From IMG/VR virus record IMGVR_UViG_3300022821_000011, positions 77,134-115,719 of that record: DNA of 38,586 bases; one strand, 5' to 3'. Within the stretch, counting starts at the first letter, position 1. Each line of letters opens with the position of its first letter. A program made the translations under genes and the position numbers. Below the pieces are notes generated by a model, which made no database searches, was not told where the DNA came from, and saw nothing but the letters and a program-made list of their open reading frames with translations. The stretch comes from a virus. Lineage: Duplodnaviria > Heunggongvirae > Uroviricota > Caudoviricetes. Below, one piece after another: positions 1 to 38,586 of the stretch.

Positions 1-95
1 TTTTAAGATTATCTGGTACAGAACAAGCAGAAATGCTTATGCTAATAAAAAATAGTACTAAATATTTGTATATGTGTTTCATACAAATATTTATA

Positions 96-482
96 TTATA
101 GCTCACCTTCATCTAATACTTTTTGCAACCCATGCTCCCTATCTATGAATTTATATTCAATTTTTATAGGTGAAAAAATATGAAGATTTTCAAAAACAGT
201 AGTAATATCTAGAGAACCGCATGTATATACATCTAATTGCATTATTCCAGGAGAAAACTCGTCCCAGACATGCATCGCAATATGAGAAGTTTCAATTATA
301 CAAACTCCAGTAAAGCCAGCATTTCCTTCAATATCAACATATCTAACATACGGTCCAGCCAAAAGTTTCATATCAATCTCTTCAACAAGATTTCTAAACC
401 ACTCTTCCATCAAAACTAAATCTGTTTTCTTTGGCGGTGATTCTATTTCGGCTCTAACAAGAAGATGTTTGTGTTGCAGCAT
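96..482 (-). CDS. speD: S-adenosylmethionine decarboxylase proenzyme (AdoMetDC/SpeD family, pyruvoyl-dependent)
   Basis: Motifs GFTGVCIIETSHIAMHVWDE and QLDVYTCG match the prokaryotic class 1b AdoMetDC fold; self-cleavage Ser in ETSH. Confidence 0.85.
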   Translation of the reverse strand: MLQHKHLLVRAEIESPPKKTDLVLMEEWFRNLVEEIDMKLLAGPYVRYVDIEGNAGFTGVCIIETSHIAMHVWDEFSPGIMQLDVYTCGSLDITTVFENLHIFSPIKIEYKFIDREHGLQKVLDEGEL

Positions 483-494
483 TTTAAGTGTATC

Positions 495-689
495 CTATTT
501 GCTATATGGTTTATATATATAAGATGCAATATCCTGAATTATATATAAAACTACCATTTCGACAGGACCAAATGGAATACCCATAAGCCAAAGTATAAAA
601 TAACCACAAATCTGTGGCCAAATCATATCAGCTACAATATATTCTGTAACATTTTTTCTAGGAATTTCCCAACGAATCCATTTTATCAT
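495..689 (-). CDS. small hypothetical membrane protein
   Basis: 64-aa ORF with a hydrophobic central stretch; overlaps the upstream ORF by 4 nt (ATGA coupling). Confidence 0.55.
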   Translation of the reverse strand: MIKWIRWEIPRKNVTEYIVADMIWPQICGYFILWLMGIPFGPVEMVVLYIIQDIASYIYKPYSK

Positions 690-877
690 TCTGAAAATCC
701 AATATTATCTCTATTAAGCCAATACTTTTCAATCAACTGAATAGCTTCATTAACATTTTCATCATTACCATCAAGCAATTCAGCATAAAAAGTAGCTAGT
801 CTATCAAAATTATTTTCAAACTCACTGGCACGATATGAATTCTGAATAAAATCTACACCTGAAAATTGATCATTCAT
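686..877 (-). CDS. hypothetical protein
   Basis: 63-aa ORF with a strong RBS (AAAGGAGAG) upstream. Confidence 0.65.
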   Translation of the reverse strand: MNDQFSGVDFIQNSYRASEFENNFDRLATFYAELLDGNDENVNEAIQLIEKYWLNRDNIGFSE

Positions 878-892
878 TTAATCTCTCCTTTG

Positions 893-900
893 TATAAATA
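893..900 (+). promoter_or_regulatory. T4-type late promoter (TATAAATA)
   Basis: Exact TATAAATA 28 nt before the ATG at 928; the window encodes gp33, a late-transcription co-activator. Confidence 0.65.
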
Positions 901-927
901 ATATATCATAAACAAACCTAATTGTAA

Positions 928-1062
928 ATGGCCAAAATGAAAAAATTTAAGCATTATTTAAAATCAATATCTAAAGGAACTCCTGTTCTAATCCAACAGG
1001 GCAAGCATTCTATTTCTAAAGGAACTCCTGTTCTAATCCAACAATATCCCAGTTTTTTGTAA
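928..1062 (+). pseudogene. short, probably truncated late gene (MAKMKKFKHYLKSISKGTPVLIQQGKHSISKGTPVLIQQYPSFL)
   Basis: Translated by hand; follows a late promoter; contains an in-frame 15-codon-period repeat; its end overlaps the antisense end of 1016-1408. Confidence 0.5.
970..1043 (+). repeat. 29-bp direct repeat TCTAAAGGAACTCCTGTTCTAATCCAACA (970-998 and 1015-1043)
   Basis: Two exact copies read directly, 45 bp apart. Confidence 0.9.
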
Positions 1063-1408
1063 GAACTGCTCCATGATACATTTTTCCTATATCATGCGCA
1101 TTATCTTTACTAATATGCTCATATTCATATGGCTTTAAAGTTTTCACATCAGGATTCCATTCAGACGAAATAGAATGTTTTCCATTTATCTGTTTATACT
1201 CTGGCTTAAGAGTATGAATTCCCATGTGGTCATAAATCTTAGCAGTAAGAGATTCAACTTTAGCATGATCACCATTTTCATAATGTTTTATGTAATGTTT
1301 CTTTCCTGTTTCAGTATCAGTATGAATTCCACCCTCATTAGAACCAAATTGAGTGCCATGTTCTTTTTTCAATTCTTCACCTAAGAAATTTTTAAAGCTT
1401 TTCATCAC
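1016..1408 (-). pseudogene. truncated HipA/PI3-4-kinase-like protein with a capsid-targeting-like N-terminus
   Basis: GSNEGG...HYIK...AKVESLTAKIY...NWDIVGLE resembles the N-lobe and catalytic loop of atypical kinase domains seen in phage proteins. The ORF stops just after NWDIVGLE. It starts MKSFKNFLGEE. Confidence 0.55.
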
Positions 1409-1433
1409 ATCTCCTTTAATTTTTTATTATTTA

Positions 1434-1802
1434 TTAAACGTGAGATCTTACTTTTAATAATAATTGTTCATAAGATTCTTCTTTTAGATGAAAAAATAAT
1501 CTAAGATTTATTGAATTTGCATATTTAATTTCTTCAGTAACTCCAACAGAATTTTCCCAACCTTCTTGTTCATGCACTAATATAGCAGTCGAAATAGAAA
1601 GCATATGCTCATCATATTCTTTCCAATATGCATGATCAGTCGGCATTTCATGTTGTGTTGCCAATTCATGACAATGAACTATAGGTGAAAAGCACCAAAC
1701 TTTATTTCTTAAAAGAAACGCAGTAAGAGCTTCAACTGATCTATGTCTTTTTTCTCTAACAGCAAAAGACTTATCAGAATAAGGTGACGCAATATATATC
1801 AT
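1434..1802 (-). CDS. DUF1937 / nucleoside 2-deoxyribosyltransferase-like protein
   Basis: IYIASPYS ... SPIVHCH ... GWENSVGVTEEIKYA motifs. Confidence 0.7.
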   Translation of the reverse strand: MIYIASPYSDKSFAVREKRHRSVEALTAFLLRNKVWCFSPIVHCHELATQHEMPTDHAYWKEYDEHMLSISTAILVHEQEGWENSVGVTEEIKYANSINLRLFFHLKEESYEQLLLKVRSHV

Positions 1803-1810
1803 TTAAACTC

Positions 1811-2035
1811 CTAAAAACAAAACCAATAACCACATTTATTACTACAAACAACTCCTCCACCTATACCTGATATTAAATGACTATCACAATCAGGACACTT
1901 ATTAACTTCACACCAAGTACAACTTACAACTAATTCATCTTTAAAACTTTTTCTTGGTTCGCCCCATGTATGACCCATCCTTCTACACTTCTCATTAGTA
2001 TCTTTAGTAACCTCATATAAAAGATCAGTCCACAT
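1811..2035 (-). CDS. Cys-rich hypothetical (zinc-ribbon-like) protein
   Basis: CTWC, CPDC and CSNKCG motifs. Confidence 0.55.
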   Translation of the reverse strand: MWTDLLYEVTKDTNEKCRRMGHTWGEPRKSFKDELVVSCTWCEVNKCPDCDSHLISGIGGGVVCSNKCGYWFCF

Positions 2036-2762
2036 AAATTATATCTTTCTTAATATCAAAAAACAATTGAGCTTTCGATTCCGAAATTTGTAAATCACAG
2101 CCACATCCATGCCATTTAGTATCTGTCAATTCATCAATAAAAGATTCTTTGGTGTATTCTTTAAATCTTGGATTTAACCAAGTATCTATAATTTCGCTGT
2201 CTTGTTTAGAATGTGATTCAAAATGTGTATTAGCAGTAATCTTAAAAAAATCTTTTATTTGATCTACGTTATATTCATTTTCAATAAAATATTTTGATAG
2301 TTGTTTTATTTCTTTACGACCTTCTAAATTATAAACAAAGCCGCGAAAAATACCATTTTCTTTTGTTGAATCGTAACAATGATTCAAAAAAGCTTTTGTG
2401 TCAGCAACGTGATGAATAACTCCTGTTGCTATAACAAAATCATATTCATTGTATACATTCATAAAATCTGAATTTATATGTGTTATATTCAAAATTTTAT
2501 TTTGTTTCGCTAATTTAATAGATTCATATATACTATTCTTTGAAACATCAACTGCAGTAATTCTAGCAAATGGGTGATGAATCCCAATAAGTGTTGGTTG
2601 AATAGTACCACAACCAACACTAGCTATACTTTTTCCTATAGTGGATTCAGCAGGTCCCATACATCCATCACTAAGTCTTTCTAAATATCCATTACAATAT
2701 TCTAAATATTGTTTGATTTCTGGATATGTTTTATCATTATAAAATTCTTGTATACAATCCAT
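2025..2762 (-). CDS. class I SAM-dependent methyltransferase
   Basis: Motif I ASVGCGT, acidic AVDVS, YDFVIATGVIHH, ENGIFRGFVY. Confidence 0.8.
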   Translation of the reverse strand: MDCIQEFYNDKTYPEIKQYLEYCNGYLERLSDGCMGPAESTIGKSIASVGCGTIQPTLIGIHHPFARITAVDVSKNSIYESIKLAKQNKILNITHINSDFMNVYNEYDFVIATGVIHHVADTKAFLNHCYDSTKENGIFRGFVYNLEGRKEIKQLSKYFIENEYNVDQIKDFFKITANTHFESHSKQDSEIIDTWLNPRFKEYTKESFIDELTDTKWHGCGCDLQISESKAQLFFDIKKDIIYVD

Positions 2763-2898
2763 AAGTTACCTATTATTTAACTTTTTTATAATATCTGGAA
2801 TAACTGTATTGTCCATCTCTTCAACTGAAGTTTTAATAGTATTATAATCTACATTATATCTATTAAGAACTTCTTTCACTTCTATAATGGCCCATAAA

Positions 2899-3348
2899 CT
2901 ATTTTCCTTGTGTTAAATTCACATACAAATTATATAAATTATGAACTTTAATATTATTGGCTTTGGCTATTCTAATTCCAAGGCCAGTTCCACCAATATC
3001 TTTTCCATTCTTTGTAAAACAATATACCACAGATACTGGTGTTTGTAAATACTTTCCTAAAATAATCATCGAATTTCTTCCATGTAATTTTTTGGCATAA
3101 TCACTACACCTATTCCAGGCCGGATGAAATTTAGAAGCATATTCTATAGCTTCTTCTGTAGCATCATTAGCTTTAAATATTTCTTTTAAATCATCAGCTC
3201 CTTCTTCAAAAGCAGTGTCTGCTCCTATTGCTCCACCAGATCTAAGAACATAGCCAGATGCTTTAAGTGTTATAGCTATATTTTTCATTTGAGATAATAT
3301 AACTTCTGGCGTTTCTCTTGATCCTATTCCAGCATAAAAATGTTTCAT
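2899..3348 (-). CDS. SLOG-superfamily (DprA/YpsA-like) nucleotide-binding protein
   Basis: YAGIGSRETP, LRSGGAIGADTAFEEGA, HGRN, GGTG motifs. Confidence 0.75.
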   Translation of the reverse strand: MKHFYAGIGSRETPEVILSQMKNIAITLKASGYVLRSGGAIGADTAFEEGADDLKEIFKANDATEEAIEYASKFHPAWNRCSDYAKKLHGRNSMIILGKYLQTPVSVVYCFTKNGKDIGGTGLGIRIAKANNIKVHNLYNLYVNLTQGK

Positions 3349-3536
3349 TTTCTACCAATATCTAAAAAACCAATCCATAATACATATGTAGTGGCAAACA
3401 ATGCTAACATACAAACAACAATTAGTAGTTTAGCTGCAAGAAGTGGCCACATAATAAAAGAAAACATAAAAAACCCTATAATACAAAAGGTTATTATTGT
3501 TAATATAAAAGCTGATATATCAAACCCATATTTCAT
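3345..3536 (-). CDS. small two-TM membrane protein
   Basis: Two hydrophobic segments; 4-nt overlap with the downstream gene. Confidence 0.6.
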   Translation of the reverse strand: MKYGFDISAFILTIITFCIIGFFMFSFIMWPLLAAKLLIVVCMLALFATTYVLWIGFLDIGRK

Positions 3537-3539
3537 AAT

Positions 3540-3917
3540 TTACTCCAGTGTTTCACCTGTTTCAACATATTCTTTTTCATCAACCCACTTACCATCTTTT
3601 TTAAATTCAACTTTAGCAAATTTCATTTGGCGCAAAGCTTCTTCTTCAGCTTCCTTTAATTGGCCAGTTCTTTTAGCAATTTCTAATTTATGCCAAGCTT
3701 TAAATACAGAAGTTTCTATACACTTTGTAAAAGCATCAACTTTATTCTGGTGTTGTGATCGTGTTGCATCAGAATATCCAGCAGCACCGGACTCTTTATG
3801 TGTGCAATATACAGCAGAAGAGGTTTTATTTCTCTTCTGCCCACCCTTTCCTGTTCCTCTGGTAAACTTAAAAATAAAATCTTTTTCGGTTACACTAAAT
3901 AAAAGTTCTTTACTCAT
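3540..3917 (-). CDS. RF-1 domain peptidyl-tRNA hydrolase (ArfB/PrfH-like, GGQ motif)
   Basis: FTRGTGKGGQKRNKTSSAVYCTH...RSQHQNKVDAF matches the class I release-factor catalytic domain. Confidence 0.85.
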   Translation of the reverse strand: MSKELLFSVTEKDFIFKFTRGTGKGGQKRNKTSSAVYCTHKESGAAGYSDATRSQHQNKVDAFTKCIETSVFKAWHKLEIAKRTGQLKEAEEEALRQMKFAKVEFKKDGKWVDEKEYVETGETLE

Positions 3918-4128
3918 TTAATAATCTTTTTTGTGATACATAAAAATAGATAAGAGCACCAATACTTTTCAATTTAGGAATACCTGAATGATTATGAAGA
4001 ACATTATGCACATAATGCGCTTTAATATTATTAAGACCTTCGAAATAATATCTGCTTTTTACAATAATATCAACAACATGTGTTTTATTATAATTAGCTG
4101 ACTTTATAACTCTATTATAATTTTTCAT
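3910..4128 (-). CDS. hypothetical protein
   Basis: 72-aa ORF translationally coupled on both sides. Confidence 0.55.
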   Translation of the reverse strand: MKNYNRVIKSANYNKTHVVDIIVKSRYYFEGLNNIKAHYVHNVLHNHSGIPKLKSIGALIYFYVSQKRLLNE

Positions 4129-4535
4129 TATCTAAACTTCTTTGAAAATACATTATATAAAGAATCTGATAAAGGTTCAAAACAATTTATTACTATATCC
4201 TTTGCAAGATGTTCTACAATTATGCTAGCAATATTTCTAAGATCTTCTTCATTCATATCGATGATAATAGAAGTTTTACAATCTTTTCCATTTAACTTAT
4301 ATCTAACAATCACATCATATTCAAAATTATACATATTGTTATTAATAGAAACATTCATGTCAAATGAATTATCTTTAACACGTATAGACTTTTCTATTTC
4401 TTTTTGAGCAATGGCTTCCATTTCTCTAAGAAGCTTTACGCTTTCGTCTGTTGGAGCTCTATTAACATTCATGGTGTTATTACTAGAAACATAAGAACGT
4501 GATGGATGAGGCATCAATACAGTTTTATCAAACAT
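4128..4535 (-). CDS. hypothetical protein
   Basis: 135-aa ORF co-oriented with the block. Confidence 0.65.
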   Translation of the reverse strand: MFDKTVLMPHPSRSYVSSNNTMNVNRAPTDESVKLLREMEAIAQKEIEKSIRVKDNSFDMNVSINNNMYNFEYDVIVRYKLNGKDCKTSIIIDMNEEDLRNIASIIVEHLAKDIVINCFEPLSDSLYNVFSKKFR

Positions 4536-4654
4536 TAAAAAAATTCCTAATTGCTTTTCTCATTTCATTATTAATTGAACTGAAAGACAAATGTTTTGAA
4601 TGAAATATGCTGAATGGAATAGCGCATTTAATATGTATAGAGTTTATTGTTATT

Positions 4655-5077
4655 TTATGTCTTTTCATGATCTAATAAATAATTTCCATCTTCTGGTGAA
4701 CAGCCAAAATGTTCCCAATCACTAGGAAGAGCTTTTCTAATTGTTTCATAATCGTAATCGCCATCAACTTCTCCATAATAATCTGTGTGATAATAAACAA
4801 CAAAACTTTCCATTATCCAAAATCCTTCTATATGATCTACCATACTAGAAAGAATATACTCTAAACCAGGTCCATAATTTTGTTCATAATCAGCAGCTCC
4901 ACCTTCATAAGCATAAACATCCACAGTCGTTTCAGGTTGACCATTGTGTGTGCGTCCTTCATCTAAAGTTCTAAAAAGAATCATCGAAGGTTCAGAAGGA
5001 TTCGGAATTTCTATCTCTCCAACTTGATCATCTTCTAATATAGATAACTCAGCATCAAAATCAACTTTCATGTCCAT
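4655..5077 (-). CDS. acidic hypothetical protein
   Basis: 140-aa ORF; overlaps its neighbour by 10 nt. Confidence 0.65.
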   Translation of the reverse strand: MDMKVDFDAELSILEDDQVGEIEIPNPSEPSMILFRTLDEGRTHNGQPETTVDVYAYEGGAADYEQNYGPGLEYILSSMVDHIEGFWIMESFVVYYHTDYYGEVDGDYDYETIRKALPSDWEHFGCSPEDGNYLLDHEKT

Positions 5078-5754
5078 AAAGCTCTATAATATTTTCCAAA
5101 AAGAATAAGACCGTTATCAATTCTTTTAGATGCTTTTTCAAATCCTTCTTTATCAAAAACAGATGTATGATTTGGACCATTTTCCATTTTATATAATGTA
5201 GCATCATCCTCAGATACTTCATTATAATCATTGTCAGTTGGAATCAGTTTAATATCAAATTCTCCTGAATAAAATTCATCTTCCCAGGAATCATCAAGAA
5301 TATGCTCAAATGCAAAAATCATTTCATCAAGAATATAATCCCATCTCTTTTCAAAATATTCATCCATTGAACCATCAATAGCCAATTTCTTTTTTTCTTT
5401 TGCAGAAGGGCGAAGTTCTTTTGGCACATCTTCAAAATTAACATAAGGAGTTCCTTGTTTTGCTTCTTTTATTTTTTTCAAAACAGGAAGAATAACAAGA
5501 GCAAGAGTATAATCAGCACTCCATACATCATAATCATCAATTCTAACGGTAATATTTCGTTCAATGCTGTCAAAAATTCTATTAATAGTTTTTCTGTAAA
5601 ACCAATTAAGTTTTTCATCAAAAAAATCAAGAAAGTTTTCATATGATGTACGATTAGCCTTCGAAGGCCAATCAAAGCTATATTTTTTATTCATATAGCT
5701 TCCAAACTTATCACTTGTAATCCATTTTTTATATGGTCCAATATAAACTTTCAT
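5068..5754 (-). CDS. conserved T4-like phage hypothetical protein
   Basis: MKVYIGPY ... RIDDYDVWSADYTLA ... RWDYILDEMIFAF, recognised from memory as a recurrent large-myophage ORF family. Confidence 0.65.
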   Translation of the reverse strand: MKVYIGPYKKWITSDKFGSYMNKKYSFDWPSKANRTSYENFLDFFDEKLNWFYRKTINRIFDSIERNITVRIDDYDVWSADYTLALVILPVLKKIKEAKQGTPYVNFEDVPKELRPSAKEKKKLAIDGSMDEYFEKRWDYILDEMIFAFEHILDDSWEDEFYSGEFDIKLIPTDNDYNEVSEDDATLYKMENGPNHTSVFDKEGFEKASKRIDNGLILFGKYYRALWT

Positions 5755-5786
5755 TTTATTTCCTAAATCGTGTTATTGAATATTTT

Positions 5787-6044
5787 TCATAACTTATCAC
5801 CCATAAGAGCTTTATATGTAGGCAAAATATCTTCAGAATTTTGTACAACTGCAATAACATCTATACATCTATTATCCATTAAGCAATTTGCTATTTGAGT
5901 ACTATTTAATGGTTTTAAATATAATTCATATTTTCTCATATCCATCACTGTTTTTTCAATAATAGCTGGTCTAATAATATATGCAAATAAACCAATGCAT
6001 ATACCAAATGTGGCAAATATAACAGTTCCATAAAAATTACCCAT
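5787..6044 (-). CDS. hypothetical protein with N-terminal TM helix
   Basis: Hydrophobic N-terminus; RBS upstream. Confidence 0.6.
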   Translation of the reverse strand: MGNFYGTVIFATFGICIGLFAYIIRPAIIEKTVMDMRKYELYLKPLNSTQIANCLMDNRCIDVIAVVQNSEDILPTYKALMGDKL

Positions 6045-6069
6045 TATTATATTCCTTTTATTTAGTATA

Positions 6070-6660
6070 TCACACTTCTTCTGATTTGTAAACAGTAGAT
6101 GTGTATTTTCTTATAATTATTTCACCAGTCCAATTTGGCAAAAATTGAACCCATTGTTCATCATCTACAATCAATGGATATTTTTGTCGTATGCTAAGCA
6201 TATCATAGAAATTTGGAGTCCATGGCTTAGTTTTTGGCTTCCACGATGGAGAAGTAGAATCATCTTTATCTGAATTACAAGATTTGCATGAAGCAACGAC
6301 ATTCAACCAAGAATGCTTGCCACCCTTTGACTTTGGAGTAACATGATCATATGTAAGAGTTTTTGGAGTTAGCTTGTCTCCACAATACACGCACACGCAC
6401 TGATCTCTATAATATAAAGATTCTTTCTTCAATCTAACTTCTTTTCTGAATGACTGACCATTATAATTAACAATCACAGATGGCCATCTCAAATCATTTC
6501 TTGATGGTGTTTGAATAACATGGTCATGCCAAGCAACAACATGACATCGCTCATTTAAATAACGAGCGATAGCATCTTCTGCTGGTATTGTATATAACGG
6601 AAATATTGATAACGGCAAATATTGATTGTTCAATACAAGTGTTCTATAATTATGTGACAT
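6070..6660 (-). CDS. HNH endonuclease
   Basis: RTLVLN..Y.PLS N-terminus; CVYCG...TYDHVTPKSKGG...WLNVVASCKSCNSDK zinc-finger HNH. Confidence 0.9.
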   Translation of the reverse strand: MSHNYRTLVLNNQYLPLSIFPLYTIPAEDAIARYLNERCHVVAWHDHVIQTPSRNDLRWPSVIVNYNGQSFRKEVRLKKESLYYRDQCVCVYCGDKLTPKTLTYDHVTPKSKGGKHSWLNVVASCKSCNSDKDDSTSPSWKPKTKPWTPNFYDMLSIRQKYPLIVDDEQWVQFLPNWTGEIIIRKYTSTVYKSEEV

Positions 6661-6677
6661 ATCACTTCTTTCATATT

Positions 6678-6707
6678 AAAATGGGTGGACATTTGCACAT
6701 CCACCCA
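6678..6707 (-). terminator. probable rho-independent terminator
   Basis: On the minus strand, TGGGTGGA-loop-TCCACCCA followed by TTTT, just upstream of the HNH gene. Confidence 0.6.
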
Positions 6708-6855
6708 CTGACTAGAAATTATATAAAATACTTTCTAATCGATTCTTGTCGAAAAATATCTTTTTCAGACAAACTATCTAATGAACTACTGGCTGAGTGT
6801 TTTTTAAATAATCCATTAGAAATTACTTCATTCTCAGCTATAGTATAAGGCCACA

Positions 6856-7323
6856 TTAATCACGGGCCCCTTCTTCATTCAAAAGTTGAGCATTTTTTTC
6901 AAAGGCAGAATCGTTTTCATCTTTAATGTCAACCTTCTTTGGCTTTTTGCTATCTGGTATCATATTTTCTAAAAATACTTTTAGAAGTCCATTTACCATT
7001 TGAGCATCTTTTACTTCTACTGTATCAGCAAGAGCAAAAGTTCTTGTAAAAGCTCTGTCTGCAATACCTTTGAAAAGATAATTGCTTTCATCAGATTCTA
7101 TGCTTCCAGTAATCTTCATCGTGCCGTTATCAATTTCAATTTCAAGATTATTCTTACCAAATCCAGCTACTGCCATTTCGATAAGATACTTGTTATCATC
7201 TACTTTTACAATATTATATGGTGGATAACTAGCATTAGACATTGGTTTAAGCATTTCTTCCATTTTCTTTGTTATTGAATCAAATCCAATAGAAAATGGG
7301 TCAAATTTAGATAAAGTATTCAT
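6856..7323 (-). CDS. hsp20: small heat-shock protein Hsp20 (IbpA-like)
   Basis: YPPYNIVK...IEMAVAGF...KGIADRAFTRTFALAD...NGLLKVFLE alpha-crystallin domain. Confidence 0.95.
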   Translation of the reverse strand: MNTLSKFDPFSIGFDSITKKMEEMLKPMSNASYPPYNIVKVDDNKYLIEMAVAGFGKNNLEIEIDNGTMKITGSIESDESNYLFKGIADRAFTRTFALADTVEVKDAQMVNGLLKVFLENMIPDSKKPKKVDIKDENDSAFEKNAQLLNEEGARD

Positions 7324-7329
7324 TTAATT

Positions 7330-7374
7330 ACTCCTTTTAAGCAAGTTAATATTTGCGCTCTATTAAAGCAGCGC
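7330..7374 (-). promoter_or_regulatory. ROSE-like RNA thermometer in the hsp20 5' UTR
   Basis: mRNA ACUUGCUUAAAAGGAGU: UUGCU pairs with the SD AGGAG leaving a bulged G. A second hairpin (GCGCU...AGCGC) lies just upstream. Confidence 0.65.
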
Positions 7375-7381
7375 TATAAAA

Positions 7382-7558
7382 TTATCGTCCTTGAGAAACA
7401 AAACTTTTTGATTCACATTCAGACGGCTGTCTTCCGGTTGCTCGTACAAAATTACGATAATCACCAGAAAATTCGGTTTTAAAATATCTTTGATGCGGTC
7501 CTTGATCAGACCAGGAAGGTGAGAACAGCGTAGTTAGCGCTGAAATAAGTAGATTCAT
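7382..7558 (-). CDS. 58-aa hypothetical early protein
   Basis: Start reassigned to the ATG at 7558, behind RBS AAAGGAG; downstream of a consensus sigma70 promoter. Confidence 0.65.
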   Translation of the reverse strand: MNLLISALTTLFSPSWSDQGPHQRYFKTEFSGDYRNFVRATGRQPSECESKSFVSQGR

Positions 7559-7619
7559 TATTCTGTCTCCTTTAGACAACAGATTATTAAAGTTATATAT
7601 CATCCTTTTGGACTGACAT

Positions 7620-7648
7620 ATTATATATATATTATTTTATACTGTCAA
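7620..7648 (-). promoter_or_regulatory. sigma70-type promoter TTGACA-N17-TATAAT
   Basis: Exact consensus hexamers with 17-bp spacer read on the minus strand. Confidence 0.8.
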
Positions 7649-7784
7649 TAAAAATTTGATGAAAATTAGTAAAAACTGGTATAGCAGTTTTCATAAGAAA
7701 ACTCAAAGAAAAATTAAAATCAATTTTCAACCAAAAAACATTTCCAGCTGCATCATTATAAATTTCATCGCTTAAAGATTTCAT
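7632..7784 (-). CDS. 50-aa small ORF (MKSLSDEIY...)
   Basis: Translated by hand; ATGA-coupled to the upstream ORF. Confidence 0.55.
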   Translation of the reverse strand: MKSLSDEIYNDAAGNVFWLKIDFNFSLSFLMKTAIPVFTNFHQIFIDSIK

Positions 7785-7948
7785 TCGATTTTAACCCATC
7801 CATCACCTATACTAATTCTAGTAATTAAATTATAATTAAAAGAACAAGTAACATCCCCATAAACAGTCATTATTGCATTATGAGATATTTTTTTCATTAT
7901 GTAATCCATAACTGAATAAGAATAAAATTTTGTCTTAAGAGATTTCAT
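7781..7948 (-). CDS. 55-aa small ORF (MKSLKTKFYSYSVM...)
   Basis: Translated by hand; ATGA-coupled on both sides. Confidence 0.55.
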   Translation of the reverse strand: MKSLKTKFYSYSVMDYIMKKISHNAIMTVYGDVTCSFNYNLITRISIGDGWVKIE

Positions 7949-8109
7949 TTTATTTTAGCTCTTTCAGCATCTATATAACTCATAATGATTTGCTTATAAT
8001 TATGTAGAGAAGTTCTTCTATAGATATTAATCATTTGTAATGAAGATATTGTTTCTAATATAGCACCCATAGCTGAATAAGAAAAATATTCTTTGTTTAA
8101 AGCTTTCAT
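7945..8109 (-). CDS. 54-aa small ORF (MKALNKEYFSYSAM...)
   Basis: Translated by hand; ATGA-coupled; N-terminus similar to 7781-7948. Confidence 0.55.
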   Translation of the reverse strand: MKALNKEYFSYSAMGAILETISSLQMINIYRRTSLHNYKQIIMSYIDAERAKIK

Positions 8110-8282
8110 TTGCATTCACCTTTCCATTTCCAAGCACCAGTCGTTGGACAATGTAAAGCATAACCTCTAGAAATACCTTCGTTTTTTATTTCAGCGAGTT
8201 TAATAACTGTTAATCCAGTTATTAATACACTGCAAAACAGAGCCACACACAAAACAATTATAGCAGTTTCTTCATTATTCAT
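8106..8282 (-). CDS. 58-aa membrane-anchored protein
   Basis: Translated by hand (MNNEETAIIVLCVALFCSVLITGLTVIKL...); ATGA-coupled. Confidence 0.55.
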   Translation of the reverse strand: MNNEETAIIVLCVALFCSVLITGLTVIKLAEIKNEGISRGYALHCPTTGAWKWKGECK

Positions 8283-8452
8283 CTTGTTATTCCTTTACAT
8301 ATTTCACACTGCCAATATACACCACACTCATCTGTATGAATAATTCCCATACATTTTCCTCTTCCTCTTGGATTAAATCCTCTAATCCATCTAAGCCATT
8401 TTGAGCAAGCATGTTTTCTTGTATTTGGAACTCTTTTATAACTTGGCCACAT
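8279..8452 (-). CDS. 57-aa Cys-containing basic small protein
   Basis: Translated by hand (MWPSYKRVPNTRKHACSKW...CEIC); ATGA-coupled. Confidence 0.5.
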   Translation of the reverse strand: MWPSYKRVPNTRKHACSKWLRWIRGFNPRGRGKCMGIIHTDECGVYWQCEICKGITR

Positions 8453-8553
8453 TATAAATCACTCTAATTGTTGGCATATAAATCGTTATCATTCCCCATC
8501 CACAAGAACATGTAGTGAGAGAAGTACCAAGCTGCTTAGAACATTTTGGACAA

Positions 8554-8802
8554 TTATTCAACATCAACAAATGCTCTTTTCATATCTAATTGATCACTTT
8601 TATTTTCATTTAAGTCATAAGTTTCCATTACTTTTTGCATGTTACCAGGATTATTAATATTATCTTGCAATTCTTTTTTTGTTTCGCAAAAAATAGGATA
8701 ATCTTCCCAATCAAATGTATCACACATGATAATCATATAGTTTTGATTATTATCAACTCCACGATTAAACCAATCACTTATCATATCTCTAGTAGTAGTC
8801 AT
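8554..8802 (-). CDS. hypothetical phage protein
   Basis: 82-aa ORF with YMIIMCDTFDWEDYP motif. Confidence 0.65.
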   Translation of the reverse strand: MTTTRDMISDWFNRGVDNNQNYMIIMCDTFDWEDYPIFCETKKELQDNINNPGNMQKVMETYDLNENKSDQLDMKRAFVDVE

Positions 8803-9036
8803 TTAGTATTTTCCTTTAGCTTCTTTATATGCTTGTATAATTAATGAACATAACTTATATAAAATAACGATAAAAGCTACAACAAGCGAAAATAATAGAA
8901 AAATAATAGCCGGTATACCATTAGTTATAAAAGCTAATATTAAAAAGGTTGCAATCCACAACAACAAAAAACAAAAAATAAACATTGCTCCTTCATCATC
9001 ATCTAAAGAATTCCACATTTCAGTAATTAATTTCAT
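8803..9036 (-). CDS. two-TM membrane protein
   Basis: Two hydrophobic helices. Confidence 0.6.
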   Translation of the reverse strand: MKLITEMWNSLDDDEGAMFIFCFLLLWIATFLILAFITNGIPAIIFLLFSLVVAFIVILYKLCSLIIQAYKEAKGKY

Positions 9037-9045
9037 AATAATTTC

Positions 9046-9489
9046 CTATTTACAAATATTCATATGGTTTTTAAAATAATTATAGTGCATTTTAATATAA
9101 TGCTTAACAGATCTATTCTGCATTCCACCCTGTTTTGTAATAAAATCATTTACCCAATTAGGATAATTTTTAAATACGGCTGTAGTTAAATTATAATTTG
9201 CTACGCGATTGCCTTTAATATCTCTTTTATAAAGGGGATGAAACATAAAAACTGTATTTTTATGAGCGCATACCAAAGGTTTAGGAAGTGTAAGATAATA
9301 AGTACACATAGAAGAACAATCATTTTTCAGTTCTACTCGTGTATCATCTTTAGAAATCTTTTTTACTTTATCAAAATAATCAAGAACCAATCCGCCTCTA
9401 TCATTACTCACAACGATCGTATTTTCATAAGAAAATACGATCGTTGAAGTTAGCATTAATGCTACTGATATATACAAAATCTTTCTCAT
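9046..9489 (-). CDS. secreted protein with ClpP/crotonase-like core
   Basis: Signal-peptide-like N-terminus; NDRGGLV...CSSMCT...VCAHKNTVFMFH resembles the D.GG...C.SACT...C....A..GFH family. Confidence 0.5.
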   Translation of the reverse strand: MRKILYISVALMLTSTIVFSYENTIVVSNDRGGLVLDYFDKVKKISKDDTRVELKNDCSSMCTYYLTLPKPLVCAHKNTVFMFHPLYKRDIKGNRVANYNLTTAVFKNYPNWVNDFITKQGGMQNRSVKHYIKMHYNYFKNHMNICK

Positions 9490-9516
9490 ATCATTATCCT
9501 TTTAATATATGATAAT

Positions 9517-9524
9517 TATAAATA
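9517..9524 (+). promoter_or_regulatory. T4-type late promoter (TATAAATA)
   Basis: Exact match upstream of 9561. Confidence 0.6.
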
Positions 9525-9560
9525 ACATATAATATAATAAATGTCAATAGGTTAATTTCT

Positions 9561-9980
9561 ATGCAATATTCTGAAAAAACAAGAACTCAATCAAGCTCAA
9601 AGCCATTTAATGATACATGGATAAAATCAACTTGGCGTCCTGCTATGGCTATCGTTTATATGATTATCTGTTTATATGATTTTGTATTCGCAGATGTTCT
9701 TAGAATGTATTTAATAACTAGTGGATTAGTAGATCCAGCTTTAGTTGCTTCTTGGGTAGCTCAAACTTTATCAAACGGCGGAGTGTTTCATTTATCTATG
9801 GGAGTTATTCTCGGAGCTTCTGCTTGGACAAGAGGTCAAGAAAAGATTCGTAGAGTAGAAACTTATGGAAATAATCAGTTCTCAGATCCGTTCTTTAATA
9901 CTTCTTCTAGAACTAATATTCTGTCGCAGAGCGACATCATGAATGATCCTTCGGTTATACCTCCAGTTACAGGTAATTAG
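9561..9980 (+). CDS. 3TM holin-like membrane protein
   Basis: WRPAMAIVYMIICLYDF...GGVFHLSMGVILGASAWTRGQEK; similar to the GTA 3TM-holin-type family. Confidence 0.6.
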   Translation: MQYSEKTRTQSSSKPFNDTWIKSTWRPAMAIVYMIICLYDFVFADVLRMYLITSGLVDPALVASWVAQTLSNGGVFHLSMGVILGASAWTRGQEKIRRVETYGNNQFSDPFFNTSSRTNILSQSDIMNDPSVIPPVTGN

Positions 9981-9990
9981 TTTCTCGCTA

Positions 9991-10006
9991 CTTAAAGATC
10001 TTTAAG
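9991..10006. repeat. perfect 16-bp palindrome CTTAAAGATCTTTAAG
   Basis: Equals its own reverse complement; intergenic. Confidence 0.85.
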
Positions 10007-10045
10007 AACTTAGTTTAAAGGATACCTTAATAAGCAAGTATATTA

Positions 10046-10074
10046 ATTATAACAAGCTATTTTGATAATGTCAA
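10046..10074 (-). promoter_or_regulatory. sigma70-type promoter TTGACA-N17-TATAAT, antisense to the holin-like gene
   Basis: Exact consensus hexamers with 17-bp spacer on the minus strand. Confidence 0.75.
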
Positions 10075-10093
10075 CAACTATTTTGATAGAAAG

Positions 10094-10101
10094 TATAAAT
10101 A
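10094..10101 (+). promoter_or_regulatory. T4-type late promoter (TATAAATA)
   Basis: Exact match upstream of the lysis cluster. Confidence 0.65.
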
Positions 10102-10104
10102 ATA

Positions 10105-10293
10105 GTGTTAATACAATTTGATGAAAAACAACTTAGAAAAGCAACATTATGTTTTATTGATTTGTATAATGAAAAACCAATTAATTTTATTAAAGCATTA
10201 AAAATTGGTAAGTTAATGAAACTTAGGGGAGAATCTCCACTTTATCTATATGATGATATAAGTCGTACAATTATAGTAGATTCAATGGAGTGA
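10105..10293 (+). CDS. hypothetical protein (DUF2906/YrzK-like small protein)
   Basis: 62-aa ORF with GTG start; family resemblance weak. Confidence 0.45.
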   Translation: MLIQFDEKQLRKATLCFIDLYNEKPINFIKALKIGKLMKLRGESPLYLYDDISRTIIVDSME

Positions 10294-10297
10294 TTAA

Positions 10298-10813
10298 ATG
10301 TTTACAGCAATAACAACCATCTTAGGGGCTATGTCAACTATATTGCCAGCCATACTAAGATTTTTTGAATTAAAGCAGGAATATGCTCACAAAGAAAAAA
10401 TGTTTGAACTTCAAATGGAAGCAGTCTCTAGAGGACTTGAGTTCCAGATGGATATTGAAGATATTAAGGCTGATGTTAATGAGGGAGAATCTCTTCGCGC
10501 TCATGATATTGCTCTTGATGGTGGCCAGTTTTTTAACACACTACGAGCTTCTGTTCGTCCAGTAATAACATATATAATGTTTTTACTTTTTGTAGTAGTT
10601 AAATTTTCAGCTGCATATGTAATGATACAAGCAGGATCAGATATTCCAACTATGCTTTTAGCAGTATGGGATTCAGAAACAATGGCTATTTTTGGGTCAA
10701 TTATTGGTTTTTGGTTCGGATCTAGAGCTATAGAAAAGTGGATGAGATACCAAGACAATGGTGGTCGATTTGTTAAAAGATCAAGATATGCTAAAGGAGA
10801 TGATAAAAAATAA
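10298..10813 (+). CDS. 3TM-type holin
   Basis: LRASVRPVITY...WDSETMAIFGSIIGFWFGSRA, typical of the GTA_holin_3TM family; just upstream of the endolysin. Confidence 0.75.
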   Translation: MFTAITTILGAMSTILPAILRFFELKQEYAHKEKMFELQMEAVSRGLEFQMDIEDIKADVNEGESLRAHDIALDGGQFFNTLRASVRPVITYIMFLLFVVVKFSAAYVMIQAGSDIPTMLLAVWDSETMAIFGSIIGFWFGSRAIEKWMRYQDNGGRFVKRSRYAKGDDKK

Positions 10814-11079
10814 TGTTTAAAAATATAAAACATAGCGATATAATAATCAAAGTGCTTGAAGAAGCTAAAAAATATGACGAAAGCCATGGAAGCCCTCATG
10901 ATCGAGGAAGAGCTGATGCTTATTATGGCCGTCGTCATAAGCCACATAAGATTATACATACTTCAGGACAACCAAGTAAAACAGTCCACAAATCAGATTT
11001 AAAAGATCATGAAGTTAAAGCATATTCAGCTGGATATCAAAGCGCTATTGATGATGACGATTTTAAAGATTGGAACTAA
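10813..11079 (+). CDS. conserved phage protein (DRGxADxYYGR...PH family), possible internal head protein
   Basis: DRGRADAYYGRRHKPH ... AYSAGY motif; VLEEAK resembles a prohead-protease cleavage context. Confidence 0.55.
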   Translation: MFKNIKHSDIIIKVLEEAKKYDESHGSPHDRGRADAYYGRRHKPHKIIHTSGQPSKTVHKSDLKDHEVKAYSAGYQSAIDDDDFKDWN

Positions 11080-11085
11080 AATTTT

Positions 11086-11799
11086 ATGAAAAAGATAGAT
11101 CACAGATACCAGCAACTTTTAAAATCTCTTAATTTTTATAATGGCCCAGCTGATGGAATATTAGGACCTAATACTAAAAATGGAGTTATTTTATTTCAAA
11201 GAACTAATGGATTAGTCGCTGATGGAATTGTTGGGCAAAAAACTATAGCTGAATTTGAAAATCAACTTGCTTCAATTTCAGACAGACAAAACGATGATGA
11301 TGCAATTTATGCTGGCGTTAAGCCTTATTCAGTATGGCCTAGAGAAGGTACAAACTCTTTAACTAGGTTTTATGGCAATCCTGGCGAAAATCAAACTAGA
11401 ATTCAACTTCCTTATACAATGGTCTTAGCTTGGGATACAAGTAAAAAAGTAAATTCTATTGTATGTAATGTAAAAGTAGCTGAATCATTACAAAAAGTGT
11501 TGACACGTGTTTCTAATGAGTATACTATAGAAGAAATTAATCGCCATGGATTTAATTTATATGGTGGTTGTTTGAATGTCAGAAAAATTCGCGGAGGAAA
11601 CCGATGGTCTACACATGCTTGGGGTATTGCTATAGATTTTGATCCAGCAAGAAACGGATTAAGAACACCATGGAATAAAGCATATCTTGGGCGGCCAGAA
11701 TGTCAGAAATTCGTTCAGGCTTTTAAAGATGAAGGTTGGTATTCTTTAGGACTAGAGAAGAATTATGATGCAATGCATTTTCAGGCAGCCCATCGTTAA
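11086..11799 (+). CDS. endolysin: peptidoglycan-binding domain + M15 metallopeptidase
   Basis: GPADGILGPNTKNGVILFQRTNGLVADGIVG (PG_binding_1); RKIRGGNRWSTHAWGIAIDFD and DAMHFQ (Zn ligands H, D, H). Confidence 0.9.
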   Translation: MKKIDHRYQQLLKSLNFYNGPADGILGPNTKNGVILFQRTNGLVADGIVGQKTIAEFENQLASISDRQNDDDAIYAGVKPYSVWPREGTNSLTRFYGNPGENQTRIQLPYTMVLAWDTSKKVNSIVCNVKVAESLQKVLTRVSNEYTIEEINRHGFNLYGGCLNVRKIRGGNRWSTHAWGIAIDFDPARNGLRTPWNKAYLGRPECQKFVQAFKDEGWYSLGLEKNYDAMHFQAAHR

Positions 11800-12119
11800 A
11801 ATCAAATATTAAAGAATGATTTATTATGAAGTTATACATACACCTGATTATAACAGGAGTGTCAGCAGTGCATGACTTATCCCAAAAGAACACTAGAAGT
11901 TTTGTTATAAAAAATACAACTATTCCAATTAATAATGTTTTGGTTTCCATCAAATGGATATTAAAAGATAAATTATTAGAGGGCTCTACTATTGAACATA
12001 GCTAAAAGAGATATTGATTATTTAATTAAATGGATTCAAGAACCTAACATTGGAGAATCTGAATTTAATGATTTGTGTGTTAAAAGAAAAATCAAAAGAA
12101 TTGTTGAAGAATTATTAAA

Positions 12120-12311
12120 ATGAAAAATGTGATGTATCATAGTATATTTGGGACAAGATATAATAAAAATTGGGCTAATATTCATATAAAAGAAGAGTGC
12201 ATATATCAGGCCGATAAAAAAATAAACGGTTATTTCTTTTTAAGAAATGATATTGGTTTAGAAAATATTAAAGTGTCATTAATTAGAACAGTTGTAAATA
12301 GTCTTAGATGA
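12120..12311 (+). CDS. hypothetical protein
   Basis: 63-aa ORF, ATGA-coupled. Confidence 0.5.
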   Translation: MKNVMYHSIFGTRYNKNWANIHIKEECIYQADKKINGYFFLRNDIGLENIKVSLIRTVVNSLR

Positions 12312-12520
12312 ATAAAACAAAAGAAAAATTAATAGATATGAGCGAATGGCATGCTCATAATGATGTAGAAGAAATTCGAAATTCTATAGCTAAAGAAGCA
12401 TATGAATATATAGCATCTTTAGAATCTAAAATAGAAGATTTGAAAAAAACTTCGTTTGTAATTGAGAAGAAAAATCCTAAATGCAAATGTACTTCTTGTA
12501 AATGTCAAGATGAAAAATAA
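12308..12520 (+). CDS. hypothetical protein
   Basis: 70-aa ORF with C-terminal CKCTSCKC. Confidence 0.55.
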   Translation: MNKTKEKLIDMSEWHAHNDVEEIRNSIAKEAYEYIASLESKIEDLKKTSFVIEKKNPKCKCTSCKCQDEK

Positions 12521-12714
12521 ATATAATAATCCAAATTGTAAATTTTGTTCGCGTGGTGATTATAACGACTGGTCAGTTCGATGTTCATATTATGAAGATA
12601 ATAAAATTGATAGATATGATCAATATCCTGAAATTAATTACTCTCCATGCGAAATGAGATATGAAGAAAAATATAAAAACAAAACAATATGGGAAAAAAT
12701 AAAAATGTGGTTTA

Positions 12715-12996
12715 ATGCCAAAAGCTCATAGAAATACAGATTTAAGAGCATGTTCGGCTACTACGAGTGTAGTTGGCCAATCAACTGTAAAAGTGAATAG
12801 TCTTTTATGGGCTGTTAAAGATGATCCAAACAGCCATGGCGCTGGTAATTTAATTAATACAGGAACAACCGTTCGAATAGAAGGAAAACTGGTGATTGTT
12901 CATTCACCTGATCCAGCTACTGGTGATCTTGCTGGTCATCTTCCTTCATCTACCAAAACTGCTCAGGGCAGTCCAAATGTTTATGCTTATGGATAA
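12715..12996 (+). CDS. gp5.4: PAAR-type baseplate spike tip protein (T4 gp5.4-like)
   Basis: MPKAHRNTD...C.ATT...GQSTVKVN...AVKDD..SH ... TAQGSPNVYAYG. Confidence 0.8.
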   Translation: MPKAHRNTDLRACSATTSVVGQSTVKVNSLLWAVKDDPNSHGAGNLINTGTTVRIEGKLVIVHSPDPATGDLAGHLPSSTKTAQGSPNVYAYG

Positions 12997-13013
12997 GAAA
13001 GTGAATTTATATA

Positions 13014-14129
13014 ATGGCAAGAAAAAAAGCAACAGCAACAAGATCTCAACAATCAATACTTGATAAGCAGCATCTTGGAGCAGAACCAATTTATAGTATT
13101 GGTCATGTTCTTACTAGAACTCAAATAATGAGAGCATATAATTGGTATAATTATATGTGCACCAGAGAGAATGGATACAAATATCTATTAGAATATTTTA
13201 AAAATAATGATAAGAAGAAATATAATCTTATCAAAAAAACCCCAGAAAAAAACTTTCCACAGACTGTATATTGGATAGCACGAATCAAGAATCTTGGTTA
13301 TGTTTTGCCACTACAAACAAATACTTTTTTTATCAAGTCTTTAGATGATGCTATTAATAAAATTGATAGTGAAGATGCTATGAATAAGCCAACAAAAAAA
13401 GTTGATAATGTTATTTCAATTCAAGATAGAATAAAAGAAAAAAGAAGCGAAGTTGTAGGACAGCTAGAAGAAGTTTTAGATGAGCATGATTCTGAATTTT
13501 CGTTATATAATCATTTTTTAGCAAATGATATAGCAAAAATATATTGCCCATATATAGTTGATTATTATAAGCCGGTTCTTCAAGAATTGAATGATGTGCT
13601 AGGTAAAAAAGATAAGCAACTCAATGAAGCATATCGAATTTATACAGTTAAGCAAGTTAAAACTTTAAGAGATATAGTATCAGGATTTATTTCTGATTCC
13701 GAAAGATATAGTCAAAATAAAAAGACTGTGAATAAAAGAAAAGCTAAGACGAGTGTTTCGCTTGACAAAAAAGTAAAAAGCTTTAATTTCAAAAAAGAAG
13801 ATTCAGATCTTAAAATTGTATCAATTGATCCAACTATGATAATTGGTGCAAAAGAGATATGGTTTTATAACTCAAAATATTCAGCAGTTACTGTTATGAG
13901 ATCAGAATCTATTAATGGATTTGATATTAAAGGAACATCAATTTTAAATATTGATGAATCTAAATCAGAAGTTAAAAAGGTAGGAAATAAAGCTAAGAAA
14001 ATAGTTCAAGAAATTCTTAATGCTAATAAAGCATCTATGAAAAAAGTTTTAAAGAGTGTTAATACGAAATCTAATGTGCCAAGTCAAAGAACTACAAAAG
14101 ACATGGTGATACTGAAGGTTATTAAATAA
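13014..14129 (+). CDS. conserved large-myophage hypothetical protein
   Basis: 371-aa basic ORF (GAEP...RAYNWYNYM; IIGAKEIWFYNSKY). Confidence 0.7.
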   Translation: MARKKATATRSQQSILDKQHLGAEPIYSIGHVLTRTQIMRAYNWYNYMCTRENGYKYLLEYFKNNDKKKYNLIKKTPEKNFPQTVYWIARIKNLGYVLPLQTNTFFIKSLDDAINKIDSEDAMNKPTKKVDNVISIQDRIKEKRSEVVGQLEEVLDEHDSEFSLYNHFLANDIAKIYCPYIVDYYKPVLQELNDVLGKKDKQLNEAYRIYTVKQVKTLRDIVSGFISDSERYSQNKKTVNKRKAKTSVSLDKKVKSFNFKKEDSDLKIVSIDPTMIIGAKEIWFYNSKYSAVTVMRSESINGFDIKGTSILNIDESKSEVKKVGNKAKKIVQEILNANKASMKKVLKSVNTKSNVPSQRTTKDMVILKVIK

Positions 14130-14258
14130 TGAAATTGAATAAATTAATAATTCCTATTTTAATGATTGTATTTGGGATTGCTGGAAATATTATTTTTAGA
14201 GAAGCTCATTCTTATGAAATTATTTTGAAAATAGCGGAAACTTCAAATTTGTTTAAAG

Positions 14259-14266
14259 AATAAATA
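14259..14266 (+). promoter_or_regulatory. late-promoter variant AATAAATA
   Basis: One mismatch to TATAAATA, about 34 nt before 14300. Confidence 0.4.
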
Positions 14267-14299
14267 ACAATTCAGTTTTAATTTTATAAGGAAATTGTT

Positions 14300-14941
14300 A
14301 TGTCTGATAAATTTAGTTGGGGTTCGCATATTCCTATAAACAAATCAATATTAAAAACTTTTAATATAACAGGCGTGTTAGAGCTCGGAAGTGGGTTTCA
14401 TAGCACGCCTTTATTTTTTAATAGTTGTGATTATGCTATATCTGTCGAGCAGGATAAAGCATGGATTAAAAAGCTCAAAGAAGAGTCTCAGATTGTTGAA
14501 GATGGCAATCATTGTATGATATACCAAGATGTCGAACCTTGCACTCGAGCGACCCGCAGAAAAGATATAAGCAAAGATATATTAGATGCAGCCAGTGATT
14601 TTTTCATAGAAGTTTCTGCTGATGACAAATTGAATTTTCTTTTTGTCGATTGTTATTCTGGGTTTAGATTAGAAGCATTAGATTCAATACATCATAAATT
14701 TGATTGTATCGTGTTTCATGATGTTCAGCCAAGAGGCATGATAAATCATTCATATGAGCATTTTATTCCAAACAAAGATTTTGTTTTATTAAAAGATACT
14801 ACTTTTGTTTGTCATTCTGGAATACTAATTAAAAAAGAATTATTTGATGAAAAATTTGAAGAACTAAAAGACACTTTTGAAAAAGAAGTGCTTGAGTATG
14901 CTGGTAATGAAAGATTTAAGCCAACATTAGAAAAATGGTAA
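14300..14941 (+). CDS. SAM-dependent methyltransferase-like protein
   Basis: VLELGSGFHST, ISVEQD, FLFVDC, IVFHD (Methyltransf_24-like pattern). Confidence 0.65.
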   Translation: MSDKFSWGSHIPINKSILKTFNITGVLELGSGFHSTPLFFNSCDYAISVEQDKAWIKKLKEESQIVEDGNHCMIYQDVEPCTRATRRKDISKDILDAASDFFIEVSADDKLNFLFVDCYSGFRLEALDSIHHKFDCIVFHDVQPRGMINHSYEHFIPNKDFVLLKDTTFVCHSGILIKKELFDEKFEELKDTFEKEVLEYAGNERFKPTLEKW

Positions 14942-15585
14942 TATGTAAATCTCATAAGTTTATTTTTTTAAGACTTCCAAAGAATGCTTCTACTAGTTTG
15001 GCTACTTGGTTTGTAAAAAACTGCTGTACTGCTGAAGATTCTTTTACGCAAATTAATGATTCTGGAATAAAGAATACAAACATAAATTCTAATGTTATTA
15101 AAAAATATTCTAAACATTATCATTTTATTCATATGACTCTTCAAGAATTATTAGATGAAAAACTGATAACGCAAGAAGAAGCATTTAGTTTTCATATTAT
15201 AAGTGTTTTTAGGAATCCATATCATCGTCAATTGAGTCTTTTCTTTTTTTTAAATGGAGATAAAAATCCAGATAGATTTAGAATGATGTTTAAAAATGGT
15301 TGTCATGAAACAGATCCTTCAAATAAAATAACACAATCAGATTATTTAAAAATAAATGGTATAATGCATACAAATTGTGATATTTGGAAGTATGATAATA
15401 TAGATTTACATCTACAAGAATTTATAAATAATTATAAAATAGATGAAAGATTTAAGTTAGAAACATATAAATCTAATAAAAGACCAAATGATATCAAAGA
15501 ACTAGAGAATTTATATTACGATGATGCAACAAGAGAAGCCGTGTATCGGTACTATAGAGAAGATTTCGAATTACTCGGACTCTAA
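14935..15585 (+). CDS. sulfotransferase (Sulfotransfer_2-like)
   Basis: HKFIFLRLPKNASTS (5'-PSB loop) and FRNPYHRQLSLF (3'-PB motif). Confidence 0.8.
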   Translation: MVICKSHKFIFLRLPKNASTSLATWFVKNCCTAEDSFTQINDSGIKNTNINSNVIKKYSKHYHFIHMTLQELLDEKLITQEEAFSFHIISVFRNPYHRQLSLFFFLNGDKNPDRFRMMFKNGCHETDPSNKITQSDYLKINGIMHTNCDIWKYDNIDLHLQEFINNYKIDERFKLETYKSNKRPNDIKELENLYYDDATREAVYRYYREDFELLGL

Positions 15586-16291
15586 ATCATATATCGATAG
15601 AGCACTTATTATACGCAGAGATCAAGTAAAATTATCTCGAGATTATGCTCAAGATTGTGCTGAGTCATGTGAAAAACATGGCTTAAAATATGAGTTTATA
15701 CAAGCAATAGAATTCATGGAAAGAGATGCAGCTTTTGCTGCTGTTGGCGTTAAAGCCAAACATAAATATAATAACACTATTGGTAATATATGTTGCCACG
15801 CTTCTCATGTTAAATGTTGGAAACGCATTATAGAACTTGGTAAACCCTGTATAATTCTAGAGCATGATGCTTTAATTGTTGGTGATGTTCAACATATAGA
15901 AACACCAGATATGGCTGTTGTTACTTTTGGACATCGTGTTATAGCTAAAGATAGCTATTCTCCACCAAACAAACCAACTGAATTAATTGAAATTAAAAAA
16001 GCTGTAGGAGTTCACGCATGTGGATTGACTCCAACTACAGCAACTTGGTTATATGAAAATGCAAGAGATGTTGGAATAGATGTGGGGGTTGATAGATGGC
16101 TAATGATGCAAAGATCAAGTGGATTGCCATTATATGTGTGTGAACCACCACAAGCCGTTTGTTGGGCCAGAGTATCAACTTCTAATTTTAAAGAAACAGA
16201 TAAAAATAAAGATTGTGAAAGAAAAGGATCGACCGTAAATAATTATAAAGAAGCATTAACTGAAGGTTGGCACAAAGGATTAAAGAAATGA
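15521..16291 (+). CDS. glycosyltransferase family 25-like
   Basis: ICCHASHVKCWKRIIELGKPCIILEHDA matches GT25 (GC..SH...W.........ILEDDA); start codon uncertain. Confidence 0.75.
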   Translation: MMQQEKPCIGTIEKISNYSDSKSYIDRALIIRRDQVKLSRDYAQDCAESCEKHGLKYEFIQAIEFMERDAAFAAVGVKAKHKYNNTIGNICCHASHVKCWKRIIELGKPCIILEHDALIVGDVQHIETPDMAVVTFGHRVIAKDSYSPPNKPTELIEIKKAVGVHACGLTPTTATWLYENARDVGIDVGVDRWLMMQRSSGLPLYVCEPPQAVCWARVSTSNFKETDKNKDCERKGSTVNNYKEALTEGWHKGLKK

Positions 16292-16959
16292 AAGGAGCTG
16301 TTTTTGGAATTCAAAGAGCTGGAACTAATTTTACAGAAACTTTATTAAAAGAGCATTTTAAAGTTAGTGTTGCTAACAAAGATAAAAATTATATTTGGAA
16401 ACATTCACACAATTTTGATTTAAGTAAATTTGATAGTGACAATTTTAATATTTACATTGTTAAATATCCGTATAGTTGGATAGAATCTATTAGAAGAAAA
16501 TCAGTCGATATAATAAAAAGACATCCAGAAATAAAAACTGATAATAATACTAAAACTGATTTTAAAGGGATTGATCTTTATAAATTAGCAAAATTATATA
16601 ATGATCATACTTTGTGGTGGCACAAAGAAGAAGTTAAAAAAGCAGCTAAATATATCTATGTACATTATGAAAAGCTAATACACAGTGATGATGATATAAA
16701 GCATTTTCTCAATGTTTTCCAGTCCACTTATAGCATAAATCCACCACACGACATTAGTGTTATAAAACATCTACAAAAAGTATCACAATCTGATAAGTGG
16801 ACAGAAGAAACCAGAGATATGTATCTTAATAAAAAATTATTAACTCTTGAGTGGAAACACATTGAAGAAATTAATGAAGCTTTTAGTGATGATTTATTTC
16901 AAGTAACTGGATATAAAAGAATAACTTCAGAAGTTGAACTAAAAGAAAACCATAAATAG
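16288..16959 (+). CDS. second sulfotransferase-like protein
   Basis: GIQRAGTN loop, VKYPYSWIES and HYEKL motifs; start moved to the ATG coupled to the GT25 stop. Confidence 0.7.
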   Translation: MKGAVFGIQRAGTNFTETLLKEHFKVSVANKDKNYIWKHSHNFDLSKFDSDNFNIYIVKYPYSWIESIRRKSVDIIKRHPEIKTDNNTKTDFKGIDLYKLAKLYNDHTLWWHKEEVKKAAKYIYVHYEKLIHSDDDIKHFLNVFQSTYSINPPHDISVIKHLQKVSQSDKWTEETRDMYLNKKLLTLEWKHIEEINEAFSDDLFQVTGYKRITSEVELKENHK

Positions 16960-16977
16960 AAATAAAGGATAATAAAT

Positions 16978-17271
16978 ATGGATAATTTTAAAGAATTTAA
17001 TGATGAACATAAAAACATTAAAGAAATGTTTGATGTAGATACACTTAGAAATTTAGAAAAAATGCCTCATGATGAAGCAAAATCTACTGCTCATGGCTGG
17101 GTTGACAACATGAAAAAGACAAAGCCTCATGTTAAAGCTAGACTCAAGAGAGACATAGATAGTTCTCCTCATTCTGGAGAAGTTTCTCGTATTATGTGGC
17201 AAACGTATTTATCTGGAACTGGCCATGGTGTTATGGGATCTGCTTGGAAAAAGCAAATGAAAGATGTTTAA
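16978..17271 (+). CDS. putative internal head protein
   Basis: Begins MDNFKEFNDE; preceded by CATAAATA (16951-16958) and an RBS. Confidence 0.5.
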   Translation: MDNFKEFNDEHKNIKEMFDVDTLRNLEKMPHDEAKSTAHGWVDNMKKTKPHVKARLKRDIDSSPHSGEVSRIMWQTYLSGTGHGVMGSAWKKQMKDV

Positions 17272-17990
17272 TGTTAGAAGAAGCTAAAAAGAAAAAGCTT
17301 AGCAAGCAACAGCAGTTAAAGCTTTTCTGGAAGAACTATCCAGTTGTTATAAATCCTGATATAACAGCACCGCCGACTGGTGTTAGAAAAACCACGCCAG
17401 ATTGGAGTGGTTCTCCATCGTTTCCACAATATACTTCAGAATCATTAAGCACAAAAATCATATCTAAAAATAGGCATGATTCTGTTATTAAATCTATTAA
17501 TGAATCTGTAGAACTAGTTCAATTTGATCAGCTCACTGAAGAATTAAAAGAATATTTTAAAGATCATGTGTTTAAGATTATTCATGAAAAAAAGGAAAAG
17601 CATTTTTCTGTATCTTCTAATTTAGATATGAAACAAAAACAAGCAGCTTATAATTTAATTGCTCTTTCTGCTATGTCTTCTTTAATAGCCTCTCGTGTTT
17701 TGCTTGATAAAGCTTTCTTTAAAAGAAACCAATCTTTAAATACTAGATTTGCTGATGCTCTTCAAAGAGCTGTAAATGTTGCTGCTTCTGATCCAGGAAT
17801 TATTCAAAAAATAAGACAGAATTCACGCAATATGAATTTAATTACTATGGAAGAAGTTCAAATAATAGATTCTTTTAAAAATCCAAATTTTGATTCAAAA
17901 AATACAGGAATACCACTTAAAATTATTAAAGAAACTTTTGATCGTGGAGTTGCTGCTTATAAAGCAGGTGTTAGACCAACTAAAATATAA
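17271..17990 (+). CDS. putative head-associated protein ending in a partial DUF5824-like domain
   Basis: ATG overlaps the upstream stop; C-terminal TGIPLKIIKETFDRGVAAYKAGVRP. Confidence 0.5.
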   Translation: MLEEAKKKKLSKQQQLKLFWKNYPVVINPDITAPPTGVRKTTPDWSGSPSFPQYTSESLSTKIISKNRHDSVIKSINESVELVQFDQLTEELKEYFKDHVFKIIHEKKEKHFSVSSNLDMKQKQAAYNLIALSAMSSLIASRVLLDKAFFKRNQSLNTRFADALQRAVNVAASDPGIIQKIRQNSRNMNLITMEEVQIIDSFKNPNFDSKNTGIPLKIIKETFDRGVAAYKAGVRPTKI

Positions 17991-18139
17991 TGAAAACATT
18001 TAAAGAGTTTTGTGAAGAGCATGGAGCTGGCTTTGAAGGTACTCCAAAGTTGACTAAAAAGTATAAAAAAGATACTCCTGGAGAAAATAATATTAAAAAT
18101 AATAAACGACAATCAAGGATAAACAAATGGAAGAATTAA
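17990..18139 (+). CDS. 49-aa putative internal head protein
   Basis: Translated by hand: MKTFKEFCEEHGAGFEGTPKLTKKYKKDTPGE...; N-terminus resembles T4 IP capsid-targeting sequences. Confidence 0.65.
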   Translation: MKTFKEFCEEHGAGFEGTPKLTKKYKKDTPGENNIKNNKRQSRINKWKN

Positions 18140-18567
18140 TTACACAAATGAAAAGAGTCTTAGCAGACACTTTTGTTATGTATATGAAAGCTCACTCATA
18201 TCATTGGAATGTTGAAGGTCATCAGTTTACAGAATTTCATGCTTTTTTTGGATCTTTATACATTGAATTGCATGCAGCAATAGATCCAATTGCAGAAAAT
18301 ATACGAACACTTGACTCATATGCTCCAGCAAGTCTTTCAAGAATAACTGAACTGTCTACAATTTCAGATGAAAATACTATTCCAAGTTGTGAAATGATGC
18401 CTATTCATTTGTTAGCTGCTAACAAACAAGTTATTGATTGTATTATGCAAGCAAGAAAGTTTGCAGAAACAGAGCAAGAAATTGCTATTATATCTTTTTT
18501 AGAAACAAGATTAGAATCTCATCAAAAGCATGGCTGGATGTTAAAAGCAATTTCAAAAAAGATGTAA
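18127..18567 (+). CDS. dps: Dps ferritin-like DNA protection protein
   Basis: HSYHWNVEG..F..FH.FFG.LY......D.IAE.IR.L and HQKHGWML ferroxidase motifs. Confidence 0.9.
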   Translation: MEELITQMKRVLADTFVMYMKAHSYHWNVEGHQFTEFHAFFGSLYIELHAAIDPIAENIRTLDSYAPASLSRITELSTISDENTIPSCEMMPIHLLAANKQVIDCIMQARKFAETEQEIAIISFLETRLESHQKHGWMLKAISKKM

Positions 18568-18698
18568 AATGACAAAATCCAAGAATATAAAACAGATAAA
18601 TAAACAAAAGGATTTGATTCATAAATCTATTGATTTAAAAGGTGAATCACAATATGTGTCTCATATGACACTAAAAAAAGAAAACAAGGAGAATTAAA

Positions 18699-19367
18699 AT
18701 GCCAACATGGGGCAAAACCGATAATACTGCTAACTCAGTACTCTGGGCGCCACAGCAGTTAAAGAAAGAAGCAAATACTTCAACTAGAGATGAATTGTAT
18801 GGCAATACTACAGCCGATTCATTTATTACTGGCCAGACTCATGGTCAATATGGAGTTAGTGATGCTGAAGCAAATGCAGCTAGAGCTGGTAATGGAACTA
18901 AAGCAGCTCATGCTGGTTGGGTGTTAAGAACAGAAGGATCTGGAAATAGAGCTGGAAGAGTTCATAATGAAGTTCTTGTTGCTTTAAGTTCTATGACTGG
19001 TGATGGAACTGACGATGCAGCGTTTCCAGATATTGCTATTATTATATCTTCACAGCCTGTTGCTGCAACAGGAAATTCATCAGCTAGTGATACAGAAACA
19101 TTCGCAGTAGTAGCGACCACATCACCTGTTGGTGGATCTATTACATATGAATGGCAGTATAATGCTGATGTAGCAAACTCCGCTGCCTGGGCCGCCGCAA
19201 CTGGTGAAGATGGTATTTCAGATCCAGCAACAGCTACTCTTTCTGTTAATACAGCCGCTGTTAACTCTTCTGTTATTCCAACTAGTTCAGGATTTAGAGT
19301 TGTACTTCAAGCGACTGGAACTGCAAACGTTACTTCTTCTGAAGCAATCTTAACTATTACAACATAA
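18699..19367 (+). CDS. virion structural protein with C-terminal Ig-like domain
   Basis: MPTWGKTD start, HAGWVLRT...GRV..EVLVA, SSQP...ITYEWQ Ig-like repeat; strong RBS. Confidence 0.7.
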   Translation: MPTWGKTDNTANSVLWAPQQLKKEANTSTRDELYGNTTADSFITGQTHGQYGVSDAEANAARAGNGTKAAHAGWVLRTEGSGNRAGRVHNEVLVALSSMTGDGTDDAAFPDIAIIISSQPVAATGNSSASDTETFAVVATTSPVGGSITYEWQYNADVANSAAWAAATGEDGISDPATATLSVNTAAVNSSVIPTSSGFRVVLQATGTANVTSSEAILTITT

Positions 19368-19386
19368 TTGACAGGAGCAATAAACT

Positions 19387-19743
19387 ATGGCAACGACTAA
19401 AAAAATAACAGAACTTGACGCTCTAACAGTAATAGCTAATACTGATCTTCTTTATGTTGTAGATGATCCATCAGGAACACCTCTTTCTAAAAAAATAACA
19501 GTAGAAAGTATAATGACTTCAAATGTTACAGCTAATTTGAATTTAAATGGATCTATGAATATGAATGATTATGTTATTGCGAATGTTGTAGCATCATCTC
19601 ATACAGGAACACCAGCTTCAAATACCGATGTTCCTACTGGATTTGAAGTAGCAATTGGAGCAATGTGGTCAGATGGAACTAACTTATATGTGGTTACAGC
19701 TAATAATGAAGTAAAGAAAGCAACTCTTTCTTCGATTACATAA
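19387..19743 (+). CDS. virion structural protein (KITEL-motif family)
   Basis: KKITELDAL...DLLYVVD...SKKITV, typical of fibre/decoration proteins. Confidence 0.6.
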   Translation: MATTKKITELDALTVIANTDLLYVVDDPSGTPLSKKITVESIMTSNVTANLNLNGSMNMNDYVIANVVASSHTGTPASNTDVPTGFEVAIGAMWSDGTNLYVVTANNEVKKATLSSIT

Positions 19744-19747
19744 TAGA

Positions 19748-20146
19748 ATGAATGATAATGAACGAATTGATGAATCTACATTCTTGCTGTTTGCAGCTAA
19801 GTGCTATAGCAATCCTCAATGTTATGACACTTTAGAATTCTATGAAGATTTAAAACGCTTTCGTTATATTAAGCGTTTGCTCAATAAATATGAGTCCACT
19901 GGTGAATTGAGGGAGAGGTTAATATTAAACCATATAATCTCCCTCAATAATGTTTTTGGCGCAAAAAATACTGCTAGAATGCTGTTTTTTAGATTAGAAG
20001 GTTATGAGCAGTTTTTTGCGCCATTTTTGATAATGTTAGGATCCCTTCCAACATTAGTTGAAGGCATTGGTCATGATAATAGAACAGTTTATTGTGACGA
20101 AATACTCATGGATAAAATCATAATAGATAAGTTGAGAAAAATATAA
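19748..20146 (+). CDS. conserved T4-like hypothetical protein
   Basis: Y.NPQC....EF.EDLKRF.YIKRLL.KY..TGEL.ERLILNHII.L.NVFG. Confidence 0.75.
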   Translation: MNDNERIDESTFLLFAAKCYSNPQCYDTLEFYEDLKRFRYIKRLLNKYESTGELRERLILNHIISLNNVFGAKNTARMLFFRLEGYEQFFAPFLIMLGSLPTLVEGIGHDNRTVYCDEILMDKIIIDKLRKI

Positions 20147-20941
20147 ATGAAAAAATTAAGAGACATTTTAAACGAAAGTTTTATTCCGGGCTTACCAGCA
20201 GCTTCTAAAAAGAAGCCTACGAAAGAGCATCATCCAATAGCATGGGAAGGTATGCTTGGAACTGTTCATGCTAGAAACAATAAAGGTGAATCAAAATATT
20301 TTCATTATAATTATGAAGATGCAGTTAAACATATAAGCGTTGATGATCATCATGATTTTAGAATTCATAGAAACAAAAAAAGACCAAATGAAGGAACTGG
20401 ATCTCCTAGATATAATCAACTAGTGGTGTATGCAAAAAGAAAATCTTCTATTAAAGAATCACACTCAGATTTGCCACCTATTGATGCTCCAGTAAAAAGA
20501 AATATCGTCAATAAATTCGTTCCCGAGAATCCAGATTTTTCTAATAATACTTTTTATCACGAACGAAAACATTCGCACGATGTAATATACAAAGAAGATG
20601 AAAATGGAACGCGTCATGTATATCATACATTAAAAGATCAAAAAAGTGCTACTCAAAAATTTAAAGAACTTAAAGATACTCATAATAGAAAAATATGGAA
20701 TTCATCAAAAGATAAACACGAATATGCACTAAAAAGAAATATAAAAGAAATGAACACTGCTGGGTCTGGTGCTATTGCTGGTATTGGAATAAATCAAGAT
20801 GGTTCGCAATATAATGCTGCTACTGCTCCTAATTCATATGGTGAGCCTGGAGTAAGTAAAAAGAAACAGAAAGAGATTAAAACTTCTGGCCTTTCACCAA
20901 AAATGATAAGGTTAATTCGTAGATTTCAAGGAAAAGAATAA
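20147..20941 (+). CDS. putative internal head protein
   Basis: MKKLRDILNES start; internal IKES and IKEM cleavage-like sites; NTAGSGAIAGIG...EPG C-terminal motif. Confidence 0.55.
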   Translation: MKKLRDILNESFIPGLPAASKKKPTKEHHPIAWEGMLGTVHARNNKGESKYFHYNYEDAVKHISVDDHHDFRIHRNKKRPNEGTGSPRYNQLVVYAKRKSSIKESHSDLPPIDAPVKRNIVNKFVPENPDFSNNTFYHERKHSHDVIYKEDENGTRHVYHTLKDQKSATQKFKELKDTHNRKIWNSSKDKHEYALKRNIKEMNTAGSGAIAGIGINQDGSQYNAATAPNSYGEPGVSKKKQKEIKTSGLSPKMIRLIRRFQGKE

Positions 20942-20943
20942 GC

Positions 20944-21255
20944 ATGGATATTCAACCAAAAATAGATTTTGCGCATGATAATAAATCTTTATGGTATGCT
21001 TTAATGTCATTTAGTGCTGTATATACTACATTTTTGATTTTGGGTGGAATATGGCTATCAAATCAGTGGGAATTAAATATATCTAGTCAAAAACAATTAA
21101 TAGATTTATCTAGACATGTTGATGAGAGTTATGTTGATAAAGATTTATTGGCTTCTATTGTTGTTGAACAAAACAGAAGATTATCTGAATTTAATAATAA
21201 ACTTGATAATATCAATAAAAAAACAGAAACTATACACGCTCTATTAAATAAATAA
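20944..21255 (+). CDS. membrane-anchored coiled-coil protein
   Basis: One TM helix followed by a heptad-rich region. Confidence 0.55.
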   Translation: MDIQPKIDFAHDNKSLWYALMSFSAVYTTFLILGGIWLSNQWELNISSQKQLIDLSRHVDESYVDKDLLASIVVEQNRRLSEFNNKLDNINKKTETIHALLNK

Positions 21256-21264
21256 TTTTATATA

Positions 21265-21293
21265 TTTACATTATGCTGATATTATATTATAAT
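21265..21293 (+). promoter_or_regulatory. sigma70-type promoter TTTACA-N17-TATAAT
   Basis: Near-consensus, immediately upstream of primase. Confidence 0.7.
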
Positions 21294-21298
21294 ACAGT

Positions 21299-22354
21299 AT
21301 GATAAATACTTGGCTTGATGATAAATATATCAATCTTTTGTCTTTTAAACTAGATAGATTTAAAAGAATAGATTCACAAAAATATAATTTTAGATGTCCG
21401 TTTTGCGGTGATTCAAAAAAGAATCGTTTCAAGGCTAGAGGAAATGTGTTTCCATCAGATAGTGGTGGGTTGTTTTATAAATGTTTTAATTGCGGAATAC
21501 CGTTGTCATTTAGTGAATTTCTTAAAAGATTTGATGATGAGTTATATAAAGAATATAGACTAGAATCTATGAAAGATAGTAATAATCATTTTACTAAAAA
21601 TGATTTTAATAAAGTTCATAAAAATAGTATTGTTTTTCAGGAATTAAAAGATTTAAGAAGAATATCTCAACTTACATCAGACAATCCCGTTAAAAAATAT
21701 GTTACTGATAGAAAAATACCTTCTAAATATCATTACAAATTATATTATGCTAAAAGATTTATGGAGTGGATTAATACACTACTTCCAAATAAGTTTAATG
21801 AAAATCAATTAAGAAGAGATGAACCTAGATTAGTTATTCCATTTTTTGATTATGATGGTAATATATTTGCTGTTACTGGTAGATCTTTTAAAGAAAATTC
21901 TATCAAATATATGACTATTAAGTTCAATGATAAAGAATCTAAAATATTTGGCTTAGATGAATTAGATAGATCAAAAAAGGTTTATGTCGTAGAAGGTCCA
22001 ATTGATTCTTATTTTATAGATAATAGTTTAGCATTTGCCGGTATTGATGGAAATATTAAAAAAACATTAAAATCAATAGATTATGTTATAATATTAGATA
22101 ATCAGCCAAGAAATGATTCAGTTGTCAAGAAGTTAGAGAAACTTATTAATGATAAAGAAAAAGTTTTTATATGGCCAAAAGGATTAGAAGAATATAAAGA
22201 TATAAACGACTTAGTGATGGTCGGATATTCAAAAGAAGACATAAAAAAGTTAATAGATAAGAACACATATTATGATTTGGTTGCGAGATTGAAATTAAAC
22301 GAATGGAAGAAAATAGGAAGTATACATGAACAGCAGCAATATAATAGTAATTAA
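21299..22354 (+). CDS. gp61: DNA primase (T4 gp61-like)
   Basis: FRCPFCGDS...YKCFNC zinc finger; VVEGPIDS and DNQPRN TOPRIM; KDIND. Confidence 0.95.
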   Translation: MINTWLDDKYINLLSFKLDRFKRIDSQKYNFRCPFCGDSKKNRFKARGNVFPSDSGGLFYKCFNCGIPLSFSEFLKRFDDELYKEYRLESMKDSNNHFTKNDFNKVHKNSIVFQELKDLRRISQLTSDNPVKKYVTDRKIPSKYHYKLYYAKRFMEWINTLLPNKFNENQLRRDEPRLVIPFFDYDGNIFAVTGRSFKENSIKYMTIKFNDKESKIFGLDELDRSKKVYVVEGPIDSYFIDNSLAFAGIDGNIKKTLKSIDYVIILDNQPRNDSVVKKLEKLINDKEKVFIWPKGLEEYKDINDLVMVGYSKEDIKKLIDKNTYYDLVARLKLNEWKKIGSIHEQQQYNSN

Positions 22355-24638
22355 AAGAGACGGAAGAAAAGAACAATTAGATTTAAATAAATTTCATGCT
22401 GTTGTTGGATGGGCTTGTGAAGGGCTTACTGGGGTTTCCCCATCTTCGTTAGAAATAAAATCTCATATTCAATTTTATAATAATATAAAAACAAGTGAAA
22501 TACAAGAAACTCTTATTCATTCTGCATCAGAACTAATTTCTGAAGATCATCCAAATTATCAGTATGTAGCTGGCAGACTGATTAATTATGATATACGAAA
22601 ACAAGTGTTTGGCGGTCATGATCCGATTCCTTTAAAAGATCATGTAAATAGAATAATTGATCTTGGTTTTTATGACAAAGATCTTATTAATCTTTTTAAT
22701 AATGAAGAATGGAAGCATCTAGATCATATTGTTAAGCACGATAGAGATGATCAACTTACATATGCTGCAATGGAGCAATATAGAGGTAAATATCTTGTTA
22801 AAAATAGAAACACCGGGGAGATATATGAAACTCCTCAAATTGCTTGTATATTAATAGCTGCAGTTTTATTTTCATCATATCCAAAAGAAGAAAGAATGAA
22901 ATGGATTAAAGATTATTATGATGCTATTTCGCTTCATTATATTTCTTTACCTACACCAGTTATGGCTGGAATAAGAACTACTCAAAGACAATTTTCTTCA
23001 TGCGTTCTTATTGATTCTGCGGATTCATTAAATTCTATTAATGCAACATCATCATCAATTGTTAAATATGTTTCTCAAAGAGCTGGCATTGGTGTTAACA
23101 TTGGTAGAATTAGAGGAATTGGAGCTGAAGTTAGAGGTGGGCAGGTTACTCACACTGGATTAATACCATTCATTAAGTATTTTCAAGCTGCAGTGAAATC
23201 TTGTTCTCAGGGTGGGGTTCGAGGTGGCGCAGCTACTTTCTATTTTCCAATATGGCATTATGAAGCAGAAGAAATGCTTGTTCTAAAAAACAATCGAGGA
23301 ACTGAAGATAATCGTGCGCGACATGTTGATTATGGAGTTCAATTTAATAAGCTTATGTATGAAAGACTTATTTCAAATGAAGACATCACTTTGTTTTCTC
23401 CTGATGATGTTCCAGATTTATATGAAGCTTTTTTCACAAATCAAGATGAGTTTAAAAAATTATATGAAAAGTACGAAAGAGCATATTCAATTCGCAAAAA
23501 AACAGTCAGAGCAGCTGATTTATTTACATCCTTTATGCAGGAACGGAAAGACACAGGCAGGATATATCTCCAAAATGTGGATCATGCGAATGATCATGGA
23601 TCCTTTATTAGTGATATCGCACCAATTTACCAGTCAAATCTCTGTTCAGAAATAGACCTACCCACAAAGCCTCTTAATAATATATTTGATGAAGAAGGAG
23701 AAATAGCTTTATGCACTCTTTCTGCTATTAATTGGGGTCTTATTAAAGATCCTGCTGATTTTGAAAAATGGTGTACTTTATCAGTAAGAGCTCTCGATCA
23801 GCTTTTGACTTATCAGGATTATCCTGTTATTGCTGCTCAAAGAGCTACTGAAAATCGTAGACCTCTTGGTGTTGGAATTATCAATTTTGCATATTGGCTA
23901 GCAAAAAATGATTTAAACTATCAAGATATAGATACCAATGGTTTAAATCTTATTGATGAATATGCTGAAGCCTGGTCATATTATCTTATTAAAGCATCAG
24001 CAGATTTAGCAGAAGAAAAAGGTGAATGCCCATATAATTACCAGACAAAATATTCATTAGGAATAACACCAAATCAAACATATAAAAAGGATTTGGACGA
24101 GTTAGTAAAACATCAAGAAAGAATGCCATGGAAAGAACTTCGTGAGCAACTTAAGAAAACTGGGATACGTAACTCTACATTAATGGCTCTTATGCCATCA
24201 GAGACCTCGTCTCAGATATCGAATTCAACAAATGGTATTGAACCACCTCGTTCATTAGTTTCTGTCAAGCAGTCTAAAGATGGTGTGTTAAAACAAGTTG
24301 TACCAGAAATTAGAAGACTTAAAAACAAATATGATCTTCTATGGAATCAAAAAAGTCCTCTTGGTTATCTTAAAATTGTTTCTGTTTTACAAAAATATGT
24401 CGATCAAGGCATATCAGTCAATACATCTTATAACCCACTTCATTATGAGGGCGAAAAGATTTCTATGTCAGAAATGTTACAGCATTTGATATTATTCTAT
24501 AAGTGGGGTGGAAAACAGTTGTATTATTATAATACTTATGATGGAGCAGGCGAACTTGCTTTTGATGATAAACAAACAGAAATTATACAAGAACAAAACG
24601 AAATTATAGATGATTATTGTGACAGTTGTGTCATTTAA
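22326..24638 (+). CDS. nrdA: class Ia ribonucleotide reductase alpha subunit with ATP cone
   Basis: VIKRDG ATP cone, SSCVL, SNLCSE, LCTLSA, TSSQISN, KQLYYY and C-terminal CDSC. Confidence 0.97.
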   Translation: MNSSNIIVIKRDGRKEQLDLNKFHAVVGWACEGLTGVSPSSLEIKSHIQFYNNIKTSEIQETLIHSASELISEDHPNYQYVAGRLINYDIRKQVFGGHDPIPLKDHVNRIIDLGFYDKDLINLFNNEEWKHLDHIVKHDRDDQLTYAAMEQYRGKYLVKNRNTGEIYETPQIACILIAAVLFSSYPKEERMKWIKDYYDAISLHYISLPTPVMAGIRTTQRQFSSCVLIDSADSLNSINATSSSIVKYVSQRAGIGVNIGRIRGIGAEVRGGQVTHTGLIPFIKYFQAAVKSCSQGGVRGGAATFYFPIWHYEAEEMLVLKNNRGTEDNRARHVDYGVQFNKLMYERLISNEDITLFSPDDVPDLYEAFFTNQDEFKKLYEKYERAYSIRKKTVRAADLFTSFMQERKDTGRIYLQNVDHANDHGSFISDIAPIYQSNLCSEIDLPTKPLNNIFDEEGEIALCTLSAINWGLIKDPADFEKWCTLSVRALDQLLTYQDYPVIAAQRATENRRPLGVGIINFAYWLAKNDLNYQDIDTNGLNLIDEYAEAWSYYLIKASADLAEEKGECPYNYQTKYSLGITPNQTYKKDLDELVKHQERMPWKELREQLKKTGIRNSTLMALMPSETSSQISNSTNGIEPPRSLVSVKQSKDGVLKQVVPEIRRLKNKYDLLWNQKSPLGYLKIVSVLQKYVDQGISVNTSYNPLHYEGEKISMSEMLQHLILFYKWGGKQLYYYNTYDGAGELAFDDKQTEIIQEQNEIIDDYCDSCVI

Positions 24639-24675
24639 AGTTGCTTATTATTGATTATGATGACACAGTTGTCAC
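24619..24675. repeat. imperfect 16-bp inverted repeat over the nrdA stop
   Basis: GTGACAGTTGTGTCAT (24619-24634) versus ATGACACAGTTGTCAC (24660-24675); 14 of 16 positions complementary. Confidence 0.65.
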
Positions 24676-24682
24676 TTTATAA

Positions 24683-24711
24683 TTGACATTAGACAGGGTG
24701 TATTATATAAT
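24683..24711 (+). promoter_or_regulatory. sigma70-type promoter TTGACA-N17-TATAAT
   Basis: Exact consensus upstream of the NADAR gene. Confidence 0.8.
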
Positions 24712-24740
24712 GAATAATAAAATTAAAAGGATTATTTAAT

Positions 24741-25202
24741 ATGAAAATATCAGCAAGTCGTAATGACACCGATGCAATACTAGGTTTTAGTGGTGATTAT
24801 CGTTGGTTATCAAATTTTTATCCGGTTGATATAGAATTTGAAAGCGAACATTATCCAAGCGTTGAACATGCATATCAGGCCGCAAAAACGCTTGATTTAA
24901 AGCAAAGAAAGCAATTTCAAGATCCTACAGTGCTTGCTGCAGAAGCAAAAAAAGCTGGATCAAAAGTTGAATTGCGTGTAGATTGGACTGAAGAAAATAG
25001 GCTTTCTGTTATGAAAGTTTGTTTAAAATCAAAATTTTCACATCCATCATTAGCAAAAAAACTATTAGATACTGGTGAAGCATATATAGAAGAAACCAAT
25101 TATTGGGGTGATAAATTCTGGGGAGTTGGTAATAGAGATGGGCAAGGATCAAATTGGCTTGGCCATTTAATTATGAATATTAGAGACGGATTGGACAAGT
25201 AG
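24741..25202 (+). CDS. NADAR family protein (YbiA/gp30.3-like)
   Basis: WLSNFY...YPSVEHAYQAAK...LLDTG...IEETNYWGDKFWG...NWLGHLIMNIR. Confidence 0.9.
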   Translation: MKISASRNDTDAILGFSGDYRWLSNFYPVDIEFESEHYPSVEHAYQAAKTLDLKQRKQFQDPTVLAAEAKKAGSKVELRVDWTEENRLSVMKVCLKSKFSHPSLAKKLLDTGEAYIEETNYWGDKFWGVGNRDGQGSNWLGHLIMNIRDGLDK

Positions 25203-26297
25203 TTGTCAGTATTTGAAGTTAATACACAGAACCATCTTGAAAAAAGAATGTTCTTTGATGAACCAGTTGATGTTGCAAGATACGATCAGCAAAAATATCC
25301 TTTCATAGAAAAATTAATCGATAAACAGCTTGGTTTCTTTTGGAGACCAGAAGAAGTTGATGTTTATCGTGATGCAAAAGATTTTAAAGATTTGACTGAT
25401 TGGGAACGTCATATTTTTACATCAAATCTAAAGAGACAAATTCTTCTTGATTCGGTTCAGGGAAGATCTCCTAATATTGCTTTTCTTCCAATTGTTTCTT
25501 TACCGGAACTTGAGACCTGGATTGAAACTTGGTCCTTTTCAGAAACAGTTCATTCAAGATCTTACACTCATATCATTAGAGCAGTATATTCAAATCCATC
25601 TAAAATTTTTGATGAGATGCTTGATATTCCTGAGATTATTGAATGCGCTACAGATATTTCTAAGCACTATGATGAATTAATTAATTTAAATACTCTTTTA
25701 TCATATGAGGGTTCTGATTTTGTAAATCAAATGGCTCATAAAAAAGCTGTATGGCGAGCTATGATGTCAGTTAATATTCTTGAAGGTGTTAGATTTTATG
25801 TTTCTTTCGCATGTTCGTGGGCTTTTGCTGAACAAAAGAAGAAAATGGAAGGAAATGCTAAGATTATTAAGTTGATTTGTAGAGATGAAAATCTCCACCT
25901 TGCTGGGACTCAGTTCATTCTTAAAAATCTACCAAAAGACGATAAAGATTTTGTTAAAATTCAAGAAGAAACTCGTGAAGAATGTATTACAATGTTTTTA
26001 GATGCATATCAGCAAGAAAAAGACTGGGCTACATTTCTATTTAAAGATGGATCTATGGTTGGCTTGAATGAGCAGATGCTTCATGACTATGTTGAATGGA
26101 TTACTCATAAAAGAATGTTGGCTGTTGGTTTACCATCTCCATTTAAAGGCGGATCAAATCCACTTCCATGGACTGAAAAATGGATTTCTGGAGCAGATGT
26201 GCAAGTTGCTCCACAACAAACGCAAATTAGTTCTTATGTAATTGGTGGCGTTAAAAACGATATAAGTGATGATACTTTCAAAGGATTTAATTTATAG
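25203..26297 (+). CDS. nrdB: class Ia ribonucleotide reductase beta subunit (TTG start; C-terminal tail APQQTQISSY)
   Basis: FFWRPEE, LLDSVQGR, ETVHSRSY, LEGVRFYVSFACSWAF, RDENLH diiron motifs. Confidence 0.95.
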   Translation: MSVFEVNTQNHLEKRMFFDEPVDVARYDQQKYPFIEKLIDKQLGFFWRPEEVDVYRDAKDFKDLTDWERHIFTSNLKRQILLDSVQGRSPNIAFLPIVSLPELETWIETWSFSETVHSRSYTHIIRAVYSNPSKIFDEMLDIPEIIECATDISKHYDELINLNTLLSYEGSDFVNQMAHKKAVWRAMMSVNILEGVRFYVSFACSWAFAEQKKKMEGNAKIIKLICRDENLHLAGTQFILKNLPKDDKDFVKIQEETREECITMFLDAYQQEKDWATFLFKDGSMVGLNEQMLHDYVEWITHKRMLAVGLPSPFKGGSNPLPWTEKWISGADVQVAPQQTQISSYVIGGVKNDISDDTFKGFNL

Positions 26298-27391
26298 TGC
26301 TTATAGTTCCAACTTTAGAAGAATGTAAAAAATTTGCATTAAAAATTGGAGCTATTAAAATATTTGAAATTAAAATATCTCCTACAGATTGGGCATTGCC
26401 ATTTGAATGTCATAATAATTGTGATTTAAATCCTGTTCTTGGATATTATTTTGTAAAAGATTCTCATGGAATACTTCACGCATATAAGCATTCTATTTTA
26501 AATGATGGTGAATATATTGATATTACACCAACGTTAGATAATAGAAAATATAATATATTTGCTTTTCCAAGTCATTATAATGCTGAAATTTTAACATATA
26601 TAGATGGTTCAGTTCTTATAAATACAAATAAAAAAGGAATTGAATTAATGTATTATATATATGCTTTAATAGATCCAAGGAATAATAAGCCTTTTTATAT
26701 AGGAAAAGGAAAAGATGATAGGTGTTTATCGCATTTTAAAGAAAATAATTTAAATAAAGAAAATAATTCTAAAAAAAGAGCAAAAATTAAAAAATTAAAA
26801 AAACTTGGTTTTGAACCAATGATAGAATTTTATGCTCAAAATATAAAAGATGAAGAATTAGCATATAATATTGAAACTTTTTTTATCAAAAAATATGGAA
26901 GAATTGGTTATGAAGAAGATGGAATATTAACAAACATTTGTATAAATAATAATCCACCAAATCATAATGGAAAAACATATAATGAAATATATGGAAAAAA
27001 ACAAGCACTATTAATTATAGAAAAAAAGAGAAATCTTCAATTAAAAGCAAGTGGTTATGGACCATTAAAACATACAGAAGAAACAAAAAGAAAAATAAGT
27101 GAAAAAACAAAAGGCGAAAAAAATCCAAGATATGGTATTAAAATAAAAGGCACTGAAATTGCTAATAAAATTAGTTTAGCAAACACTGGAAAAAAACATT
27201 ATTCTAGAGCTAAATTATTAGTAATAGAAAATATAAATAAAAAAATTAAAGATTTTGTTTTTTCAAATGATCTTAAAGAATATTGTATAAAAAATAATTT
27301 ATCAAAAGGTACTTTTAATTCTCAACTTGGATATAATTGGCCAATATCTAAAAAAGGAAAAAACAAAGGGTATAAAATAAGATTGGCAATA
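26217..27391 (+). mobile_element. 1175-bp endonuclease-carrying insertion in the nrdB 3' end, bringing a recoded nrdB tail
   Basis: 26217-26297 and 27392-27472 are near-identical copies of the last 26 nrdB codons plus stop; the sequence between them encodes a GIY-YIG-like/NUMOD3 protein. Confidence 0.8.
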
Positions 27392-27470
27392 GAAACAGAA
27401 ATTAGTTCTTATGTAATTGGTGGTGTTAAAAATGATATAAGTGATGATACATTTAAAGGATTTAATTTAT
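26224..27470 (+). repeat. 72-bp direct repeat (26224-26295 and 27399-27470) with 4 synonymous differences
   Basis: Aligned by eye: GGC/GGT, AAC/AAT, ACT/ACA, TTC/TTT; both encode ISSYVIGGVKNDISDDTFKGFNL. Confidence 0.95.
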
Positions 27471-27472
27471 GA
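26297..27472 (+). CDS. multidomain protein: Cys-His-Asp-like N-domain + GIY-YIG-like (LEM-3 type) endonuclease + NUMOD3 + NrdB C-terminal tail
   Basis: YYIYALIDPRNNKPFYIGKGKDDRCLSH; HTEETKRKISEKTKGEKNPRYG; ends ETEISSYVIGGVKNDISDDTFKGFNL. Confidence 0.8.
   Translation: MLIVPTLEECKKFALKIGAIKIFEIKISPTDWALPFECHNNCDLNPVLGYYFVKDSHGILHAYKHSILNDGEYIDITPTLDNRKYNIFAFPSHYNAEILTYIDGSVLINTNKKGIELMYYIYALIDPRNNKPFYIGKGKDDRCLSHFKENNLNKENNSKKRAKIKKLKKLGFEPMIEFYAQNIKDEELAYNIETFFIKKYGRIGYEEDGILTNICINNNPPNHNGKTYNEIYGKKQALLIIEKKRNLQLKASGYGPLKHTEETKRKISEKTKGEKNPRYGIKIKGTEIANKISLANTGKKHYSRAKLLVIENINKKIKDFVFSNDLKEYCIKNNLSKGTFNSQLGYNWPISKKGKNKGYKIRLAIETEISSYVIGGVKNDISDDTFKGFNL
26617..26650 (+). promoter_or_regulatory. 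internal late promoter TATAAATA + RBS + in-frame ATG for the endonuclease domain
   Basis: TATAAATA at 26617-26624, AAGGA, then ATG at 26648 in frame (Met118). Confidence 0.7.
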
Positions 27473-27651
27473 ATATAATTCAAGAGATTAATGATAAGAT
27501 TTCAGAACTTGAAAGACAGAAAGAAGAAATACAAGAATTGTGTTCTCATCCAGTTAATGATAGTACATGGAATAAATCAGAAGATGAATATGGTAGAGAA
27601 GATGGCCCTGGCTATTATTCTCATATTTGTAGATTGTGCACAGCCCGCTAG
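27469..27651 (+). CDS. hypothetical protein
   Basis: ATGA-coupled to the distal nrdB-tail copy. Confidence 0.55.
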   Translation: MNIIQEINDKISELERQKEEIQELCSHPVNDSTWNKSEDEYGREDGPGYYSHICRLCTAR

Positions 27652-27701
27652 ACATCGGAAAAGCCAGTCAGAACCTTAAAGAAATAATATGAGTAGAATT
27701 T

Positions 27702-27878
27702 ATGATTAAGAAAATATTTTCCAATAGAAAAAATGCAGTATTTGTATTATGTGCTATTTTATGCTTTATTTCGGCCCTACTTGCTTTTTTAGAATTTTTT
27801 GTAGCTGGAAGTATTATAATAGCTATAGCTGGTTTTGTTGGTATTATGAATGAATGTATAGATCAAAACAATGAGTAG
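27702..27878 (+). CDS. 58-aa two-TM membrane protein flanked by a 12-bp direct repeat
   Basis: Translated by hand (MIKKIFSNRKNAVFVLCAILCF...); ATGAGTAGAATT at 27689-27700 and 27871-27882. Confidence 0.55.
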   Translation: MIKKIFSNRKNAVFVLCAILCFISALLAFLEFFVAGSIIIAIAGFVGIMNECIDQNNE

Positions 27879-28134
27879 AATTAGTGCACAAATAACAAAT
27901 CCATTTATTGAAGAACATAATTGTAGCAATTCATATTCTATAGATAGAAAAATATCTAAAAATAAATCTATAATGGCTCAAATTATTTTGTTTGATTTTA
28001 AAACTTTATTTACATTTGAGATATGGCATAGAGATAGATTTATGGATCATAAGGGGTTGATGTTTGAAATAGGATTGGTTGGCTTTTCTATAATATTAGA
28101 ATTTTATGATGCCAGACACATAGATCATTATTAA
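27871..28134 (+). CDS. hypothetical protein
   Basis: 87-aa ORF; DHKGLMFEIGLVG...EFYDARH motif. Confidence 0.6.
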   Translation: MSRISAQITNPFIEEHNCSNSYSIDRKISKNKSIMAQIILFDFKTLFTFEIWHRDRFMDHKGLMFEIGLVGFSIILEFYDARHIDHY

Positions 28135-28139
28135 TGTTA

Positions 28140-28147
28140 TATAAATA
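28140..28147 (+). promoter_or_regulatory. T4-type late promoter (TATAAATA)
   Basis: Exact match upstream of the RBS (AAAGGAG) of 28169. Confidence 0.7.
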
Positions 28148-28168
28148 TTCCTAACAAAGGAGTATTTT

Positions 28169-28573
28169 ATGACAACAGTGCCGTGGATCTATAAGAAAAA
28201 AGTTTTATCAGAAATTCCAGAAGGATACTATGGTTTTGTATACATTATTACTAATAACACTAATAATCGTTTGTATATTGGGCGTAAGTTTTTTTATAGT
28301 TCTAAAACAAGGCAAATAAAAGGCAAGAAAAAAAGATATAAAGTAGAATCAGACTGGAAAGATTATTATGGATCAAATAAATCTTTACAAGAAGATGTTC
28401 AAAAATTAGGTTATGGAGCATTCCACAGAGAGATTTTACACTTATGTAAAACAAAAGGAACTTGCAATTATTATGAAGCCTATGAAATATTTAATCGCCA
28501 CGCTATAATAAAAGAAAATTTCTATAATGAATGGATACATGTTAAGGTGAGTAAGAATCATGTCAAAGAATGA
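28169..28573 (+). CDS. GIY-YIG-like nuclease, conserved T4-like type
   Basis: GFVYIITNNTNNRLYIGRK...ESDWKDYYGS...FHREIL. Confidence 0.75.
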   Translation: MTTVPWIYKKKVLSEIPEGYYGFVYIITNNTNNRLYIGRKFFYSSKTRQIKGKKKRYKVESDWKDYYGSNKSLQEDVQKLGYGAFHREILHLCKTKGTCNYYEAYEIFNRHAIIKENFYNEWIHVKVSKNHVKE

Positions 28574-28802
28574 ACAAGTTTGGCTGATCGAATGTTGTAT
28601 AACTACAAAGTTGGGTGTGTGGGAATGCACTGCTGATGGTCGTAGCTGGATTTGTCATGTATGTTCTTCACAAAAAGCCGCTGAGCAATATGTTGAAGAA
28701 CATAAAAATGATCAATGTTTTGCTGATGATCCGGAACCAACCGGGTTGAAATGGAATAAAAATCACTATAATATTACAGGACCATATAATGTTAAAGAAT
28801 GA
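28560..28802 (+). CDS. hypothetical protein
   Basis: 80-aa ORF flanked by a 19-bp near-repeat. Confidence 0.6.
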   Translation: MSKNEQVWLIECCITTKLGVWECTADGRSWICHVCSSQKAAEQYVEEHKNDQCFADDPEPTGLKWNKNHYNITGPYNVKE

Positions 28803-29073
28803 ACAAAAATATTATTATATTAGAATTGATGATATATTAGATCAAATTGATATTATTAATAGAGACGATTCTGGTTATTGGGGTTCACTTAATAAACAGG
28901 GAGCCAAAGATTATTTTGATACTTCAGGATTGATAGAAATTGAATACAATCAGTTTGTTACAGAAACACATAATTTTTATTCTTATAAAATGAGTTCGAT
29001 ATCTGATAAAGGATGGATTCGTTTACAAAATTGGTGTAGAGAGAATAAATATCTATTAAATAACTTTTTATAA
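28789..29073 (+). CDS. hypothetical protein
   Basis: 94-aa ORF. Confidence 0.55.
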   Translation: MLKNEQKYYYIRIDDILDQIDIINRDDSGYWGSLNKQGAKDYFDTSGLIEIEYNQFVTETHNFYSYKMSSISDKGWIRLQNWCRENKYLLNNFL

Positions 29074-29083
29074 AGAAACAATT

Positions 29084-29323
29084 TTGGATAATAATAAAAA
29101 GAAGTCTAATAAAATTGTAATACATGAGGATAATAATATTCCAGTGCTTCGTGGTGAATGCCCAAAGTGCCATTGTGGAGATAAATCATTAATCATAATA
29201 AATTTTGTTAAAAATCCAACAAATGAAAGACTTAATATGATTAAAATGAAATGCGTATGTTGTTTGAAAGAATATTATAAGTATGCTACAGAAATATCAA
29301 AAAACGAAATTAAAAAACCTTAA
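29084..29323 (+). CDS. zinc-ribbon hypothetical protein
   Basis: CPKC and CVCC pairs. Confidence 0.55.
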   Translation: MDNNKKKSNKIVIHEDNNIPVLRGECPKCHCGDKSLIIINFVKNPTNERLNMIKMKCVCCLKEYYKYATEISKNEIKKP

Positions 29324-29430
29324 AGAAAAAGCATATCAAGAAATTAACTCCTGTTGTGCTACATTTTGTTATAAAAAAGATATAATTTCATACATTAAAG
29401 CTTTAGAAAATGAAGTAGAAAGATTACATT

Positions 29431-29694
29431 ATGAACAAGAACGTTAGATATAGCTTTTCAATATTAGTAGATGCTCTTAATCTCAAAGGTGAGTATGAAG
29501 CAATATTAGAAGATAGTAAAATTTCAGTCCCAAAAAACAAAAGACACTTAAATACAACTACTGCAGAGTGGTGTGTGAACAATATACATGTTCTTAATAG
29601 AAAAACAAAAGCTTTAAATAAAATAGTTGATATATGCAACAAGTATTTAGTTTTAGCAGAAAACAATAATAATATAGTTTTTGTCGTAGAGTAA
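29431..29694 (+). CDS. hypothetical protein
   Basis: 87-aa ORF. Confidence 0.55.
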   Translation: MNKNVRYSFSILVDALNLKGEYEAILEDSKISVPKNKRHLNTTTAEWCVNNIHVLNRKTKALNKIVDICNKYLVLAENNNNIVFVVE

Positions 29695-29702
29695 TATTTG
29701 TA

Positions 29703-29731
29703 TTGACATTTAGATTATAATTATATATAAT
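29703..29731 (+). promoter_or_regulatory. sigma70-type promoter TTGACA-N17-TATAAT
   Basis: Exact consensus upstream of glutaredoxin. Confidence 0.8.
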
Positions 29732-29757
29732 AGAAAATAATAATGGCGTTTGGACTG

Positions 29758-29997
29758 ATGAAAATTGTAGTTTTTACTAAACCTGGTTGTTCATTTTGTG
29801 TAAAAGCAAAAGATCTTCTTGATAGTGAGGGACTTATATACTCTGAGATTGTGGTAGGAGAAGATGGAAATATAAGTAAAGATAGTTTTCTTTCTTTGTT
29901 TCCAGAAACAAAAACTCTTCCACTTATTAAAATTAATGATGATGTAGTTGGCGGATATAAAAATTTAGTCGATTGGATTAATAAATTTACTAAATGA
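29758..29997 (+). CDS. nrdC: glutaredoxin (NrdC-like RNR reductant)
   Basis: VFTKPGCSFCVKAK, TLPLI, VGGY; start probably the ATG at 29758. Confidence 0.85.
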   Translation: MKIVVFTKPGCSFCVKAKDLLDSEGLIYSEIVVGEDGNISKDSFLSLFPETKTLPLIKINDDVVGGYKNLVDWINKFTK

Positions 29998-30609
29998 TGG
30001 AATGAATTATGAAGTACATAAGCAGAATTATAGAAAATATTCAAGCCTTAGAATTAAGATTACAGATATCAGAATCTGATTTATATATGGCACATTCAAA
30101 TAATATAGATGTGATTGATGAAATGTTTAATGGTCCAGAAAATTGTAATTTAATTTGTAATGAACTGGAAAATATATCAAAATCACAATCAGGAGATTTT
30201 TTCCTGGCATTAAATAAAAATAGAACATATATTTAATAACATGAAAATAAGTATAGATATTCATAATTATAGTACACGCAAATATTCTGATCTGTTAAGA
30301 TTAATTGAAGAAAAAGAAATGCCTTATTTAGATTTTGATGATGCTGTTTTTGGAGAAGTTGGATTTATGATGCTTAGTCAGATTTATAATATAAAAAACA
30401 AATATAATGATTAGACACAATAAAATTGTTTCAAGTTCTATTGAGTTAGAACTTAATATCTATATTAGAATATGTAATTATAGAATAGATAATAATAGAG
30501 ATGATTTAATGGGTGATGTGTTTGGTATAGCTGGCGCAGAATCATTGTATAGTTTATCACTATTAAATCAAGATAAAACAAGAATAATATATGAGTATAT
30601 AAAAGGATT

Positions 30610-31554
30610 GTGATGCATATTATAGATGGAAAAATTATCAGTTCAGATATGACTAAAACTGCTATGGGCGGAACTGAATTGATGGTTAATGAATTAATAA
30701 AAAGAATTGAACCAGAGTTATTAAATAAGTTTGAAATAGTTGCTTCAAGAATTACACAGCCGCTGGATCAAAGTAAAAAAAGAATTTATTATGTTCATGA
30801 TTTGCCAGATGATCCTGCTTCAGAACATTTAAATAATGGTGGATATAATCAATTTGAAAAAATTGTATTTGTTAGCAATTGGCAAATGCAAGGGTATATT
30901 ACAAAATATTCTATTCCCTGGTATAAATGTGCTGTTATTCAAAATGCTATTGTACCAATTGAAGTTCATGAAAAACCGACAGATAAAATTAGATTGATTT
31001 ATCATACAACTCCGCATAGAGGGCTTGATCTTTTGTATAATGCTTTTGATGCATTAACAAAAGATTATGATAATTTAGAGCTTGATGTTTTTTCTAGCTT
31101 TGAAATATATGGTTGGAAAGAAAGAGATGAGCCATATAAAGAGTTGTTTGATGCTTGCAATAATCATCCATTTATTAATTATCATGGTTCTGTAAGTAAT
31201 TCTGAGATTCGTGATGCCCTTAAACAAGCTAACATATATGGTTATCCCTGTGTGTGGCCAGAGACATCTTGCTTGTCACTTATAGAAGCAATGAGCGCAG
31301 AACTTATATGCGTTCATCCAAATTATGCTGCTCTTTCAGAAACAGCAGCAAATTGGACTTTTATGTATCAGTGGCAGCAGAATAAGAGAGATCATTTACA
31401 AGTTTTTTATGGTATGCTTAGATCTGCCGTAGAATCATCTATAAATGGTAGTTCTAAAAATAGAGTTTATAACCAAAAACAATATATTGATATGTTTTAT
31501 AATTGGGATTTGAGAGCGACACAATGGAAGATGCTTTTGAGTTCCCTAGCATAA
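30610..31554 (+). CDS. glycosyltransferase (GT4/GT-B fold)
   Basis: GGTE, YVHDLP, IYHTTPHRGLDLL, WPETSCLSLIEAM (EX7E). Confidence 0.85.
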   Translation: MMHIIDGKIISSDMTKTAMGGTELMVNELIKRIEPELLNKFEIVASRITQPLDQSKKRIYYVHDLPDDPASEHLNNGGYNQFEKIVFVSNWQMQGYITKYSIPWYKCAVIQNAIVPIEVHEKPTDKIRLIYHTTPHRGLDLLYNAFDALTKDYDNLELDVFSSFEIYGWKERDEPYKELFDACNNHPFINYHGSVSNSEIRDALKQANIYGYPCVWPETSCLSLIEAMSAELICVHPNYAALSETAANWTFMYQWQQNKRDHLQVFYGMLRSAVESSINGSSKNRVYNQKQYIDMFYNWDLRATQWKMLLSSLA

Positions 31555-31561
31555 AGGCTAA

Positions 31562-32419
31562 GTGATGATACTATTAGATCTAAATCAGGTAATGATTTCT
31601 AATTTGATGATGTCGGTAAAAAATAATAGTGAAATTGAAGAAGATTTAGTCCGTCATATGATTTTAAATACTATAAGATCTCTTAGAAAGAAATTCTTTC
31701 AAGAATATGGTGAATTGGTTATTGCATGTGATGATACTAATTATTGGCGTAAGCAAATTTTTCCATATTATAAAGCCAGCAGAAAAAAAGATAGAGGCGA
31801 ATCTCCTATGGATTGGAATAATATATTCCAGATATTAAATAAAATTAGAGACGAATTAAAAGAATATTTTCCATATAGAGTAATTCAAATTGAAACTGCT
31901 GAAGCAGATGATGTTATTGGAACTTTAGTTCAAGATGAAAATGATAAAGTTATAAATAACAGTAAGATACTTATCTTATCAGGAGACAAAGATTTTATTC
32001 AATTGCAACAATATGATAATATCAAACAGTATGATCCAGTTAGAAAGAAATTTATTTCTCATAAAAATCCATCACTCTATATTAAAGAGCATATTCTTCG
32101 TGGAGATGTTGGCGATGGAGTTCCAAATTTTTTATCTCATGACTCTACCTTTGTTGATGGGTCAAGACAAAAATCTATTTATGCGACTAAAATGGATGTT
32201 TGGCTTAAACAAGAGCCAGCTGAGTTTTGCGACAGCGAAACATTGAGAAATTATAATAGAAATAAAATGTTAATCGATTTGAATAATATTCCAGAAGATA
32301 TAAAAAATAAAGTAAGAGAATCTTATAATAGTCAAGATAACAAAAAGAGAAATAAACTTTTCAATTATTTTGTTGAAAAAAAGTTAAAACATTTGATGGC
32401 AAACATAAACGAATTTTAA
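31562..32419 (+). CDS. rnh: RNase H / 5'-3' exonuclease (T4 rnh-like)
   Basis: LLDLNQ, YYKASRKK, EADDVIG, SGDKDFIQL, GDVGDGVPN. Confidence 0.92.
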   Translation: MMILLDLNQVMISNLMMSVKNNSEIEEDLVRHMILNTIRSLRKKFFQEYGELVIACDDTNYWRKQIFPYYKASRKKDRGESPMDWNNIFQILNKIRDELKEYFPYRVIQIETAEADDVIGTLVQDENDKVINNSKILILSGDKDFIQLQQYDNIKQYDPVRKKFISHKNPSLYIKEHILRGDVGDGVPNFLSHDSTFVDGSRQKSIYATKMDVWLKQEPAEFCDSETLRNYNRNKMLIDLNNIPEDIKNKVRESYNSQDNKKRNKLFNYFVEKKLKHLMANINEF

Positions 32420-32430
32420 GGTGATTATAT

Positions 32431-32850
32431 ATGAATAAAGGTATTTCTGAAATTTTAGAAGAAGCATCTAAACAAAGTAAAGTTAATGATAAAGTTGCAG
32501 TGTTACAAAAGAATGCTACACCAACTTTGAAAATGTTATTAAAAATGGCATTTGATAAAAATCTTAAATGGTTAATTCCACCAGGAGAGCCACCATTTAA
32601 TAAAAATGATGCTCCAGGAGCTCAAGGAGCTTTATATGGAGCTACAAAAAAGTTTTATTTATTTGTAGAGCATAATGGAAAGAAAGCAGAAGTTAATCAA
32701 ATTAAAAGAGAAGCTATTTTTATTCAAATTTTAGAAACTCTTGATCCAAGAGATGCTGTTCTTTTATGTTCTATAAAAGATAAAAAAATACCATATAATG
32801 GAATTACTAAGAACTTAGTTCTTAAAGCTTTTCCAGATATTTCACTATAA
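32431..32850 (+). CDS. conserved T4-like hypothetical protein (DUF6433-like)
   Basis: WLIPPGEPPF...KREAIFIQILETLDPRDAVLL..IKDKK. Confidence 0.7.
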   Translation: MNKGISEILEEASKQSKVNDKVAVLQKNATPTLKMLLKMAFDKNLKWLIPPGEPPFNKNDAPGAQGALYGATKKFYLFVEHNGKKAEVNQIKREAIFIQILETLDPRDAVLLCSIKDKKIPYNGITKNLVLKAFPDISL

Positions 32851-32864
32851 TAGGAGACGAGACT

Positions 32865-33041
32865 GTGGGTAAAACATTTCATCACAAAAAAGGTTGGGAT
32901 GACTATGATTATGATGATAAAAGTATAAAAAGAAAAAAGAAAAAGGCTTATTCTAAAAGACAGAATAATCTTAAAACACAAACTCTTGATGACTTAGCAG
33001 ATAAGCTAACTTACTGGGATATTATTCAAGACTCTGACTAG
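32865..33041 (+). CDS. 58-aa hypothetical protein
   Basis: Translated by hand; GTG start behind RBS AGGAG. Confidence 0.55.
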   Translation: MGKTFHHKKGWDDYDYDDKSIKRKKKKAYSKRQNNLKTQTLDDLADKLTYWDIIQDSD

Positions 33042-33054
33042 GATATTAAATTGA

Positions 33055-33294
33055 ATGCCGACATATACGTTTCTTAATAAGAAAACAAAAAAAGAGTTTA
33101 GTTTGTTTATGTCAATGTCTGAAAAAGATGTTTATCTAAATGATAATCCTGATACTATACAAACTTTACTTGCTGCAACTCCAGTGTGTGATCCAACTAA
33201 TGTGGGAGTTAGAAGCAAGCCAGATGATGGTTTTCGTGATGTATTGAAAAAAATTAAAGGAAGTCACTACAAGTCCAATATCAATACTTTTTAA
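33055..33294 (+). CDS. FmdB-like small regulatory protein (T4-like type)
   Basis: MPTYTF...KPDDGFRDVLKKIK. Confidence 0.7.
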   Translation: MPTYTFLNKKTKKEFSLFMSMSEKDVYLNDNPDTIQTLLAATPVCDPTNVGVRSKPDDGFRDVLKKIKGSHYKSNINTF

Positions 33295-33314
33295 CTTAAC
33301 CACGGAGTACGAGA

Positions 33315-34070
33315 TTGCTAGATATCGAAATCGAATCTAAATTTCTATCAAATGCAGAAAAAAGAGAAATAAGAAAAGAAAGAAGACGTAACAAAACAGC
33401 ACCAAAAACAGCCAACATGTCATTAGTCGATATAAATCCAATGACTAAAAATCAAATGTTAGCATTTGACGAATTTGAATTAGATAAAAATTTATTATTA
33501 AATGGATGTGCTGGAACTGGAAAAACTTTTATATCATTATATCTTGCTTTAAAAAGCATTGCATCAAATAAAAATGATATTCACAAAGTTACTATTGTAA
33601 GATCTATTGTTCCAACAAGAGATGTTGGTTTCTTACCAGGAGATCTTACAAAAAAGACTGATTTATATGAATCGCCATATATGGCTATGTGCAGCGAGTT
33701 ATTTTCTAGAGGTGATGCTTATGCTATATTAAAGCAAAAAGCAGTTTTAGAGTTCTTACCAACATCATATATTAGAGGCATTACTATAAGCGATTCTATC
33801 GTAATTGTAGATGAGATGCAAAATCTAAATTATCATGAGTTGGATTCTATAATAACTCGTATGGGTGAAAATTCTAGAATAATCTTTTGTGGCGATTTTA
33901 ATCAAAGCGATCTTATTAAGAAAAGTGAAAAAAATGGAATACTTGATTTCATGAAAATTCTTGATAGAATGAAAAGTTTTTCAAGAATTGAATTTATTAA
34001 AGATGATATTGTTAGGAGTGGATTAGTTAGAGAGTATATTATAGCAAAAGAAAAAATCTCTCAACACTAA
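33315..34070 (+). CDS. phoH: PhoH-family ATPase
   Basis: GCAGTGKT, VRSIVPTRDVGFLPG, YIRG, IVDEMQN, TRMGENSRIIFCGD..QSDL. Confidence 0.95.
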   Translation: MLDIEIESKFLSNAEKREIRKERRRNKTAPKTANMSLVDINPMTKNQMLAFDEFELDKNLLLNGCAGTGKTFISLYLALKSIASNKNDIHKVTIVRSIVPTRDVGFLPGDLTKKTDLYESPYMAMCSELFSRGDAYAILKQKAVLEFLPTSYIRGITISDSIVIVDEMQNLNYHELDSIITRMGENSRIIFCGDFNQSDLIKKSEKNGILDFMKILDRMKSFSRIEFIKDDIVRSGLVREYIIAKEKISQH

Positions 34071-34078
34071 AAAGTATA

Positions 34079-34792
34079 TTGTATAATTTATTAGCAAAAC
34101 GTGAATTTAAAGAGTTTAAGAGGCACCCTTTGATAGATCGGGTGTCTCTTGTGCCAGAATTGATACGAATTGATGGCGGCGAACATCGGTTATATGAAAC
34201 TCTAGAAGGAAATAAATATCCTTCTGTTACATCAGTCTTTAGTGTAATTGATAAGCCAGAGATACAGGCCTGGCGAGATAGTATGGGGCACGACGAAGCT
34301 GATAAATGGACTCGTAGGGCTGGTAATAAAGGAACTATTCTTCATGATATGTGTGAAAGATATGTTTTAAATACATTAAGAGAAAATCAAGAAGATTACA
34401 ATTTTATATCAGTAAATAATTTTCTTCCGGTTAAAAAAGTTATCGACAAAGTTATTGATAATATTTTAGCTGTCGAATTGAAAATATATTCAGATAAATT
34501 AAAAACGGCTGGCACAGTAGATTTAATAGCTGATGTATATAAAAAATTAGCTGTAGTAGATTATAAAACATCTAATCAATATAAGTATAAAGATCAGTGC
34601 TCTACATTTTTTATGCAGGGTGCAGCTTATGCTTTTATGATTAATGAATTATTAGGAACATCAATAGAAGATATATTAATAATTGTCGCTGTAGATGGTG
34701 GTGACACTATAGTTCATCATGAAAAAGTAGAAGATCACTTTAAAGAATTTTTGAAAATAAGAGTTGAATTTAAGGAAAAGTTTGGAATATAA
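34079..34792 (+). CDS. PD-(D/E)XK exonuclease
   Basis: YPSVT, GTILHDMCE, AGTVDLIA, VVDYKTS, QGAAYA. Confidence 0.85.
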   Translation: MYNLLAKREFKEFKRHPLIDRVSLVPELIRIDGGEHRLYETLEGNKYPSVTSVFSVIDKPEIQAWRDSMGHDEADKWTRRAGNKGTILHDMCERYVLNTLRENQEDYNFISVNNFLPVKKVIDKVIDNILAVELKIYSDKLKTAGTVDLIADVYKKLAVVDYKTSNQYKYKDQCSTFFMQGAAYAFMINELLGTSIEDILIIVAVDGGDTIVHHEKVEDHFKEFLKIRVEFKEKFGI

Positions 34793-34977
34793 TAATATGA
34801 AAACTGTAAAATTTCAAGTTAAACCTGATGCAGCTATCGCAAAGCCTAATATAGAAATTACAAAATATGTATGCCGTAATGCTGTTAAGTGGCCAGATTT
34901 AGTAAACTATTATCTAAATTCTTCGATTGATTATAGAAATATGATAGCGCAAATGATTTTAATAAAGAGGATTTTAA

Positions 34978-35214
34978 ATGAAAATTAATGGAGTATTATC
35001 TGCTTCAGACTTTGTAAAAGAAATAGAAGAAATGTCTAAGAAATTAGGAGTTCCATATATTGATGCAGTCATTCATTATTGTGATACTAATAAAATAGAA
35101 TTAGAAACAGCAGCAGGAATGATTAGACTTTCTAGTCCAATGAAATCTAAAATACAAAATGAAGCAGAAGATTTAAATTTTTTACCAAAAACAACAAGTA
35201 AGTTACCAATATGA
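34978..35214 (+). CDS. gp33: late transcription co-activator (T4 gp33-like)
   Basis: IEE......YIDAVIHYCDTNKIELE......S..MKSKIQNEAEDLNFL; position before gp59-gp32. Confidence 0.85.
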   Translation: MKINGVLSASDFVKEIEEMSKKLGVPYIDAVIHYCDTNKIELETAAGMIRLSSPMKSKIQNEAEDLNFLPKTTSKLPI

Positions 35215-35798
35215 CCTCTGATGCATTTGAAGCTTATCAACAATTCTTGGCTTTACATAGTCATTTCTATCAAAAAAATTATGATTACTTTAAGTATAAT
35301 AAGAAAATACGAGCTTCCTACGAAAGATTTTTAAATAGAAAAGACAAGTATTTCTTTAGAAAGCTTGCAAAAGAAAAAGATATTGAAGGGTTTGTAGTAT
35401 CTAATATTTTGGCTAGTACAAAAAAAATATGGATAATGGATCTATTTGACGAGAAAGCTGAAGAAAACTATATTGACTGGAAAAAACAAAAAGAATCTTT
35501 ATTTTATAACTTTAAAGAAGATTTATCTATATTACATAATGACGTTAGTATGTCAATTTTAGTAAAGAATGGTCAACATCCATTATTGCTGAAACAATAT
35601 TTATCAAAATCCATATCAATTAATACTTTAATAATACTTGATTCTTGTCTACATATATTTGATTACTGGAATACACACATACAAGATAATGTTGTGTGGC
35701 CTGGAGAATACATGAAGTTAGTCAAGTATAGATCGTTTTTAAGCTTTGATAAAGCCAAATATAAAAATTATTTAGTTGACATTATAAAGAAAAAGTGA
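35211..35798 (+). CDS. gp59: helicase loader (T4 gp59-like)
   Basis: FEAYQQFLALHSHF...YDYFKYN...RKDKYFF.KLA; synteny 33-59-32. Confidence 0.85.
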   Translation: MTSDAFEAYQQFLALHSHFYQKNYDYFKYNKKIRASYERFLNRKDKYFFRKLAKEKDIEGFVVSNILASTKKIWIMDLFDEKAEENYIDWKKQKESLFYNFKEDLSILHNDVSMSILVKNGQHPLLLKQYLSKSISINTLIILDSCLHIFDYWNTHIQDNVVWPGEYMKLVKYRSFLSFDKAKYKNYLVDIIKKK

Positions 35799-35806
35799 TA
35801 TAAATA
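35776..35806 (+). promoter_or_regulatory. composite sigma70 (TTGACA-N17-TATAAA) and late (TATAAATA) promoter for gene 32
   Basis: TTGACA at 35776-35781; TATAAATA at 35799-35806. Confidence 0.7.
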
Positions 35807-35889
35807 TACTACTATATTATGAAAGATGTGAAATATTTAGCAAAAACAGACATACGTAGCATACGTAGTTATAAGAAAAAGGAAAACAC

Positions 35890-36843
35890 ATGTCTTTTGA
35901 AACATTAAAGCGCAATCGCGAAGAAGCAAAACAAAACTTACTTGATAAAGTAAGTAAACTCAATTCTAGTCAGAATAAGAAATTTGATAATGAAGATGAG
36001 AGATTTTGGAAGCCTGAAGTAGACAAAGCCGGAAATGGTTATGCCGTAATTAGGTTCCTTCCAAATCACGAAGATGAAGAAATGCCTACAATCATGTATT
36101 ATGATCATTTCTTCCAGGGGCAAGCTGGTTGGTATGTTGAAAAATGCCCAACATCAATTGGAAAAGATTGTCCAGCATGCGCACATAATACTAAGTTGTG
36201 GAACTCAGGTTCTCCATCTAACAAAGACTTAGCTAGAGATCGTAAAAGACGTTTACATTATGTAGCTAATATTTTGGTTATTCATGATCCATCAAACCCA
36301 AGCAACGAAGGAAAAGTTTTCTTTTATCGTTTTGGTAAGAAGATTTATGATAAGCTAAACGACAAGATGTTCCCAGAATATCCAGATGAGGATCCAATGA
36401 TCCCGTATGATATGTTTGAAGGAGCGCATTTTAAGCTCAAAGTTAGGAAAGTCGATGGCTATCCAAACTATGATAAATCAGAATTCGACAACCCTTCACC
36501 AGTTTATGATGATGAAGATAAGATGAAAGAAGTATATGAATCAATCATGCTTCTTCAACCTCTTATGGCCGAAGATACATTCAAGAGTTATGATGTATTA
36601 AATGAGAAGCATGTTAAAGTGCTTCAACTTGGAAAAGATGTTTCTCAGGCTGAATATGATAATGCAGAAGATGTCGATGATGATGACGATGAAGTAGATC
36701 AATTACTAAATAATGTAGTAAATAATGCTAAGAATGAATCTACAAAAACTGAAGATACTCCTTGGGAATCAACTGATTCGGATGATTCGTCAAGCGACGA
36801 TGATGATGAAGCAGAATGGTTTAAGAAGCTCGCTGAAGGGTAA
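35890..36843 (+). CDS. gp32: single-stranded DNA-binding protein (T4 gp32-like)
   Basis: DKAGNGYAVIRFLP, WYVEKC, CPAC, YVANILV, FGKKI, NYDKSEF, acidic tail. Confidence 0.97.
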   Translation: MSFETLKRNREEAKQNLLDKVSKLNSSQNKKFDNEDERFWKPEVDKAGNGYAVIRFLPNHEDEEMPTIMYYDHFFQGQAGWYVEKCPTSIGKDCPACAHNTKLWNSGSPSNKDLARDRKRRLHYVANILVIHDPSNPSNEGKVFFYRFGKKIYDKLNDKMFPEYPDEDPMIPYDMFEGAHFKLKVRKVDGYPNYDKSEFDNPSPVYDDEDKMKEVYESIMLLQPLMAEDTFKSYDVLNEKHVKVLQLGKDVSQAEYDNAEDVDDDDDEVDQLLNNVVNNAKNESTKTEDTPWESTDSDDSSSDDDDEAEWFKKLAEG

Positions 36844-36876
36844 CTTATAGTTAACAATTGGACAATATGTCAAACT

Positions 36877-36902
36877 AAAGGGAGCCTTTCAGCTCCCTTT
36901 TT
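36877..36902. terminator. bidirectional rho-independent terminator
   Basis: AAAGGGAGC-CTTTCA-GCTCCCTTTTT between convergent genes. Confidence 0.85.
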
Positions 36903-38586
36903 TATATTACTGGCAAACCCTGTTCATTATAATAATAAGCTACTTCCTGATAAGATTCTTCATTTGGTGAAATTTTAGCTGGAGAATCATTTCCTTCTTG
37001 AGCCACTTTAGCATATTGCTTTTGCTTTTTACGATTTTCTCCTGGTATGTTAATTCCAGAATATGTTATATCATTATTAATAGGAGGGTCATGGCTATTC
37101 TTAGCTTCTCCTTGTTGATTACTGCTTCCAGTTATTACTGGACGAATAAATGTTCTTTCTTGTTGTATGTCTTTTGGAACAATTCTACCAAGCCCTTTGA
37201 TTTTTTCTATAACCTCAGAATTCATTTCTTCAATTTGTTTTGGATTTAAATTAGTTAATGTTCTTGTTTCTGGATCATATTTTCCACCGTTCTTTTCTGC
37301 TCCTTCTTTAAAGCCACTATTGATTTGCCCAGTTGCAAATGGAACATTTTTAGCAGCATCATATAATTTATCAGAAACTTTATAAGCTTGCTGTTCTTTT
37401 TTGCCTACTGGTTTCATAGGATGTCCAGCAGTTTTTAATGCTTCGCCAACTGATTGTTGAACTACTCTAGCTGTTTGTTTTTCAACTTCTTCTTTAACTG
37501 TGTTGGTTGCTTGCTTTGTAACATCTTCTTTAGCATTCGCTAAATCTTTTTTGGCTTCAGTTTTAAGACTTCTAATATCTTTTTTAGATATTGCTCCACC
37601 CCATGACCATTCTCTATCACCAGCCATATCTATATGAATAGAACCATCTTTATAAACACCAATCCCTTTGGCTCCATTTTTATATGCTTCTCTTATAAAA
37701 GATCTTCTTTGTGAATCATTTTCAAAACCAGTTACATCTACAGCTCGACCTGTAGAATGAACTGTTGTTTTTTGACCTTTCTTTTTACCAGATTCACTAA
37801 TCCAATTTCCTTTGCCACTAGTAAAAGTTATTTCTTCCATTCCAGCAGAAGTAGCAGATCGCTGAGCTATGTTTTGTATGCTTTCATCTACATCACCAGG
37901 TCTTTTTGGCCCATATTGCTTATTAATTTTTGTAGCAACAGAAGTGTCTGATTCATGTTTAGTGGAACTTTCAGATAATTGTTTCTTGCCTCTATTTACT
38001 GTAGAATTTTGTACTGATCCAACTGTAACTAATCCACGCGTCGCTGAAATAGCACTGGCTTGATTAGTTCGACTAATTACAGAATTGGGTTCATCATAAT
38101 TAATTTTTTTAGCATTAGCTGGAGACAACTGAAGAGCCCATAATTTAGCAGAATCTTGCGCGGCTTCGCCTGTAAAGAAACTAGGTTCTATACCCCATTT
38201 TTTCATATATTCGCCATGAACTTTAAGTTGATCATCTAACGATAATTGTTGATATTCTTGTGGCGTTAAAGAGCCTAAACCAGCTCGTCGTGCCAGTTCT
38301 GGTATTTGGTTATCTTCTAATTGCCACGCTCCATAAAATTTATTTTTAAATCCACCTCTAGCAGATGTGTTAACACCACTTTCGATATCAAGCGCCCCAG
38401 CTAAAGCCTCTGGGCTAATTCCCCAGCGTTTAGCATGATCAAGAATTGCTTTATCTCTATTTGAAGCTGGTTTATATTGTTGTCCAGAACTATTGTTTGG
38501 TTTACCACCTTCATACAATCTTTCAATCTGGCCGTGCACATTTCCGCCAGCTCCACCGGGTCCAAATCCATCAGTTAATTTTTTAG
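36902..38586 (-). CDS. tail/baseplate-associated protein with lysozyme-like and M15-like peptidase domains (5' end outside the window)
   Basis: The frame stays open from 38539 to the window edge. ALAGALDIESG...YGAWQL is lysozyme-like; HSTGRAVDV...IHID is M15-like. Confidence 0.7.
   Translation of the reverse strand, partial: KKLTDGFGPGGAGGNVHGQIERLYEGGKPNNSSGQQYKPASNRDKAILDHAKRWGISPEALAGALDIESGVNTSARGGFKNKFYGAWQLEDNQIPELARRAGLGSLTPQEYQQLSLDDQLKVHGEYMKKWGIEPSFFTGEAAQDSAKLWALQLSPANAKKINYDEPNSVISRTNQASAISATRGLVTVGSVQNSTVNRGKKQLSESSTKHESDTSVATKINKQYGPKRPGDVDESIQNIAQRSATSAGMEEITFTSGKGNWISESGKKKGQKTTVHSTGRAVDVTGFENDSQRRSFIREAYKNGAKGIGVYKDGSIHIDMAGDREWSWGGAISKKDIRSLKTEAKKDLANAKEDVTKQATNTVKEEVEKQTARVVQQSVGEALKTAGHPMKPVGKKEQQAYKVSDKLYDAAKNVPFATGQINSGFKEGAEKNGGKYDPETRTLTNLNPKQIEEMNSEVIEKIKGLGRIVPKDIQQERTFIRPVITGSSNQQGEAKNSHDPPINNDITYSGINIPGENRKKQKQYAKVAQEGNDSPAKISPNEESYQEVAYYYNEQGLPVI

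Follow-up and report, generated by a model that had tools for sequence, protein, structure and literature searches.

Evidence for a mobile tail-replacement cassette in a phage ribonucleotide reductase gene, with a candidate enzyme domain accompanying its glutamine-bearing tail

The end of nrdB is duplicated and replaced

In the class Ia ribonucleotide reductase (RNR) of E. coli, residue E350 of the β subunit is reported to be conserved and essential (PMC8463856; PMC9248007) and to form hydrogen bonds with K154 and S647 of the α subunit (PMC11482829). The locus described here raises the question of how a phage nrdB gene can encode Gln at this position, and why the canonical end of the gene is found fused to the end of the following ORF. 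The window, meaning the whole stretch of 38,586 nucleotides analysed (positions 77,134 to 115,719 of the IMG/VR record IMGVR_UViG_3300022821_000011), carries an nrdB whose product aligns with E. coli β at 434 bits (HMMER alignment). In this alignment, the two Gln residues of the phage protein fall on E350 and E352 and a Tyr falls on Y356, so that of the class Ia tail residues Y356 is present while the encoded residues at E350 and E352 are both Gln. Elsewhere in the alignment, Y122, W48 and E52 are kept, as are the equivalents of the diiron ligands D84, E115, H118, E204, E238 and H241. No second nrdB was found in the 115.7-kb contig, which is about 61% complete. A megablast search of cultured phages returned no close DNA relatives of the window, and the nearest NrdB proteins in cultured phages, about 63% identical, belong to jumbo enterobacterial phages. 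The features of the locus are the following.

25203..26297, + strand: nrdB, class Ia ribonucleotide reductase β, tail replaced (PF00268, E 6.8e-45)
26217..26225, + strand: CAA-ACG-CAA, encoding Gln-Thr-Gln, first codons of the cassette, equivalent to E. coli E350-V351-E352
26217..26297, + strand: proximal, cassette-borne tail copy including the TAG stop, 72 of 81 nt identical to 27392-27472
26297..26647, + strand: X domain, ORF residues 1-117, with invariant Cys38, His65 and Asp75 (alignments; AF2 model)
26648..26902, + strand: GIY-YIG nuclease domain, ORF residues 118-202 (PF22945, E 7.7e-7; PF01541, E 0.0014)
27068..27136, + strand: NUMOD3 DNA-binding motif, ORF residues 258-280 (PF07460, E 8.3e-8)
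27392..27472, + strand: distal, ancestral nrdB tail remnant with ETE, in-frame end of the endonuclease ORF (tail repeat)
27469..27651, + strand: ORF of 60 residues coupled by ATGA to the ancestral nrdB stop (weak PHROG matches only)

The nrdB product terminates in VQVAPQ-QTQ-ISSYVIGGVKNDISDDTFKGFNL-stop, the part after QTQ being spelled ISSY...NL. The next ORF (26297-27472, 391 residues) begins with a GTG that overlaps the nrdB TAG stop and ends in RLAI-ETE-ISSYVIGGVKNDISDDTFKGFNL-stop, its TGA overlapping the ATG of the ORF at 27469. The tail swap noticed in the first-pass annotation is therefore real. Of the nine differences between the two copies, two are G>C changes that each alter the first position of a Glu codon, one is ACA>ACG, four others are silent and two fall in the stop codon; the element supplies a recoded tail, as had been supposed. 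In the window, the distal copy is complete and in frame, and apart from ETE it encodes the same residues as the working tail. Upstream of the two copies, only 8 of 30 nt are shared, which is the chance level, indicating that the homology begins exactly at codon 350. Moreover, the distal copy starts at this same codon in every related contig that retains one, in agreement with the earlier proposal that it is the ancestral end and that the junction lies at APQ^ETE. Since at least nine other distinct contig groups retain a recognisable distal tail behind a homologous ORF, an assembly artefact is unlikely. The GC content of the cassette is 22%, against 33% for nrdB, and a promoter and terminator scan of the cassette gave nothing above shuffled expectation. 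A group I intron harbouring an endonuclease ORF, of the kind known from T4 nrdB, was rejected, because no Rfam match at E<=1 was obtained in 25000-28200 and because the ORF takes up the whole insert between the nrdB stop and the distal tail, leaving no non-coding space.

The central part of the ORF resembles the free-standing Seg/I-TevI-like GIY-YIG endonucleases, with the catalytic residues present and a NUMOD region C-terminal to the nuclease. Residues Tyr120, Tyr122, Tyr134, Gly136, Arg142, Glu193 and Asn213 are invariant in 19 homologues of the ORF, whose alignment also reveals a conserved C-terminal GKxxG[WYL]K[IL] region after NUMOD3. No relatives of the endonuclease above 29% identity were found among 50,697 phage records. 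The endonuclease is absent from 79 of 80 clade A relatives, which amounts to a presence/absence polymorphism at one site, and clade B shows 52 empty and 10 occupied sites at the same position. The locus thus combines the traits of a replacement-end cassette, namely a substitute end, an endonuclease gene, a displaced original end and one fixed junction codon. We conclude that an uncultured T4-like phage almost certainly carries a mobile tail-replacement cassette in its gene for the RNR small subunit.

The displaced tail is probably a decaying remnant

The presence of a complete ETE tail at the end of the endonuclease ORF had led to the suggestion that a crippled β is complemented in trans by the fused tail with its Y356, or that this tail tethers the nuclease to NrdA or inhibits RNR. 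In support of such roles, the fused tail is intact and in frame in the window, and a recognisable in-frame tail is also retained in the divergent loci L084, the L088 group and L117. In most relatives, however, only its last 5-13 residues are left, or it is frameshifted away from the nuclease, or it is absent altogether, the ORFs ending in KGFSL, IFKGFSL or QDIDEDSFRGFSL before the stop. This also applies to L045/L123, which carry the same QTQ allele and where the fused tail is likewise truncated, frameshifted or missing. In clade B, the cassette terminates where about 35 nt of the nrdB end are left as a remnant, and neither the clade B and C cassettes nor the stand-alone X loci carry a fused tail. 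Being cut down or lost in most members of the family, the fused tail is not a conserved part of it. As the remnant is progressively deleted in relatives, its last codons and the stop/start overlap are retained; the survival of this overlap for the next gene accounts for a remnant that stays in frame.

A crippled β is also difficult to reconcile with the selection acting on the gene. The dN/dS of Gln-bearing nrdB is 0.04-0.08, with dS up to 0.9, and by this measure the gene clearly appears to be a constrained, working one under strong purifying selection. The NrdA residues that contact E350 (K154 and S647-K648) are unchanged in Gln and Glu phages alike, and no compensatory NrdA change was found at these positions; the literature searched contained no mention of E350Q. 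Comparative data thus largely refute the action of the fused tail in trans, to which we now assign a very small probability, and the old tail is in all likelihood a functionless, decaying remnant.

Glutamine in the tail co-occurs with the X domain

To the N-terminal side of the nuclease, the ORF carries the domain designated X. Its distribution was compared with that of the tail Gln residues on metagenomic contigs, from which all comparative data derive. A DNA search detected 74 further IMG/VR contigs with QVAPQQTQ and a homologous ORF starting at the nrdB stop. In a census of 190 de-duplicated nrdB ends, Gln occurred together with X in 87 cases (13 of them without GIY-YIG), and neither was present in 99 (7 of them with GIY-YIG). 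X without Gln was not encountered, and the sole Gln end without X carried Q354 only, with E350 and E352 intact. A second census, based on an X DNA motif, yielded 78 loci; in all 71 for which upstream sequence is available, an nrdB with one or more Gln in the segment lies no more than 1.5 kb upstream, and ETE was seen in none of them. Gln at 350, 352 or 354 therefore occurs essentially only, and always, with an X gene. The first-pass annotation had asked whether Q350 is confined to genes with the element, and this expectation was borne out: Gln was seen in none of 79 relatives without the element, nor in any of 99 in the census.

Several natural comparisons separate X from the nuclease. In clade B minimal pairs, the tails are identical apart from three E-to-Q changes. 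Locus L176 (ETE, nuclease, no X) and locus L238 (QTQ, nuclease and X) are 82% identical across nrdA-nrdB-nuclease, and their homology stops where X starts. X is also fused to an unrelated DUF723-type nuclease, again directly after nrdB and with the tail QTEVQ; in some phages it stands alone directly after nrdB, without a nuclease, and in others it is encoded after the nuclease, still with Gln at 350, 352 or 354. Nearly all fused X genes, and the stand-alone ones as well, have a start codon that overlaps the nrdB stop. At least six lineages have an intact X but a truncated nuclease or none, and no Gln allele was found beside a damaged X. On the other hand, related GIY-YIG endonucleases without X adjoin unrecoded ETE genes. 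Since GIY-YIG without X lies beside ETE and X follows nrdB without a nuclease, the presence of Gln goes with X and not with the nuclease. The earlier reading that a Gln-tailed β works and that recoding simply confers immunity to cleavage is thus sustained only in part: the gene appears to be functional, but Gln may not be needed for immunity to the GIY-YIG enzyme, as related nucleases coexist with ETE.

The alleles themselves are variable. Compared with naive sites, the DNA differs consistently only by G>C at the first codon position, the wobble bases being variable in either class of allele. E350 is retained in some X-bearing phages, whose Gln residues are confined to 352 and 354 (ETQVQ); E350Q is thus not obligatory, and Q350 is perhaps not entirely neutral. 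In a single allele, QTA, residue 352 is Ala.

X has the appearance of an enzyme

The X domain is about 115-145 residues long and evolves with a dN/dS of 0.09-0.26. Among 150 representatives of the family (n=1461), a Cys is present in 147 of 148, an Asn in 143, and a His and an Asp in 148 of 148 each; these positions correspond to C38, N41, H65 and D75 of the window ORF. In the AF2 model (pLDDT 92), a helix starts at the Cys, and adjacent strands carry the His and the Asp. Invariant Cys, His and Asp together with a polar residue are what would be looked for in a thiol amidohydrolase or deamidase, and X, with these near-invariant residues and its confident model, looks like an enzyme.

Searches of Pfam, NCBIfam and PHROGs returned nothing significant for X. 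Among solved structures, no matching fold and no thiol hydrolase or deamidase was found: the best Foldseek hit against the PDB had E 0.5, the best wide VIA-align score was Z 3.0 and a second look reached Z 2.7, the best hits being at this level or weak β-barrel likenesses. The catalytic-triad reading is accordingly a tentative one, drawn from the invariant residues and the predicted secondary structure. Matches in AFDB and the ESM Atlas were confined to uncharacterised proteins and SEC-C fusions, and bacterial members of the family bear SEC-C motifs and not nuclease domains. Two bacterial-type relatives sit on short prophage-like contigs that gave no informative context. The X protein P0197 used as a query found nothing in IMG/VR. 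Complex prediction of X with the 50-residue NrdB tail gave a score of 0.00, which is no verdict and evidence neither way.

Possible roles of X

A model that could account for these observations is as follows. The cassette begins at nrdB codon 350 with the substitute tail QTQISSY...stop, followed by the coupled ORF with the X domain, the GIY-YIG nuclease and the DNA-binding motifs; its right end abuts the former phage tail ETEISSY..., which has become the end of the nuclease ORF. By changing E to Q at its left edge, the cassette may prevent the rebuilt target from being recognised or recut, and X may render the Gln tail viable. As a thiol (Cys-His-Asp) or metal-dependent amidohydrolase, X could convert the tail Gln to Glu post-translationally, so that the DNA would remain immune while the protein regains E350. 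The parts of this model deserve different degrees of confidence. Judging from the distribution of the sequences, X and the Gln tail are probably functionally linked. That the link acts at the protein level has about even chances. Its narrower form, a Gln-to-Glu conversion at 350 and 352 (and perhaps 354) by a new family of small protein-glutamine amidohydrolases, is the mechanism we favour, but only tentatively and at less than even odds. Overall, a tail-replacement cassette with X functionally tied to the Gln tail, perhaps through Gln-to-Glu conversion, is the best explanation we can offer, with an even balance of belief for and against it.

X could instead act purely on DNA, as a small site-specific nuclease, nickase or targeting module for GAA-ACN-GAA(-NNN-GAA) of nrdB, in which case Gln would be a mark of self-immunity and Gln-bearing β would work unaided, with no repair needed. 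A DNA role would explain the association equally well, with related nucleases coexisting with ETE, and Gln is dispensable for GIY-YIG relatives that lack X. The fusion partners of X comprise two unrelated nuclease families as well as DNA-binding modules (GIY-YIG, in 30 of 88, NUMOD3, DUF723 and DUF4379), the Gln codons lie exactly at the cassette junction, and G>C at codon position 1 is the most conservative change of a Glu codon outside the wobble base. Gln could, moreover, still form hydrogen bonds like those reported for E350 (PMC11482829). Against this stand the small size of X, the complete DNA-binding regions that GIY-YIG proteins already have, and the bacterial members with SEC-C in place of nuclease domains. 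In lineages where no nuclease can be recognised, X still remains intact and coupled to nrdB; homing nucleases usually decay. We know of no nuclease family that matches its invariant Cys/His/Asp/Asn set. Finally, Gln never replaces Glu in about 100 X-free relatives, which argues that it is not freely tolerated. A purely DNA-level role is thus rather unlikely, without being negligible.

A protein-level link without deamidation would make X a regulator, a transglutaminase-like cross-linker, a tail protease, a helper of cofactor assembly or one half of an addiction pair that prevents deletion of the cassette. The X–Gln association, the translational coupling of X to nrdB and the retention of X after loss of the nuclease are all compatible with such roles. 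However, cleavage by a tail protease would cost the enzyme Y356 and hence its activity, whereas nrdB is strongly constrained, and the unchanged α contacts fit a tail that ends up looking normal; we consider this group of roles unlikely. It could also be that X and the Gln codons have no functional link and are neighbours in one ancestral cassette, carried together by co-conversion during homing. They are tightly linked, at 0.1-0.9 kb, and co-inherited, so that part of the association reflects shared descent, and the cassette genes show a lower dS than nrdB, suggesting horizontal spread. Yet the association spans at least four NrdB clades less than 50% identical, with X proteins 25-35% identical, and holds across differing gene orders and nucleases. 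Although the alleles have diverged (QTQ, ETQ.Q, QTE, QSQ, EEQ), no lineage has X and lacks all Gln, and none without X keeps Q350 or Q352. Mere neighbourhood is accordingly a quite improbable explanation.

Significance and comparison with known systems

About 90 distinct phage nrdB genes that bear Gln, are constrained and are partnered by X provide the RNR field with a natural test of the role of E350. For the homing-endonuclease field, they offer a candidate immune allele that alters a catalytic residue, and the X family (1461 members, no known function) gains a concrete candidate partner in the NrdB tail. If X restores Glu, it would represent a new way for mobile elements to neutralise their own damage and a new post-translational step in RNR maturation. 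It would then be a protein-level repair device alongside introns at the RNA level, inteins with their protein splicing, and translational bypass. Such a device would allow the DNA of an essential residue to be recoded with the enzyme still working, whether by a selfish element or by a phage that protects itself from such elements, and the host gene would be made dependent on the element.

The closest conceptual precedent for encoding Gln where the mature functional protein carries Glu is found in chemoreceptors, whose Gln residues are deamidated to Glu by CheB and CheD; no relation of X to these enzymes was detectable in sequence or fold, and the parallel is one of idea only. The order of the parts (gene body, foreign replacement C-terminal piece, endonuclease ORF, displaced end) is the same as in the GIY-YIG element of the Allomyces macrogynus mitochondrial atp6 gene. 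For mitochondrial replacement-end elements, we know of neither a recoded catalytic residue nor an accessory enzyme-like domain.

Endonuclease genes inserted at critical phage loci include mobA in T4 gene 60 and mobE, which splits nrdA of Aeromonas phage Aeh1 (PMC2988022), and the bypass element of T4 gene 60 is part of a mobile element (bioRxiv 10.1101/2022.08.31.505936). As with mobA and gene 60, a free-standing endonuclease travels here with an altered host-gene sequence at a critical site, and a working protein would still be made through an unusual downstream fix. In gene 60, however, ribosomes hop over a 50-nt insert, whereas here nrdB is uninterrupted but recoded at an essential residue, for which a separate protein domain is the candidate fix. 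To our knowledge, nothing like X accompanies mobA. The T-even Seg and Mob enzymes share the GIY-YIG and NUMOD combination beside the target gene, the presence/absence polymorphism and the co-conversion of flanking markers (PMC2988022), but their self-immunity is not reported to alter an essential catalytic residue and they have no X-like domain. Like mobE in Aeh1, the present element places a homing endonuclease in a critical region of an RNR gene of a T4-like phage with function kept (PMC2988022). In Aeh1, NrdA consists of two polypeptides that reassemble, whereas here NrdB is unsplit; a duplicate has taken the place of its tail, and the copy left over is in all likelihood dispensable.

The nrdB tail and its displaced copy

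The RNR genes of the window stand in a row beginning with nrdA, and nrdB runs directly into an ORF of 391 codons:

22326-24638, nrdA, the first in the row of RNR genes
24741-25202, NADAR gene between nrdA and nrdB (PF08719, E 2.9e-21)
25203-26297, nrdB, with a TTG start directly after the NADAR gene stop
26297-27472, 391-codon ORF, its GTG start overlapping the nrdB TAG

The first-pass annotation had described a swapped nrdB tail, and this observation is right in all its details. The end of nrdB reads APQ-QTQ-ISSYVIGGVKNDISDDTFKGFNL, and that of the 391-codon ORF reads RLAI-ETE-ISSYVIGGVKNDISDDTFKGFNL, where the TGA overlaps the start ATG of a small ORF that comes next. Of 81 nt, 72 are identical between the two tails (26217-26297 and 27392-27472); they differ in the first position of both Glu/Gln codons, at ACA/ACG, at four silent positions and in the stop codon, and just upstream, identity is at chance level (8/30). 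The G+C content is 22% in the insert versus 33% in nrdB. In a HMMER alignment to E. coli beta, the two Gln of the tail correspond to E350 and E352 and the Tyr to Y356, and Y122, the iron ligands, W48 and E52 are all kept. NrdA is closely related to E. coli alpha and retains K154 and S647-K648-D649. The contig, an IMG/VR record of 115.7 kb from an uncultured T4-like phage, contains only one nrdB.

The cassette consists of a replacement nrdB tail and the following ORF, and ends against the displaced original tail. The first 117 residues of this ORF form an uncharacterised domain, hereafter X, followed by a GIY-YIG nuclease domain (residues 118-202) and a NUMOD3 motif (residues 258-280; both Pfam). 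No close relative of the ORF was found in cultured phages, and no signal of a group I intron was found at the insert.

About 700 bp downstream of the cassette lies a 134-aa ORF (28169-28573) with a GIY-YIG-like start (YGFVYIITNNTNNRLYIGRK), and small SegE-type ORFs also occur near the cassette in the related contig loci L045 (6625-7095) and L236/L238 (PF19835); several endonuclease-like genes are thus present in this region. An 84-aa glutaredoxin/NrdC-like ORF with a CSFC motif is also present downstream (29743-29997), and glutaredoxin-like genes likewise follow the cassette in L045, L165, L166 and L170.

The fused ETE tail is a remnant

It had been proposed that the ETE tail fused to the endonuclease acts in trans, either complementing NrdB, or tethering the nuclease to NrdA or inhibiting RNR. 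Both options are strongly disfavoured, since this tail is deleted, frameshifted or lost in relatives. It is whole and in frame in the window, L084, the L088 group and L117, internally deleted in some relatives, where the nuclease ends with ...KGFSL, ...IFKGFSL or ...QDIDEDSFRGFSL, frameshifted off the nuclease in L091, L104 and L129, and gone in L045/L123 and others. Every surviving distal copy starts at a single fixed codon (ETE, in some cases decayed), and the cassettes of a second NrdB clade finish at some 35 nt left over from the nrdB end. What persists is the final few codons and, with them, the overlap between the stop codon and the start of the gene downstream, which explains why the frame of the remnant is kept. 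The fused ETE tail is thus a remnant.

Gln follows X and not the nuclease

The expectation that Gln occurs solely alongside the element holds in the 80 closest IMG/VR nrdB loci (63-68% identical): 79 read APQETEI[ST]SY and have no insert, and the sole exception, L045, reads APQQTQISSY and carries a homologous 384-codon ORF that starts from the same TAGTG overlap and lacks the fused ETE tail. The DNA pattern QVAPQQTQI..Y matched 74 contigs, nearly all with a homologous ORF (34-63% identical) starting at or across the nrdB stop. Wobble bases vary freely both in naive, all-Glu sites without insert (GAA/GAG, ACN) and in Gln alleles (CAA/CAG), the sole constant difference between them being G>C in the first position of the Glu codons.

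When the ORF itself served as query in a reverse search, GIY-YIG homologues without X came up just downstream of nrdB genes with a normal ETE tail (L165, L172-L176, L181, L208), as did nuclease genes with X as an ORF of its own behind them, beside QTQ, QSQ or ETQ tails. Clade B (NrdB 84-100% identical to that of L173) comprises 52 unoccupied ETE-type sites, four sites with a nuclease and no X, all with Glu, and six with nuclease and X, all reading QTQVQSY where close relatives have ETEVESY; these three E-to-Q changes are the only difference from the naive tail. Over nrdA, nrdB and the nuclease gene, L176, which has ETE and no X, shares 82% identity with L238, which has QTQ and X; their homology ends at the start of X. 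X is also found directly after nrdB fused to a quite different nuclease, with DUF723 zinc-ribbon repeats and a Vsr-like domain (tail QTEVQSY). Stand-alone X genes that overlap the stop of nrdB and have no nuclease in the vicinity occur in L330 (tail ETQKQSY), in an nrdB-X-dCMP deaminase arrangement and in L334, L358, L362 and L371.

A census that began from the X DNA motif, and hence took no account of the nrdB allele, retrieved 78 loci. Upstream sequence is available for 71 of these, and every one of the 71 carries an nrdB no more than 1.5 kb away, with at least one Gln at 350, 352 or 354.

Combined census of all fetched loci, de-duplicated
Gln at 350/352/354, X present: 87 (13 without GIY-YIG)
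Gln, X absent: 1 (Q354 only, divergent clade)
No Gln, X present: 0
No Gln, X absent: 99 (7 with GIY-YIG)

Gln follows X, not the nuclease, and this two-way association holds in no fewer than four NrdB clades, under several gene orders and with two families of nuclease.

Two side observations concern clade B. L243/L173 (IMGVR_UViG_3300046000_004671) carries a nuclease without X and has an NrdB that shares 96% identity with the one in L244. Its tail (ETEITSYLIGGIKQDMKKDEF...) is nevertheless similar to the tail of another lineage, which looks like an import with the cassette, both Glu being kept. The cassettes of L244, L255, L266, L270 and L274 start immediately behind the nrdB stop, and their first ~60 nt contain sigma-70-like (TTGACT...TATTAT) and T4-late-like (TATAAATA) promoter sequences, replacing the terminator hairpin found after nrdB in naive relatives.

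Domain X has enzyme-like features

X has no match in Pfam, PHROGs or NCBIfam. Its AF2 model is confident (pLDDT 92), with Cys38 opening a short helix and His65 and Asp75 on successive strands. No solved structure resembling it was found (best Foldseek E 0.5; VIA-align Z 3.0 and 2.7), and its relatives in AlphaFold DB and ESM Atlas are all unnamed. HMMER, run in full over 1.84 billion representatives, yielded 1461 relatives, and in the best 150 of them the Cys, Asn41, Gly49, His and Asp are nearly invariant, a residue pattern that suggests an enzyme, for which a thiol hydrolase would be one candidate, or a metal site. Among 88 longer relatives, 30 carry GIY-YIG, 11 a SEC-C motif and a few other zinc-ribbon modules. 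The family is also present away from phage nrdB; one member, P0201 (403 aa, metagenomic, high GC), seemingly has two tandem X-like domains (CF.N...H.VW...D.TPH twice) and no nuclease.

Possible role of X at the Gln-bearing tail

In E. coli class Ia RNR, E350 is reported to be conserved and essential (PMC8463856; PMC9248007) and to position the tail via K154-alpha, S647-alpha and bound water (PMC11482829). The alpha residues reported to contact E350 are the same in Gln and Glu phages. The nrdB of element-bearing phages is still constrained: in the element-bearing group of clade B, its dN/dS is 0.04-0.08 (dS up to 0.9), compared with 0.06-0.20 for the nuclease and 0.09-0.26 for X. At least six lineages have an intact X while their nuclease is truncated or absent, and no damaged X was found alongside a Gln allele.

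From this association we infer that X could act at the protein level, rendering the Gln tail workable. Such a role would readily account for the invariant Cys/His/Asp/Asn set of X, for X being translationally coupled to nrdB and persisting where no nuclease is present, for alpha contacts that have not changed, and for X-free genes lacking Gln. It would also explain why Gln alone is used, as no other residue can be converted back to Glu. In the simplest form, X would convert the tail Gln to Glu, a specific mechanism that we propose only tentatively and that is more probably wrong than right. Action at the DNA level, X cutting or directing cutting at the Glu codons and Gln conferring self-immunity, readily accounts for nucleases without X having no need of Gln; we nevertheless favour the protein-level role over it. 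Shared descent accounts for some of the pattern, though not for the association holding over so deep a divergence.

Relation to other insertions in RNR genes

Other interruptions of RNR genes were also observed. In the cultured jumbo Yersinia phage fHe-Yen9-04 (LT960551.1, 223358-225522), the nrdB match is divided in two and annotated as a pair of beta-subunit genes with a hypothetical protein between them (g298-g300), and the sibling fHe-Yen9-03 has nrdB in one piece; this is an insertion different from the cassette. In L175 (1495-2581), nrdB appears as two ORFs of 185 and 195 aa, which may reflect a frameshift, a sequencing error or another insertion. Around the X-family protein P0197 (ENA ERZ24794639), the order is an nrdA split by a GIY-YIG gene with weak intein-splicing matches, nrdB, a lone X and dCMP deaminase; several types of mobile element seem to be stacked in this operon.

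The nrdB cassette groups with the free-standing GIY-YIG endonucleases of T4-like phages, and also with elements that bring a substitute piece of a host gene, examples being mobA with gene 60 and the Aeh1 nrdA that is split by mobE (PMC2988022). What is new here is that the substitute piece alters a catalytic residue, and always does so together with a dedicated enzyme-like domain.
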